This document shows, piece after piece, positions 1 to 64,000 of a stretch of 64,000 nt of DNA (position 1 is the stretch's first letter; the number at the start of each line of letters is the position of its first letter). The translations under genes were made by a program, and so were the position numbers. Below the pieces are notes generated by a model. It worked only from the letters and a program-made list of their open reading frames with translations. It had not been told where the DNA came from and ran no database searches. The DNA is from Podarcis gaigeae (lineage: Eukaryota). The DNA lies in the NCBI GenBank assembly GCA_964106915.2, contig OZ066915.1. One strand, given 5' to 3'.

Positions 1-611
1 CTCTTAAGTCTGTTAAGTTTTCCCCTCTGCAGCTGATACCAGCTTTGGAAGGGGTAGTTTAGGTGAAGGCAGTAGTGTAAAGGCAGAGGGTCAGTGCCCC
101 TCACTGTAGCCCTAAACTAAATGGAAGGGGCCATGCCTGGTTTTGGAGAAATTAAACAGCATCAGGAGCATAGGCTAGTCCTACTGTTAGAAGAGGTGGT
201 CACTTCAGGCATCAAAGGCAAGGGGCAAAGATGGGTGAGGACCTGTTGAAGGGCAGAGCCATGAAACCTGTTCTGCTTTCCTTAAGCTAGCCTGCTTTCC
301 TCAGGTGCAGTGGAGGATGTTCTGCTGCTGACAGCATTGAAGTAAGATTAAGTTTGGTTGGCTTTCGTATCTGAAATGGGAGGGAGGGTGCCATCTTGTC
401 CTTCACCTCTTGGGCTGGTCCTGATCAGGCGATCCAATTACAGAACATCCATACCATGCGCAGTGCTTGACCATTCTGAATTGGTGATGAGAAATTTGCA
501 AATAAAGGTGTATTAATGCCAGCTGAAACTAATGTTAGATGTATAATTTCATGAAAGACAACTGTTGCCTAATTAGATATGGAATTGTTTCCTTTTGCCA
601 TTTTGAATCAG

Positions 612-641
612 ATTTGTGTGCCAAAAAAGAAAAGATACCTA
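612..641 (+). CDS. CACNA1D: CACNA1D candidate cassette microexon 30a (10 aa, ICVPKKKRYL) in the IVS2-S3 loop
   Basis: ttttgccattttgaatcag|ATT...CTA|gtaagt: pyrimidine tract, AG, 30 nt open in phase 0, consensus donor. It lies upstream of exon 31 and resembles the basic 10-aa chicken hair-cell insert as I recall it. Confidence 0.75.
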
Positions 642-2796
642 GTAAGTAGATGTACATTGGGTTTTTGCAGTGATGAAAGCTGTGAGATGTGTGATGCAAG
701 TATACTTGCTGTGACTTGTCCATATATTGCATTCTCCCTTTTCCAGAGTCATCTTTATTTCTTTTACTTAGTGTTATCTATTTATTTTTTTATGTTTGCT
801 TGCTTTGGCTTTGCACATTGCTGGGAACAATATTTGTACACGCTGACAGGAAAGGTTTGCCTTAAGAGATTGATATGTGACATGTTGTTCCAATATTCTG
901 GCAGGTCCCATAGTATCTCCACTGGACTCCTTCCTTCCACGTAGAAAGTCTGCACAAGGCTCTCACACCACGATGATAGGGTCTTCTAATTGCTTCCTGC
1001 TCAGTAACTCATGTTCTGCTTGAGGGGAAGGTTTTCAGCCCATCAGCATTTCTTTAGGGGTGTCTGATTCCTGTCCATGGACATTCTTCAAATACTTGAA
1101 AGTTGTCACATAGGACCCAAACCAATGAGTTCCAAAGCTATGATTCTAATAGAAACATGGCTCACAATGCTTTATATTGCTTGAAATTCTTTTTTATGCT
1201 AATATTCTAAGAACAGAATGTGAAATTACAAAGAAAAATGAAGACTGTATTTCTTAGGCCCTCTCTTCATGGGATAATCATGGGATTATCAGGAAAGAAC
1301 CTGATAATAAAACTCCATACCCTTTAGAGATTTCATTGAACAGATGAGTGTTCAGAAATATCTGGTGGTTTGGAATAACCCAAGTAATAAACTCTGGAAG
1401 TGCTAATTATGCTGGTTTGTTTGTTTTTATTTTCCTTCCCAAATTTGAGATTAAAAGATACACTAGTAGTACAGAGCTGAACTGTTTCAAAGCTGTTTTA
1501 AAAATATTTCTCAATAAGCACACACAAGTAGCTTAAAACGAGCAAGGGGCTTAAATGCTGCCCATTAGCTTTATGTAGTCTGTCTTGCCTTTCACCATTA
1601 TGTCGCAGTGTTTCTGTTCTGAGCACCATCTTTTTCCATTTCAAATTGACTTGGTTCATTTTCAAGCACTTCTTAAGGAATCTTAATCATACAGCTATCA
1701 AAACCGTCTGCATATGAGTGGTGCAATTTTGGGTTGGCTACCCTACTTTATCCCACACATATGTTTCACTGCTACTCTGCTGATCTTTTGATTTTCAGTA
1801 CTATGTTAGCTTTCTCAACTCGTAGAAGCACACATTTACATCTCCTTCTCCCCTGAATCTTCTGAGTGCTGTAATTTTAGCTTTTTCACAGCTCATGCCT
1901 ACAGGGAATTTTTTTTCATAAACAACAGTGGTGATGCATCAGAGTATGGAAGGACATCCTGTACAAGAAACCTGGGGGAGGCAATTTGCAACCAACTGAT
2001 CTTACTGCTGCCCAAGGCTCAGCTTTTCCCCCAAATAGGCATGCTATAGGAATTTGATTTCTGTCATTTCCGGTGCAAACTGACATGATATGCACACTCT
2101 GGGCCTAATGTGTGGATCAAAATCTAATGAGCCCCTGGGATTGTGCACTTATACAAATTTTGTAATCCACTGCTTGGTTCAAAAAATGTACCGTTCCTCC
2201 CCCCCCCCCCCTAAAAAATGTGTATTTTGGCCTAAAATACATTTAGAAGTGTAAATGCATTTAAATATTTCATTTAAAAAATAATCACAGAATAATGCAG
2301 AAGGCAGATGGAATGGATTTATGAATAAGCCCGTGTGAAATTGTCACAGAGTGGGAATAGATTAATCTGCCTATCTCCAGCCCCAGTAGTTTGGGAGAAC
2401 AGAATAGCCACCCTAAGTTGTAGTATAGTTTCCAACCTTTTACCCTTTGGAAAAGGATTGGAAGGTGAACTCCTCTGAGGGCAGGGGTATGGAACTTCTG
2501 GCCTGTGGGCCTAATCAGACCCACCAACAGAATCCAATTTCCACCCTGTCCTGTACAAACCTGTTTACACTGCTCACAGATTCACTGCTCTTCAGATTCC
2601 TGTCAGCATGTGGGGATCAAATCATGTCACATATCAGCCTTTCCTTCAGTAGACAATATTGTTTGGTTTTTCTCATGACACCATGGATTTTTGTTTGAAG
2701 TAATTTCTGTTTATGAAAAAACTAAACAGAAGTATGCAAATATTTTGACATTTCATGTGTAATCACAAACGTTTGCACCCTGCCTGCTCTGTTCAG

Positions 2797-2880
2797 GGCT
2801 ATTTTAGTGATGCCTGGAACTCGTTTGACTCCCTCGTCGTTATTGGCAGCATAGTAGACATCGTTCTCAGTGAAGCCGAT
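2797..2880 (+). CDS. CACNA1D: CACNA1D exon 31 variant 1 (IVS3): [28 protein letters not shown]
   Basis: ttcag|GGC...GAT|gtgagt, 84 nt, phase 0, typical Cav1 IVS3 sequence. Confidence 0.97.
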
Positions 2881-3197
2881 GTGAGTATACCCCAGCCAAA
2901 CCCCTTCAGTCCCACTTCTCTCTTTTCTGTTTTCCTACTTATTTCTATTATCTGGACAAGTCACAGAATTTGGATGTATTTGTAAACTGAATGCAAGCCA
3001 TTCATAGTTCAGCTATGGCAATTTAGGAAAACAACTAGCTGCTGTTGGCTTCCCATTTTCTCAGACTTGAGGTGAAAAATGCAGTACTGGTGCATTGCGG
3101 AAGCTCAGATTGTGTTTCTGTGTTATAACACTGTCCTTTTTCTTCTCTTTCTTTTCTGTTTCTGTTTTCTCGTGCTACTGAATGCTTGTCCTAACAG

Positions 3198-3281
3198 CAC
3201 TATTTCACTGATGCATGGAACACTTTTGATGCCTTAATTGTTGTTGGTAGCGTCGTTGATATTGCTATAACAGAAGTTAAT
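3198..3281 (+). CDS. CACNA1D: CACNA1D exon 31 variant 2 (IVS3, mutually exclusive): [28 protein letters not shown]
   Basis: ctaacag|CAC...AAT|gtaagt, 84 nt, paralogous to 2797-2880. Not present in the ORF track. Confidence 0.97.
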
Positions 3282-6200
3282 GTAAGTAACCACCATTCAC
3301 CTCACTACAAAGTAATTGCTGTCCGTCAGAATAGAATAGAAAAGTATAAATAGAATTAACGACCCATGAATCCCAACACCCTTTTTGGTTTTGTTTCCGA
3401 GGAAGGAATTGTTTTAGTACTGTGTGAAGCAGTGGTTCTATCATTAACGCAGTAATGGCTGCTGACGGATGCACAAAAGCTAAGACAGAATGAATTCAAG
3501 GCCATCCTATTACAAAGGTGTCTAAAGGAAATTCAGACCTGTACAACCTGTTGATTCTCCAGTGTCTCATATTTGACCAACTATAAATAGTCGCTGGATT
3601 GGGGCTGAGTGAACTTCCTGCTTTGTTGCCTGCCTGGGATTAAAAATAAATGGCTGAGGGGCTGAACTTGATTTGATGACTCATAGGTTGCCTAGACCTG
3701 ATTAGTGTAAGCAACTGGGGAACCTCCATTGCTTTTGGAGAATTCACTTTATTGGCCATGTCTGCGATGCAATTGTAGTGTATTTCTAAGCTTTTTTTTT
3801 TAGAGCTGCTGCTTGCTGCCCTGCCTCCAAATACCTTATTCCTCTTCTCCCAAAGGAAACAGTCTCCATATTTCCATTAGAAGGTAGATAGTAGGTAGAT
3901 AGTTCCCATTTCCTGAGGGTTATAGAGCTCCACGAAAGATTTTATTCAAGTCCAACAGGATTCAAGCAGTTTCCAAATTAGAGTTTTTCCCCTTCTTAGA
4001 CATTCACTTGCACAGATAAATAACCATTCTCTTCCATCATCTCTGAGTTCAGGGTTCTGGAGATTTTTTTAAATCTTAAACCCTCTTCAGACTTAAATGA
4101 ACTCACTGTTCTTGTTGTTCTCTGTAAATTAGAGGACAAAGGTCTGAATTGGGAAACTTCCTTGATCGTTGGAGCCTTCCCACACATTTTAGAACTCTAA
4201 TTTTCCAGGGTTCTAAAACACATAGGGAACTTCCACAAGTACAAGAGGGCTTAGAATTCAGGTGGCCATACTTCCAACTCATGGAAGAAGACATAAGACT
4301 TTCAAAATTGATTCTTGAATCTTAATACCTAGCAGATGCCATGTGTTATGGTCCTATAGAAATACTGTCCTCTGGCTTTCTGGAGTACAGTGTTCATAAG
4401 AAAGCACACAGATACCACCAAATTTTATTTTCATGCATATATCTCACACATGAGGGTTTCTCATCTGAATGAAACTTTGATTGAACATATTCTCCTCTTT
4501 GCCCTTGAGACATACACAGATCTTGGCACATTCTACTGCTCTGTGGCCTCTAAATATTAAAGAAAAGGGGACAGTGAAAGTAGGGCCCAGGAAGTACCGT
4601 CACTGATTATCAGCTGGTAAAGTTTAGTGGGCACAGATGAAGCAAAGAACTGGGGTGGGTTTGGAGAACCCCCAGAACAGCATGCATGAGAGGGGAGTGG
4701 GGATCATTTTGTCTGGCAAGCTTAAAACTTCTGCTGATAGAACAGTCAGAAGAGTGTGATGCTGGATTCCTCCCTTTCTATTTGCACATTCCTCATTTAG
4801 AAGAAAAGTTGCTCCAGATTCAAAACCTGGACTTCCAGATGTAATAAAATGAAATATTTTTGATTCTTGCTTGCTCAATGTTTTTGCATTTAGGGGGCAC
4901 ATAAAGATTTGTTCACCAAGCAATACTTCAGCCCAAAACATAACTAATTCAGAATAGCAGATACTCAGATGCTCAACCCTATGCAAAAAATACTTTCCTT
5001 GAAAACATATCCAGTTTCTTTAAGAACTGAGCTGCCTGCTGTAAACAGAGCTGACAGCTTAGCATATATTGTAGTTTACACATTTGACTTGCAATGAATA
5101 GATACTTTCACACTGTGTACTAATAACATCTATAATAATCTGTGTCTTCTTCTTTTAAAGATACTAATGTCAGGTTATTTATAATCCTAGAAAAATGCCG
5201 TTCTTGAGAGTGGCCAAGAAGACTTTAAAATTAAAGTTTAATATTTTCAAATACTACCCCCCCAATTAAATTATACACTATTTTTACTCTAACCTTAAAA
5301 TGCTGTTTTAAACAAGCAATGTGCCTTCTCTTTGATGTTTTTTTAATCCAGTAATGACTGAAATCCTCTGTAATGAGGGCCTAAAACCTTGTCATATATA
5401 TTGGGACAGGAATAGATTAATACTCCTCACTAGAGTAATGACCAGATCCATGCCTAATAATTTTAAACTTATCCTTATTCCTTAACTTGTTTTAGAAATG
5501 AGGAGGAGGCTGGTTAGGCATTAGTTTCTGAACTTGATATGTAGAGCATTGGGCTCATGCACACGTATGCACCATCCTCTCTGGGTAAAAATATTTATTA
5601 CATTTTTATCCCATCATCCTTCCAAGGAACTCAGATTGGTGTAAATGGTTTGCCTTTTCCTGTTTTATTCTCATTCAGCAACCCTGTAGGTTGGGTAGTG
5701 TGAGAGAAGATGATTGGGCGAAAGTTAGCCAATGAGATTTGAAGCTAACCAGGTTTCTCTGACCTGAATCTTGACATACAATTGAGTTCAGCATGCTGGT
5801 TCTCCGGAAGCATTGAACAACTTGGCTAAATACCATATTAATCTGAATTATCGTGGATTTCTCTGAATTTGTTTTGCCTCTCTCTTTTGAAACAGAGGGT
5901 CAAATAGTGGATTCAGAGAAATCCACGATACAACTTGATGTGCTTTTCTAGTGGGACCAAAATTACTTTCTACTGTGGGGCAAGGAACTAGGGATGATGC
6001 ATGAGCATGCAAGACCACAAAACACGTCCCATTTAAAATAAGGTACCATTTGAGTTTCCTTTCAGTGTCTTGAGTACCAGCTGTCATCTTTAAATTTGCC
6101 TAACTGCATGCTTCTTATGTGAAAGCAATGTCTCCATGGTGGTGCATTCTTGGAAATGGAAGTAGCTCTAGGCCCATAAACAAGATGGTGACATCAATTT

Positions 6201-6380
6201 GCAGTATGGCAACATTTGCTATATCAAAATAATATCAATAGTCATTTGTACAAGAACGATTTTGACGCATTTATACAAGTGAGCAACTTGGACTTCTTAA
6301 ATACTATTATATTCTACTCTATTGTAGCATTGCGAATATGTGTCAGCCTTATAATATTTGTGATACTCTAGGATTGGGAA

Positions 6381-6743
6381 GGGACGCGGGTGGCGCTGTG
6401 GGTTAAAGCCTCAGTGCCTAGGGCTTGCCGATCGAAAGGTTGGTGGTTCGAATCCCCGCCGCGGGGTGCGCTCCCGTTGCTTGGTCCCAGCGCCTGCCAA
6501 CCTAGCAGTTCGAAAGCACCCCCGGGTGCAAGTAGATAAATAGGGACCACTTACTGGTGGGAAGGTAAATGGCGTTTCCGTGTGCTGCGCTGGCTCACCA
6601 GATGCAGCTTTGTCACGCTGGCCACGTGACCCGGACGTGTCTCCGGACAGCGCTGGCCCCTGGCCTCTTAAGTGAGATGGGCGCACAACCCCAGAGTCTG
6701 TCAAGACTGGCCCGTACGGGCAGGGGTACCTTTACCTTTACCT
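6381..6743 (+). mobile_element. Full-length Sauria-type tRNA-derived SINE
   Basis: GGGACGCGGGTGGCGCTGTGG head, B box GGTTCGAATCC, (ACCTTT)n tail, 12-bp TSD TAGGATTGGGAA (6369-6380 / 6744-6755). Confidence 0.93.
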
Positions 6744-9069
6744 TAGGATTGGGAAATGAAGTTCACCAAGCTTCCAGAGAAACTTTGGGGAGGAGAGGGA
6801 CAGGAAACTGCTGTAGGATACACTCAAAAGCCTAGAAAATGTCTTGAAACTCCACTTCAATGTTTATTGTTGCATTTGTTTCAGTAAACTCAGGGACAGG
6901 TACCTTAACCTTACGGTAACCAGTCAGATAGGTTATGCTAAGAGAGAGCTACTTGCTCTGCAATGAACTTCTAGACCAATCGGCGTTCCCCACATGTAAA
7001 CCCAGCACTTTAGCCACTACTCCATTCTGAACCAAAGCCTGCAGGAATAGGTGTGTTGTGAGAATTATAGTTCAAATATTGTGCTATATTGTGTTACTGC
7101 TGAATTTCATGCATTTCTGTTGTGTTGTTTTAACTGGTTTTCATGTTCATTTTACTTTTAGAAATTTTTAAAGGCAAGTGAATATATACGGTATAAGAGT
7201 TTACAGATCAAAAGGTCTGTTAAAGGCCATAACATATCTTTGTATATTTGCTCACATTTTGTCTAAAGGAAATGCCACATTGTACACAAAACCCCTGAAC
7301 GACTCTAGTCATCTAAATGGTTCCATCTCACTCAGACATGTGAGTTATTCGTGAACATTACATTCTGGAGACCAACTATATAATTATTAATTGAAGGGCC
7401 TATTTCGTACCATTTTTCCTTGGATATCCTAGTGGGCCTTAATTGTGCTACACTTCTATACATATGTACTGTAAATAACCACCAAACTTTCACCTCACTT
7501 GAAAGAAATTAGTTGGACGATTTCTGAAATGCCGTTTTGGGACATTCAGACGCCTTGGCCCTGTAAGGATTGTCATGTTCTCAATTTTAGCATGTCAAGG
7601 GTAAGAAACAGTTTGGATGGCTATTGCGGGGTTCCTCAAGAGCATGTTCACTTTGTGTTACACTGCTTGATTTTTTAAAAAGCTTCAGTCATGGTGGTGT
7701 AGAAGAAAGAGCAGGTTGATTATTATTTTTTATAAATGCCATTTACTTTGCCTGTTTGATGGACTGCTAACAGAAAGCACTGAAAGGGTGCACTGTCAGA
7801 CTTAGTAGTTGTCAAGGTTAGGGCAAGATGTACATAGCCAGTAAGAGCAGAGTCTTAAAGCTGCTCAGAACAGCAAACAAACATATCCCAAAAGTCTTTT
7901 CCACGTCCTGAAAGTATCAACTGATCTGAGGTTTTCTGCAATTGCGGGTTACCTCCTTTCAGTTTCTTCACTGGTCAGGACCAGGTGGTGGTATTCAGGA
8001 CTAGGTGATTGCTGCCTTGCTTTCTCACGAGTCCTGACAACTATCTGCTCTCTTATATCTCCTATCTAGTGAACTTCATTAGCAGTAAACATGTTTACAA
8101 TGAAACAGGGTCTCAAGTAAACGGATGGAATTTGCTTAAGAAAACCTAATCATATTGCTATCACCTGAAAAGTTTCCTGAAGATTATTGAGCAATTACAT
8201 TTACATGCCACCCATCTCCCAGTGGTCACAGGGTTACAACCACAAGCATCATGAACAAACTTAGTTAACAGGACTTTCTACCTCTGGCTGGTAGTTTTGG
8301 AGAGACTGTATCCAGTACACTTCCAACCACTACAGTCCATACATGCCAAGAAGCAAGTTACTTGATAATGCTTTAATGTAAATAGCATTTTTATAGTGCA
8401 TCTCAGATTCCCAGAGTGGTGAGATATAATTATATGCCAACTACAGTGGCCCTCTATTTTCCCCTCCCTAATTGTCCACAGTGCGTTGGAAAGAGGACTA
8501 CAGGACCAGTGTCCTTTGTGCGCAATCTGGAGGGCAAGGTTCATGCTTCTTTGACATAGGGGGGAAATAACTGGCTTTGTGCATTTCCTGCCCTTCCAGT
8601 TTTGCACTAAAACATCAAGCCAGTAGTGTTGAATATGGGGCGTTTTTCTTAAGAAGCACCTGGTTCACTTTGGCACTAAATGATTGTTAAATAGAAGCAG
8701 GAGTAGGCATGAAGAAGTGCAACCATCCCTCACATGAGTGGTGTTTCATCACAAGGGTGGCTCTTTTTGGAGTGCTTGTGTAATTTTTATCTAGAATTAA
8801 TTAACACATGAATACTAAACCAAAAACAACTGAAGCTAATGTATGTGTTCTTCTTGGTTCATTGATCTTACAATCACTTTGTAATATTTTCAGTGACTTT
8901 AACTCTGCAGCATTACCTTATTTTGGTTTTTATTATTTTATTTATTTTGTTACTTTTTATAATTTTTTGTGTTTTGTGCTTCTTGTTTTTAACACTTTTG
9001 TAAGTCACATTAGGCTGTGTTTTAAGTGGAAGGGAGGAGTGTCAGTTATCTGAAACAACCAAATAAAAT

Positions 9070-9375
9070 ATCCACCCATATAGGATTTAGTGGACTATTA
9101 TTGTGGTAAATGGTGGCTGGAAGGCACCTTGTATGTCTCCTTCCAGGAACTGCTGCAGCCAGCTGGTGCCAAACATACTGCTTTCCTTTCCTTTGGACCA
9201 CATCAGTGAGGCCAAGAGAAGGGTGGTCTTGCCATCTGGGCAGCCCAGGACCTCCATACACACTGCCCAGGCTTGTGCCCTGGGGAGGTCACTTCAGTGC
9301 TGCTAATGCAGTGGTTTGACTTCACCCCCAGAGACACACTCCATTGTTTCTTGAGACAGACTGATGCAAACAAAC
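9070..9375 (+). mobile_element. Probable non-LTR retroelement fragment, family not identified, boundaries approximate
   Basis: GC-richer block ending in gagacagactgatgcaaacaaaca, a CAA-type tail. It contains several nested stems. Confidence 0.4.
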
Positions 9376-11034
9376 AGTGTGAAATTAGAATAAAGATGGA
9401 GGTGAGCATGACTTGGCACGGCTGAGGGCATCTCCAGAAAAGGCGTTTTTCCTGAATCCCCAACAAGAAACTCAATTGTGGCGAAACTTTCTTTTTCAAT
9501 GCTCAGATTTCTGAATCCAATTTTTTAATGGAAATGTGATTCTCTCCCCCCCCCCCCCTTAGAAAGCAAATCCTTTCAGGTTAATAGGGTTATTTGGATT
9601 GTAGCTGTATAATGATCAGGGCCTGCCCAATACATTTGGTACCTGAGATGATCCACAAAATGGTGCCCCCCTACCCACCAGGGAGGGGTGAGTAGAAGAT
9701 CAACATCAGGAACAAGGGCGGAACAAAGATCTACATTGGGATCTGCTGCTCCTGTCAGTCTTGCCGCATGAGGCCGTTACCTCACCTTATTTCATGGGTG
9801 GGCTGGCCCCGATAATTGTTGCAGTATAAACTACTGCAATCATTCCCTCTTAACAGCAAATTCAGATGGTTGGATGCCATCAGTTTAGAAGTGAAACTGG
9901 ACTGTCCCAAAATGGAAGTAGTTTCCACAGAGGCAGGTGATTTCCTAGGTACTCAGATGTATATTAGTTTGATAATTAAAAAAAGAAGGCATTTTTAGCA
10001 ATGGTTTGACATGAACCTGTGAGGTTTAGGTCTTAAAGAATAAATATAACAAACCTATAGAGATAAAAAAAGTCTATAGGAACTCGCATCCTGTCTGGAG
10101 ATAGAACTTCCAGGTTCCCACTGAATGCCAAAGGCCTGAGCTCCTGTCTTTGTTGCTGTTTGGCTGTGCACGTGTATGCACTGCTATATAGTCTTCGATT
10201 TCTCCATTGTTTTCTATTGGTGGTTCTCAGTTTCACCCTAGGGAAGAAGAATGGAGTTCTTAAGGAATGAGAATGATACAGCTCTACTAGCTCTGGATGA
10301 TCCAATATAATGCCACATTAGTATTCAGACTGTAGTTGGTTGCTATCATCTGTTAAGAAAGCCCTAATAGCCAAATATGAAGATTATATATAGTGGCCCA
10401 GGGTTTTGAATGGGGCGTGCTTAAGCATGATAGTAGCAGCAACACTCTCATAGTGTTGTTCTTAACAAACAATCCCATGTCTAGGGCATCATAACCCTAT
10501 CCTCAGCAGGTGCAGGTTAGCTGCTACAAACAGATGGTTAAGACTGCTTCGTTTGAAGCCAAAGGAGATATGTGATGACAGGAAGGGACAGAGAAAAGTT
10601 CCTCCTTTAAGCAGAAAAACAAACAGAATTTTGTGTCATTCTCCTGAATACCTGTCCCACTGTTTGTTTGAGGATGATGCGTTTCTTAAATATTGATTGG
10701 ACAGAAGATTGTTTTGCCCTTAATGGTTGGACAAATGATTCGCCAACGTGTTGCATGAGTCGCACTACTTCTATCAGCAGCACAGGTTGCATTTTTCTAG
10801 CTTAATGATTGGACGGTAAGCATTCTTAAGAAGGCATACAAAATTAAAAAGTAAACTGAGTACATTCCAGTATAGTGGCCTCCGCTGCTGTAGGCAAACT
10901 GAGGAAACTAGCATTGAGAGTTACAATACGTATATGAAATATACAAAATATTTACAGATGCAAAATAGGTGGCGAGAGGTAAGAAGGAAGGTACAGCATG
11001 CATGATGCAGGGTCCCTGTTCAAGCATTTTAATG

Positions 11035-11149
11035 CAGTGTTCTTCAGCCTTGGGTTCCCAAATGTTGTTGGACTACAACTCCTATCATTCCCAGGCAGGT
11101 GATGACTGTTGTAGTCCAACACCTGAGAACCCAAGATTGAAGAGCACTT
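11035..11149. mobile_element. hAT-type MITE (fold-back)
   Basis: TIRs cagtgttcttcagccttgggttc / gaacccaagattgaagagcact, internal ggactacaac/gttgtagtcc stem, 8-bp TSD ttttaatg/ttctaatg. Related degenerate copies lie near 15200-15330, 17810-17930, 51025-51150 and 57755-57890. Confidence 0.7.
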
Positions 11150-12809
11150 TTCTAATGAATACACATAGGTTAAGGTGTTCCTGCCACCATCATCCATTTT
11201 GCTCAAATGGGCACCTGAGAAGGACTATTGTCTATTAATTAGGCTGCAGTCTTAACCATACTTACCTGGGAGTAAACACTACTAAACATAGTGAACCTGT
11301 TTTCTGAGTAAATGTGAGTAAAAGTTTAATATGTAATATTCAGGTGTGTGTGTGCTATTTTAAATGTATTAGAACATTTAAAGATAAGCAAAACACTGCT
11401 AGTTTTTAGCTCACTTGAGGCTGCTAAACTGCAGTTTATAAACAAAGGTTTTTTACATATGGGAAATCTGTGTTGCAGAGCGAGCATGCTTTATTTGAGG
11501 AACTATTAAAATAAGATATAGTAGCCCTCTTCTTCCATAGGCACAAACATTAGGAGACAGCACCTCATGTGCTTCAGCCAATGTTCAATCAATATTTTGA
11601 CAGTCTGTGTGTCTGCTCAAATAGCACCTGTGGTTGATATAAGTAGGTCATACTGTAACTTCATAATCATGTGGAGCCTTTAGAAGAGTCTGTCTGTATC
11701 TATAGTTGGCTGATAGTGCTGAGTGCCTCTTTTTATATCTCAGCTATCTCTGTCTTGTGAGTCTTAAACCTCTCCACTCTCTGTATAAGTGATTATGTGA
11801 TCTGTGCTTTTCTGTCCTGCCCTGTCTTGCCTGTATTGATTTGCCTATCTGACCACAATATCTTAACTCCCATTCTTCTGTTCTCTTAAGAATAGCAGTA
11901 AGTAATGATGCGTACAGTGATAGTGAGCGCTCATAAGAGCACATTAAGAGCACGTCTGGATCAGACAGCAGAAGGCATCCTGTCTAAAAGCATGCCTAGC
12001 AACTGGTTTCCCACAGTGGCCAACCAGATGCCCGTTTATTTTATTTTGGTCTATCTATATCCTGCCCTGTACCCAGATAGCTCTGGATGGGGAACGATAA
12101 AATTCAACTAAACGCTGAAATCTCAATTAAAATTAGCACAACACACCAAAATAATACAATGAAACAGCATGCCCCCAATATTCAGACAGTGGCACAAGTG
12201 CCCAAAGGCCTAAATAAGCAGCTTGGTTTATAGTTTCCAGCTGTGTAGAGAAAGCATTCCAGAGCCTATGGGAAGCCCACAAGCAGGCAGTGAGCACAAG
12301 AGTCCTCTCGTGCTGTTGTCCCCTGTGACTGGCGCTCCTAGGAATGTTGCCTCTGACCCTTGAGGTAGACTAGTAGCCATTGGTAGCCTTATTCTCTATG
12401 AATTTAATTGTGTGCACAGCATCAGACTGTACCATAAAGATGCGCTGTCAACATTTCACAGTTCTTTCCCTAACAATGTTCCATTCACTTGGCAGTGCAT
12501 GCAAATTACTTTATGCAAACAATTTCTTTCCATTCCTGTTACTATTTTGTTTGTGGTGTCCCCTTTCTTTCTTTTTTAAAAGCACTACAGTACAGCTACA
12601 AATACTGTTTCCTTTTCTAAACAATCCAGCACCATATTATGTCCCCACATGACCAATGAGAAATAGTTTAGCTAGGGTGGAGATCTCATGTACATTGCAA
12701 CAATCTCTCAAGTGGATTATCCATCTCTTTTTCAGGAGAGAAGTTGTGATTTAGTACATTTTTATCCTTCCATTCCTCCAAGGAGCACAAGGCCTAGTTC
12801 TCTCCCTTG

Positions 12810-13150
12810 GGTCTGGTCTGGAAGCTCCATCTGCTGCAGGATGCAGTGGCTAAATTGCTGATGGAGCCAGATAGCTCACAGTATGTGACAACTCTGCTAA
12901 AACACTTGTGCTGACTACTCATATGCTACCAGGCCAAGTTCAAGGTTATCATGTTAATATACAAAGCCCTGAACAATTTGGGTCCAGGACACTTTAAATC
13001 CCAGCTCAGTCAGTGATCTTCCTGAGGAGCACTGTTAGTGGTTCCCCATGTTTCAGAATACCAGCTGCCTTGAAATAGAAGTTGAGTGTCTCCAATCTCA
13101 TGCTGTGGAATACCTCTTCTAACAAAGACATGGCAGGCACCTGTTTCTCC
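12810..13150 (+). mobile_element. Degenerate L2-clade LINE ORF2 3' fragment
   Basis: Translates to KLHLLQDAVAKLL...KFKVIMLIYKALNNLGPG, typical of the L2 ORF2 C-terminus. Confidence 0.7.
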
Positions 13151-14283
13151 AAAAGGCAAGAAATCTGCCTGCGTCGGATTCCAAGAGGGAATCCGACAAC
13201 TCATGGCTCTCTCACTCTGCCTCTGGCTCAAGGGTACAACAATTCAACAGTTCAATCATAACAATATAGTTAAAAATGCAACTATGGTTTAGCATTGCAT
13301 GCACAGCCTTGGGTTTGTGTTTGCCGTCTCCACTTTCCTCTAGCACAGCTTCAAGGAGAAACTAAATATTGCTTCAATTTCTAATTAATCATAGCTTAGC
13401 ATTCTGTCTGAGTCATAAACTGTGGTTAATCTTTATGATGGTTTATTGGAAGAAGCCAGCTACATAACAAGGGCTTAAAGTTGGTTCATTTGAGTATCCT
13501 ATAGTTATTTAAAATGAAATATCTCTCCCCCCACCCGTATTTCTACATGTGAAACTCTGGTTAGTTAAAAATGAAAGTTCAGTTCCTTATGGCCATATTG
13601 GATAAGGACTGAGGAGCATGTGAGTCTGCATTAGGATATTGACATATCCAAATGCAGCCTTCAAAACTGTTAGTTGCTGTTTCTCAAAGATAATTTGCCA
13701 AGTATTCATCTCAGAGCCATGGGAATTGCCCATTCAGCAATTCATCCCCAGTTATTTATTAACTTCAATAGATTTACATATATTTGTTCTCTTCTGTCTG
13801 TGTTTCTCCTTCCTTCCTTTTTGTCTTTCTCTTCTTCAGAAAGATAGTTGTTGTGTTTCTGCTGCTACCAACCTTACATCAGATCACGACACAATTATGC
13901 GTTGCATCCCACCAGTTGAAAATCAGTGTTTTACGGAAGCCTTACATAATTTTAGTACATTCTCATAATTCAGCTATAACGAATACTTTCTTATTTATAG
14001 CAGGCATGCAATATTTGTCACAGAAATGTAAGCTGCAGTGATAAAGCAGAGCTTTTCATGTGTTTTCCCCCTTTCCAATCAGCATCAAATTATCAAACTG
14101 TTCTTGCTTCCTCTTTGTGTTTAAGTTGAATTATTTTCAAAGGTCTTTGCTTTTATTTTAATATATTATGCTCATAATTTTTTCAAGCTACAGGCATTTT
14201 TTCTCCTTTATAGTCAACATACATTATTTTTTTAAAGGTCTTTGCTTTGATTTTAATATATAATGTTCTTAATTTTTTTAAAG

Positions 14284-14328
14284 CCAAAGCCAACTGAAAC
14301 TGTCACTGTCACAACTGATGAGTCTGGG
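14284..14328 (+). CDS. CACNA1D: CACNA1D cassette exon 32 (IVS3-S4 linker): PKPTETVTVTTDESG
   Basis: tttttttaaag|CCA...GGG|gtaaga, 45 nt, phase 0, 431 nt upstream of the IVS4 exon. A second in-frame AG ends at 14289. Confidence 0.85.
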
Positions 14329-14759
14329 GTAAGATTAGTAAACTGACCCCAGTGATTGATTGTACCTCTACTTGAGTTTATTCTTTTTACCATGTCTCTT
14401 TTCTCCACTGGTTTTTTCTGTATTTTTTTCATGATTGTCCTACTAGAAAGGTGTATGCAGTGATTTGGTTTTGTTGTCAATGTACCTATCAAACTTTACT
14501 ACAGACAAACCCAACGTGACCCTATTAACAAACTGGAAAACTTGGAAATGCATGCATTGTGTGAAGCATTTCTACAGGTCCTGTGTGCTAGCATGTAATT
14601 TTTCCTGTCATACCATGTTTATAAAGTGGGAAAAGACCCCAGAGACACATTTTCAAATCTTACCTCTTTCACCTCTGCATTTATTGTTGTTTTTCTTTTC
14701 CTGAAATGTTGCATGTTCTGCATTTTGCTTGATCTGATGTTTCCATCACATCCTTTTAG

Positions 14760-14888
14760 AACAATGAAGAGAGTGCTAGAATCTCCATCACCTTTTTCCG
14801 CCTTTTTCGAGTGATGCGATTGGTAAAGCTCCTCAGCAGGGGTGAAGGGATAAGAACTTTGTTGTGGACATTTATTAAGTCTTTTCAG
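14760..14888 (+). CDS. CACNA1D: CACNA1D exon 33 (IVS4 voltage sensor): [43 protein letters not shown]
   Basis: ttttag|AAC...CAG|gtaagt, 129 nt, R/K at every third residue. Confidence 0.98.
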
Positions 14889-16780
14889 GTAAGTTTAATG
14901 GTTAAACTCCTAGCTTAGCTTCTAGGGGTCAAAATACAATCATTCTGAATAGTAGTGACCCTATAGTTGTGGCCAATTAGTTATGTGAAACAACCACATA
15001 GGCAGGTGCACATCAAAAGGCAACAATTGGATGGAGATATATATTTTCTGTTGAGGACACATACACATAGAGAACACACCCAGATCCATTGCACATGATA
15101 GTGATCTATGTATCACTTAAACTGTGCACATTTATTGAGAGTACTTAATCATTTTCACAACAATTTAGCATGGCATTCCAACTGAGCCTTAAGCAAGAGT
15201 AGGGAACCTGCACCCTGCTGTTGTTATTGGACTCCAACTCCCAGTTGTCCCAGCCAGCATGGCCAACAATCAGGGATGATGGGAGTTTTAGTCCAGCAAC
15301 ATCTGAAGGAGCCACAGGTTCTCTACTCCTTGTGTACAGGGGTTAGTGACCTGGCTTAACAAGTCTCCTTTCCCCGGCTAATGATATGGCTCTCATTCCA
15401 ACAGTGCCAATTCTTCATTCCAATTGTCTGCCTTCATGTTGTTGTGTTTAAATTGTTCTTAAGCAGGTTGAAAATAAGAACTTTCTGAAACAATTAGATT
15501 TTAATCATTTTTAAAAGGCACTTGAAACATTTTGACCTTTACCATAATAGCTGCAGAAGTATTTATTAGCCATAAAGCCTAATTTTTTGTCCGTTTCATC
15601 CAATGTAAATTTCAGTGAGTTCAAACGGGCTTACTCTGAAGTAAGTGTTCAAAGGATTGACATTTTAGCATAATATATCATTGTAAGCGTTAGCTATTTA
15701 TGCATAAAATTATATCTCTCAGTCTGGCTCCACATTTAGTTTTTCTTTTTTAAAATTAAGCCCATGTCCAAATTTGGCTCTTACTGGCTCACTGAGAATT
15801 CTTGATGTGCAAGGAAACTTTAATCTGATATAACATGTTGCTACTTCAGCTTTCTAACCCCACTTGATGTTGGGTAATTGTAAAAGTGGAAACATGAAGT
15901 ATGATTGCAATCTGCCATTCACGATATGATTATGGTGTGGTACGCAAAAGGATACACAGTTGATATAATCACTAATACTTTTCACACAATAGCATCAGAG
16001 CTAGAGGTTTGTAACGTTTTTAGGAACTAGAAATGGTCGAAACTTTCCCATATGTTCTACTCAAGAAACTGGGTCATGCATTCTCATGCTTTGAAATTCA
16101 AAATGCTGGTGGTAGTTTTTAAAACAACTGGTCATTTTAAAAAGAAATTCAGTGTACAAGGGAGTGTTGTCATTGTCGTCATAACATTCCAGGGTGAATT
16201 ACAACCATTTAATAAGGCGATGTTTAATGTAATACTAGAATATTTGACTGCGGATCAAGTAGTCTATAGGTCATGTATTTTCAGGGGCTTCTTACCACTG
16301 GTCTCTGTGGTTCATTAGATCAATCTACTTGTCTGCCAATAAATGAGATACGTAGTTTAAGCCTACCTGAAGACAGCTTGCCAGCCCTTTAAGGCGGGGC
16401 ACTCATTTCTCAGAGGTTGATCACATGCCCTTTGTGGATAAGGTTCCATGTCCAATTCCCAGCATCTGTGCCATTGCAGAAACAGCACTGGTAGAGACCT
16501 TCACCTGAGACCCTTGAGAGTCACCAACAAACAGCAGATAGTGCTAGACATGTGGTGTGATTTAGTATAAAGGAGCTTTTTGTGTTCATAGCATTTTAAA
16601 TATCCACACAGTTTCAGTTCCCAAGCAGAATAGGCCAAACGTTTTCAGGGAGACTGCAGAGAGGGATAAATGATTTGAAAACTGCAATCAAATTGCATTG
16701 GTAAAATGATGCAAAATAGTTTCAAAGGATATACCAGTTTGTTTGGTTTTTAAAAATAATAATATTGTTTTTCCTTTTAG

Positions 16781-16846
16781 GCTCTGCCATATGTTGCTCT
16801 TTTGATAGCAATGTTGTTTTTCATCTATGCGGTTATCGGAATGCAG
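16781..16846 (+). CDS. CACNA1D: CACNA1D exon 34 (IVS5): ALPYVALLIAMLFFIYAVIGMQ
   Basis: ttttag|GCT...CAG|gtaatt, 66 nt. Confidence 0.98.
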
Positions 16847-18049
16847 GTAATTAAAAACCATATTTCGTCTGAAATAAAGAGGCTGTCGTTGATCAGTTTA
16901 TAATGTATAGCAACTGCCTACCTCAGCATTCCATGCATAGCTTAAATGTGTATGTGCATTCTCTAAAGCAAAGGTGAGGAGCCTTGACCCATGGGCCTAA
17001 TTTTGCCTGACATGGGCCCCAATTTGGTATGTGAGGCCATTTTCACTACCCCATCAGCACCTACCTCATGTGGTGTGGGGCAGATAGAAATGCCTAGCTC
17101 AACTGTGATCGGGTTTCCTATGGGGAACTTGAACTGGTCCCTGCAGAAAGCATGGTAGAATTCACCACCAGTCAGATGTTGGGTGGTAGGCTGAATCCTG
17201 CTGGATCAGCGGAACTCAGTTGCGAAGTCTGTTGCTGCAGAAAGCAGTTCTTGCACTGTGGTTCCCAAGGTGCTCACCAACCAGCTGTTTGTCAGGCACT
17301 GTGGAAAGTGCTGTGGAAGGGCCTTTGACAGGCATAATAATGACTTCTAGGAGTTGACAGGTGGGTTGTCCTACCTACCTGCCATAGTGTTAGGGTCAGA
17401 GAGTGATCTGGCTTGTTTGGTTCCCCAAACCCCAGAGTAGATTTTCAGGGGAGGCACATGCAGGGAAGGAGCAGAGAGGAAAGTCCTGCCTTTAAAAATG
17501 AACTCTCTAATATTTATGGAAGGAAAGTTCAGATCCAAGTCATAGTAATTTTTTTTGCAATTTACTGCTATGGCCATTAACACTAACTTAAAAGGGGCTT
17601 AGACAAATCCACATGGAGCATAGTTCTGCCAATAGTTCTCAGCCATGTTGGCTAAGTCTTACCTCTGTTTTCAGTTTGCCACCCAATCCCAGTTGCCGAG
17701 ATCAAACAATGTGGGGGGCGGCTTTTACTTTCAGGATCTGCAGGCTTCCTGGAAGCATATTGCTGACCATTGCTAGAAGCAATACGTTAGACAAAATCAG
17801 CCTTCCTTAACCTGCCGCCTTCCAGGATTGGCTGGGTACCAGCTCCCATCAATCCCAGCCATCACAGCCAATCGTCAAGCATGATGGGAGCTGTAACCCA
17901 AAATAATATGAAAGCTGTCAGGGTGGGGAAGATTGGGCTAGGTTAACCCCCACCCCCCAGGATGTTTCTTATATTCTTATCACCAGACTTGTTGGAGGAT
18001 AAAACAAAATCATATTGGATGGACATTTGTCCTTTTCTTCTTCTTTTAG

Positions 18050-18142
<93 letters not shown>

Positions 18143-19823
18143 TAGATGTTATCTGTTGTTTTGTTACAATTGACATTTGAGTTATAAAACTGGTAGACAG
18201 CAGAGGTTCTAAAATTCTTTCTTAAAGTTTCAACTAGGTACAATGTCTATTTCACAATAGTTTGAGCACATTTGAACATATTACACATAGGCATCAATTT
18301 CATGTGGAAAGCTATTTGGAGATCTAGACTTAACATGTTTAAGATTCATATACTGAAGGTCACTGTATCCACAATGTAAACTGATGGTGGCCTACCATTA
18401 GTATTGTTTGCATAGTTTTTGGTTATTATTCTTTATCTTTCTTCTTTAATCTTATTTCATTTTTCAAAATTCCTTTTTAACGTAGTTAATGCTCACTTTC
18501 CAGTGTGATAAATATGAAAAAAGGCCAGTAAGTGAACCTTGATCCAAGATTAAGTGGATCTGTTTGGTCTTCCCTACTGCTGGTGTCCCTTGAGAGCCAC
18601 TCAGTGGTACAGAGCGAAGAAGAAAGGGGCAGCCTTGTCCACTGAGGTCCCAAGATGGCTCTATTTCACCCCCTCTCCAGGATGCCTATTGGTTCTTCCT
18701 GATCTAACCTTGGCCCAAAAAGTTTCCATATCTGGAATGGATCTTTGCCCTGACAATAACCAGACTCCAGCCTTGCCTTGGTGCTGCTTTCTCTTTGCCT
18801 GTCAGGCTGTCTGTTCTTCCATACCCTTCTTCCCTTCTACTGTGTTAATTTTGCTGTCCTCCTACCTGCACGTAACACAACACACCTAGACAGTGAAATG
18901 TAAAAAAACCAACCCTGAGTATATGAGCTTGCTTTAAATTATCCCAGTGTACTAGCAAGGAAGCAGGATGTTGTAGGCACTCTTTTTAAAGCCTGCATCC
19001 TTGCAATAAGAAGAACAGGAATGCTGGCACCTTTAAAATACTGTCACATAAAACACTATTACTATGACGGAAGTTCCAAAACATTATTTATTCCAGGTTA
19101 AACATTAATCCAAAGTTATGGAAGGGAGAATGTCAGAAGGTGCTGCTCTTTCAGTCACAATAGTACGTTGACAGCAACATGCACTTGCTGGAATTTTCCA
19201 TTCCATGCATCCCTGTGTGTGAGAGGAATCCCACGCAGCGGTTTCATGTAGATGTTGCCGGTAAACAGCATGGAGGAAAAAATCAAACCCCAAGGAAGCC
19301 CACATTGAAGGCTCCACAGGGCCGAATAGTACTCCCCAAGCATCAGCCTCAGAATGACTGCTGTGGGGGTGGGCCTGCCATTGAAGGGGATGACAGTAAA
19401 GAGGGTCTCCTTTTTGACCTTTAATTGTCTGTGGCCTTTTAGAAGTGGGTGGGATGTTTTTAATGTATTTTATTCCCCTCGCCCTGGTTTTAATGTAGCC
19501 ATGTGGGTTTTTTGGTTGGTTGGTTGGTTTTAAGTGTCTTTGGGTTGCCTTGGGCAAGATAAAGTCACGTAACCAATTTAACAACAACAACCAAACAGTG
19601 GTGGACAACCTCCTTTCTGTCAAAGACCACATTCCCTGAGGGGTAATTTATGGGCAGAACCAAAGCTAATGATGGATGGAGTCAAAGACAAAAGAGCACT
19701 GGAGTAACTGATTGGGAATAAAGAGTACGCTTATTCCAATTTTCCCCATTTTAATTCCCAATCTTTTGCAGCTCTATTCAGATGCAAGCCTCATCTTACA
19801 TGATGGGATTGCTTCACATAATT

Positions 19824-20052
19824 GTAAGGTTGGAAGGGGGATCCCAAGAACTATCTAGTCCAACCCCCTTCAATGCAGGAATCACAGCAAAAGAAAGCCT
19901 TACAGATGACCATCCAAACTCTGTTTAAAAACCTCCCTGTGAAGTAAAGTCCACTACCTACTAAGGAAGCTTGTTCAAGCAGCTCTTAGTTTCAGAAAGT
20001 TTTCCCTAATGTTTTAGCAGAATCTCCTCTCTTGTAATTTGAAATCACTGGT
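19824..20052 (-). mobile_element. CR1 LINE 3' fragment
   Basis: gttggaaggg...atctagtccaacccc...aatgcaggaatc, similar to the copy at 52794-52946. Confidence 0.7.
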
Positions 20053-20208
20053 TCCACTGATTACGCTCAAATAAACATACAAAACTAGTAATAATAAGAA
20101 TAATGCATATGGGTTTTTGGTACTATAATACCAATATAGCAACTGCCCTAGAAAGCAAGTGAAAGTAAATCCTTTCTAACATTAGTGAAAGATATATATG
20201 CATTCATG

Positions 20209-20214
20209 CATACA

Positions 20215-20244
<30 letters not shown>
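20209..20244. repeat. (CATA)n microsatellite
   Basis: Direct reading. Confidence 0.95.
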
Positions 20245-20245
<1 letters not shown>

Positions 20246-20700
20246 TTGCATACATGGCAGAAGCTTACCAATTTGTTCTCAGATAGTGTCTTTAAAAGCA
20301 TTTGTTTATTTTTATCAAATAAATTATTGCCCTTCCAGTTGTACATAGAAAGTGGGGACATTTTTAACAGCTAGGAAAATAAGAAGTGTATTCAGAGGGA
20401 GGGAGGGTCAGTTGCCTTTGTCCTCAGGTAGCAAAAGCCTTGGGGTGGCCCTGTGCTAAGACAGCCCGTGACATGGATGCACTATATGCATCAATCCAAG
20501 GAGATGAGAGGTTGCTGGGATAGGGTGATGGGACTGCATGCTCAACCTTCTAGTGCTCTTATACATACATGAACCCTCTACACTGTGCAGTCCTGTGACA
20601 CGTCTGGAGCCCTTGTTAACAAATTAAAACAACAACAGTATCATTCTAATTGAAATAATACAATTTGGTTCATTTTGTCATGCTTTATTCCAAATTAAAG

Positions 20701-20860
20701 GTGTGCAACAGGAGAGGCTTGGCAGGAGATCATGTTGGCCTGCATGCCAGGAAAGCGATGTGATCCAGAGTCTGATTTTAACCCAGGAGAAGAATTCACA
20801 TGTGGAAGCAATTTTGCCATTATTTATTTCATCAGTTTCTATATGTTGTGTGCTTTTTTG
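20701..20860 (+). CDS. CACNA1D: CACNA1D exon 36 (IV selectivity filter and IVS6 start): [53 protein letters not shown]
   Basis: aag|G TGT...TTG|gtgagt, 160 nt, includes the TGEAW filter glutamate. Confidence 0.98.
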
Positions 20861-21001
20861 GTGAGTCCAGCAGCTGGAGCATCCTTAAGCACTATGATTG
20901 AATACGACCCTAGACCCCTGGAACACGTGGTGGTGGTGGTGGTGGTGAGAGGAGATTGCTCCATTTGGCAAGCATGACATTTAATTCCTGACTATAATTT
21001 G

Positions 21002-21002
<1 letters not shown>

Positions 21003-21035
<33 letters not shown>
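21003..21035. repeat. (TG)n microsatellite
   Basis: Direct reading. Confidence 0.95.
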
Positions 21036-21040
<5 letters not shown>

Positions 21041-21179
21041 AAATTTTTATTCACACACATTGAATCCCTATCTATAATTTGATATATATATTTAAAATTT
21101 TCATACACATTTCTGTGCACACACATTCCAGGATAATATTAATAATTTGCATTTTTCATATGAATATAAATGTAATTAA

Positions 21180-21332
<153 letters not shown>

Positions 21333-21340
21333 TAAGTTAG

Positions 21341-21649
<309 letters not shown>

Positions 21650-22643
21650 TGAATTATTGCCACAGGCTCCTTTCAATCTAATGAAAACCAGAACTTCCTG
21701 TTCTTTGTCTTGACTCACTGATTTAGAACAAAATGTGGCTGTGAGTGGTAGCAGCAAAGCTATATTGTCATTCCTTGTTCGCCAGCTTTGACGAGGAAGT
21801 AAACAATCCCCATCTGTACCTGTCTAGCCGAAGCTATGCTATGCATGTAGAACCCTCCAACATATTTTCATGAATAATGGTGCCTGCTGCTGCTTCTTGG
21901 AGGAATGCAGCATACGGCATACATTTGTTTATGATGCCATTAAGTTTCTGTATAATATTTGTCTTGTTGTAATGGGCTGGTTCAGATACAATGCCACACA
22001 GTGGTTTGGTGCTACATCAAGCTGTCGTGCTTCAGCAGCTAAAAACAAAAAAATTGCCTTACTGAGTCAGTTCAGAAGTCCTTGCAGAGTGGAATTCTGC
22101 CACCAGCTAAGACAAGACAAATGTCCTTCAACTGCCCACAAGGAGGACATGATGAAGAGAACTAGCACCCTTTGGTTTAACCCAGAATCTGTTAAATAAG
22201 ATGGTTTTGGAACAAGCAAGGTAAATAGGACCTGCATTATTAGATGGGGCTACTTGGAACAAGACTTACAATGTAAGCATGGGCATTTCAGATCAAAGGA
22301 TCCAGAGTCATCTATGTGAAGTCACCTTTTTATCTTTACTCCAGACCCAAATACTTGTATTTTGGGCAGTTTGGTAATAGGTAAGCGTGTAGGCCAAAGG
22401 TATCCTGCCAAAATTTATTAGAGTACATTGAGAGTTCATTGATTTTGATGAAAGAGTTGAAAAGGAATCACCAAAGTTTAAAGCAATGGGACTTGCTTAA
22501 TGTTGGCTGTATTGTGCCACATTTCCCCCAAATATTCATGCCAAGTATTAAATGTGTAAAACCATAGGATATACCAGCTATTTTAACATTCTAGTTTTTG
22601 TGGTTACACATATACCACATAATGTCTAGTGACTCAGCCATAG

Positions 22644-23231
<588 letters not shown>

Positions 23232-24204
23232 TACCTGGTGACCACCCAGTTAAGATTTTCCAAACATGAAAAATTGTACAAACAGTTCTTCTAAGTGTTC
23301 CCAGGTGAGTTACTTGCCATATATCCCAGGCTTGTGTGTGTGTGGGGGGGGTATTTTCCTTTGCTGTCAAAAGCATTATAAGGGAAACCTGCCTTGGACT
23401 GTCAAAATTATCTTGTTGCTTCTCCTCAGATGTATAAGATATATTATTAGCCCCTAACTATACAGTACTGCTGAGTGCATTTGTGTACCATCCATCTTGT
23501 CTGGGTTCTACATTTTTTGTGCAAATGTAAACTTTCTTTACAGAAGTGGGACATCTGTCTTTCTCAATCTTTAAGCACCGTTAGGTCAGTAATTCTGATG
23601 AGGGTCATTCTTTCAGCACATTGGCTTTTCCTTCATCACATACAGTGAAATAATTTTCAGAGAAAATTTTACACTTGGTGAAACATTGCCAACTGAATTT
23701 GGAGTTTCCAGATGACTTTCTGAATCTACACTCTACTTTTCCTGAGAAATAGGAAAATTTTCTATTTCCACCTACAAAATTTTCTGAAACAAAAGGAGAG
23801 GGTTTTGGGGAAAGGAGGGCTTTCATGTAAACCCACATTTGTATCCTTTTCTGCATGCTGTTCATCCCCTGTTCACATTTGCCCCTAAATCTGTTCACGC
23901 CACCCTCAATCCCAGGGGATTGGGGGAACCTACAGAGCAGATCACTTCTTCTGAGGAGTGAAGGAGAAGGTTGGGAAGTTCCACTGTGCTCACAGAATAT
24001 CAGAAGAACAAATCATAAAGGCACTGTCTTCACTCTGAATATACTTCCTGATGTGGCCAATAAAAGTTTGTGATGTGATGACATCACAAAGGAAAGTTAT
24101 AGTGAGGGTAATCTTCCTTACCTCACTACAGATGTTTTCTCCCCAGTGAATGCTTGTCATAGGATGTTTTTGGGAGCCCTTGTCTCCATTTTAGCACAGC
24201 GTGA

Positions 24205-24420
<216 letters not shown>

Positions 24421-25743
24421 TAGTGAGATGATCTCATCCATTTGTACATTTTCAATGCTTCCATGTTGATAGAATTGTGGAAAAAATACCATGGCACTAA
24501 AATCAGAATAATAGCGTTCATTACATGATAAATTATAAAATGCAAAAGCATTCATTAAATATTTTAGATGCTTATTTGCTAATTAATGTTGGGAAAATGT
24601 ATCTCTATTAAATAGAAATATAAACATTTATTTTAGGAAGATAACATTTGAGAAAATTCTAAATATTATGATAGTAAATAATTTATTTATGTGTAAACAT
24701 TTCAGTTTACAGGTTTCAATATAATGTACTGCTAAATTAATAGAGCCTATGTTCTGCTCTTATTTTTTTATTGAACATCCTTTTTGATTATGCTATCTGC
24801 AGGTAATGAAGTTAGTCCAAATTTGCACTAGGTCAGTGGACAATTGTGTGCCATTTTTTATAATGTATATATATATATAGAAAGAGAGAGAGAGAGAACT
24901 TTTTATAGTAAACAGTGAATATAGACTAAATATAGCCCATTTTCCTCCTCCAAAACCCCCCAAAACAGTTAAATATAACCAAGTTAATCAGGATGTACAG
25001 GGTACAGAATTAGTCTTCTGATTTTAATATATAAGCTAGAACTAACTAGGTAAGCTATTATTAATTGTCATAAGACAGCATAGCCAAGATTTTATAATAT
25101 GCAATTCTATATATGAAACATATACACCAAGATATATTTCTCTTCAGTATAAAATAATGATGAACTTTTGATTGTAAGTGATGTTTTGACTTGCTTTTCA
25201 TGTTTTAGAAGTGCAGAATCTGTTGCATAATGCAATCCATATCAGTCCTATCCCAGACATCCAAGAGACCGATCCATTTCAGTTCATTATGTGGCTTCTT
25301 TTATAGCTTACTGTACTTTTATAGTGCTAACCCAGCTTTCAATATGGTTTTGGCTCAGGTATGGAAGTGACCCTAAGTTCACTTCGAGTGGTAGAAGCTG
25401 ATCTCTCTCTGAAGGTGACATTCTCAGTCTCTAGGGGAAAGAGAGCAATACTGGCTGTCCAACTCTTCAGCATGGCGCAAGAAGGAGTATTTGCTTTGTT
25501 GCTGGAAGAGCCACTTGCAACTGGCAGCTCAGACTACAGATGGGATGATGTCAAATCATATCTAGGGAAACCGAGCTGTCAAGAGAAAACCGATACTGCA
25601 CATTTAAAACTACTCTGCTCTTTTCTAACCTTACACCTGAGTGCTTGCATGGCCTAGATTAATTGCTTTGTTATTGTTGTAACTATGTGCTTGAGCTTTT
25701 TCTGCAGCCTCTATTCCTTTCAACTATCAGTCTTTTCAGAATA

Positions 25744-25794
25744 TTCTGAAGCAATTCTGTTTTAGGGTGGTGGCATGGAATTAGTGTTGCCTCG
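25744..25794 (+). promoter_or_regulatory. Candidate editing-site complementary sequence (ECS) for A-to-I editing of the IQ-domain exon
   Basis: 25744-25782 pairs ungapped with 28638-28676 (28 Watson-Crick, 7 G-U, 4 mismatches). 25786-25794 pairs with 28621-28629. Confidence 0.85.
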
Positions 25795-28573
25795 GGTCAA
25801 CTTGATTCCCCTTCTTTTTATTGAAATACAGACACATGCTTCAGAATAGCGAGCCGTGCCTTCCTAAATTAAGCACATGGAGAGCATTTGTTGAGTGTGC
25901 ATCTAGAGAATAAACCATAATACATTTTCCTCTACAGAGTGCAATTAAAGGTTCAGCTCCATTTCATTGCTGCTTTCAAAGTGAATATTGATTTTCCATT
26001 TGCATAGACAACAAAGTACAGTGAACTTGTCTAGAGAAAAAGAATAGATAATGCCACTAAAATGCAGAAAACAGAACACTGCCAAAGAGGAAGTCTTTCA
26101 CAGCTTTAGGCAAATTGACGTGAAAAGGGAATAGACATCTTTGCAACTATTCATGCCTGGAAGTTGACATACAGGAAAACATACATGGAAATGTAATGTT
26201 TCATTAAAAACACAAGATAGGAAAGCTGCAAAGTAAACAACAATGTGAAGAAGACTTTAAGAATTTTGGTTAGTAGGAGAAGTGTAAATACTCCTAAATA
26301 AATAAATAAAATTTATTTAATTTTTAATGTATTGCAAAGGTTCCAGGATTATAAAGAAATGCATTATATAAACCAAGGTTTTTTCACAAACTTACATGAT
26401 AGGTCAGATTCCTGCATTCACTTAAGTATTATCTTTCAAACAGGATGTTATAGTTAAGAAAAAGCCAAATCCCTGTTTTTTTGTGATAAGTAGACTTAAT
26501 AAAGGAATATTGAATCTAGCAAGATTAATCATTGCTGACCGTAAAACCATTTCCTTAATTTACTCATAATTGCCAAGAGGTTTAAAATGTCAAATTACTT
26601 GCAAATCCTCAGGTTCAGTTTAACACTGATTAATTAACACTTCTAATATATGATGGAAACAGGAAGAAAAGTCACTTAAGTACAGATTCCTTTCTTTTAC
26701 CCCAAGGTTTTATCTAAATTCCCCATTCTTTAATCTTCAGAGGCCACTGAAGCCCATCTGCCACCCTCCTGTCTTCTCCCCAAACTTGTTTTGCTGAAAT
26801 TCGTTCCCTTAGGGTTTTTCTTTTACGTTTATTTCCACTCTGTTTAAAGTATGATCACTTCTGCTCCACGGCTTTCCTTCACATATCTAGTTATGTTTGT
26901 CTTTCTCAAAAGTCTGGACAAATTTTGTACCCATGGCTGTCCATGAAATATATTGTGGGTATGTCCCTTTTGCACCTAGCTTTTTAACTACATCCAGGAA
27001 CTTGCAAACAAAGCTGCTTTGCAGATGTGAATTGTGTGTATGCCCACATTTCACATGCATATATGGTGCAACCCCCACCCCAACTTATGGTACAGATAAC
27101 TCACATCTTACGCTTATTTAACTTACAAGATTGCAGCTTTGGCTAACAAAAAAGCTTGTTGGTCTTCCCTCCCAGCTTTTAAGACTTGATCCTGAGTACT
27201 GAAGCCCCTAAACTTGCATTGTAATCAATGGAGGTTTATAGACCATGTATCCTTTAATAAGGCATTTGTTACATGGTGAGAGCAGTCTCAATGATGCTAT
27301 TTAAGAGTCGGAATGGAACAGACAGGGCTCCCAACCAAACTACTTCAAGTCTTTTTGTTTCCTGTTTTCTTTCATAAGATATCCTTTAACATCTTCTAAC
27401 ATAACACATACCATGCCAAATCCTATCATGCCCTACCTGTTCTGGTATATGGTCAATTTCAGGGTTTATTGTTTAAAGCTATCTACAATTGAATAATTCA
27501 GAATTGCAGATAATGTAAATGAATTAGTTTTGACACAGAGACCTCTTTTAAATATAAAATCCATAGTTGATACACATAGGTAATTGAAACTGACATTTTA
27601 AAAACATATATTCCAGTGAAGTGCTGTGCCATTGCATATATCCTTATCTGGCATTAAGTCTCTTTCAATCCAGGTGGGCTTATTTCTGAGTAGATATATA
27701 TAGGATTGCACTACCCACAGCTTTTTCCTCCTCCCTCCTTAAACCAGTACAAAATACAAGGAAAAGAAACACAGTGTTCTGTTTTGGAACTGTTCTAATA
27801 AAAGGAAACTACTAAAAGATATTTCACTAAATTGCCAATAATAGCAAATGTAGTCCGATAATTAACAATGTCTGCTCATCGTGCTTTGTCTTTTTTAAAT
27901 AACCTAGCAGTATTAATACTGTCAGATAAATGTAAAAGCTAATGCATGCTGGAAAGCATCTGCTGGAAACACTTAGTCTTGATATGAGCACTTCACAATT
28001 TACCTGCCTTATTAATGATCTTACGTTCTATCTTTGCTGTTATTTTGGAACAAATTACTGCCAAAAGAGAGTATTTGCCCCCAAACTCTGGTTTCTAATG
28101 CCTGATATTTTACTTAATATGAATATTGCCTGCTAGGTGTTCATGGAGTGAGATAATTTATATGCCACTTTAATAGGTCAGACAGAAACAATAATAATTA
28201 GATATATATGAATTCACTATGGTGATAATTTACTTGAAAGGCAGCAAATATGAAAAGGCCCTCCTATTATAGTTTTTATAACACTCTGGTTCAAACTGAT
28301 CAAAGTTTGCATTTTCAGAGTCATGTAGACATTTGCATTTTAAAAGATAATCTTACCTCTTTGAACTTTAATAAATTAGCATCTTTTCCTTTCTTAGGAA
28401 ATAGTTCACCTATCAACTGCTTCTACTGCCTAGTCTTGTTTGCCTGCTAAAACTGCTTTATGCTAGATTTAGTCTGCCTTATTATCAGCAGCAGCAACAA
28501 CAAAAACCCTTGTGCCATTGGCACTGTCACATTTTTTCCTGATTTGGATAAGAGTTTATATTGGTACTAATGA

Positions 28574-28768
<195 letters not shown>

Positions 28769-29738
28769 TAACTAACCATGTTGCAAGTTTGTTGATAACA
28801 ACAGGTAAATGACTGTGGGTGCCACAAGGACTGTATTTTATTGAGCCATTTTTGGGGTCTTCCGCCATTAAAAGGAGTAAACAATATTGTTCAGTATATT
28901 ACAAGGTAAGTGTGCAAAGCCTTTTTTGTGTAAAAGAAGCAGCAACTGGTAGCAGAAGCTCTATAATGTTTTCAAGTAGAAATTGTAAAGGGGGGGTTAA
29001 GCAGCTCTTGAAAACGCAAACTTTTGGTTGACTATTTTATTTCATACTACTCTGCACAAGTCCCTTCTTTCTCCGAATATCCTAAGATCTGAAAAGCAGA
29101 GAGTCAGAGGCACACACTGTAAGTAGAGTCAAAGTGGTTTGAACATACTGTACATTATCTCCCCCTGAAAACAAATGTCTCAAAATACAATGATTCTATA
29201 TTCAAAACATTTGCAGTACGTCTTAGAATGCTTCATCTGGACAGCAATAACAGACTGAAAAAGCTGAGAGGGGGAGACACCCTATTCTTATTAGCACCAC
29301 CATGCAATATGTTTAGGAATGAATAAATACAGTTTCCCAGGAACACTGGTATGGGTGGGTGGATGTAAAAAGAAGCATTTTCATATCAGTACAAGTAGGT
29401 AGGTGGCATATGAATATTAAGTGCTTATTAGAATCCCATTTGTGTTCAGCAGATGATAGGGAAGTGAAAACGGTTCTACTTGGAGCCTTATTTTTTTGAG
29501 AATATTTGAGAATAACACCTGTCAAGTCCATGTTGCATCAACACTGGAGTTCTGTGGGACAAGGTACTCTGTGATTTTGTTTGTTTTGTAGAGTGCTGAT
29601 CTCTCAGAGCTAGTGAGAACCATTTCAAGCCATTCTGCTTTTTAACCCACAATCTCAAAAGATCAAACTTTGCCCCTAACAGTTTAAGCACTTTTAGACA
29701 TAATACATACATGCCACTAGGATAAACTTCACTATGTA

Positions 29739-30274
29739 CCGTATTTTTCGCTCTATAGGACACACTTTTCCCCCTCCAAAAATGAAGGGGAAATGTGTGT
29801 GCGTCCTATGGAGCGAATGGAGTGTGAGAGGGGTCGGTGAGCAAGACTCTCCTGGCTTCAGCGAAAGGAACCCGAAGCCTTTGGAGCGCAGCGCGAGGTA
29901 CGCTGCGCTCCAAAGGCTTCAGGCCGCTATCCCTGAAGCCTTTGGAGCGCAGCGGGAACTCGAGCTGCTCTCCAAAGGCTTCGCAACCTTGCCGCCGCTC
30001 CCGGACCCGTTCTGGGGTCGGGGGAAGCTCAGGCTTCACCTGCCCCAGCCCCGCGGCTAAAAACGAAGCCAAGACAGTGAGCGGGATCCCGGCTGGAGAG
30101 GTTGCGCGCGGCTAAAGAGGAAGTCAAGACATCCAACGGGATGGATCCCGCTCGCTGTCTTGGCTTCTTTGCTCTTTGGGGCTGGGGGAAAAAATATTTC
30201 CCCCCCTTTATTTCCCCCCCTAAAAAGTAGGTGCGCCCTATGGTAAGGTGCGCCCTATGGAGCGAAAAATATGG
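29739..30274. mobile_element. Young CpG-rich non-autonomous Tc1/mariner-pogo-type DNA transposon
   Basis: TA-flanked TIRs ccgtatttttcgctctatagg / cctatggagcgaaaaatatgg, with three internal hairpins. Confidence 0.88.
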
Positions 30275-30293
30275 TAAGTGGCAAGCAGACACA

Positions 30294-30324
<31 letters not shown>

Positions 30325-33300
30325 GCTTCTCTGCATTAAGTTTGAGGTAGAAACTAGCAAGATATTATGAAGGTTTTCTCCAAGCCAGAAGAGCTAGAAA
30401 GGTGCAGTATGCTGGGTCATATACAGAGACCTGCGTCTGATGAATTTCTGTACCTTTGAACGTTTTGAATACCACAGGGACCCTAAGCATAAATTGGCTT
30501 TTTCAGTCTGCTCTATTCCTCAAACCATTCACACGTTAAACTAGAGGCATCATCAGCATTAGGGTGATTGCCCGAGGTCACCTCCCCTAAGAGCTGTTGA
30601 TGCTCAAACTCACATCAGTATTCAACTTACTCATTCTAACAATGCAAGGATTTCCACTTGCACAGTGGAACTTCCCCTCCCTTTCCTTTCACATCTGTAC
30701 TAGCAGGGTTTCCCCAGCCCTCCGGAGCAGATTTTGGGAAGGCACAGAGAACATGCAGGGTGAGGAAAGGGGGGGGGGAGCTGCATTACACAGGAAGGAA
30801 CGCTTGTGCAGATGGAACGAGATAGTTGGATGACACTGTCAGTTACAGCATTGTCTAGAGCGATGCTCTTTGGAAAACCAGTTTCTTTTACTTTGTCTGG
30901 CTTGCTCTACAGCAGCTTCACTGGGTACTCTTTTTTGGTACTAATGTGAAAAAAAACTTCAAATAACTGTTCCCTGGTGTCTTTTACTGCCTTGGTTTTA
31001 TCTCCTCCCATGATATGCTCAAATATCATGTAAAAGCACACTAGCTTTTACGGAGAAGTTAGGTTTTTGTTGCTACAACCTGTTTCCCGAATTTTTTCTA
31101 TCCTTTCTGTGATGTGCTCACTCCACACCCTCCACTTAGTGCAACGGAGGAGCAAAATCAGGGTGCGTGCTTCAGAATGCTGGACGTCAGCTGAAGCATT
31201 CTCTGTGTGAATATATATTTGTGTATGGAGGAGTGGCTCCTTTATTGTGTTTGATTTAGGGAGGTTCGCTATTACAGAGTTTGAGAACTACAGATCTCTT
31301 CTCCCACCCCTACCTTGGTCATATAATAAGAGCTATTGGACCTGCAGGACCACGTGGATGTTAAAATGTTATTTTGATGTAAATACCTTGAGTAATATTT
31401 TTTCATGCAAATGTGAGCTAAATTGAAGATTTCATCATGGATCTTAGGAAGAAGATTGATTGGATGACTGCAGTTTATCATTAACCCTACCCCAAGCTCT
31501 GTGGCTGATTGCCAAACTCTTCCAGTTGTAAAACAGCAATAGTTTCAGTTACAGAAAACCTTCTCAGATGTCATATAGCAAAGTTCACATATAAAGATCT
31601 CAAATGTCATACAGAATATTCATATACAAAGTTCCATATACAAAGGTCTTTGCTGGCTCTTACTCTGTTTCTTACTACCGTGAAGGAGTGTGCATAACCA
31701 AACTGGTTGTAACTACTAAGGGTGCATAGCATCCTGAAACATTTTATGTGTTATGAGTCTTAGTGTTTCTACTTAGTAGCCACGTTGACATGGCATGGTA
31801 AGCCAGAAACCATGGCTTGCTGCGTTAAACAAACCATTATCCATAGCTTAGTGTTAGGACTGTGGTTTATTTTCCTCCCCCAAAGAACACAATCTGTAGG
31901 CAAGATTTTTTTTTATTCTTTTGATTACTGATCATGGTTTTTTGGAGCAAAACAAACCATGAGCTCTGTTAAGCCAGGGATTGTGGTTTGTTTCATCCAT
32001 GTACTAGCACACAGTCCAAATAGGCTCATTTGTGGTAAACCAGGAACTACCAGGGTTCTAAAACACATAGGTACAGGAGGCCCCATACTTCCAACATTCA
32101 CCGTCCAATTTACAGTGGACAACAGGAAAAATGGAGGGCAGAACTGGCATGCTTGTCCCCATAGTTCCCCTCACGTCTTTACTTAGCATGGTGTCAGAAC
32201 GCCTGAAGAAGGCCCATTGCTGGATTTGAAAGTTTGTGTTTCATTCTGTACTGTTATTTCCCATGCATACAAACAATAATATTTGTGGAGCTCTTCTAAG
32301 TATTCTGTGCCTTTTAATGTTCATTGATTATAAGAGATGCTTCAGTATGCTGCTGCTAGTGGTAAGCTTTATCAGCACTGGATCACCTGTTGTCTAGCAG
32401 CAGACTGATCAAAATCAGGGATATGCGTGGGTTGAGATGTCTGCTGCTCTTTATGCTGTGGGAAGACCCAACATCAGAAACCAGGGGGAAATCCCCAGAG
32501 CCATAAGGAGACCAAGCCACTGTCAATTGGGGGGGGGGGGGATGCCAAGAAATGCAGGTTGTGGTACTCATAATATATTAACAGACCAATAGGAAGACTG
32601 GGCCTGAAGTGGAGGTGGATTTTCTCAACGAAGCTCTTTGAGAGGTGGGGAATCCCCAGAGCTGAAACTGGTTTGTGGTGAAGGGCCAGCCACTTCCCTG
32701 TTCTGTGAACTATAGCTGCAAAAAATTTTTACGTACATTGCACTAGCACATGCAAAACTACATGCCCGTCAATGCCATAAGGAAGTTTCAGGTAGTGTAG
32801 TTTCAAATAACAAAGTTCTGGAGAAAATATAACCATAATGACAACTGCAAAACGTAGATCAACTGTCAACAAAAATACAGTCACCCTTCAACTGGAACAG
32901 AATTACAGGGATAGGGTGAAGGTAACATACGTATGTCTCCCACACCCTCACATGTTGTTTTCCTGGCTTTCGGAACAGATGAATAGGGCTTTTGTTTAAG
33001 GCACTTCCTTACCCTTTGTCTTAACTCAGCAGGTTAAGCCATGGAGTCACTGTATGTTTGAGATCTTAGCCAGGATTAAGGGAACAAACCATGGTCCATG
33101 TTTATCTATGGTTAAGCATTATGTCTAGACTAGGCCTTTAAGGCTGCAACCGTAAGTTCCGTGTGTGAGAGAGAACTGAAAGTGACTAAACCACCACAAG
33201 CAACATCTTGCAGGCTGGAAGATGAGCAGAGCAGAGCTGCTGTGCTCTTCCATCCTCCTACTCCCAAGAAGTATTTCAGTACAACTCTAGTGGTATTGTA

Positions 33301-33867
33301 TATAGTTTTCTCCCTGATTTGGGGGCCTATTGGGAAAGGGAAGGCTATGGATCTTTTGGATCCGTACTTTCCCCTAACCCCACCCAGGCGTACCCCCTTT
33401 TGGGCCATACACGAGAGCAAGGACCACAGAATTTTGTGTGATGGGGAGAAGTATCCAACACAGGATCTCTGTCTCCAAGGTTGTGCCTCCTCCACCTTAT
33501 GTCAGGGAGATCTAATGCTTGTTATGGCCCCTGGAATGGCCTTCTCCAGACCCCAGAAGGTTGCAGGGCCAATAGCATGAGACATTTGAATAAAAGTTAG
33601 TTCCAGTCACAGAGATCTCAGAAACTAATTTTAGAGTGTCTACCATTTGTCTTCAGTATCAAGATAAGGGTTGGAACTAGATAAGGATTGAAAAGCACTT
33701 GATGGCTATAGTTTCCTTTTTAGAAAATCAGTTGCAGCAAGAACATGTTAAAATTAGTTTGGGTTGAATTATTTATTTGATGGAATCTTTTGTGAAGGGA
33801 TTTTCGTTTTCTGAATATAGATGAATTGCTCTCTGTAGTTCAGTATTTATTGGTTCCTACATCGAGA

Positions 33868-34017
33868 NNNNNNNNNNNNNNNNNNNNNNNNNNNNNNNNN
33901 NNNNNNNNNNNNNNNNNNNNNNNNNNNNNNNNNNNNNNNNNNNNNNNNNNNNNNNNNNNNNNNNNNNNNNNNNNNNNNNNNNNNNNNNNNNNNNNNNNNN
34001 NNNNNNNNNNNNNNNNN
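33868..34017. other. Assembly gap (150 N)
   Basis: Run of n. Confidence 1.
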
Positions 34018-37000
34018 CTTAGACAGTCAAATGAAAACTGAAACATCATGGAAATTTGCTAGTTGCAATAGAAGAAGTCTAGACCTCTAAAAAATACTGC
34101 GATTTAGGCCACAACTTTTATACAAAAATTACATTTGTGGCCTGTTAAACCACCAAAAAATGTAACTACTGATCCATATGAAAACAATCTGTTTGATGCT
34201 GTGTGGATGAACCACTATGCTTCTCTGCCACTAAATGAAGTTTCATGTTTCTCCAAAGTACAATTAATACATGGTTTATGGTTGATAATATAAATCAAAT
34301 TACAACTTATCCAAAAACAACTGTGTCATTACATTCTTTCTTGAGAGAACACTACAAAAATAAGGGGCAGTATTCAACTAAATTTTACTCAGAGTAGACC
34401 CATTGAAATGAATGAACATGACTGAATTAGGTCCATTAACGTCACTGGGTCTAAATAAAACATAGTTGAATTTTATTAGATTGATATCTCTCATAAGGCG
34501 ACATCCATACAATCACACCCTACCACAGTATCAATACAAGTCAACAGTAAAACACATACTTTAGAATGCCAACTGGAAGGCCATGTGGAAATAAAGCCCA
34601 AGCATGTTCTTTAAGATTTAACCAATAGTTTTATATCCCTCCTATGAGCAACAGCTCACAGGATAAGGTGGTAAGATAATCTAATTCACCATCTTGCGTT
34701 GGGATCCTCATTCCAGTTCTGTTGCAATGTTTGTATGCTTTATCTAGAACCTAAGGAATAAATAAAGTGAAGGTAAGGTAGCCATGATAAATTTTCTTGG
34801 ACCTGGTTCTTATGCTCACTTAAAACCCTCTTCTCATGGTTATTAATGATGGAGTATTGGTGTTTGTATGTTCCCGTCTCTAGACCACCCTAAGCTACTT
34901 TGGGAGAAAGGATGGGATATAAATACTACTAAATAAATCTAATAATAAATCCCCACTTGTCATTCCTATTCATAAAATGAAAAATGAACTGGGCGTTAGC
35001 GATTATTTCCCATAGTCAAACGTATCACTTTGACCCTTGTTTCACCATTTCCAATCTCAATAAACAGCGGCAAAATCACGTAGTAGTACAGGAGCAGGGC
35101 TGCAGTTAACTATCTGTCAGTAAATGATGGAAACTTAAAACTGATGCTCTGCATTCATAGCAAAATAAGTGTTTAGTGGAGCATGAGTGACTTTAATTAT
35201 TTATGTCTAATACATAGCATAGAGGTTGCCCTTTCATTACATTTCCGCTGGAGAAGATATGTATGGATTATCTATACCTATGTGATTAGTCACGTAATGT
35301 TATATGAAATAGTATCTAATAGAAATGCTTCTTCCTGTATGTAAACTAGAAACACTCACACACAGAGGCGCGCACACACTTTTGTTTAACAAACCTGTGC
35401 TATTTTTGTGAAATGTTTATAACCCTCAATTAGCTGCTGTAATCACGATGGAAATTTAGAAAAGATTATCAATGGCTATCAGATGCAGATGGGGGGTTTG
35501 TACGTCACTCTGCTTCAACTTCATTGGTGTGCCATGTTTATAATGGGCTCACATCAAAGCTCAGCTGAACAGCGCTGGGAATTGACAGTAGATCACAGAG
35601 CCCTTTGTACAGGAAGAGTGAAGGGAACACGGTTTCAAGGGGGCTGAAATAGGATGGGATCTACGAAGATAAATGGTTCTGAGGATTGCAGACTCGACTA
35701 CTATGTTTCTTACATTCACTGCTACAGCGTAGGTGCCCTATAGCTTTTTGGGGGTGGCATGGTTTTTGGATGTTCTGTATGCTTTTCTAATCAAATGAGT
35801 ATTGCATTTTATTTTATTAGGCACTGATTACTTGTAAAGTAAAATTATCAGACTAAGTATGCAGTGAAGTATTTCCTTCACTGTAAATCAATGCAGGTAA
35901 GTGACACCTGAAAGCTAGCAGCAGCCTTCAGAACCATGATAAAATTATTTTAGATTCCATGGTATTTGCAAACCTTTCAACATTTCAGATGACTTGTTTG
36001 GGCTTACAGTTCTTACCTACTTTCTAGGCGGTTTCCAGGGAATATTATAAATAGTCAAGCAGTGCAACATTTGTTTTGCTCAATAGTTATACTAATAGAG
36101 GTATTAAATATTGCTTACATGACCTGTTAATGACTCTGTGGGTTTAATTAATATAATGAAAGAAACTTTTTTTAAAGGCATACTTATATAATAATAGAAC
36201 ATATATAAGTTCAGATATAAAATAAAAATACATAATCTTTTTTATTTTTATTTATAGATTAGAATTTCTTTAGGAATGTGATAAATTTTTATAGAGCATA
36301 GAAGAGGAATTGTATGGGAAAGCACTGCAATTTATGTTTGATTATAAGAGCTTTGTGTGTATGTGCAACAGCTTTTTTTTTTTTTTTTTTTTTTGAAGCA
36401 TATTAAGAAGCATTTCCTTCTTAAATCTAAAATATTACCTCCAAACTGAAGGGAGAGAGAAAGTGTTGATATTTATTAAACCTATCCTAATTCCAAAGCC
36501 AGTACATCTTTTCTCATATTTAGGAGTCGTTATGATTATTGTTTGCATTATATTTTTAAATCCATGTAAAGGTGTTTGTGTGCTTACTTCTTAATGACAA
36601 ATGTGGTAATGTGACCATATTAACTATTGAAGCATTCCTCGATATTTTTTTAAAAACCCAACAGATATGTGCATGTGTGTCCATTTCATTTTTTGCTTTT
36701 TCAAAGGGGAAGTTATTTGTGTTTTCAGATATTAGGTACCATACAGTGTGAGTGTGTTGATTAAGGCCTTCTTGAAAAATTACCTACGCTTTCCCTTCTA
36801 AAGAACAACTGCATTGAATTATATCAACTAGAGGTTTTACTCTTGTGTGTTATGGAACAAACTACTGAAGAAACAGCCCCAATGTGATTAAGTAATTGAG
36901 GCCATTCTGCAATAATTAAGTCCTTGATAGTCAAAGTGCCTCAGTCTAGGATTACTTAGTCCCATCATTTAGGATTTATTGAAGATTTTAAAGTAAATTT

Positions 37001-38609
37001 CCTTGGGTCTCTCTTCTGACCACTGAGTCTTGGGCTGCTTTCTAGTGATCATTGGTACAAAACCTGCACAGTGGACTTTTATTTTGAAGTTTTGATCTAG
37101 GAACCACACTGTACTTTATTCCTGACCATCCATCACCCCTACCCATCCTAGCAGAATGAAAGCAGTTTTAAACGCTGGTGGTGAGCTGGTTCTGGAGCTG
37201 GAAACACAATCTATCACTGTTAGACTTTAATATTGGTAAGGGGACAACAAGGTCAGAATGAAGTGTGCTTTTAAAAAGTATCTCTGGGGACACACAAAAC
37301 TGAACTATAGGCCAGGGAGTCCCAAAGTCTTTTCATGTTCCCACCCCACCCTAGGCTTTAAGGATCATGTTTAATAGGTCTGTGGCATACAATAAATTAA
37401 TACCCTGACAGCCAGAAGTACCTGAGAGACAGGCAGAACACAATATGCAGGACTATAAAAGGGGAAGTGCATAGACCATGGAATTATTTATGACTGTTCC
37501 TATTGTTCAGATGAAGCACTGTAATATATGGAGTCCCTATGCATTATTACTTAGAAACAAGCCTTATTGAGTTCAGTGGGATTTGCTCTGAAATAAGCAG
37601 ATATATGCTTGCAGATATGGTGCAGTAGTCTTCGACCCAAACTTACATTTGGAGACCCATTTCTTAATTTTTGTTACCATATTTGTATGGTGATTACTGT
37701 TGCACCCTTCATCTGAGTAATGGGTCCCAAACTTATATAAGTTTATATAATATTATATAAGCCTTTCATTTAGACTTCCTCAAATGTATGCTTCTTTCAA
37801 GTTACTTGTCTGAGCATTTGGCGTAGGCTGAGAACCACTGGATTAAACCACTGTTTTCTTTGAAAGGTACTTATAACCTTGTGGAGACTGGGCTGTTCAT
37901 TCTTTTTCATCCTGTACATGTTACACTAATCTAGCAGGTTTTTACCTTGTCAGGTAGAGCTAAGGAAACATTTCAGGGTGGGAACTAGCATTGAACATAA
38001 TAAAGTTATCTGGTGATAATTACTCATTTTATCAGGTGACTGCAACATTTATTACTACTTGCACAAGGGGCTTGAGGCAAAGTCATAGGGAGTATATATC
38101 TCTCAGCTGCACCAGCTTTGATAAAACTGGCCGCCTCTAAACGAAAGGTTGATTTGAGGGGTGGGGGAACAAATGGTGACTAAAATAATCCTGAAGCTGG
38201 GATATGGCTCCAGAGAGCAAATCTTGGCTACCCGGTGGCTCTGAAAGCTCTTGCTGGAATGGAATTCTTTGGGTCAATGTTTGAAGCATTTTTGGAAGCC
38301 AAGAACCATACAACAAGCCTGGAGAAATTGGGCAGTTCAAGGGAAGACATTAAAGCTTTTGAGAGACATTCTACTTGGATATTGGCTAAGGGTTTTCCTC
38401 TTTTGATTCCCATTTGTGGTATTGCTGTTGTCAAAGAGTCTCTGGAAACAAATTATTGCAAAAACCAGCATTTGCTTAACAAGAAGACTGAAAGCAATTT
38501 TATGCTACCCAAGAAATATAGAGCTTTGGACCAAATAAATAGCTCACTGGAAAAATATACCTTTAATGAGTTATATTCAACAGTGTTTTACTCAAGAGTA
38601 AACCAGTGA

Positions 38610-38967
38610 TGGACGCGGGTGGTGCTGTGGTCTCTTAGCTCTACAGAGTCTAGGGCTTGCTGATCAGAAGGTCAGCAGTTTGAATCCCTGCAACGGAGTG
38701 AGCTCCCATTGTTCGGTCCAAGCTCCTGCCCGTCTAGCAGTTCAAAAGCACGTCAAGTGCAAGTAGATAAATAGGTATCGCTCTGGTGGGAAGGTAAAAC
38801 GGCATTTCCGTGCACTGCTCTGGTTTGCCAGAAGTGGCTTAGTCATGCTGGCCACATGACCTGGAAGCTGTCTGCGGACAAACGCCGGCTCCCTCGGCCT
38901 ATAGAGCGAGTTGAGCACGCTACCTGAGTCCACAACTGGACCTAATGGTCAGGGGTACCTTTACTAT
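38610..38967 (+). mobile_element. Sauria-type SINE (older subfamily)
   Basis: Same head and body as 6381, TSD AACCAGTGA (38601-38609 / 38968-38976). Confidence 0.9.
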
Positions 38968-39043
38968 AACCAGTGAGATTATTGAACACTACCAGGTAGT
39001 GCCCAGCACTGCTTGGGAATTTTTAGAATTTTTTAAGCAGATG

Positions 39044-39265
39044 CAGTGGTTCCTTGGTTCTCGAACGTAATCCATTCCGAAACAATTGAAAACCAAGATG
39101 TGGCTTCCAATTGGCGCAGGCGCCCCGGAAACAAAAGCCGACAGCCACATCAGACATTCAGCTTCTGAAAACTGTTCAAAAACTGGAACACTTCCTTCCG
39201 GGTTTTCGCCATTCAGGAGCCGAAATGTTTGAGTACCAAGGCATTCGAGAACCAAGGTTCCACTG
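39044..39265. mobile_element. Tc1/mariner-pogo-type MITE
   Basis: TIRs cagtggttccttggttctcgaa / ttcgagaaccaaggttccactg followed by TA. Confidence 0.85.
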
Positions 39266-39289
39266 TAGTGTAATTTGTGAGTTTGGACC

Positions 39290-39640
39290 TGTTATGCCAA
39301 AAATTGGGTGAAGTTGAAAGTGGATCACTGTGATGGACAGACTGGATGCAGAGGAGTGGTGGGAGAAACCAGCTGAGGAATCCCCAGGAGAAGAGGGCTC
39401 AGAGCCAGGAGAGTGGTGGTAGGACAACAATGAGAGTGGTGGTAGGACAACAATGAGTGGTCAGAGGGAGGAGCACACTGACAGGAGGAGATGTCAGAAA
39501 CTGAAGAGGTAACAGGGGTTAGTGAGCAGGAACGGGCTGTGGCAGAGAGCAGTGCAGAAGCAGAGGGAGGTCAAGAAGCAAAGTTGGGCTGATGAAGAAG
39601 CCTGGAAAACTCTCCTTCCTGCTGTTACTTGATGGTGATG
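39290..39640 (+). mobile_element. Degenerate LTR-like fragment with a decayed acidic ORF
   Basis: Starts TGTTATG, strongly purine-biased, reads MDRLDAEEWWEKPAEESPGEEGSEPGEWW* from 39333. No 3' CA end or TSD identified. Confidence 0.45.
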
Positions 39641-39916
39641 GTGTGTTTGATCCCCTTTTGTTGTGCAAGAATAATACATTATGCTGGTTTTATTCATCCA
39701 TCATTGCCTCATGCTCTTCCTTTTAAGATTATTGCAGATAATTCCTCCCCCAATCTTGTTAGGAAACTTCCAGTGATTCCTTTAAGGGATGCAAAACCTG
39801 TGGAAGGTTCTGTGGATTGTAGTCCAATCACTCACGTGAATTTTAGGACAAAGAGGCTCTAGATGTTTGCTTGTCAGCCTTTTGAAAGGATGAATATTTC
39901 CATCTGTGAACTACTT

Positions 39917-40250
39917 CTAGGCTGCATCAACATCAAGTATAGTGTCCAGATCAAGGGAAGTAGTAGTACCACTCTATTCTGCCTTAGTCGGGCCACACTT
40001 GGATACTGTGTCGAATTCTGGGCACCACAATTTAAGGATGCTAACAAGCTGGAACGTGTGCAGACGAGGGCGACCAAGATGATCAAGGTTTTGGAAACTA
40101 AGCTTTATGAGGAGTGCTTGAAGGAGCTGGGTATGCTTAGTCTAGAAAAGAGAAAACAATAGAGATATGATAGCCATCTTCAAATAACTTTAAGGGCTGT
40201 CACATGGAGGAGGGAGCATGTTGTTTTCTCTTGCTCTGGAGGGTAGGACT
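39917..40250 (+). mobile_element. CR1 LINE ORF2 3' fragment
   Basis: LGYCVEFWAPQFKDANKLERVQTRATKMIKVLETKLYEECLKELGMLSLEKR, a canonical CR1 ORF2 C-terminus. Confidence 0.9.
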
Positions 40251-40724
40251 TCAGTACATATAGCTTCAAGCTCTTTCAAGACTGGCCTGATCCTGGTCCG
40301 TAGTACCAATATTTTACGAGTGTTGTGGTATAGTGTTTGTTGTGGCTCCCACACTAACATATATGGTAGAGATTTTTGTCAATGCAGTTGGATTTCTTGG
40401 TATATTTACAAACCATGCCAGCAATGCTTGGTCCCTAAGTCTGGTCATCACTTCGTAAAAATCTTTACCAGGAAGCAGGACCATGTGCTTGGAAGTATTT
40501 GCACATTCCTTGACTGCCAAAGGAGCAATGGCGGCAGCAGCAACACCAGTAAATATATAGGTTAAAGGGGCTTAGAAACCAGTCTGAAGTCAACAGAAGC
40601 AAGCATGGTGCTAATTGAAGGATATAACAAAAACTCTTCACATCAGTCCCTTAACTGTGATGAATCGGAAAGAGAAAAGTTAATTATTTTTTTAATGCAC
40701 AATGATTATGTTTTACCCATTTAG

Positions 40725-40838
40725 GCGGGACTAAGGACGCTTCATGATATTGGACCTGAAATTCGGCGTGCTATATCCTGTGATTTGCAAGAAGATGAAC
40801 CTGAGCAAAATCACCATGAGGAAGAGGAAGTATATAAA
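40725..40838 (+). CDS. CACNA1D: CACNA1D exon 42 (PCRD): [38 protein letters not shown]
   Basis: atttag|GCG...AAA|gtaaat, 114 nt. Confidence 0.96.
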
Positions 40839-41652
40839 GTAAATGGACATATAACAAATTGGTTGGCTCAAACTTGTGAAATTTACAATATTATGCTGCC
40901 ATCCTATACATGCTTGCTTTGAAGTCCTGTTGAATTAAGCAGGTTGTACTTCTGAGTAAACATATATAGACTGATAGTAAACATTTTTGTTCAACACTGC
41001 AATATTTTTTCAAGGGGTTCAGTGCATTCTCTTTATGCCTCAGTTGTTTTACTATAGATTGTCTTATGTGAAGCAATTTGCAGTGTATAATTTCCTTACA
41101 TTATGAGCAGGTAAGGTCTATTGAAGTCAGTGAAATTTCTCTCTGTGTAATATCTGGACAAGATGTGCTTATTGCACTACAGGAAACAGCCACACATTCA
41201 AGGCAGTGCAGAAAAAGTACATCAAAACGGGGGGGGGGGGGGGAGTCAAGAGGGCATTAATACTTTTAATAATCATGATTTTAAATTAAATTTTAAGTTA
41301 TTTTCTATAGGCATGTCACCTGACATGAATTTCACATGTAGAGTTAGAATTAAACTATTTTTAATTTCAAAAACAAAAGTTCTCTAGAACACATAAAACT
41401 GCCAAATCAATAAAGTGATTGTAAATAAAAGCTGCTTGGTGACCTCCCATCTTTCAATGGAATAAAGCAGGGCTGTAATGGCAAAACTAGCAAACAGTTA
41501 ATTTTGGAAGCTGGGTGTTCTCATACAACAAAGATCATTTCTATATTTCAAATGTGCAAGGGGTTTGGACTGCATTGCTCCCTGAAATGTCTGGCCAGGA
41601 CCACTGTAGAATAACAGCATTTGCAATATCAACCCCAGAAATCTCCTATAGT

Positions 41653-41958
41653 AGTTGTTGTTTAGTCATTTAGTCGTGTCCGACTTTTCATGACCCCATG
41701 GACCAGAGCACACCAGGCACTCCTATCTTCCACTCCCTCCCAGTTTGGTCAAACTCAAGTTAGTAGCTTCAAGAACACTGTCCAACCATCTCGTCCTCTG
41801 TTGTCCCCTTCTTGTGCCCTCAATCTTTCCCAACATCGGGGTCTTTTCTAGAGAGTCTTCTCTTCTCATGAGGTGGCCCAAGTATTGGGGCCTCAGCTTC
41901 AGGATCTGTCCTTCCACTGAGCACTCGGGGCTGATTTCCTTCAGAATGGATAGGTTTG
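41653..41958 (-). mobile_element. 5'-truncated BovB (RTE clade) LINE
   Basis: EGQILKLRPQYLGHLMRREDSLEKTPMLGKIEG...RWLDSV, (CAA)n-type tail, 12-bp TSD ATCTCCTATAGT (41641-41652 / 41959-41970). Confidence 0.93.
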
Positions 41959-42888
41959 ATCTCCTATAGTTACATGTACTTTAAGCAAGAAGTTGATGGC
42001 TATGTCCTGTTGTCTGTGAGTTTCCAATAGCATATGAAAGCCTAGGGAGAAAGCTGGCCTGATCAAAGATGGCTCCTGCCACTAACTTGAGATTAGAGGT
42101 GTCATTGACAGCAAGAATGGGGATTGTTAAGACTTTGGAGGCAGACACCTCACCAGATGTTTTCTTCTGCCAATTGTCATTGCTTCTGTCTTCCCTAGAT
42201 TGAGCTCCAAGAGATACTGCTCCTATCTCCATCTTAGTCCTGAGTAGACTGCACCATCTGGGTTAGGTGTAAAAAGAATCGTAGAATTGCATGCCATTCA
42301 CTCTTTTCATAAGAAACTCTGAGCACTATACTGTATGATGCGCCATCCATGCATATAGGTTGAGCTGCATGGATGGTCAACTTGATCCACAGCGTGGGCA
42401 GTTGCAGTGGAGCACAACTTGCTCTTCCAGCTGTATGAGAACAGAATCACAGAACTCTTGATACTATCTGCAACACCAAGATCGTTGTGGCATGGCTTTA
42501 AGTCATAGTTTTAACGGGCAGTTGAAATTTCAGGATATATGCTGTCTATAGTATAGTTTGTACATGCTATAATATTTGGTGACTTTATTTTGCTTGGCTA
42601 TCAACTACAGACACTGTAGTCTGAGTATCTATGGCACAGTGCTTTTTAAAACACTCACTTATTGGCATTGCTTGCAGACTTTCAATGTAGCAGCATAATA
42701 TAGCTGCCATGATCATGGGCACCCCCATATCACTACAGAAGACCTTGTATAAAACAACACATTATGACGGTGCAATAGCTTGACCTCAGGACCATGAATG
42801 TACCACATAATGGTATGCACATACACTGATGCAAGCTTGGTTTCAGCAATGTATTATATTAACTAACTGACTAACTTGTATATTGCAG

Positions 42889-43280
42889 AGAAATGGTGCC
42901 CTGTTTGGAAATCATGTAAACCATGTTAGCAATGATACAAGGGATTCATTTCAGCAGATCAATACCACGCACCGTCCCCTGCATGTCCAAAGGCCTTCAA
43001 TTCCATCTGCGGTTGAGACTACCGAGAAAAATGTGCCTCCTCCAGCAGGAAACTCCTTATTCCACAACCACCATAGTCATCATAGCCATCATAACCACAA
43101 CTCTGTAGGGAAGCATGTTCCAAACTCAACAAATGCTAACCTCAATAATGCCAACATGTCCAAAGTGGCTAATGGAAGACACACAAGTGGTGGAAGTCAT
43201 GAGTACATATCTGAAACTGGGCATCGTTCCCACTCCAGAAGTGATCGTCATGAAAAACGTAGAAGATCTGCCAATAGGAG
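42889..43280 (+). CDS. CACNA1D: CACNA1D exon 43 (long form): [13 protein letters not shown]...KRRRSANR
   Basis: ttgcag|AGA...AG|gtaaat, 392 nt, corresponds to ORF 42883..43284. Confidence 0.96.
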
Positions 43281-43382
43281 GTAAATCTGAAATACAGTGT
43301 TTGGGTTCAGACCATTCTATATCCCAGTCACATTGTTGTACATTGTTGTACAACACATTGTTGTACATGAACTAATCAAATA

Positions 43383-43596
43383 CAGTCATACCCGGGGTTC
43401 CAGACGCTTCAGGTTGCGTTTTTTCGGGTAACGGACCCGCCAAAACCCGGAAGTACCGGAACGGGTTACTTCTGGGTTTCAGTGGTTGCGCATGTACAGA
43501 AGCGCCAAATTGCAACCTGTGCGTGCACAGACGTGCTGCTGCGGGTTGCAAATGTGCATCCCGCACGGATCACATTCGCAACCCAAGCGTCCACTG
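43383..43596. mobile_element. Tc1/mariner-pogo-type MITE
   Basis: TA-cagt...actg-TA ends with imperfect TIRs, CpG-rich interior with internal inverted repeats. Confidence 0.75.
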
Positions 43597-44093
43597 TAGT
43601 AGGTTTGGGGTTTGTTTGTTTTTTACAAAAAGGTGCATACCATTTTCATTCCTTTCAGTCTTTGAATAAAAATTTGGCTGCTTTTTGACCACTTATCCTT
43701 GATTATCTCACTGGCCTGGATTCATTTTATAGATTACTTGAAACTTGTATTTCAGTATATAGCTTGCATTTAGCTTTTTATTCAGCTACATGTTCTGATT
43801 CAGTTGGCTACCTGATCCAGCAAATGCCCATGAGAACTATCTTACTGTGGTGAAGAGAATTGGATCAATTCAACAGATACAAGCATTAATAGCATGTTCT
43901 GCTCTACAGTTCATTATGTCAAGAACTAATTTCAAATTAGTGTTTCTTTTTTATTAAAGTAGCATAACTTAAAATATATTTCGGGGGTGGGGTGTTGCAG
44001 ATAAATTTATTAAACAAGTACCTTACTATCACCAGTTCATGAATGCTAATTATACTTCTTTTCTCCTTCTACATTGTTTCCCCTCTTGGATAG

Positions 44094-44120
44094 ATCTCGC
44101 TATTATGAAACTTACATTAG
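44094..44120 (+). CDS. CACNA1D: CACNA1D cassette microexon 44 (27 nt): (R)SRYYETYI(R)
   Basis: Long pyrimidine tract, gatag|A TCT CGC TAT TAT GAA ACT TAC ATT AG|gtaagt, symmetric phase 2. Confidence 0.92.
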
Positions 44121-45193
44121 GTAAGTAAATACAGTGTGAAGCTCTTGGCAAAAGGGTATTGACATGCCCAGATACAACCGAGCATGCTTTTAAAAATTAT
44201 TTCAAACCACAGCAAAAGCAACATGAGTTGTGATACTCACATTGGGGTAATTATAAACTGGGGGGCCCATAAGAATTTCTCAGAACATTATGGGCATCAT
44301 GAGAAAGAATAATTATTAAGACTATTCCAGTTCATGAGTATTAAACTACTGTGGGTATCCAAATGTGTGAAAGGGGTAACAAGAATATGCACACCAGGCA
44401 TGCTTCCATGACGCTGACATCTGCATCAGCCCCACTGTGGCTGCTGCATGTTCAGCGTCAGACTGAAGAGGGCCTGAAACTATTATTTGGGCATAACTTG
44501 AACCTTAAAAAGGAATGGGAAAGCAGAGAGCTGCATGCGACCCACAGCCCAATTTCATGCAGGTGGCAAGGGAAGAAAAATGAGGGAAAGGTGGTGGCAG
44601 AGGGGGAAGGGAGGGAGAGGGGATGTCCTTTGGTTCTGGTCCCACCCATCACTTGCTACAGCACCACCCACTGCCAAGATGTAGCTCCTGACAGATTACC
44701 TCCCTTTCAACAGAAAAATAGTTTCTCTGGCCATGAAATACAGGAAAATACTAGAGACGTATGGCTTATTCTTGAACCAAATGAAAATAAAGCAGTTGTC
44801 CTCATAACCTTAAGTGTTTTATATTCCTAAAGTAAGATCATTGACACCCAAACTTTGTACAGTCAGACTTGCTTCGCCCTAACTAATAATAGTTTTTTCT
44901 TCTCATGAATGCTATAATAAAAGCAACGAGAACCTTTTTTTACTTCGCTAAATTCTAAAACCATGTGTGTTATCTTTTAAGATGACATTAGAAAAGCATA
45001 CCTGAAGCGAAAGTCCACAGTGATAGGCATTAGATCACATTTCTGCTACAGTGATTTATGCATAGGTGTAAAAGACAAGACAGCGATGTTTCCAAAGAAG
45101 GGAAATTTGTGAAAAGTGCAGCTACAACAATTTATGTCAACATTGTTCCTTCAAGAAATTAGGCCTTGCCAAACATCTATGTCCTATCTGTAG

Positions 45194-45343
45194 GTCAGAA
45201 TCTGGGGATAGACATCTACCCACAATTTGCCGAGAAGATCATGAAATTCGAGATTATTATAATGATGATTGCTACTTGGATGATCAGGAATATTTTAGTG
45301 GTGAAGAATATTATGAAGAAGACAGTATGCTGTCAGGAAGCAG
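45194..45343 (+). CDS. CACNA1D: CACNA1D exon 45: [49 protein letters not shown]
   Basis: ctgtag|G TCA...AG|gtaaga, 150 nt. Confidence 0.95.
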
Positions 45344-45761
45344 GTAAGATTGCTAGTCTTTATTGAGAAAACAGTTTTGTATATACCTAAATCAATTATG
45401 AAGATAATTTTATGTTCTATATAGCAAAGAAAGAAAAACTATTTTAATGTGCTATTGGAGTTCTGTAATATGCAGGGAGCCCACACAGATGGAAAAGACT
45501 TCCTATTTCAGAATTTACCCTGAACACACAAGGAGCCAGCAAATTGTTAGTTATGTAATTTATTGGTGTGTTTTTTACTGCCTGGGATGGAGGGAAGGCA
45601 GTTGTGGCAGTTGAAGTACTATGATAACTTACAAGTCCTTACATACTCTGCACTTTGATTTTTGTGGGGAAGGGCACTATTTGCTACTCCAACTTGAGAC
45701 AGCAAAATGTCCTGGGCTATTCCTGTATGACGGGCATTTATCATCTGTTTCTTTACCGCAG

Positions 45762-45925
45762 GTATACATATGACTATCCCAGTAGATATCACTGTAATGA
45801 TTTGGACTTCGAACGGCCAAAGGGTTACCATCACCCACATGGTTTTTTTGAGGAAGATGACTCCCAGACGTGCTATGATTCAAAAAGATCTCCGAGGAGG
45901 CGGTTGCTACCTCCAACACCCACAC
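45762..45925 (+). CDS. CACNA1D: CACNA1D exon 46: [54 protein letters not shown]
   Basis: ccgcag|G TAT...C|gtgagt, 164 nt, proline-rich RRLLPPTP motif. Confidence 0.96.
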
Positions 45926-46269
45926 GTGAGTACAACTGAGAAAGTTGACTTCATTATATGGACATACGCTTGGTTTGCTACAGGACCTGTGGATGTCTCT
46001 TGGCCCCATGGTATCAAAATTATTCTACTCACCATAAACAGTCAGAAACCAGAGGCAACTCATTCACAGAATAACACTGTTGCGATGGTTAACGAACAGA
46101 GAAAATAGTCAATCGGCTATGGAATTTATTCTGGACACTTATTCCACCATCCAGTCCTTTAACTGAAAACGGGTTACTGAAGTTCTTTAACAGTCAGAAT
46201 TAGAATTGATCCAGATTGATCTATACTTTCCAGATTAGCATTTGAAATCTACCCTCTGTTACCAAAACA

Positions 46270-47930
46270 GCATTCATTTATGGAGTTATTTTTTAACTGC
46301 CCTTCACCCCAACACCACAAGACAGGTTACATTTAGGACAATACCATCACATAAACATGCATAATTAACAAACCATAGAAAAGCAACAAGAGCATAGAAC
46401 AGATACAACTAGCAACACCATTTAAAGGGAGGACAAAAAAATAATATCCTATTTCACTTCCAAAGGCCAGAGGAAACAGGTTTATCTTAAGCAAAAGATG
46501 CAAAGAGGGAGTTCCACAGTTTTGGGGTCATCACAGAGAAGGCCCTGTTTAAAACTACTGGACCTGTGAGGTGGCAATACCAAGAGAACCACTTCTGCTA
46601 ATCTCAATACTTGAGCTGGCATAAATAGGAGGAGGCTATATTTGGAGTGTAGGACTAATGCAAACACCTTGAATTGGCCTCAGAAACAGACGAGCAACCA
46701 GAGGAGATGTTTCCAAACAGATGTAATATGAATCCTTGCAGCCATATTAGACATTTTTCTGACTTCCACATTCTGTGCCAGTTGCAGCTTCCAAACCTTT
46801 TCCAAGGGCACCACCACATAGAGTACACTGCAACAGTCCAATCTGGACACTATTGGAGCATGGAGTAAAGTGAGCAAGTGATTTCTTCAGGAGGAGCCAT
46901 AGCTGGCTAACCAGCTGTAGCTAGAAATAGGCACTCCTAACTACCAAGGCGGGACGCAGGTGGCGCTGTGGGTTAAAGCCTCAGCGCCTAGGACTTGCTG
47001 ATCGAAAGGTCGGCGGTTCGAATCCCTGCGGCGGGGTGTGCTCCTGCTGCTCGGTCCCAGCGCCTGCCAACCTAGCAGTTCGAAAGCACCCTTAAGTGCA
47101 AGTAGATAAATAGGGACCGCTTTCTAGCGGGAAGGTAAACGGCGTTTCCGTGTGCGGCTCTGGCTCGCCAGAGCAGCGATGTCACGCTGGCCACGTGACC
47201 TGGAAGTTTCTCCGGACAGCGCTGGCCCCTGGCCTCTTGAGTGAGATGGGCGCACAACCCCAGAGTCTGTCAAGACTGGCCCGTACGGGCAGGGGTACCT
47301 TTACCTTTACCTTTAACTACCAAGGCCACACAGGCCTCCAGCGACAGCACTGCATCCAGCAGTGCCCCCAGCTACACCATTGGTCATTCTCATCCAGAAC
47401 AGGTTGCCTCACCACTTCCCGGGCTTGGGAACTTCGAACACGTAACACTCCTGTCTTGTCTGGTTTCACGTTCAGTCTCTTGGCTCATGTTCAGCCCATT
47501 ACTGTATCCAGGCACTGGCCTAGCTACTGAAATGTCTCTCCTGATTCAGATGGTGCACAGAGAGCGCTATATGTTATCCACACATTGATGGCACCTCACA
47601 CCAAAACTCCTGATGACATTTCCAAGAGCATAGTTGTTAAAAAAAACCATGTGGAACAGAATGGAGCCCTCTGGGATGCCGTGCCATAGGTCAATCCCCC
47701 CCCCCCAGTGGCAAGCAGTAGCTTCAGTTGTGTTTTCTGTAACCAACCCTAAAGGTAGGGATGGAACTGCTGAAATACAGTGGTTAGTGCAGGAGAATAC
47801 CATGGTCTACAGTGGTCAAAATCCAAAGAGAAGTCAAGGAGAATGAGCAGGGTTGCACTCTTTCCCAACAAAGGCCATCAACCAGCACAACAAAGGCAGT
47901 TATGGTACCATGACATACACTACCCAAAAA
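46270..47930 (-). mobile_element. Degenerate L2-clade LINE (RT domain to 3' end), interrupted by a SINE
   Basis: HGIPEGSILFHM...LGNVIRSFGVRCHQCVDN (decayed GVPQGS and YADD motifs) and HAPIVSRLDCCSVLYVVVPLEKVWKLQLAQN. Confidence 0.85.
46951..47313 (+). mobile_element. Full-length Sauria-type SINE (young subfamily) nested in the L2
   Basis: Near-identical to 6381-6743, 13-bp TSD TAACTACCAAGGC (46938-46950 / 47314-47326). Confidence 0.93.
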
Positions 47931-48174
47931 TGGAACTTGAAGTCTAGAAATGAGAGCCTAAAGCTTAAGGAATTCTGCAGAAAATTGATACACCTTGTCA
48001 GGAAACCCTTCCCTCCTAAGAGATACAATTAACGTGATCCAAAATAAACTTGTTACTGTAAAAAAAATAGTGTCATGTAACTTTTTGCTGTTTTGGACCC
48101 AGACTGCAACATGAAACCAGACAACAGGATCACTTCCTTTGCTGTGTATTTGCTGTGAAGTTACAATGCCGTTA

Positions 48175-48516
48175 GGGACACGGGTGGTGCTGTGGGTTAA
48201 ACCACAGAGCCTAGGGCTTCCCGATCAGAAGGTTGGCGGTTCGAATCCCCGTGACGGGTGAACTCCCTTTGCTCGGTCCCTGCTCCTGCCAACCTAGCAG
48301 TTCGAAAGCATGTCAAAGTGCAAGTAGATAAATAGGTACTGCTCTGGCAAGAAGGTAAATGGCGTTTCCATGTGCTGCTCTGGTTCACCAGAAGTGACTT
48401 AGTCACGTTGGCCACATGAGCCAGAAGCTGTCACTGGCTCCCTCAGCCAGTAAAGCAAGATGAGCGCCACAACCCTGCGACTGGACCTAATGGTCAGGGG
48501 TCACTTTACCTTTACC
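48175..48516 (+). mobile_element. Sauria-type SINE (older subfamily)
   Basis: Head, B box, ACCTTT tail, TSD acaatgccgtt / acaatgctgtt. Confidence 0.9.
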
Positions 48517-49695
48517 ACAATGCTGTTTAGCTTCCCTTTGCTAGTTGTGAAATAGATTTGCAACAAACCAACAGAAACAATAGCCCAATTAAATGTGATT
48601 CTGTTCTAAGGCTTAGTATTATAAGAATAAGCCACAACAAACCTCAGGGAAGTGATGAGAAAATATATTAAAAGGTGTGGGATAACAATTACTTGACACA
48701 ACAAATAAGGATGCTCAGTAAACTCATCAACTGGAAACAACCATAATGCTAAACCTTGGTTTAGAGTTACATGCAAACCAAGCCATAGATGAGGCCTGCA
48801 TCTTTGTTTCTATCTTGTTTCTATCCTATTTGCCTCACCCCTGGGGGTAACATAATCTAAGGTTCAATGCTGGAAGACTTAAGGTTGCTATGCACAAGAA
48901 GGAAACATTGTCAGATGCAACATGTGACAGGTGCGATTTGAATTTTGAGATCACAAGGAAGTGAATTAGTGTTGCATTTGTTCCTGGAGAAGCAAACTTT
49001 CCCTTATATACACAGGCTTATAGTACTGATACAAATTAAATAAATACTACTGTTATTCGGTGACTTACTTACCGGCACATGTCTTGTCCTTTTCACTCCC
49101 TCTGTTAACATAATTGCCATGGGCTTCTTGATTAGGGATACCGGAGAAGGATGAAATTAACTCAAGGAAAAATCAGTTGTAAAGAAGGTTTCCTAAATTA
49201 CTTAATTCACACCCAGCATGATACATTATTTTGCATCATGATTTTATATTGGTTATCTCAGCTGTGCGATCTAGGACACTGTCTTGGGTTTCTGTCAACA
49301 CTTTTGAGACATAATTGGCCTTTCAATGTGTTTTCTTCAAAGTGTCAAAAAACAAAACAAAACCCCACACCATTAAAGCTGTGGTTTTTATTGAGTGTAA
49401 TGTAATTTTGCATTATCACACTTCCCTCCTTGGGCCAGGCAGACTGCCTTGGAGAGTTATCAGAACTTTGGATTTTATGGATTATTAGCCTTTGCAGCCT
49501 GACACTTCAAAGATCAATCTGTCTATCCTAATTGTAATACCAGAAAATGACCTAATTGTAGCTAGCAATCAGTAAGTTACTCCTTAAGACAACCCAAAAC
49601 TATTTGCCACCTTTCCTGCAATTGACTAGTAGTTGCTCCTCTTGAAACTGTCTCCAGAAAATAGTAATCACCAATTCAATCTTTTCATGTTTCAG

Positions 49696-49817
49696 CAAAT
49701 CGCCGCTCTTCCTTTAATTTTGAATGCCTCCGCAGACAGAGCAGTCAGGATGAAATCCCACTATCCCCCACTTTTCACCACCGCACTGCTTTGCCCCTGC
49801 ATTTAATGCAACAGCAG
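49696..49817 (+). CDS. CACNA1D: CACNA1D exon 47: [40 protein letters not shown]
   Basis: tttcag|CA...CAG|gtgagt, 122 nt, PKA-type RRSS/RRQS motifs. Confidence 0.96.
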
Positions 49818-52183
49818 GTGAGTTAAAACACAGTGTTCACACTTTAGTTGCAGAATTCTATGTTTGATGTGTAATTTTATGCCACTTCTTTGGAATATGC
49901 CAATACTGGCAACACTCAGGGTGATGAAAGATAGGAATCCCTTTCCAAGTGTTCTGAATAGAACACGTGAAGAGAGAAGAGCCTGCCTGGGCATGCTAGC
50001 TCCACATCCGGTCCCTGTCACCTTCTGGGTGTTCCAAGACAACCGTTTGTGGGGAGGAAGCCTCCTGTACTCATGGAGGCTCCTGTGCCTTTTGAAACTG
50101 GAAAAATCAAGGCTCCCCAGTGCATATACATAGTTAGGGCAGGCAATCTCTCTCAAACACATGGAGGTGTGATAGCAAGGATGGATGGATGGTGGGAGGA
50201 TGTTAGCTGCCTTAAGCCCCATTCTAAATGCCCAACTAGGGATTTTGTAAGGTCACCAGCACGTTAAAACTCCTGAGAGCTCAGCTTTCTGGATCCTGAA
50301 TTGGGAGAGAAAAACATGACTGCAGGGGAATGGGAAGGGTGCTCCTATGCCTCTAGACTATTTTTCAGCAACTGTTTCTTCACCAAGTCCGGTCTCAGGA
50401 GGAAAAAATGGTCCTGATGGGCAAGACAAAGAGCAATTTGGATCCTTAAAGGGTTTGGTAAGCAACTCATACTTCCCTGGTTAGTTACAAAAGGTCAGAT
50501 TCAACTAAGTTGCTGTACCAGCAGAAGCCAGCTAGCTCAGTGGAGCTCCCCCTCACCTTTCTTCTTCCTGCGCGCTCCCCAAATCCCAACCCCAGAGTAG
50601 CATACAGAGGGAGGAGAGAGATCAGTCCATTTGGCAAGGAAAAACACTTGTGCTAACAGAACAATCTCCTTAGCACGACATGGAATTCCTCCCTTACAAC
50701 TTTTGCAAGTTACGATCAGCTATGTCTACAATCCAATAATGCTTCTACTGAAGAATGGTGTATGTTGCATTTTGATGGGTTTTTCTGGGGCTGACATTAA
50801 ACAGCAAAATCTGGCTTTATGCATTTTCCCTTGGAACTAAGTCCCACTGACTCAGGGGGCTTAATCTCATGTAAGTGGGCATAAGACTGCAACCCAATCC
50901 TATGTGTGGTTGCTCAGAAGTAACAGGAGTTGGTTGTACTGAGAGCGTGTCCCAAAGTTAAACAATTGGTCTCATGCTGTAGTTGCAAAGGTTGAGTAGC
51001 TTGGCAAAAAGTTCTGTATTTCAGAGACGGGAAACCTGTGACCAACCAGATGTTGTTGGACTCCATTAGCCCCCAGCCAGCTTGGGCAATGTTCACAGAC
51101 AATGGGAGTTGCAGTTCAGCAACAACTGGAGAGTGACAGCTTCCCTATCCCTGATCTATTTATTTCTGCAAACATTCAGTAGAAGTTGCTGTAATTTATT
51201 AGGACACTGCATCCAGCGCATTTTTAATACTAATGCTTTTTCTTCCCCAATATTAGGTCACATTAAAGGCTCATCCAGACTTCCTTTTGTGCCACACAGA
51301 TCTTCACTGCATCTGAGCCCTTTTTCTTTTAGCCCTGAAGCTTTCCCTATGAATCGGAACAAATGCAAATATATAGACAACCTGAATTCCCATTTGTTCT
51401 GATTCAGCATCAAATTTTCCTATTTCCTGTAGCTTTAAAGTGTGGAGCTACACTTGGAAAGTGTGGGGCCAAAGGTTAGTGTGGATGAGCCCCAAGTCTT
51501 GAATACTGGGTTCAGTTATGCCTATTTTGCACCATTCCATATTCAAAAATATGAACACTGGGTAACACTGCCAGGATCTGTTTCAGAGTTTCTTGCTGTC
51601 CGAAGTGCTTACACAGGATGGACCTCAGTCACGCAGCCAAAGAGTTACAGCACACTGGTTACTCCCTTAGCTGAGACTTGGGTGCCACAGTTCAGCGCAC
51701 AGCTAGGCACATTAAGTCTCATCGCAATCAGTGGAAGTTAAACACAATATAATTCTGGACTATGGCCAGTATTTTAACCCAGCACAACTTCAGGGTTGTT
51801 AAAAGTTTCCAATATATTTCCTGGCAACCCCAAAATGCAGTGAGCTTTAAGCCATCTTTCACATGTTTTGTTGAGAGAACAGAGAAGTAATAAATCAAAG
51901 TTCTATGCTCGCTCTCTCACGCACACACGCTCTCTCACGAACACCCCTCCTGTTTGTTTAACACATTCATTGTCCACCATGTTCATAAATGCAAATCATA
52001 AGTAAACTGAACAATGGCATGGTTCATTCTTCACTCTTCAATCTAAAAACAAACAAATGTCTGATTGAACACCTTAACTGGCTGGAGATGACAAGTGTGG
52101 TTACTGGCTGAAACTACTTTGCATGTGATCTGCTACTGCCTTCATAAATCTGTGGGTGTATTAGCTTTTAATCTCTTCTTCAG

Positions 52184-52504
52184 GTCATGGCTGTTGCAGG
52201 TCTGGATGCCACTAAAGCTCACCGGCATTCCCCCAGCCGTTCAACACGTTCCTGGGCCACACCACCAGCTACCCCACCCAACCGTGACCATACTCCTTAT
52301 TATACGCCTCTTATCCAAGTGGACCGAGCAGAATCAACGGAACATATGAACGGCAGCCTCCCGTCTTTGCATAGGAGCTCCTGGTACACAGATGATCCCG
52401 ATATTGCCTATCGGACATTTACGCCAGCTAATTTGACTGTACCGAGCGACTTTAGGCATAAGCATAGTGACAAGCAGAGAAGTGCGGATAGTTTGGTAGA
52501 AGCG
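52184..52504 (+). CDS. CACNA1D: CACNA1D exon 48: [32 protein letters not shown]...[11 protein letters not shown]
   Basis: cttcag|GTC...GCG|gtaagt, 321 nt. Confidence 0.97.
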
Positions 52505-52793
52505 GTAAGTGCTTTGAGCTCCTGTTTTTAGCTGCATGGTGTTACTTAAGTCGTTTTAGAAAACAAAGGCTTACCTGCCATTACACATACTTAAATCGCT
52601 AGAGGCCACAAACAGCAGAGATAGCTTTGTTCCATCTACAACACATAAGGACATTCGAGAGATTTGCCAGCCATGATCACTAGCCCTGCAATAGGCTGTG
52701 AAGAGCAGGAAGATGATCAAGAAGGTTGCTGCATTTCCAAGGCAAACCAACAACAACTGATGTTTCAAAAGGCCCCAGATGGAATCCTAAAAC

Positions 52794-52946
52794 CATAGAA
52801 TCAGAGTTGGAAGGGAGCCCCAAGGGACATCTAGTCCAACCCCCTGCAATGCAGGAATCTCAACTAGAGCATACATGACAGGTGGCCATCCAACCTCTGC
52901 TTTCAAACCTCCAAGGAAGGAGTGTGCACCACCTTCCGAGGAAGTC
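52794..52946 (-). mobile_element. CR1 LINE 3' end
   Basis: catagaatc (reverse complement of the ATTCTATG tail) followed by gagttggaaggg...atctagtccaacccc. Confidence 0.75.
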
Positions 52947-53446
52947 TTGACAGAATCAGATGAGATGCCTCAAATGATTTCAAATGTTGTCTGGGAGCAG
53001 CCACAGCTTGCAGTGTCTACTTAAAAGGCTGGGTGGTGGGACTGAGGAGGAATTCCCACTGTCTCTGCGTTTGGTAGTGATAGAGTTCAGAGCAGAAGAG
53101 GGTTGAAGTATTGCTACTCCACGCCCCTCAAAATCTGAGGCTGATGGGAAGACACAGATTATGCAGCAGTGATGTTATCAGGTGCACGTTGCTAATTTGG
53201 TTACAGAAGCCTAATTTGGTTACAGAAGGCTCATTTGCTTACAGAAACATCCCAACATATTAAATAAAGAAACAGGTGGCTTTTTGTTTTGTTTTATGAG
53301 AAGGCTGTTTTATGAGTTTTGCCAGATAAGGAAGGAACACTGATACAGTAACAGCAGTGTCACTTAGGGAATTGCCAAAGCAGCAAAGAAACAAGTGCAA
53401 GACCATATTCTGCCTTTCCACCCTGCATGGACATATTCTTTATTAT

Positions 53447-53550
53447 GGTAAAGGTAAAGGTAAAGGTAAAGGGACCCCTGACCTTTAGGTCCAGTCGTAG
53501 CCGACTCTGGGGTTACGGCGCTCATCTCACTTTATTGGCCAAGGGAGCTG
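53447..53550 (-). mobile_element. 5'-truncated Sauria-type SINE (3' ~100 nt)
   Basis: (GGTAAA)n followed by the reverse complement of the SINE 3' body. Confidence 0.85.
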
Positions 53551-54701
53551 GATATTTTGTCTTTTTCTGTTAAATCAGAAGATTGTTTAGGACAGGCACT
53601 CCCTGATGCTTTGGGGGGAGCATGTTCACTTCACCTGTTACCTGTTCCCCATGGATGAGAACCCAAGGCAAAATGACTGAGGACTGGTTTAAGCCAAGGT
53701 GCAGAACCTCCACCCCCACGAAGCCGTTTCTCCCAAACCTTGCCCACCATCAAAAGTCACTTGTATAATCAGTTGAAAATCCTATGTTGGCTGTTTCAAG
53801 CTACAAAAGGGGGGCATGCAGCCCTAAAGCAGCAGGATTTAACACCCTGCTCGGCTGACAATGGGGGGGGATGTGTGTGTTAAATCCTGCACAGCTTGGC
53901 GGGTTTCATACAAGCACCTTCCCGTTTCGGGAAGGGGCTTACATGGAATCTCTTGCTACAACAAAGGCTTTTTCCTCTGTTGTAAAAACGGATTCAGAAA
54001 ATGATTTGCATCAGAATTTCCTGCAAAGATGAAGGGGGGAGATGTTCATTTTAGCAGCACTTTGCAAGGTACACCTGATGTCATTGTGATATCAGGTGAT
54101 TCACAAATGGGTAGATCGCCCATCTGTCATATTTGCCCCATGAGGACAATCCCCAAAAGGATCTGGCCTGTGGAGACAAAACTATTTTCCCCACCCAATT
54201 TAAGCTATATCCTCCCTATGTGCCATACTGTTTCATGTCAACTTTTGTCCCATTGTGTCTACAAAATAGGACAGAAGCTGAAAGCCGCCAATACTAACTA
54301 GACAACATAGTTTGGCTGCATTCTTTATCCATTTACAGGAAGAATCACGTAAGATAGAGTGACTTTGATTACAACTATGGACTCCAGAATTTCTCTGAAA
54401 ACATTAGTGTATTCCAGGTGGCCCTCAGTCATGCATCATCCCAACTCCTCTCCTAGCTTCATCAGAATGTCACTTACAAACTCAGCCACACACAGCTTAT
54501 GGGGAAGGCCTTCTTTACACAGTTGTGGGACAATTCAATATCTAGGGAGTAGATTTTCAGAAGGCACTTGAAATAAAAATAATGCAACATAAAAAGGTTT
54601 GCACTTTCTAAAATGAATTGAAGTATTGAAGCTTTGTCACTGTTTGCTTTTCATTTCTTATCCTAAGTGCCAAATTAATGTTTATAGTATTACTTTCTCA
54701 G

Positions 54702-54995
54702 GTACTTATATCTGAAGGATTAGGACGGTATGCAAAAGACCCGAAGTTTGTTTCTGCTACGAAACATGAGATTGCTGATGCTTGTGACATGACTATTGAT
54801 GAAATGGAAAGTGCTGCGAGTAATCTTCTCAATGGGAACATTAGCAATGGAGCCAATGGTGACATGTTCCCCATTTTAAATAGACAAGATTATGAACTTC
54901 AAGACTTTGGTCCTGGCTATAGTGATGAAGAGCCAGAAACTGGTAAATATGAAGAAGACTTAGCTGATGAAATGATATGCATTACGACCTTATAG
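54702..54995 (+). CDS. CACNA1D: CACNA1D last coding exon 49 (DCRD 'DEME', PDZ ligand ITTL, stop TAG)
   Basis: tctcag|GTA CTT ATA TCT GAA...ATT ACG ACC TTA TAG: [17 protein letters not shown]...[12 protein letters not shown]. Confidence 0.98.
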
Positions 54996-56220
54996 TATTT
55001 AGCAAGAAAAAAAGTTTGATTTTAAATAAACAAAAGTGCCTCATAGTTCCAAGATGCTAGGCACTAGTTGGAATTAAGAAGGAATCAAGTTTTGCACGAA
55101 TGATGATGTCACATTGCGAGGAAGCCATACTTTTATTTCTTCTTAAATATCTCCAGTGTGGTGAAAACAGGATCAGAATGGCAGGATGTTGACAAGTCCT
55201 TTGCTATAGAATCCTGAGCTCATCAGTGAGTGAAGGTTGGTTATTAGACTGAAAGAGATTCTAACCAGCCTGTTTTCAGATGTTGAAGAAAAAGTTGAAA
55301 GATTGCTGCCTTTCAGTTTTGTGCTGCTGCCCTTCAGAGTGTAAAACTTTCTCAGTGGAAAAAGGTTTGGCACCAAAAAAGAAAGTCTGCATGAGAAGGA
55401 TATGGTGATGAAAATCAAAAGTGTCATTACCTCTGATTATATGGCATATCAAATGTCCACTACATTCAACATATCCACTCAGATATTATTTTCAAATTTG
55501 CCTCCTTTTTTAAAAAAGTATTTGTCTAATACAGTTTGTCAAACACTACCTACATGAGATTGTTATATTGGACTGATGCTAAAAAGCATTTCTCTCGTAT
55601 GTAACACCAGTTTACATAGCAAAATATCATTAAAGATAGTCTGTTTTATGACTGTCACATTAAGGGCAAAATATACTGGAATAATTGCATTTTTACCAAT
55701 GCACTTGCAACCAGGTTAAAGTAGAGTTAGATAAGATAGTTTGTTAAAAATTATATAGCAGAAATTATTGTAAATAAATTGTAATCTACAAACATTTGTA
55801 TTTGTAAAGAGATGTTCTATATTTTGTAATTATTGTACCGTAATTGAACTGCAGCAATATTTATGGAGCCTAATTATTGTAATTCTCCACAGAATTCTAG
55901 ATAGAAGTATTTTTACTTGGATTGTATAGAGCTTTAGGATTAAATATTTAAATAGAGCCACCTCTTATTTCTTCATTGTAAAATGCTTTCGAGGTAAAGA
56001 TTTGAGAAACTTGATGCTACAGAGATTTTATAAAATATTTTGGGCCTATAGGAGTCTCACTTTATTTAAAACATGGAAGATGACTATTTATAGTCTTATA
56101 TTTGGAAAGTTAAGAGATTTGGAATTAACTGTTATCTTTTTTTATTTGGAAACTTCTGATTTTTATTTATACTACAACTCCTGCAATAACAGGTAAATAA
56201 AAAGAAATGAATCGAATTAG
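54996..56220 (+). other. CACNA1D: CACNA1D 3'UTR (end uncertain)
   Basis: Repeat-free AU-rich sequence after the stop, with AATAAA at 55025, 55773 and 56196. Confidence 0.6.
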
Positions 56221-59200
56221 GCTACGCCTAACAAGGTTTTCTTTTAACCTTGAAGTATATATATTTACAGATTAACTGACCAAGTATTTTACTTGGTGTA
56301 GAGAATTCTTATGAAGAAATAATTTAACTGGTGGATGCAAAATGTTAACAAGTTACTCTGCTTGAAGTGGAATGTGTGATGAAGCAGTCATTTGCATAAC
56401 CAAAAGATTCCTAATATGTTGGGGAAATGGATGGCATGGTGGCCTCAACTTTTGTTGTTCTATGTGGACCGTTTCCAGGATTTATTTTTATGCAATCAAA
56501 GGAGGGCTTAGACATTTGTCCATGATGCAGTAAAATCCTGATATTGAGGCTAATGCAATTTTGGAGGCAGGTGAATATCAAAAATCTATTTTATTAACAC
56601 GATAAATTGACTTGCTTTGCCAAGTAACCTTATCAGGGTTTATCTGTATTAACAAAATAGGTAGCAATTCAAATCACATTTTAAAAAGTGTGACCTATAC
56701 AAACTATGTTAATATAACCATTTTGTACACAGTGGCAATTTGCTATGGATACCTTACAGACCTTTTCTTGAATCATTATTTCAAATGCCAGGAGAGAATT
56801 TAAGGGTTTGTAAATTGTTTCTTGACCTACATCATTTTGTATGAAAAGAAATGCAAAATGTTCTTCGGAATAAAAATGTGTAATAATTTTATTATACTTG
56901 GGGCTCTTTTTACTAGCAGCTTCCTGAAGGTGGTTACCTCCTGACGTCATGGACACATAATCCATAGGTAAATAAGTACTTCTTGTACAAGCATCCCTAT
57001 AATAAATGGGAGCTGTGCAATTTGCTTCAACAGAACAATCTCCTTGTAGTTTATGAGCCATACAGAAATAGTAAAAAAGAAAAGGCTTTCCACTTTCTCA
57101 AGTTGTCAGTAGCCTTTCCTGGGTTGATTTGCTTAGATGGAGGAGGAAACATTTGAGTTTTGCAATTACGTGGAAAAGGAATGGAAGGGAAGAAGCTCTC
57201 AGCCTCGGCAAGACACTTTTCAGGGTCAGATAAGTACAAGTATCAGAAACCAATATAGTTGATCAGGTTGCTCTTTACATCCGGTCTCTGCCTCCCATCT
57301 CAGCAAAACTAATTGAGAATGACTTTCTCAGACTAGTTCACACCTGTAGACTCTCTGTATCTGTTCATTCTACCATGCAGCACAGCATGGAAGCCAGCCT
57401 TGGGCTTATACCAGAGCTCTAAAATTAACGGTGCGTGTATTTGTGTGTTTCTACAAATATAAGCACCTTACATGAGTAGGCCTCAATCCATCTGCCAGGG
57501 AAAAATGGGGACAGATTATGTGACTGGGGCCTTTATGTAGAATCAGATTACAGGTTCAATTTAGGGTGGCAAAAGACCAGTAACTCCAGAACTTGTTTCT
57601 GTTCTCCATCACAAGCAGAATCCAAATAATGGCACATTTCATTTGGCTGGTAACTTGTTTGGAAAGTTCCTCGTTACTAAAGTTGTGTTGGCCATAAATA
57701 TTAGGAGGAATGGAGATGCTACTACCCAGACTCAGCAACCTTTGATGTCTCTATACCAGCCTTCTCCAACCTGGTTTTATCCAGGTGTTGCTGACTCCCA
57801 ACATCCATCAGCCCCAGCCAGTATGACCAATAGTCAGGAGGATGTGGGAGATGTAGCCCAACTTGGTTGTGAAAGGCTGCCCTATACGGTATCTGATTTC
57901 TGTTGGATCGATTTAAATTAGTCATGCAACTTGACAAACAGCAGATTCAAAAATCCTCTACTGAATGACCAAATGTTTGCTCTATAATGAAAATTGCTAT
58001 AAAATACAATATGATTAAGAAGAACTTTGCACTTTGCACTGTAGAAATGATAATAATATAGAACAGTAATTCATGATAAATTACACAATGTAAGTAGATC
58101 CCTAGCAAAAATCCAGCAACTACGGTTTCTAGCCTTGCCAGAGAAAATACATAAACTTATTGCCGCCTAGCACACAAGAGACCTCATTATGCCAGAGAAG
58201 GAAAGTCACACACACACTGCCAATCCTGCTAAAAAACGAAAAACTACAAGCCCTTTTTGTTCCCACTCCTGCTGCCACTCCACAGCCTACAGACTTCCAG
58301 GGCCCTTCACAGATGCCCAGCCCAAACTGCCCTCAATTTGCTGTACTGGTCTTGTGTCCAACAACTCATCTTTTTCATGCTATGGAAATTCAGAAAGCTC
58401 TCATCTCTTGCAGCTCAAGACATACAACATACAGTCCCCAACTGTCATTTTTAACCTCAGCTGTTTCAGCTGATTTCACTCTCAGAACCTCATGTTCCTA
58501 TGGCAACTGCAATCATTCCCAGAGTTCATTGGTGCTGAACATGTACATTCATGTTGTGCTGATACAGGAATTTAGGCACATCTGTTTTTCATCCCCCACC
58601 TCCACCCCCTGATGACTATTTTTTTGCCCCAAACTTTTTTTCAGCAAATTGCTGGGCCTCTAGCTTCATAAACTATGATGCAAAGCAAAGTGTTTTCTCT
58701 TATTAATATATTACTTCTATGTTGCAATTAGGATATAGCTGGGGAATTATAAATGCTGAGCTCATTTTTATGAACTATTAACTGGGGAAGGAGATCCCTT
58801 ACCTGCTGTAAATTCAGCCACAGCATTGAATCAGGACAGCATTTGTCATGATAGTAAAATCATGCTGAATAAACCATGGGGGAAATAAACAGAAACACAC
58901 ACAAAAAAATGGAATATAGGGATTAAGCACCACTGTTCTGGCAGCATGATAAACAGTTGCTTATACTGTTTACAATAACCTTCAGGTTCATATATATTAT
59001 ACAATAACATGGAGAATCATCTGCAGTTATGTAAACAACTATTAAACCAGGTATTTTATCTTCTACCACAGCATCTTTTAGTAATATGCAGTATTTTAAA
59101 ATGGCGCTCTACATCAATCACATCATAGTGGGCTAATAAATCATATGATTTGGAAGATCTCTGCATTCTAAAAGCCACAAAGGTAATCATGCTATACTGG

Positions 59201-60599
59201 ACTGAATGCCCTGAATGCAGTACAGCACACTACAATTGCCTCAGTAAAGTCTCTCTATTAAAAACTCACGGTTTGCATCACACTGATTGATCTACGACTT
59301 TTATCATGATGAGTAAATAATTTTGGTCCCAGTTTAATGACAGAACATTTATCACAGAAATTATTTACCTGATTTCTTATGGGACAGTGCTCACTGCAGT
59401 CACATTTTCTCTTCAGTAGCATTCTTATGCCAACATGCCGTTCTTCTTCCCAGTTAATTACAATGCTCCAGTTTTACTGCTTTGCAGCAACACCAGGTAG
59501 CAGGACCTGCTTAGAGCATCTGCAGTTGTCCCTCCAGCCAGCTTTTGAGTCAGCAGGTTTTTTTAACCTGTTTCCACTTTTCTCAAGTGGATGATGTTGC
59601 CTTGAAAGTCCCAAGGAATCTAATAGGGGGCTAACTACAGTTAAAAGGTTCTGATTACTGCATTTGTTATGTTGCTCACATGCTGACAAACAATACCTTG
59701 GGATCAGATCCTTAAACAAACCTTTTAAGCTGAAATCTTTCCCAGTCTGCAGCTGTATTGGAATTGTTTTTTAAAATAATAATAATGTGTTTTTAATGTT
59801 TTGTTTTTAATTGTAGGTGTGTATGCTGCCCTGGGCTCCTTCAGGAGGAAGAGTAGGATATAAATTCTATTAATAATAATAAACTTTCCATAATCCTCCT
59901 GAGTTCCTTGCAGTATTGGCCAATGTTAACTCATTTCATAATGAAAATTTCTGAGTTTATAAAACTACAGTAAATGTAAAAAGTAAACAGAGAAGATGGT
60001 TTCAGGCTCACTGGTCCAGCAAGCATGATTCAGATGTACAAATTGGCTTTCTGCCTAATCATGTGCCTGTTTACTTAGAAGGGCTGGTTCATTCATGAGC
60101 TGTTGACTAGAGGGCTGCAATGGTGTGGTTGATCAAACACAAATGACATTGTATTATCACACACCAGCTTAAACACAAAACCTTTTTAGCCTAAGTTCAA
60201 ACGTTCAGTTGGCAGACATTAAGTGTAGAGAAATAAGTTTATTTACATGCCTGTGTGAGCCAACCGTATATGTCCCACTCACATAAATGGGCCTTACTCC
60301 CCACTGTGAATGTATGTAGAATAGGGACGTTCTGTGTGCAATGCCTATGGCTAGATTATGTTGCAAAGGTTAAAAACCAAAAATAAAACAGCCACATACA
60401 TTAAGCTCTTAAAACTAGTGGTTTATGATAGGGTAGGTCCATATGCACTTGCCCCTTATGGACAGCAGGTACACTCAGCAACGGTAGTACTAGTGATCTG
60501 TGTCAGGTGGTGAGAAAAGCCACTCTTGCCTAATTAAAACTGACTCTGGTGACCATTTGTTCACCAGCTTCAGAAGTACTGATATGTCAATGCAGTTCA

Positions 60600-60651
60600 C
60601 AGAGTGGCTGGGGAAACCCAGACAGATGGGCGGGGTACAAATAATAAATTA

Positions 60652-60694
<43 letters not shown>
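60600..60694 (+). repeat. LINE/SINE 3' tail fragment ending in an (ATT)n microsatellite
   Basis: cagagtggctggggaaacccagacagatgggcggggtacaaataata followed by (ATT)n at 60652-60694. Confidence 0.65.
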
Positions 60695-60697
<3 letters not shown>

Positions 60698-60715
60698 AGA
60701 TCTGTACACAGCATT

Positions 60716-61475
60716 TGTCAGGGGTTCAGAAGGAGAGACACAGGAGGGGGAGCAAATGGAGAGTGAGGAGGAGGAGTACGAGGGGGGCGCAGGCAGTGAC
60801 AGTGGCCAGAGTTATTCCACAAGCCTCTCTAGCGAATCGGAGGACTCACAGAAGGGAGCGCCGGTGGCCAGAGCAAGGGAGATTCCAAGGGAGAAACCTC
60901 AAGAGGGAGGGGCCAGCGGGGAGTCCCTGAACAGCAGCTGGAGATCAGGGCCAGCGTCTCCACCAGAGCGCAGTGGGGAGGGGGAGTCCCAGGAGTCGGG
61001 ACCAGTGTCCTCACCACCAGAGGGAGGAGAGGAGTCAGGTTTGGCAACACCCACATCAGGAAGCGGGGAAACGGTCAGAAGGAAAGTCACCGGCTGGGCG
61101 CGCGCGCCAAGTTCAAATGTACAGGAGCGCGGCACAGCGGGGAGCCCGGGAAGGGAGCCAGGTCCTAAAGCCCGCCGGAGGGAGGGGCAAGACTCAGGAG
61201 GCTCCGCGTCAGAGGAGTCCAGGAAGGAGGGAACCCCAGAGGGCAGAAGGACCCAACGCAGGGAAGAGCAGCGCAAGAGGTGGAGCCGGGCTAGAATCTT
61301 AAACTGGTGTGGGTGGAGCAGTGAGTCAGAGGGGACTTAGCCGGTCCAGCGTTAAGACGTGGGCCTGCGCGCCCAGAGCTTGGAAATGGAAACTAAACTT
61401 CAATAAAGACTTTTGTATATAATATCCACTGGGCGTTGGTCCTCTGTGAGCTGGGACCTAGCGGCAGTCCTGACA
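60716..61475 (+). mobile_element. Solo LTR (760 bp) of an LTR retroelement
   Basis: TGTCAGG...CCTGACA termini, 5-bp TSD GCATT (60711-60715 / 61476-61480), AATAAA at 61402, CpG-rich. Confidence 0.88.
60756..61340 (+). CDS. LTR-internal ORF, 194 aa, unknown function (acidic, S/G/P-rich, basic C-terminus)
   Basis: Good Kozak context (gcaaATGG), uninterrupted to TAG, AATAAA about 60 nt after the stop. Confidence 0.45.
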   Translation: MESEEEEYEGGAGSDSGQSYSTSLSSESEDSQKGAPVARAREIPREKPQEGGASGESLNSSWRSGPASPPERSGEGESQESGPVSSPPEGGEESGLATPTSGSGETVRRKVTGWARAPSSNVQERGTAGSPGREPGPKARRREGQDSGGSASEESRKEGTPEGRRTQRREEQRKRWSRARILNWCGWSSESEGT

Positions 61476-63074
61476 GCATTAAATCTATACTTTGTATTTT
61501 AATATCATACTACATCATAGTGCTGCTTTTGCCTCACAAAGCAGCAAATTATAGGTGTTAAATTAGGGAAGTTCATTTTACACAGCTTTTCAAAACAGAT
61601 TCTACAGAGGGCAAATGCAAAAATATATCCTAGAAATATGGGGGGGGGGGAGAAGATTAGCAGCACACTAGAAAATGTTTTAAAGCATGTAATTACATTA
61701 GCTGCATTTTAAATAAGGATTCTGAACATGTAATAATTATTCTAAACTACTGTACCTGTTTAGAAACATCAGGAATTCATCTTCTACAGTTGCTTTTTAA
61801 TATTATATACAAAGGTCTCAACCCAGCGTAAGTTAATCATGAGTTCATTAAATGAAATCAATGAAACTCAAGTTATCTGGGACATTATCCATTACTAACT
61901 TTGCAAGGTTGTGCCAACAATGTACAAAACAGAGAACAGTGATCTGAGAAATTTAACTTGGACAAAGTTGCAATACCCATTTATGAAATATATGAGCAAA
62001 GTGTAATGAGTAAGGGTCAAGTGATTTTAGTCCAATGTGTGACTACAAGATCCAGGGATTTCCTACTAGATGACATAGCAGTGCTGGTATTTTTCTCTTA
62101 CTTTTGATCCTATGTGGAAAATACACAAGGAGGATTTCCTTGATTAGTCAACATGGGACTACCATTTACGTAAGCACCCAGACCAAAGTTTGGCTAGTAA
62201 GTGATAGCCCTCAGTGATAAGCAATTCTTCCTTGACAACTAAGTAATAAAGATGAACACAGCAGCAGAACGAAAGTGAAAAAACAGCAAGCTGCTATTAG
62301 AAAATATATTACACTGAAAGCCAGATAATTAAAAACAAGTGACACAATGAAACATCCATAGCTATAAACAATTAAAATATGTTCATGGTAACCTTTGTTA
62401 TAGTCAATAACAGAAAAGGTACATTTAAGATTGACCTATAAATTCATTCAAGCAAGCGATAAAGAATTATCATTATTATTTCTATGAGGTTCTTTATTCA
62501 GAGGTTCTGATGAAATCTAAAATGGTGCAATTTGGATTTATGCCAAAAATTTACAACCCCAGCTCTATTTCATTATCATGTCAAATCCTGTGACTGCAGT
62601 AGCCCAAGATCCTCACCCTACTGGAAACCCAGAGTCTTCTGTCCCCTTTGGCCTTGGCTAGAGTGTGCCCTGTGAAAACTGCTGGGGATTTTACTGCATG
62701 AAGAAATGATAGCAACACCATCCCTCCAGCCTAATGAGTACAACCAGGTAGTTTAGGTTAAGGTGTTAAGGAACATCATTTTATCCAGGTGTCCTTTTCT
62801 GCTTTCAATTGCCTGTCACTAAATTATCTGCCATGTATAACTTGTATCAAAGCAGATTAGGTCACAATTTTAAGGAGGAGGGAAGGAACTTGCATTCTCA
62901 CTAGCAAGGCAGAAGCACCAAAAAGGGGTCCTGCATTTCTGTCCTTTTCTACTTTTTAAATAATTTCCCTTCAATTAAAGTGGGACATAATAAATGGGAA
63001 GAAACTATGCTAACTCGTTTATTCCCTGGGTGTTGTTTATTATTATTATTACTATTTAAAGTTTATTAAATGTA

Positions 63075-63220
63075 CAGTAATATCTTGGTTTACAACCATA
63101 GTCCATGCCGGAGGTCCAGTTATAAATAAAAACAGGTTGTAACCCAAGGCGCGCTTTCGCCAATGGGGCCTCCAAAAAAAGGGGGGGTTGTAATCCCCCC
63201 CAAAATGGGTTGTAATTCAA
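63075..63220. mobile_element. Truncated MITE, same family as 23038-23231 in the opposite orientation
   Basis: TA-cagtaatatcttggtttacaacc...gttgtaacccaaggcgcgctttcgccaatggggcctcc aligns to the reverse complement of the 23038 element. Confidence 0.8.
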
Positions 63221-64000
63221 AGAGAGAGAGAGGGGTGTGTTGGGAAACTGGAAAGGGTATGCCTCCTTTTGATTATGAATCCAGTCTTCACCTGACGCCC
63301 CTCTTTTCAGCCCTACTAATACCAGAACCATCCCATAAATTGGGCGACAGCTGTGGAAGCTGTCACGGTGACAAAAAAGGGCAACCCAGCATTAGCTCTT
63401 CCTCTTTAAAGGTCAGAGCAGCCTCCTTGTCCTCAGAGAGGAAGATCAGGTGCTTTCTATGGCCCTGGAACTCCCTCCCCAGGGAAACAGTACTCCTGGG
63501 CGCAGTGAATATTTTAGTTCCTATACGAATGACTGAATACGAATGACTAAATTGCACACAGAAACCTGAACATGTGGGCCTGCTACTATAAGCACAAGAA
63601 GGTTCAGCTAAACTTAGGCTGTACAACAACCATGTCCTCAACATCCAAGTTGGCATCTAATGCTTCATAGGCAACCTTTACGTAACTTGCTGTACCTGTA
63701 ATTTATTAAGAGTAACAGAAGCCGTTGACAGCTAGAGATAGTCTCTTTTTTTGTTTATCTATACTATTATTCTGTGCACTTGTTGAACTCATTAATTGCT
63801 TTTATAGGGGACAAATGGTCCTACAAAAAATTATTTGGGGGAGGGTCCTAACTTTAGTCACAACTCAACAAATTTAGTTGGTTCTAATTGTTCCAGTTAA
63901 GATAAACCCCAAAACAAAGCTTTCAGTGGAACTCTGTTGTGGCTTCATTTTTCTGAAGTGTACTCTTAAGTATTAGATCAACCAGTCCTCTTTAATGTGT

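Follow-up and report, generated by a model that had tools for sequence, protein, structure and literature searches.

A 30-nt cassette exon of lizard CACNA1D and its orthology to the IVS2-S3 insert of chicken and skate Cav1.3

A short insert in the IVS2-S3 loop of Cav1.3 has come up in two sensory settings. In 1997, Kollmar and co-workers reportedly described ten additional residues at this site in chicken cochlear hair cells, and the exon is said to have been known since then. Ramakrishnan is said to have found the insert in trout hair cells in 2002, and the brains of chicken and trout are reported to be without it. In 2017, Bellono, Leitch and Julius reportedly described a KKKER motif in IVS2-S3 of skate Cav1.3. 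Its charges are said to be needed for a low threshold, and the motif is proposed to prime the voltage sensor of domain IV by repulsion. The locus described here, within a window of 64,000 nucleotides from the lizard Podarcis gaigeae, raises the questions of whether squamates retain this exon, whether the inserts of hair cells and electroreceptors are one and the same, and what the lizard version would do.

Exon, splice signals and host gene

The window covers the 3' part of a lacertid CACNA1D gene. One C-terminal exon matches Podarcis muralis proteins at 100% identity, and its best matches that bear a name are alpha-1D; tblastn maps the exons onward from IVS3 as far as the stop codon, and the C-terminus encoded by the mapped series is common to alpha-1D proteins. 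The two IVS3 exons are preceded, 2.2 kb upstream, by a 30-nt stretch that is free of stop codons and encodes ICVPKKKRYL (Table 1). The stretch is called exon 30a here; this label and the CACNA1D exon numbers follow common usage or the original prediction.

The original prediction, which had been made from the letters of the window, proposed a 30-nt phase-0 exon with an AG acceptor and a GTAAGT donor upstream of IVS3, and this proposal is borne out. The acceptor has a pyrimidine fraction of 0.72 in positions -22..-5 and an AG-free zone of 34 nt, and the GTAAGT of the donor is the sole copy in positions 1-2796 of the window. Phase 0 is assigned because exon 31a begins on a codon boundary and the Anolis protein reads AFKPK-ICVPKKKRYL-GYF; exon 30 lies upstream, outside the window, and the exon order is taken from that protein. 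The stretch is almost certainly a real exon.

Table 1. Exons and splice signals of CACNA1D in the window
Feature	Position	Strand	Basis or remark
Candidate branch point CTAAT, A at -40	569..573	+	Motif scan; predicted
Polypyrimidine tract of exon 30a acceptor	585..604	+	Window letters
TGC (UGC), candidate SRRM3/4 element	596..598	+	First base at -16 from exon
3' splice site AG of exon 30a	610..611	+	Window letters
Exon 30a, CACNA1D 30-nt phase-0 cassette exon, ICVPKKKRYL, IVS2-S3 loop	612..641	+	Translation, homologues, chance test
5' splice site GTAAGT of exon 30a	642..647	+	Window letters
Exon 31a (IVS3), first of alternative pair	2797..2880	+	Found after the insert in the majority of proteins that have it
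Exon 31b (IVS3), second of alternative pair	3198..3281	+	
Exon 32 (IVS3-S4 cassette), 45 nt	14284..14328	+	
Exon 33 (IVS4 voltage sensor)	14760..14888	+	Putative electrostatic counterpart of the insert
Lizard orthologue of the mouse Srrm4-dependent 27-nt Cacna1d exon	44094-44120		

Elsewhere in the gene, exon 32 (PKPTETVTVTTDESG) is two residues longer than the Anolis, snake, turtle and bird versions, by way of a 6-nt tandem repeat, and has no exact match in the four Podarcis muralis UniRef models examined. The long intron that separates exons 41 and 42 contains an assembly gap of 150 N (about 33870-34020). Downstream of the last CACNA1D exon there is a purine-rich, low-complexity open frame of 230 codons (60648-61337), possibly a repeat element.

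The insert across jawed vertebrates

Scored against six non-squamate inserts, ICVPKKKRYL ranks first of the 73,851 stop-free 10-mers in the six frames of the window (33.3; the runner-up, at 28.7, has no GT donor), and exon 30a ranks first of 282 stop-free AG-30nt-GT cassettes on both strands, the next scoring 15.2. The chicken insert was itself located without the lizard peptide, among the matches to a distant exon, as AFKPK-IFVRKKERWL-GYF. On these rankings, chance can be regarded as ruled out for the match to the known inserts. Four RefSeq isoforms of CACNA1D have the identical peptide at the identical place: two in Anolis carolinensis (XP_062825988.1, XP_062825982.1), one in Crotalus tigris (XP_039216835.1) and one in Pantherophis guttatus (XP_034292970.1).

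The Podarcis muralis models, of which 4/4 examined are without the insert, would fit a chance match or a silent relic that this lizard no longer splices. However, the same models contain no exact match to exon 32 either, and the identity of the peptide across lacertid, iguanian and snake lineages, the two intact splice sites and the first rank among the 10-mers make such a relic very improbable. The exon had been expected to be missed by automated annotation, which is true of these four models but not of the RefSeq models of the three squamates, which include it.

Elsewhere, ten-residue inserts occupy this site in isoforms 5-7 of the chicken UniProt entry and in turtles, tuatara, catfish, a shark, an electric ray and two skates. 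In a tally whose unit is annotated isoforms, not genomes, and in which many of the entries for birds, turtles and tuatara may be projections of the chicken protein, the insert is carried by 8/11 proteins spanning the site in cartilaginous fishes, 6/7 in teleosts, 4/32 in squamates, 1/1 in tuatara, 3/11 in turtles and 18/55 in birds, and by 0/118 in mammals and 0/37 in amphibians. These proteins came from a search centred on the chicken insert and from two cluster look-ups; clades were assigned by printed names, with two unnamed Logan proteins placed among the mammals, and another 41 proteins, mostly alpha-1C-like or unnamed, stand outside the tally. A search of shorter proteins for junction-spanning fragments derived from transcripts gave 7 matches among 59 candidates; the insert is present in one of these, a bird protein, and in no fragment from Logan or from squamates. 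None of the 24 matches in a profile search of 50%-identity representatives contains the 10-aa insert. Eight proteins with odd inserts of 7-13 aa starting with VG, VV or VC were set aside as probable donor read-through in gene models; several of them are named alpha-1C or have other C-termini.

The insert is used alternatively, in that isoforms with and without it exist in the same species; for example, Rhinoraja has isoforms with and without VCVKKKERWL. As a separate observation on Pangasianodon cacna1da, LFVPKKERTL is present in 6/6 isoforms returned by the insert-centred search, which suggests frequent inclusion in this catfish.

The chicken insert, IFVRKKERWL, shares gene, IVS2-S3 site, length, phase and four basic residues with the lizard exon, whereas lizard PKKKR has no counterpart to the acidic residue of chicken RKKER and its net charge is +4 compared with +3. 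The skate insert VCVKKKERWL (Rhinoraja, Amblyraja) has the same site and length and likewise four basic residues, but where the skate has KKKER the lizard has three K plus R without E. Lizards are not known to have ampullary electroreceptors. The squamate peptide is identical to the chicken insert at 6/10 residues, to those of softshell turtle and tuatara at 7/10 and to that of skate at 6/10. V3, K5, K6, R8 and L10 are invariant in 7/7 aligned inserts, whereas at position 7 the six non-squamate inserts all have E and squamates have K. The net charge rises from +1 in Narcine and Heptranchias through +2 in tuatara and catfish and +3 in skates, birds and turtles to +4 in squamates, whose K, K, K and R make theirs the most basic version. 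Positions 1-3 and 10 stay hydrophobic while the charge varies in this way; position 2 is Cys in squamates, tuatara, softshell turtle and elasmobranchs, and Phe in birds, two turtles and catfish.

The sevengill shark Heptranchias and the electric ray Narcine are electroreceptive. Both have VCVEKKERWL (net +1) as against the KKKER of skates, which amounts to a natural charge reversal in a presumed low-threshold motif.

Judged by its letters, the stretch is an intact lizard CACNA1D exon, orthologous to the ten-residue IVS2-S3 insert of chicken and skate Cav1.3, and the hair-cell insert and the electroreceptor KKKER insert of skate are the same exon. Orthology to the chicken insert, resting on 6/10 residues, the shared site and the top rank in the chance test, had been anticipated correctly, as had retention in squamates and a polybasic patch (net +4); the statement that mammals do not normally use the insert agrees with its absence from every mammal protein in the tally. 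The link to the skate KKKER insert, overlooked in the original prediction, is what would supply a mechanism. We regard as established the exon itself with its splice sites and position, an orthology that reaches from elasmobranchs to squamates, and the alternative use of the insert. In the literature searched, which does not include the primary papers, no paper treats this exon in squamates or identifies it with the motif of skate, so the link may already be published.

Splicing control

The predicted TGC near the acceptor is present. The same trinucleotide occurs in 890/3981 16-nt tiles (22%), and it starts within -20..-7 in 2/18 other CACNA1D exons, a set that excluded one IVS3 exon and the 27-nt exon. 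Because TGC is so common, SRRM3/4 control of exon 30a is plausible while gaining little weight from the motif, and we consider the chances that inclusion depends on SRRM3/4 to be evenly balanced. At 30 nt, the exon lies outside the strict microexon definition of 3-27 nt (10.1101/2024.11.29.626094). Since Srrm4 targets of 30-37 nt and above are on record in the ear, this length weakens only the label of microexon.

Among the Table S2 rows listed, the mouse Cacna1d exon given as Srrm4-dependent in the ear is a different one, of 27 nt (PMC3464207). TGC stands at -16 in both the lizard exon 30a and the mouse 27-nt exon, the mouse offset being counted by eye. The lizard orthologue of the 27-nt exon has no TGC within 40 nt upstream, in contrast to the mouse, so its regulation may differ from that in mouse. 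One source states that the exons which Kollmar 1997 and other studies reported in hearing genes have not been recognised as SRRM3/4 targets (PMC7652395). Another argues that high Srrm3/4 alone is insufficient to account for sensory-specific inclusion, and low NOVA/RBFOX/ELAVL is proposed as the second condition (PMC10987577). Zebrafish cacna1da has srrm3-dependent microexons (PMC13281805), but the functional paper cited for them deals with exons 11 and 32, and none of the rows listed from the zebrafish supplement is a cacna1da splicing row.

In the flanks of exon 30a, MSI (TAG), NOVA (YCAY), RBFOX and PTB motifs are without enrichment. TGTG occurs 4 times downstream against a mean of 1.2, with 15/297 tiles as high, a result that is discounted as one of 10 comparisons. 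Separately, the acceptor of exon 31a (2774-2796) has three TGC, at -23, -16 and -12, a stronger UGC signal than that of exon 30a, and these may bear on the choice between 31a and 31b.

Proposed role in sensory cells

We lean towards the reading that hair cells and related sensory cells are where the exon is chiefly included and that its four basic residues lower the activation threshold. By analogy with what is reported of chicken and trout hair cells, a sensory-cell bias of exon use is quite probable; that the insert lowers the activation threshold, as is said of skate, also seems likely, if with somewhat less assurance. Hair cells and similar sensory cells would splice in the exon, perhaps through SRRM3/4 acting at the UGC at -16 together with a second, sensory-cell-specific condition. 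The four basic residues would sit on the cytoplasmic face of voltage sensor IV and repel the S4 gating charges outward, and the channel would then open at small depolarisations, pass a standing Ca2+ current and support tonic release at ribbon synapses.

The literature searched includes no functional test of the squamate version. For skate Cav1.3, two sources give activation at more negative voltage and less inactivation (10.1101/274449; PMC10064067), and a third names KKKER as an electrosensing insertion of four positive residues, although it loosely speaks of a K+ channel (PMC5993716). The charge model has against it that charge is not strictly conserved, given the values in Narcine, Heptranchias, tuatara and catfish. 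The exon might instead be real and sensory-biased yet bind the membrane or a partner through hydrophobic or Cys residues next to the basic cluster, serving contact with anionic lipids, palmitoylation, trafficking or anchoring at the ribbon synapse, and affect gating little. Such a role would suit the hydrophobic positions 1-3 and 10 and the invariant V3, K5, K6, R8 and L10, all kept despite a net charge of +1 to +4, as well as the Cys at position 2 in those lineages that have it. Palmitoylation cannot be general, however, given the Phe that birds, two turtles and catfish have at position 2, and skate work is said to link the KKKER charges to gating; we consider a pure binding role unlikely.

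The tissue in which the exon is used is a further point on which readings differ. Its presence in the RefSeq models of three squamates may indicate use outside the ear, and the squamate exon could be a broader neural or neuroendocrine cassette rather than a hair-cell isoform. The ordinary isoform sets in which those four squamate proteins occur, the full set of Pangasianodon isoforms examined and the pan-neuronal action that UGC-type control would have all point that way. On the other side, the insert is skipped in 28/32 squamate proteins, brain in chicken and trout is reported to be without it, and the chicken protein may have been the template for some of the database entries; a broad neural cassette seems distinctly improbable.

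The preferred reading, of a sensory-cell exon that lowers threshold, does not make the exon indispensable. Cav1.3 of mammalian inner hair cells activates in a negative voltage range (PMC6960213), yet no mammal protein in the tally carries the insert, so the exon is not needed for a low threshold. More speculatively, the hair-cell exon and the electroreceptor KKKER might together be one ancestral jawed-vertebrate, SRRM3/4-gated low-threshold switch of Cav1.3 with its charge retuned by lineage from +1 to +4. With the squamate change from E to K, lizards and snakes would then have the Cav1.3 that activates at the most negative voltages, and might use it outside the ear as well; mammals would have lost the exon and reached a low threshold otherwise. 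We put this forward tentatively.

In itself, the exon is the expected orthologue of a known exon, with a squamate peptide already in RefSeq for three species, and since the exon has reportedly been known since 1997, the surprise is low. What is added is a correction to Podarcis gene models, the identification, by sequence, of the hair-cell and electroreceptor Cav1.3 inserts as one short exon, and the squamate E-to-K change, which completes a natural charge series from +1 to +4. This series offers a ready test of the electrostatic priming model for voltage sensor IV, and of how Ca2+ channel threshold may be set in non-mammalian ears.

Follow-up and report, generated by a model that had tools for sequence, protein, structure and literature searches.

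What kind of protein, if any, is encoded by the 194-aa ORF that lies within a solo LTR of the lizard Podarcis gaigeae? An earlier note on this DNA had read the ORF as an uncharacterised accessory protein with a Rev/Rex-like basic end, spread by every solo LTR of its family, and had added the caveat that it could be a by-product of G/A-rich composition. We analyzed the LTR within a 64,000-nt stretch of contig OZ066915.1 (assembly GCA_964106915.2), here called the window. Taken as a whole, the account that we consider likely is that of a young solo LTR from a lacertid Gypsy chromovirus, in which the Pol frame runs through the polypurine tract (PPT) into the LTR and finishes in a likely import or tethering segment.

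A recent solo LTR from a high-copy family

The 760-bp element reported earlier, with TGTCAGG and CCTGACA ends and a perfect 5-bp target-site duplication, is readily seen in the sequence, with GCATT on both sides. The chance of a match of 5 bp is about 0.001 given the composition of the flanks. The span of 60711..61480 first assigned to the element includes the duplication, and the LTR proper is bounded as given in Table 1. The repeat has the features expected of a solo LTR, namely TG..CA ends with a short inverted repeat, a duplication, an empty site elsewhere, and a high copy number. The ends and the AATAAA near the 3' end also fit the Sushi-clade patterns in table 3 of PMC3601003, which gives att patterns of TGTYANR and CNTNACA and an AATAAA close to the 3' end. 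The window copy presumably became solo through LTR-LTR recombination. A sigma-70 promoter scan, which is irrelevant to a lizard, returned nothing.

Table 1 Features of the solo LTR and its reading frame in the window.
Feature	Position	Strand	Remarks
Target-site duplication GCATT, 5' copy	60711..60715	+	present only once where the site is empty (runs X1 and X3)
Solo LTR, 760 bp, of a probable lacertid Gypsy chromovirus	60716..61475	+	TGTCAGG/CCTGACA ends; summed contig depth thousands of times that of the flanks
Remnant of the Pol frame (very probable), 207 codons, LTR base 2 to TAG	60717..61340	+	corresponds to the Pol/integrase C-terminus of full-length relatives
ATG ORF, 194 aa, 585 nt	60756..61340	+	starts 40 nt inside the LTR; lies within the Pol frame; only some subfamilies have this ATG
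Terminal basic stretch and predicted helix, RRTQRREEQRKRWSRARILNWC	61245..61310	+	candidate import/tether motif, in register with the sister family; helix 164-181 of low confidence
AATAAA polyadenylation signal	61402..61407	+	74 nt before the LTR end, a placement shared with Sushi-clade LTRs
Target-site duplication GCATT, 3' copy	61476..61480	+	

The insertion site was compared across public sequencing runs, for which 19 of the 21 listed rows contain the window or part of it and three contain half or more of the window's words. Two of the four runs compared (X1 and X3, from two studies of the organism best matching the window) contain an empty site with one GCATT, where a contig passes from 60715 directly to letters equal to 61481-61510. 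In run X5, from another organism, 60603 is connected directly to 61473, so that both the LTR and the repeat tail preceding it are missing, and in run X7 the left flank of the insertion is uncovered. All told, three other lizard runs lack the insertion, which is therefore recent and not fixed; this bears out the earlier description of a young solo LTR belonging to a lizard LTR-retroelement family. In X1, summed contig depth was 3.6e5-1.1e6 over the LTR, whereas the flanks had 60-117, and X3 and X5 gave comparable ratios; this quantity is not a copy number but marks a very high-copy family. Two further readouts were given no weight: the table of LTR indels, which contained zero indels but in which short contigs drop such variants, and the low-depth joints inside the LTR, where, among those with known inserted letters, the one within the ORF has a net length of 51.

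The end of a separate high-copy repeat, with an (ATT)n tail, lies at 60600-60700, 15 nt upstream of the LTR. Contigs that continue before 60600 numbered 378 in X1, 333 in X3, and 407 in X5. This repeat end resembles the 3' end of an L2-like LINE. Its absence from X5 and presence in X1 and X3 indicate two successive insertions at one spot. Further upstream, the + strand contains exons of a gene for an L-type calcium channel alpha-1 subunit at 22644-23216, 42871-43284, and 54630-54995 (Pfam CAC1F_C, 80.9 bits; Ca_chan_IQ weak); the protein ends at 54995, and its ending is CACNA1D-like. The LTR, 5.7 kb downstream, shares the orientation of this gene and supplies an additional AATAAA. A tRNA-headed repeat resembling Sauria SINE has copies at 6381-6744, 38633-38972, 46951-47313, 48194-48517, and 53452-53514. 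The window also contains an assembly gap of 150 N (33868-34017) and a G+C-rich 40-nt inverted repeat with a 7-nt spacer (29854-29940), the latter within an element that is bounded by 35-nt inverted arms (29737, 30276) and is possibly a non-autonomous DNA transposon.

The ORF very probably continues the Pol frame of Gypsy elements

The ORF itself is as first described, with an ATG 40 nt inside the LTR, 585 nt to a TAG, and an AATAAA afterwards. The start context had been called good, but it is only half so, with G at +4 and C at -3. The stop-free frame opens at LTR base 2, and its first residues are VRGS. Its charge profile shows the acidic N-terminal half and basic C-terminal end noticed before, while the repeated SGPxSxPP units amount to only two, the second of which is lost in relatives. 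Neither a Pfam match nor a usable ESM Atlas match was found for the window tail. The AlphaFold model of the tail is disordered (pLDDT 51, pTM 0.11), with one low-confidence helix at 164-181, which covers the terminal basic motif.

We searched for proteins related to this frame. Among 781 candidates of similar length, four matched, at identities of 99, 67, 63, and 64%, and a profile search of longer proteins yielded four matches among 7988 candidates, every one a Gypsy Pol model of Podarcis muralis. An HMM run against 1.84 billion representatives likewise gave four matches, all to this Gypsy family, and no distant homologue. The named homologues of the window tail come from Podarcis. Three of the Pol models (P0006, P0007, and P0008), which represent related subfamilies with tails 61-66% identical to that of the window, have the domain order protease-RT-RNase H-integrase-SH3. 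This is the Pol order that defines Ty3/Gypsy, one of the classes that the earlier note had considered (Gypsy, BEL or ERV). Gag in related models carries Retrotrans_gag/Ty3_capsid/DUF4939, and no env was seen in the models.

The 207-aa frame of the window aligns from its first residues to 205-206 with the extreme C-termini of 12 Pol models, at 61-66% identity. We examined 31 members of three clusters that hold 48 in all, and found a chromodomain-like segment in 18, the junction GGFEGGMD/VRGS in the same chain in 15, and the terminal motif at the chain end in 12. The Gly-rich part of the junction is the translated PPT, and VRGS is the start of the LTR, encoded by the window LTR from base 2. Most Pol records are automated gene models. 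One 415-aa ORF (P0044), on an unspliced 1384-bp contig, contains the chromodomain-like segment, linker, junction, and tail in a single frame. In P0008, P0040, P0041, and P0043, which like P0039 and P0042 are visibly stitched models, the same frame precedes Gag, where a 5' LTR would put it.

The closest Pol model found is only about 67% identical to the window tail, so for the exact subfamily of the window the fusion is an inference. In X1 and X3, a G-rich purine tract that fits the junction directly precedes the LTR start in contigs with a likeness of 85% or more (8 and 6 contigs, respectively); the tract did not show in the X5 and X7 contigs (3 contigs each). The presence of the tract in contigs of the best-matching organism suggests that the window's own subfamily shares the Pol-into-LTR layout. 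The position of the Met varies by subfamily, being 14 in the tails of the window and P0047, 25 or 36 in others, and absent in some. Given the continuity with Pol and the shifting Met, we conclude with high confidence that the ORF is not a separate gene and that the frame in the window is the last ~207 codons of Pol, here called the Pol tail.

Chromodomain decay and a sister family with a shorter tail

We analyzed the segments preceding the tail. In full-length models of the window family, 345-363 aa follow the chromodomain, vs a median of 14 aa in 113 relatives, these being the ones among 121 that aligned to the chromodomain end; several other long tails among them look like fusions. The aromatic cage was readable in 97 of the 121. 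The 88 relatives outside the family keep the three cage positions in 87, 88 (87 of them W), and 83 cases, respectively. In the window family, the first and second cage aromatics are lost in all six members, including the W that 87 of the 88 outside relatives keep, and the third position is aromatic in one member. The family therefore lacks the three aromatic cage residues that characterize Group I chromodomains. Against a Pfam Chromo cut-off of 25.1 bits, P0010 and P0049 scored 15.7 and 14.5 bits, and P0044, P0046, P0047, and P0048 gave no match. Within the linker before the PPT (~1136-1289 of P0006), the aromatic/acidic words FFDDWLFTPT, SYWWDD, and WRRKWL are kept in all subfamilies shown and could be further binding motifs.

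An integrase tree of 27 of 28 rows (P0095 left out), midpoint-rooted and built without named references, placed the window family as sister to P0050/P0051 with support of 100/98. The window family grouped with chromodomain-bearing elements, and with elements of lepidosaurs and amphibians at 95/89. The sister family (P0050, P0051, and P0095, all from Podarcis muralis) keeps the cage W and has lost the third aromatic, and its Pfam Chromo scores of 31.7-44.5 bits lie above the cut-off. Its Pol reads 81-115 codons into its own LTR. Two of its three models end in RRRVSVK[ED]LLCW, located 10-15 residues from the end and matching RKRWSRARILNW of the window family, so that both are of the type R-x-R-[WV]-S-xxx-L-L-x-W. 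The motif was in register in seven of eight pairwise alignments between the two families (shuffle p 0.001-0.036), having been defined only after the alignment was inspected. An HMM test of the motif gave a modest result, its score being reached by 12 of 300, 4 of 298, and 241 of 299 shuffles, the last for a truncated model. Among amphibian models, P0103, P0114, P0163, P0111, and P0132 have 60-135 Arg/Ala/Pro-rich residues past an intact chromodomain, possibly through read-through into the LTR.

Purifying selection on the Pol frame

Substitutions were taken from 40 of 67 rows, of which 31 fall within the frame, and each was scored singly against the window sequence. The 31 in-frame sites comprised 15 synonymous and 16 non-synonymous changes and no stops. 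The pN/pS was 0.32-0.43 in the Pol frame (p 0.002-0.016, depending on transition weight) and 0.8-1.4 in the two other + frames; as the sites were pooled over runs and are not phylogenetically independent, these values are a signal rather than an estimate. The Pol frame in the LTR is thus under purifying selection and is not a compositional accident.

We also gauged the length of the ORF against dinucleotide shuffles (5000 each). An ATG ORF of at least 194 aa arose in 0.3-0.4% of shuffles, and a stop-free frame of at least 194 codons in between 2.7% (for the whole LTR) and 8.3% (for its G/A-rich part). This indicates that composition helps the ORF to be long but is insufficient alone. The low pN/pS confined to the Pol frame speaks against the caveat that the ORF is a G/A-rich by-product.

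The tail evolves fast: subfamilies that are 93-95% identical in their integrase cores have tails only 51-71% identical, and most of the tail may therefore be spacer. Selection could act merely on keeping the frame tolerable, or on features of the LTR DNA. A rival explanation is passive read-through: Pol would have lost its stop and run on into a U3 poor in T, leaving a tail that has no function but is tolerated, its frame staying open through composition and weak selection against harmful residues. Such an origin would fit the T content of the window ORF (10%), the 3-8% of shuffles with a stop-free frame as long, the disorder in the model, and the rapid divergence; amphibian relatives, too, have tails of 60-135 aa, which have no visible shared motif. 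We nevertheless consider it improbable, since pN/pS is reduced in the Pol frame only, with zero stops, and since subfamilies at 51-71% identity, and the sister family too, retain both the terminal motif and the point at which the tail stops, although its length changes.

Possible roles of the Pol tail

In the related subfamilies, Pol is read from integrase through the PPT into the 3' LTR. In the mechanism that we propose, protease cleavage would leave a mature integrase in which SH3 and the cage-less chromodomain are followed by ~330 acidic, disordered residues and a basic terminal helix. Nuclear entry of the integration complex, and perhaps its attachment to chromatin, would depend on this helix, in the manner of the Ty1 integrase end and the CR motif of CRM elements. 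Reasoning from position and precedent, we regard a role of the tail in import or tethering as an evenly balanced proposition.

The Ty1 precedent comes from the description of the integrase C-terminus in PMC7459421, in which a bipartite NLS overlaps the AC40-binding segment. As in the window tail, the C-terminal domain described there is poorly conserved and has basic clusters at its end. Ty1 differs in being a Copia rather than a Gypsy element and in having a tail that is not LTR-encoded, and no sequence similarity is claimed. Two further ideas were set aside. An involvement of CK2, an idea drawn from the preprint 10.1101/2022.07.13.499880, was unsupported, as neither CK2 sites nor proline-directed (S/T-P) sites were enriched in the window tail (p 0.64 and 0.21, respectively). 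The notion that SSPP resembles the targeting motif of Ty5 was dropped, as the paper searched for it contained 0 occurrences.

The tail might instead serve particle assembly or the handling of genomic RNA, as a disordered acidic/basic chaperone carried on Pol. The acidic N-terminal half, the basic C-terminal end, and the disorder all suit such a function, which fits all of the sequence evidence. Import or tethering is favored by the coincident decay of the chromodomain and by the location of the tail at the integrase C-terminus, which carries the NLS and the AC40-binding segment in Ty1 and the CR motif in CRM, and we consider the assembly role quite improbable.

The anatomy of the LTR and the AATAAA near its 3' end make U3 the most likely location of the coding frame, which would place it upstream of the start site that the LTR itself provides, and a solo copy is therefore probably not translated. 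Solo LTRs do spread the coding sequence, as had been proposed, but in this probably untranslated position.

Rev of HIV and Rex of HTLV, and likewise nef and MMTV sag, which overlap the LTR, are separate genes expressed from spliced RNAs. The window frame resembles them in its Arg-rich stretch and in a coding sequence within U3, and differs in being the end of Pol and in having no NES pattern. An arginine-rich motif is thus what remains of the Rev/Rex-like reading, as there is no conserved separate start and a leucine-rich nuclear export signal was found in none of the three tails tested (hydrophobic fraction 6-9%). A stand-alone, Rev/Rex-like RNA-binding protein, made from the LTR's ATG or a spliced sub-genomic RNA so that solo LTRs would be mini-genes, could draw on the ATG ORF followed by AATAAA, the Arg-rich end, the selection on the frame, the Met found within the first 40 tail residues in many subfamilies, and the Met codon in the PPT junction of full-length elements, but is very unlikely in view of a frame that extends upstream into Pol, a Met that moves or is missing and has C at -3, tails with neither an NES-like pattern nor a Pfam match, and an element that is Gypsy with no env seen in the models.

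Comparison with known chromoviruses

The element is most likely a V-clade/Sushi-type vertebrate chromovirus, a group described in PMC2774666. It shares the Gypsy order with SH3 and a chromodomain-like segment, the LTR ends, the position of AATAAA, and the Gag domains with V-clade/Tf1-Sushi chromoviruses. As differences, the window family has lost the cage and has ~360 aa after the chromodomain, compared with the median of 14 in relatives.

An overlap of Pol with the 3' LTR is already known in plants, where CRM elements have an LTR-encoded CR motif at the integrase end (PMC3059260); PMC3605345 is a further cited precedent for the Pol-tail explanation. In the subfamilies related to the window, the Pol ORF extends into the 3' LTR as it does in plant CRM-clade group A (CR motif/CHDCR), and the putative targeting motif is LTR-encoded in both. 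The likeness is one of layout only, and membership is not claimed because the host and the tree neighbours are vertebrate and fungal-type. In plant CRM, gain of the CR motif goes together with loss of a regular chromodomain, and the window family has lost its cage. Unlike CRM group A, however, the window family resides in a vertebrate, and a cage-less remnant of the chromodomain persists upstream of the PPT.

Neither the window family nor an overlap between Pol and LTR in a vertebrate Gypsy element was described in the literature surveyed; Repbase/Dfam and the original Amn-ichi/Sushi papers, which may describe the family, were outside its scope. Short Pol/LTR overlaps have been noted for vertebrate Gypsy families in repeat databases or older papers.

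These likenesses allow a broader scenario, which we offer tentatively and regard as somewhat unlikely. A vertebrate chromovirus may have independently repeated the CRM transition, in which the methyl-lysine cage was lost and a chromatin-targeting module, a basic helix with S-xxx-L-L-x-W at its end on a disordered arm of ~350 aa, arose in the 3' LTR. The sister family, with a partial cage, 100-115 LTR codons, and the same motif, would be the intermediate, and the module would steer the insertion of a family that has thousands of copies and is polymorphic in lizards.

Significance

The reading of an accessory gene in every solo LTR is removed by these results. They also carry a warning for annotation, as the Podarcis 'hypothetical proteins' CAI5765087.1, CAI5786812.1, and CAI7934966.1 are pieces of the Pol tail. 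In the literature surveyed, a switch from a chromodomain to an LTR-encoded module is described for plant centromeric elements alone. If the tail targets integration, lizards would provide a young, high-copy animal case in which an LTR-encoded integrase module replaces the chromodomain, with a graded sister family available for comparison.
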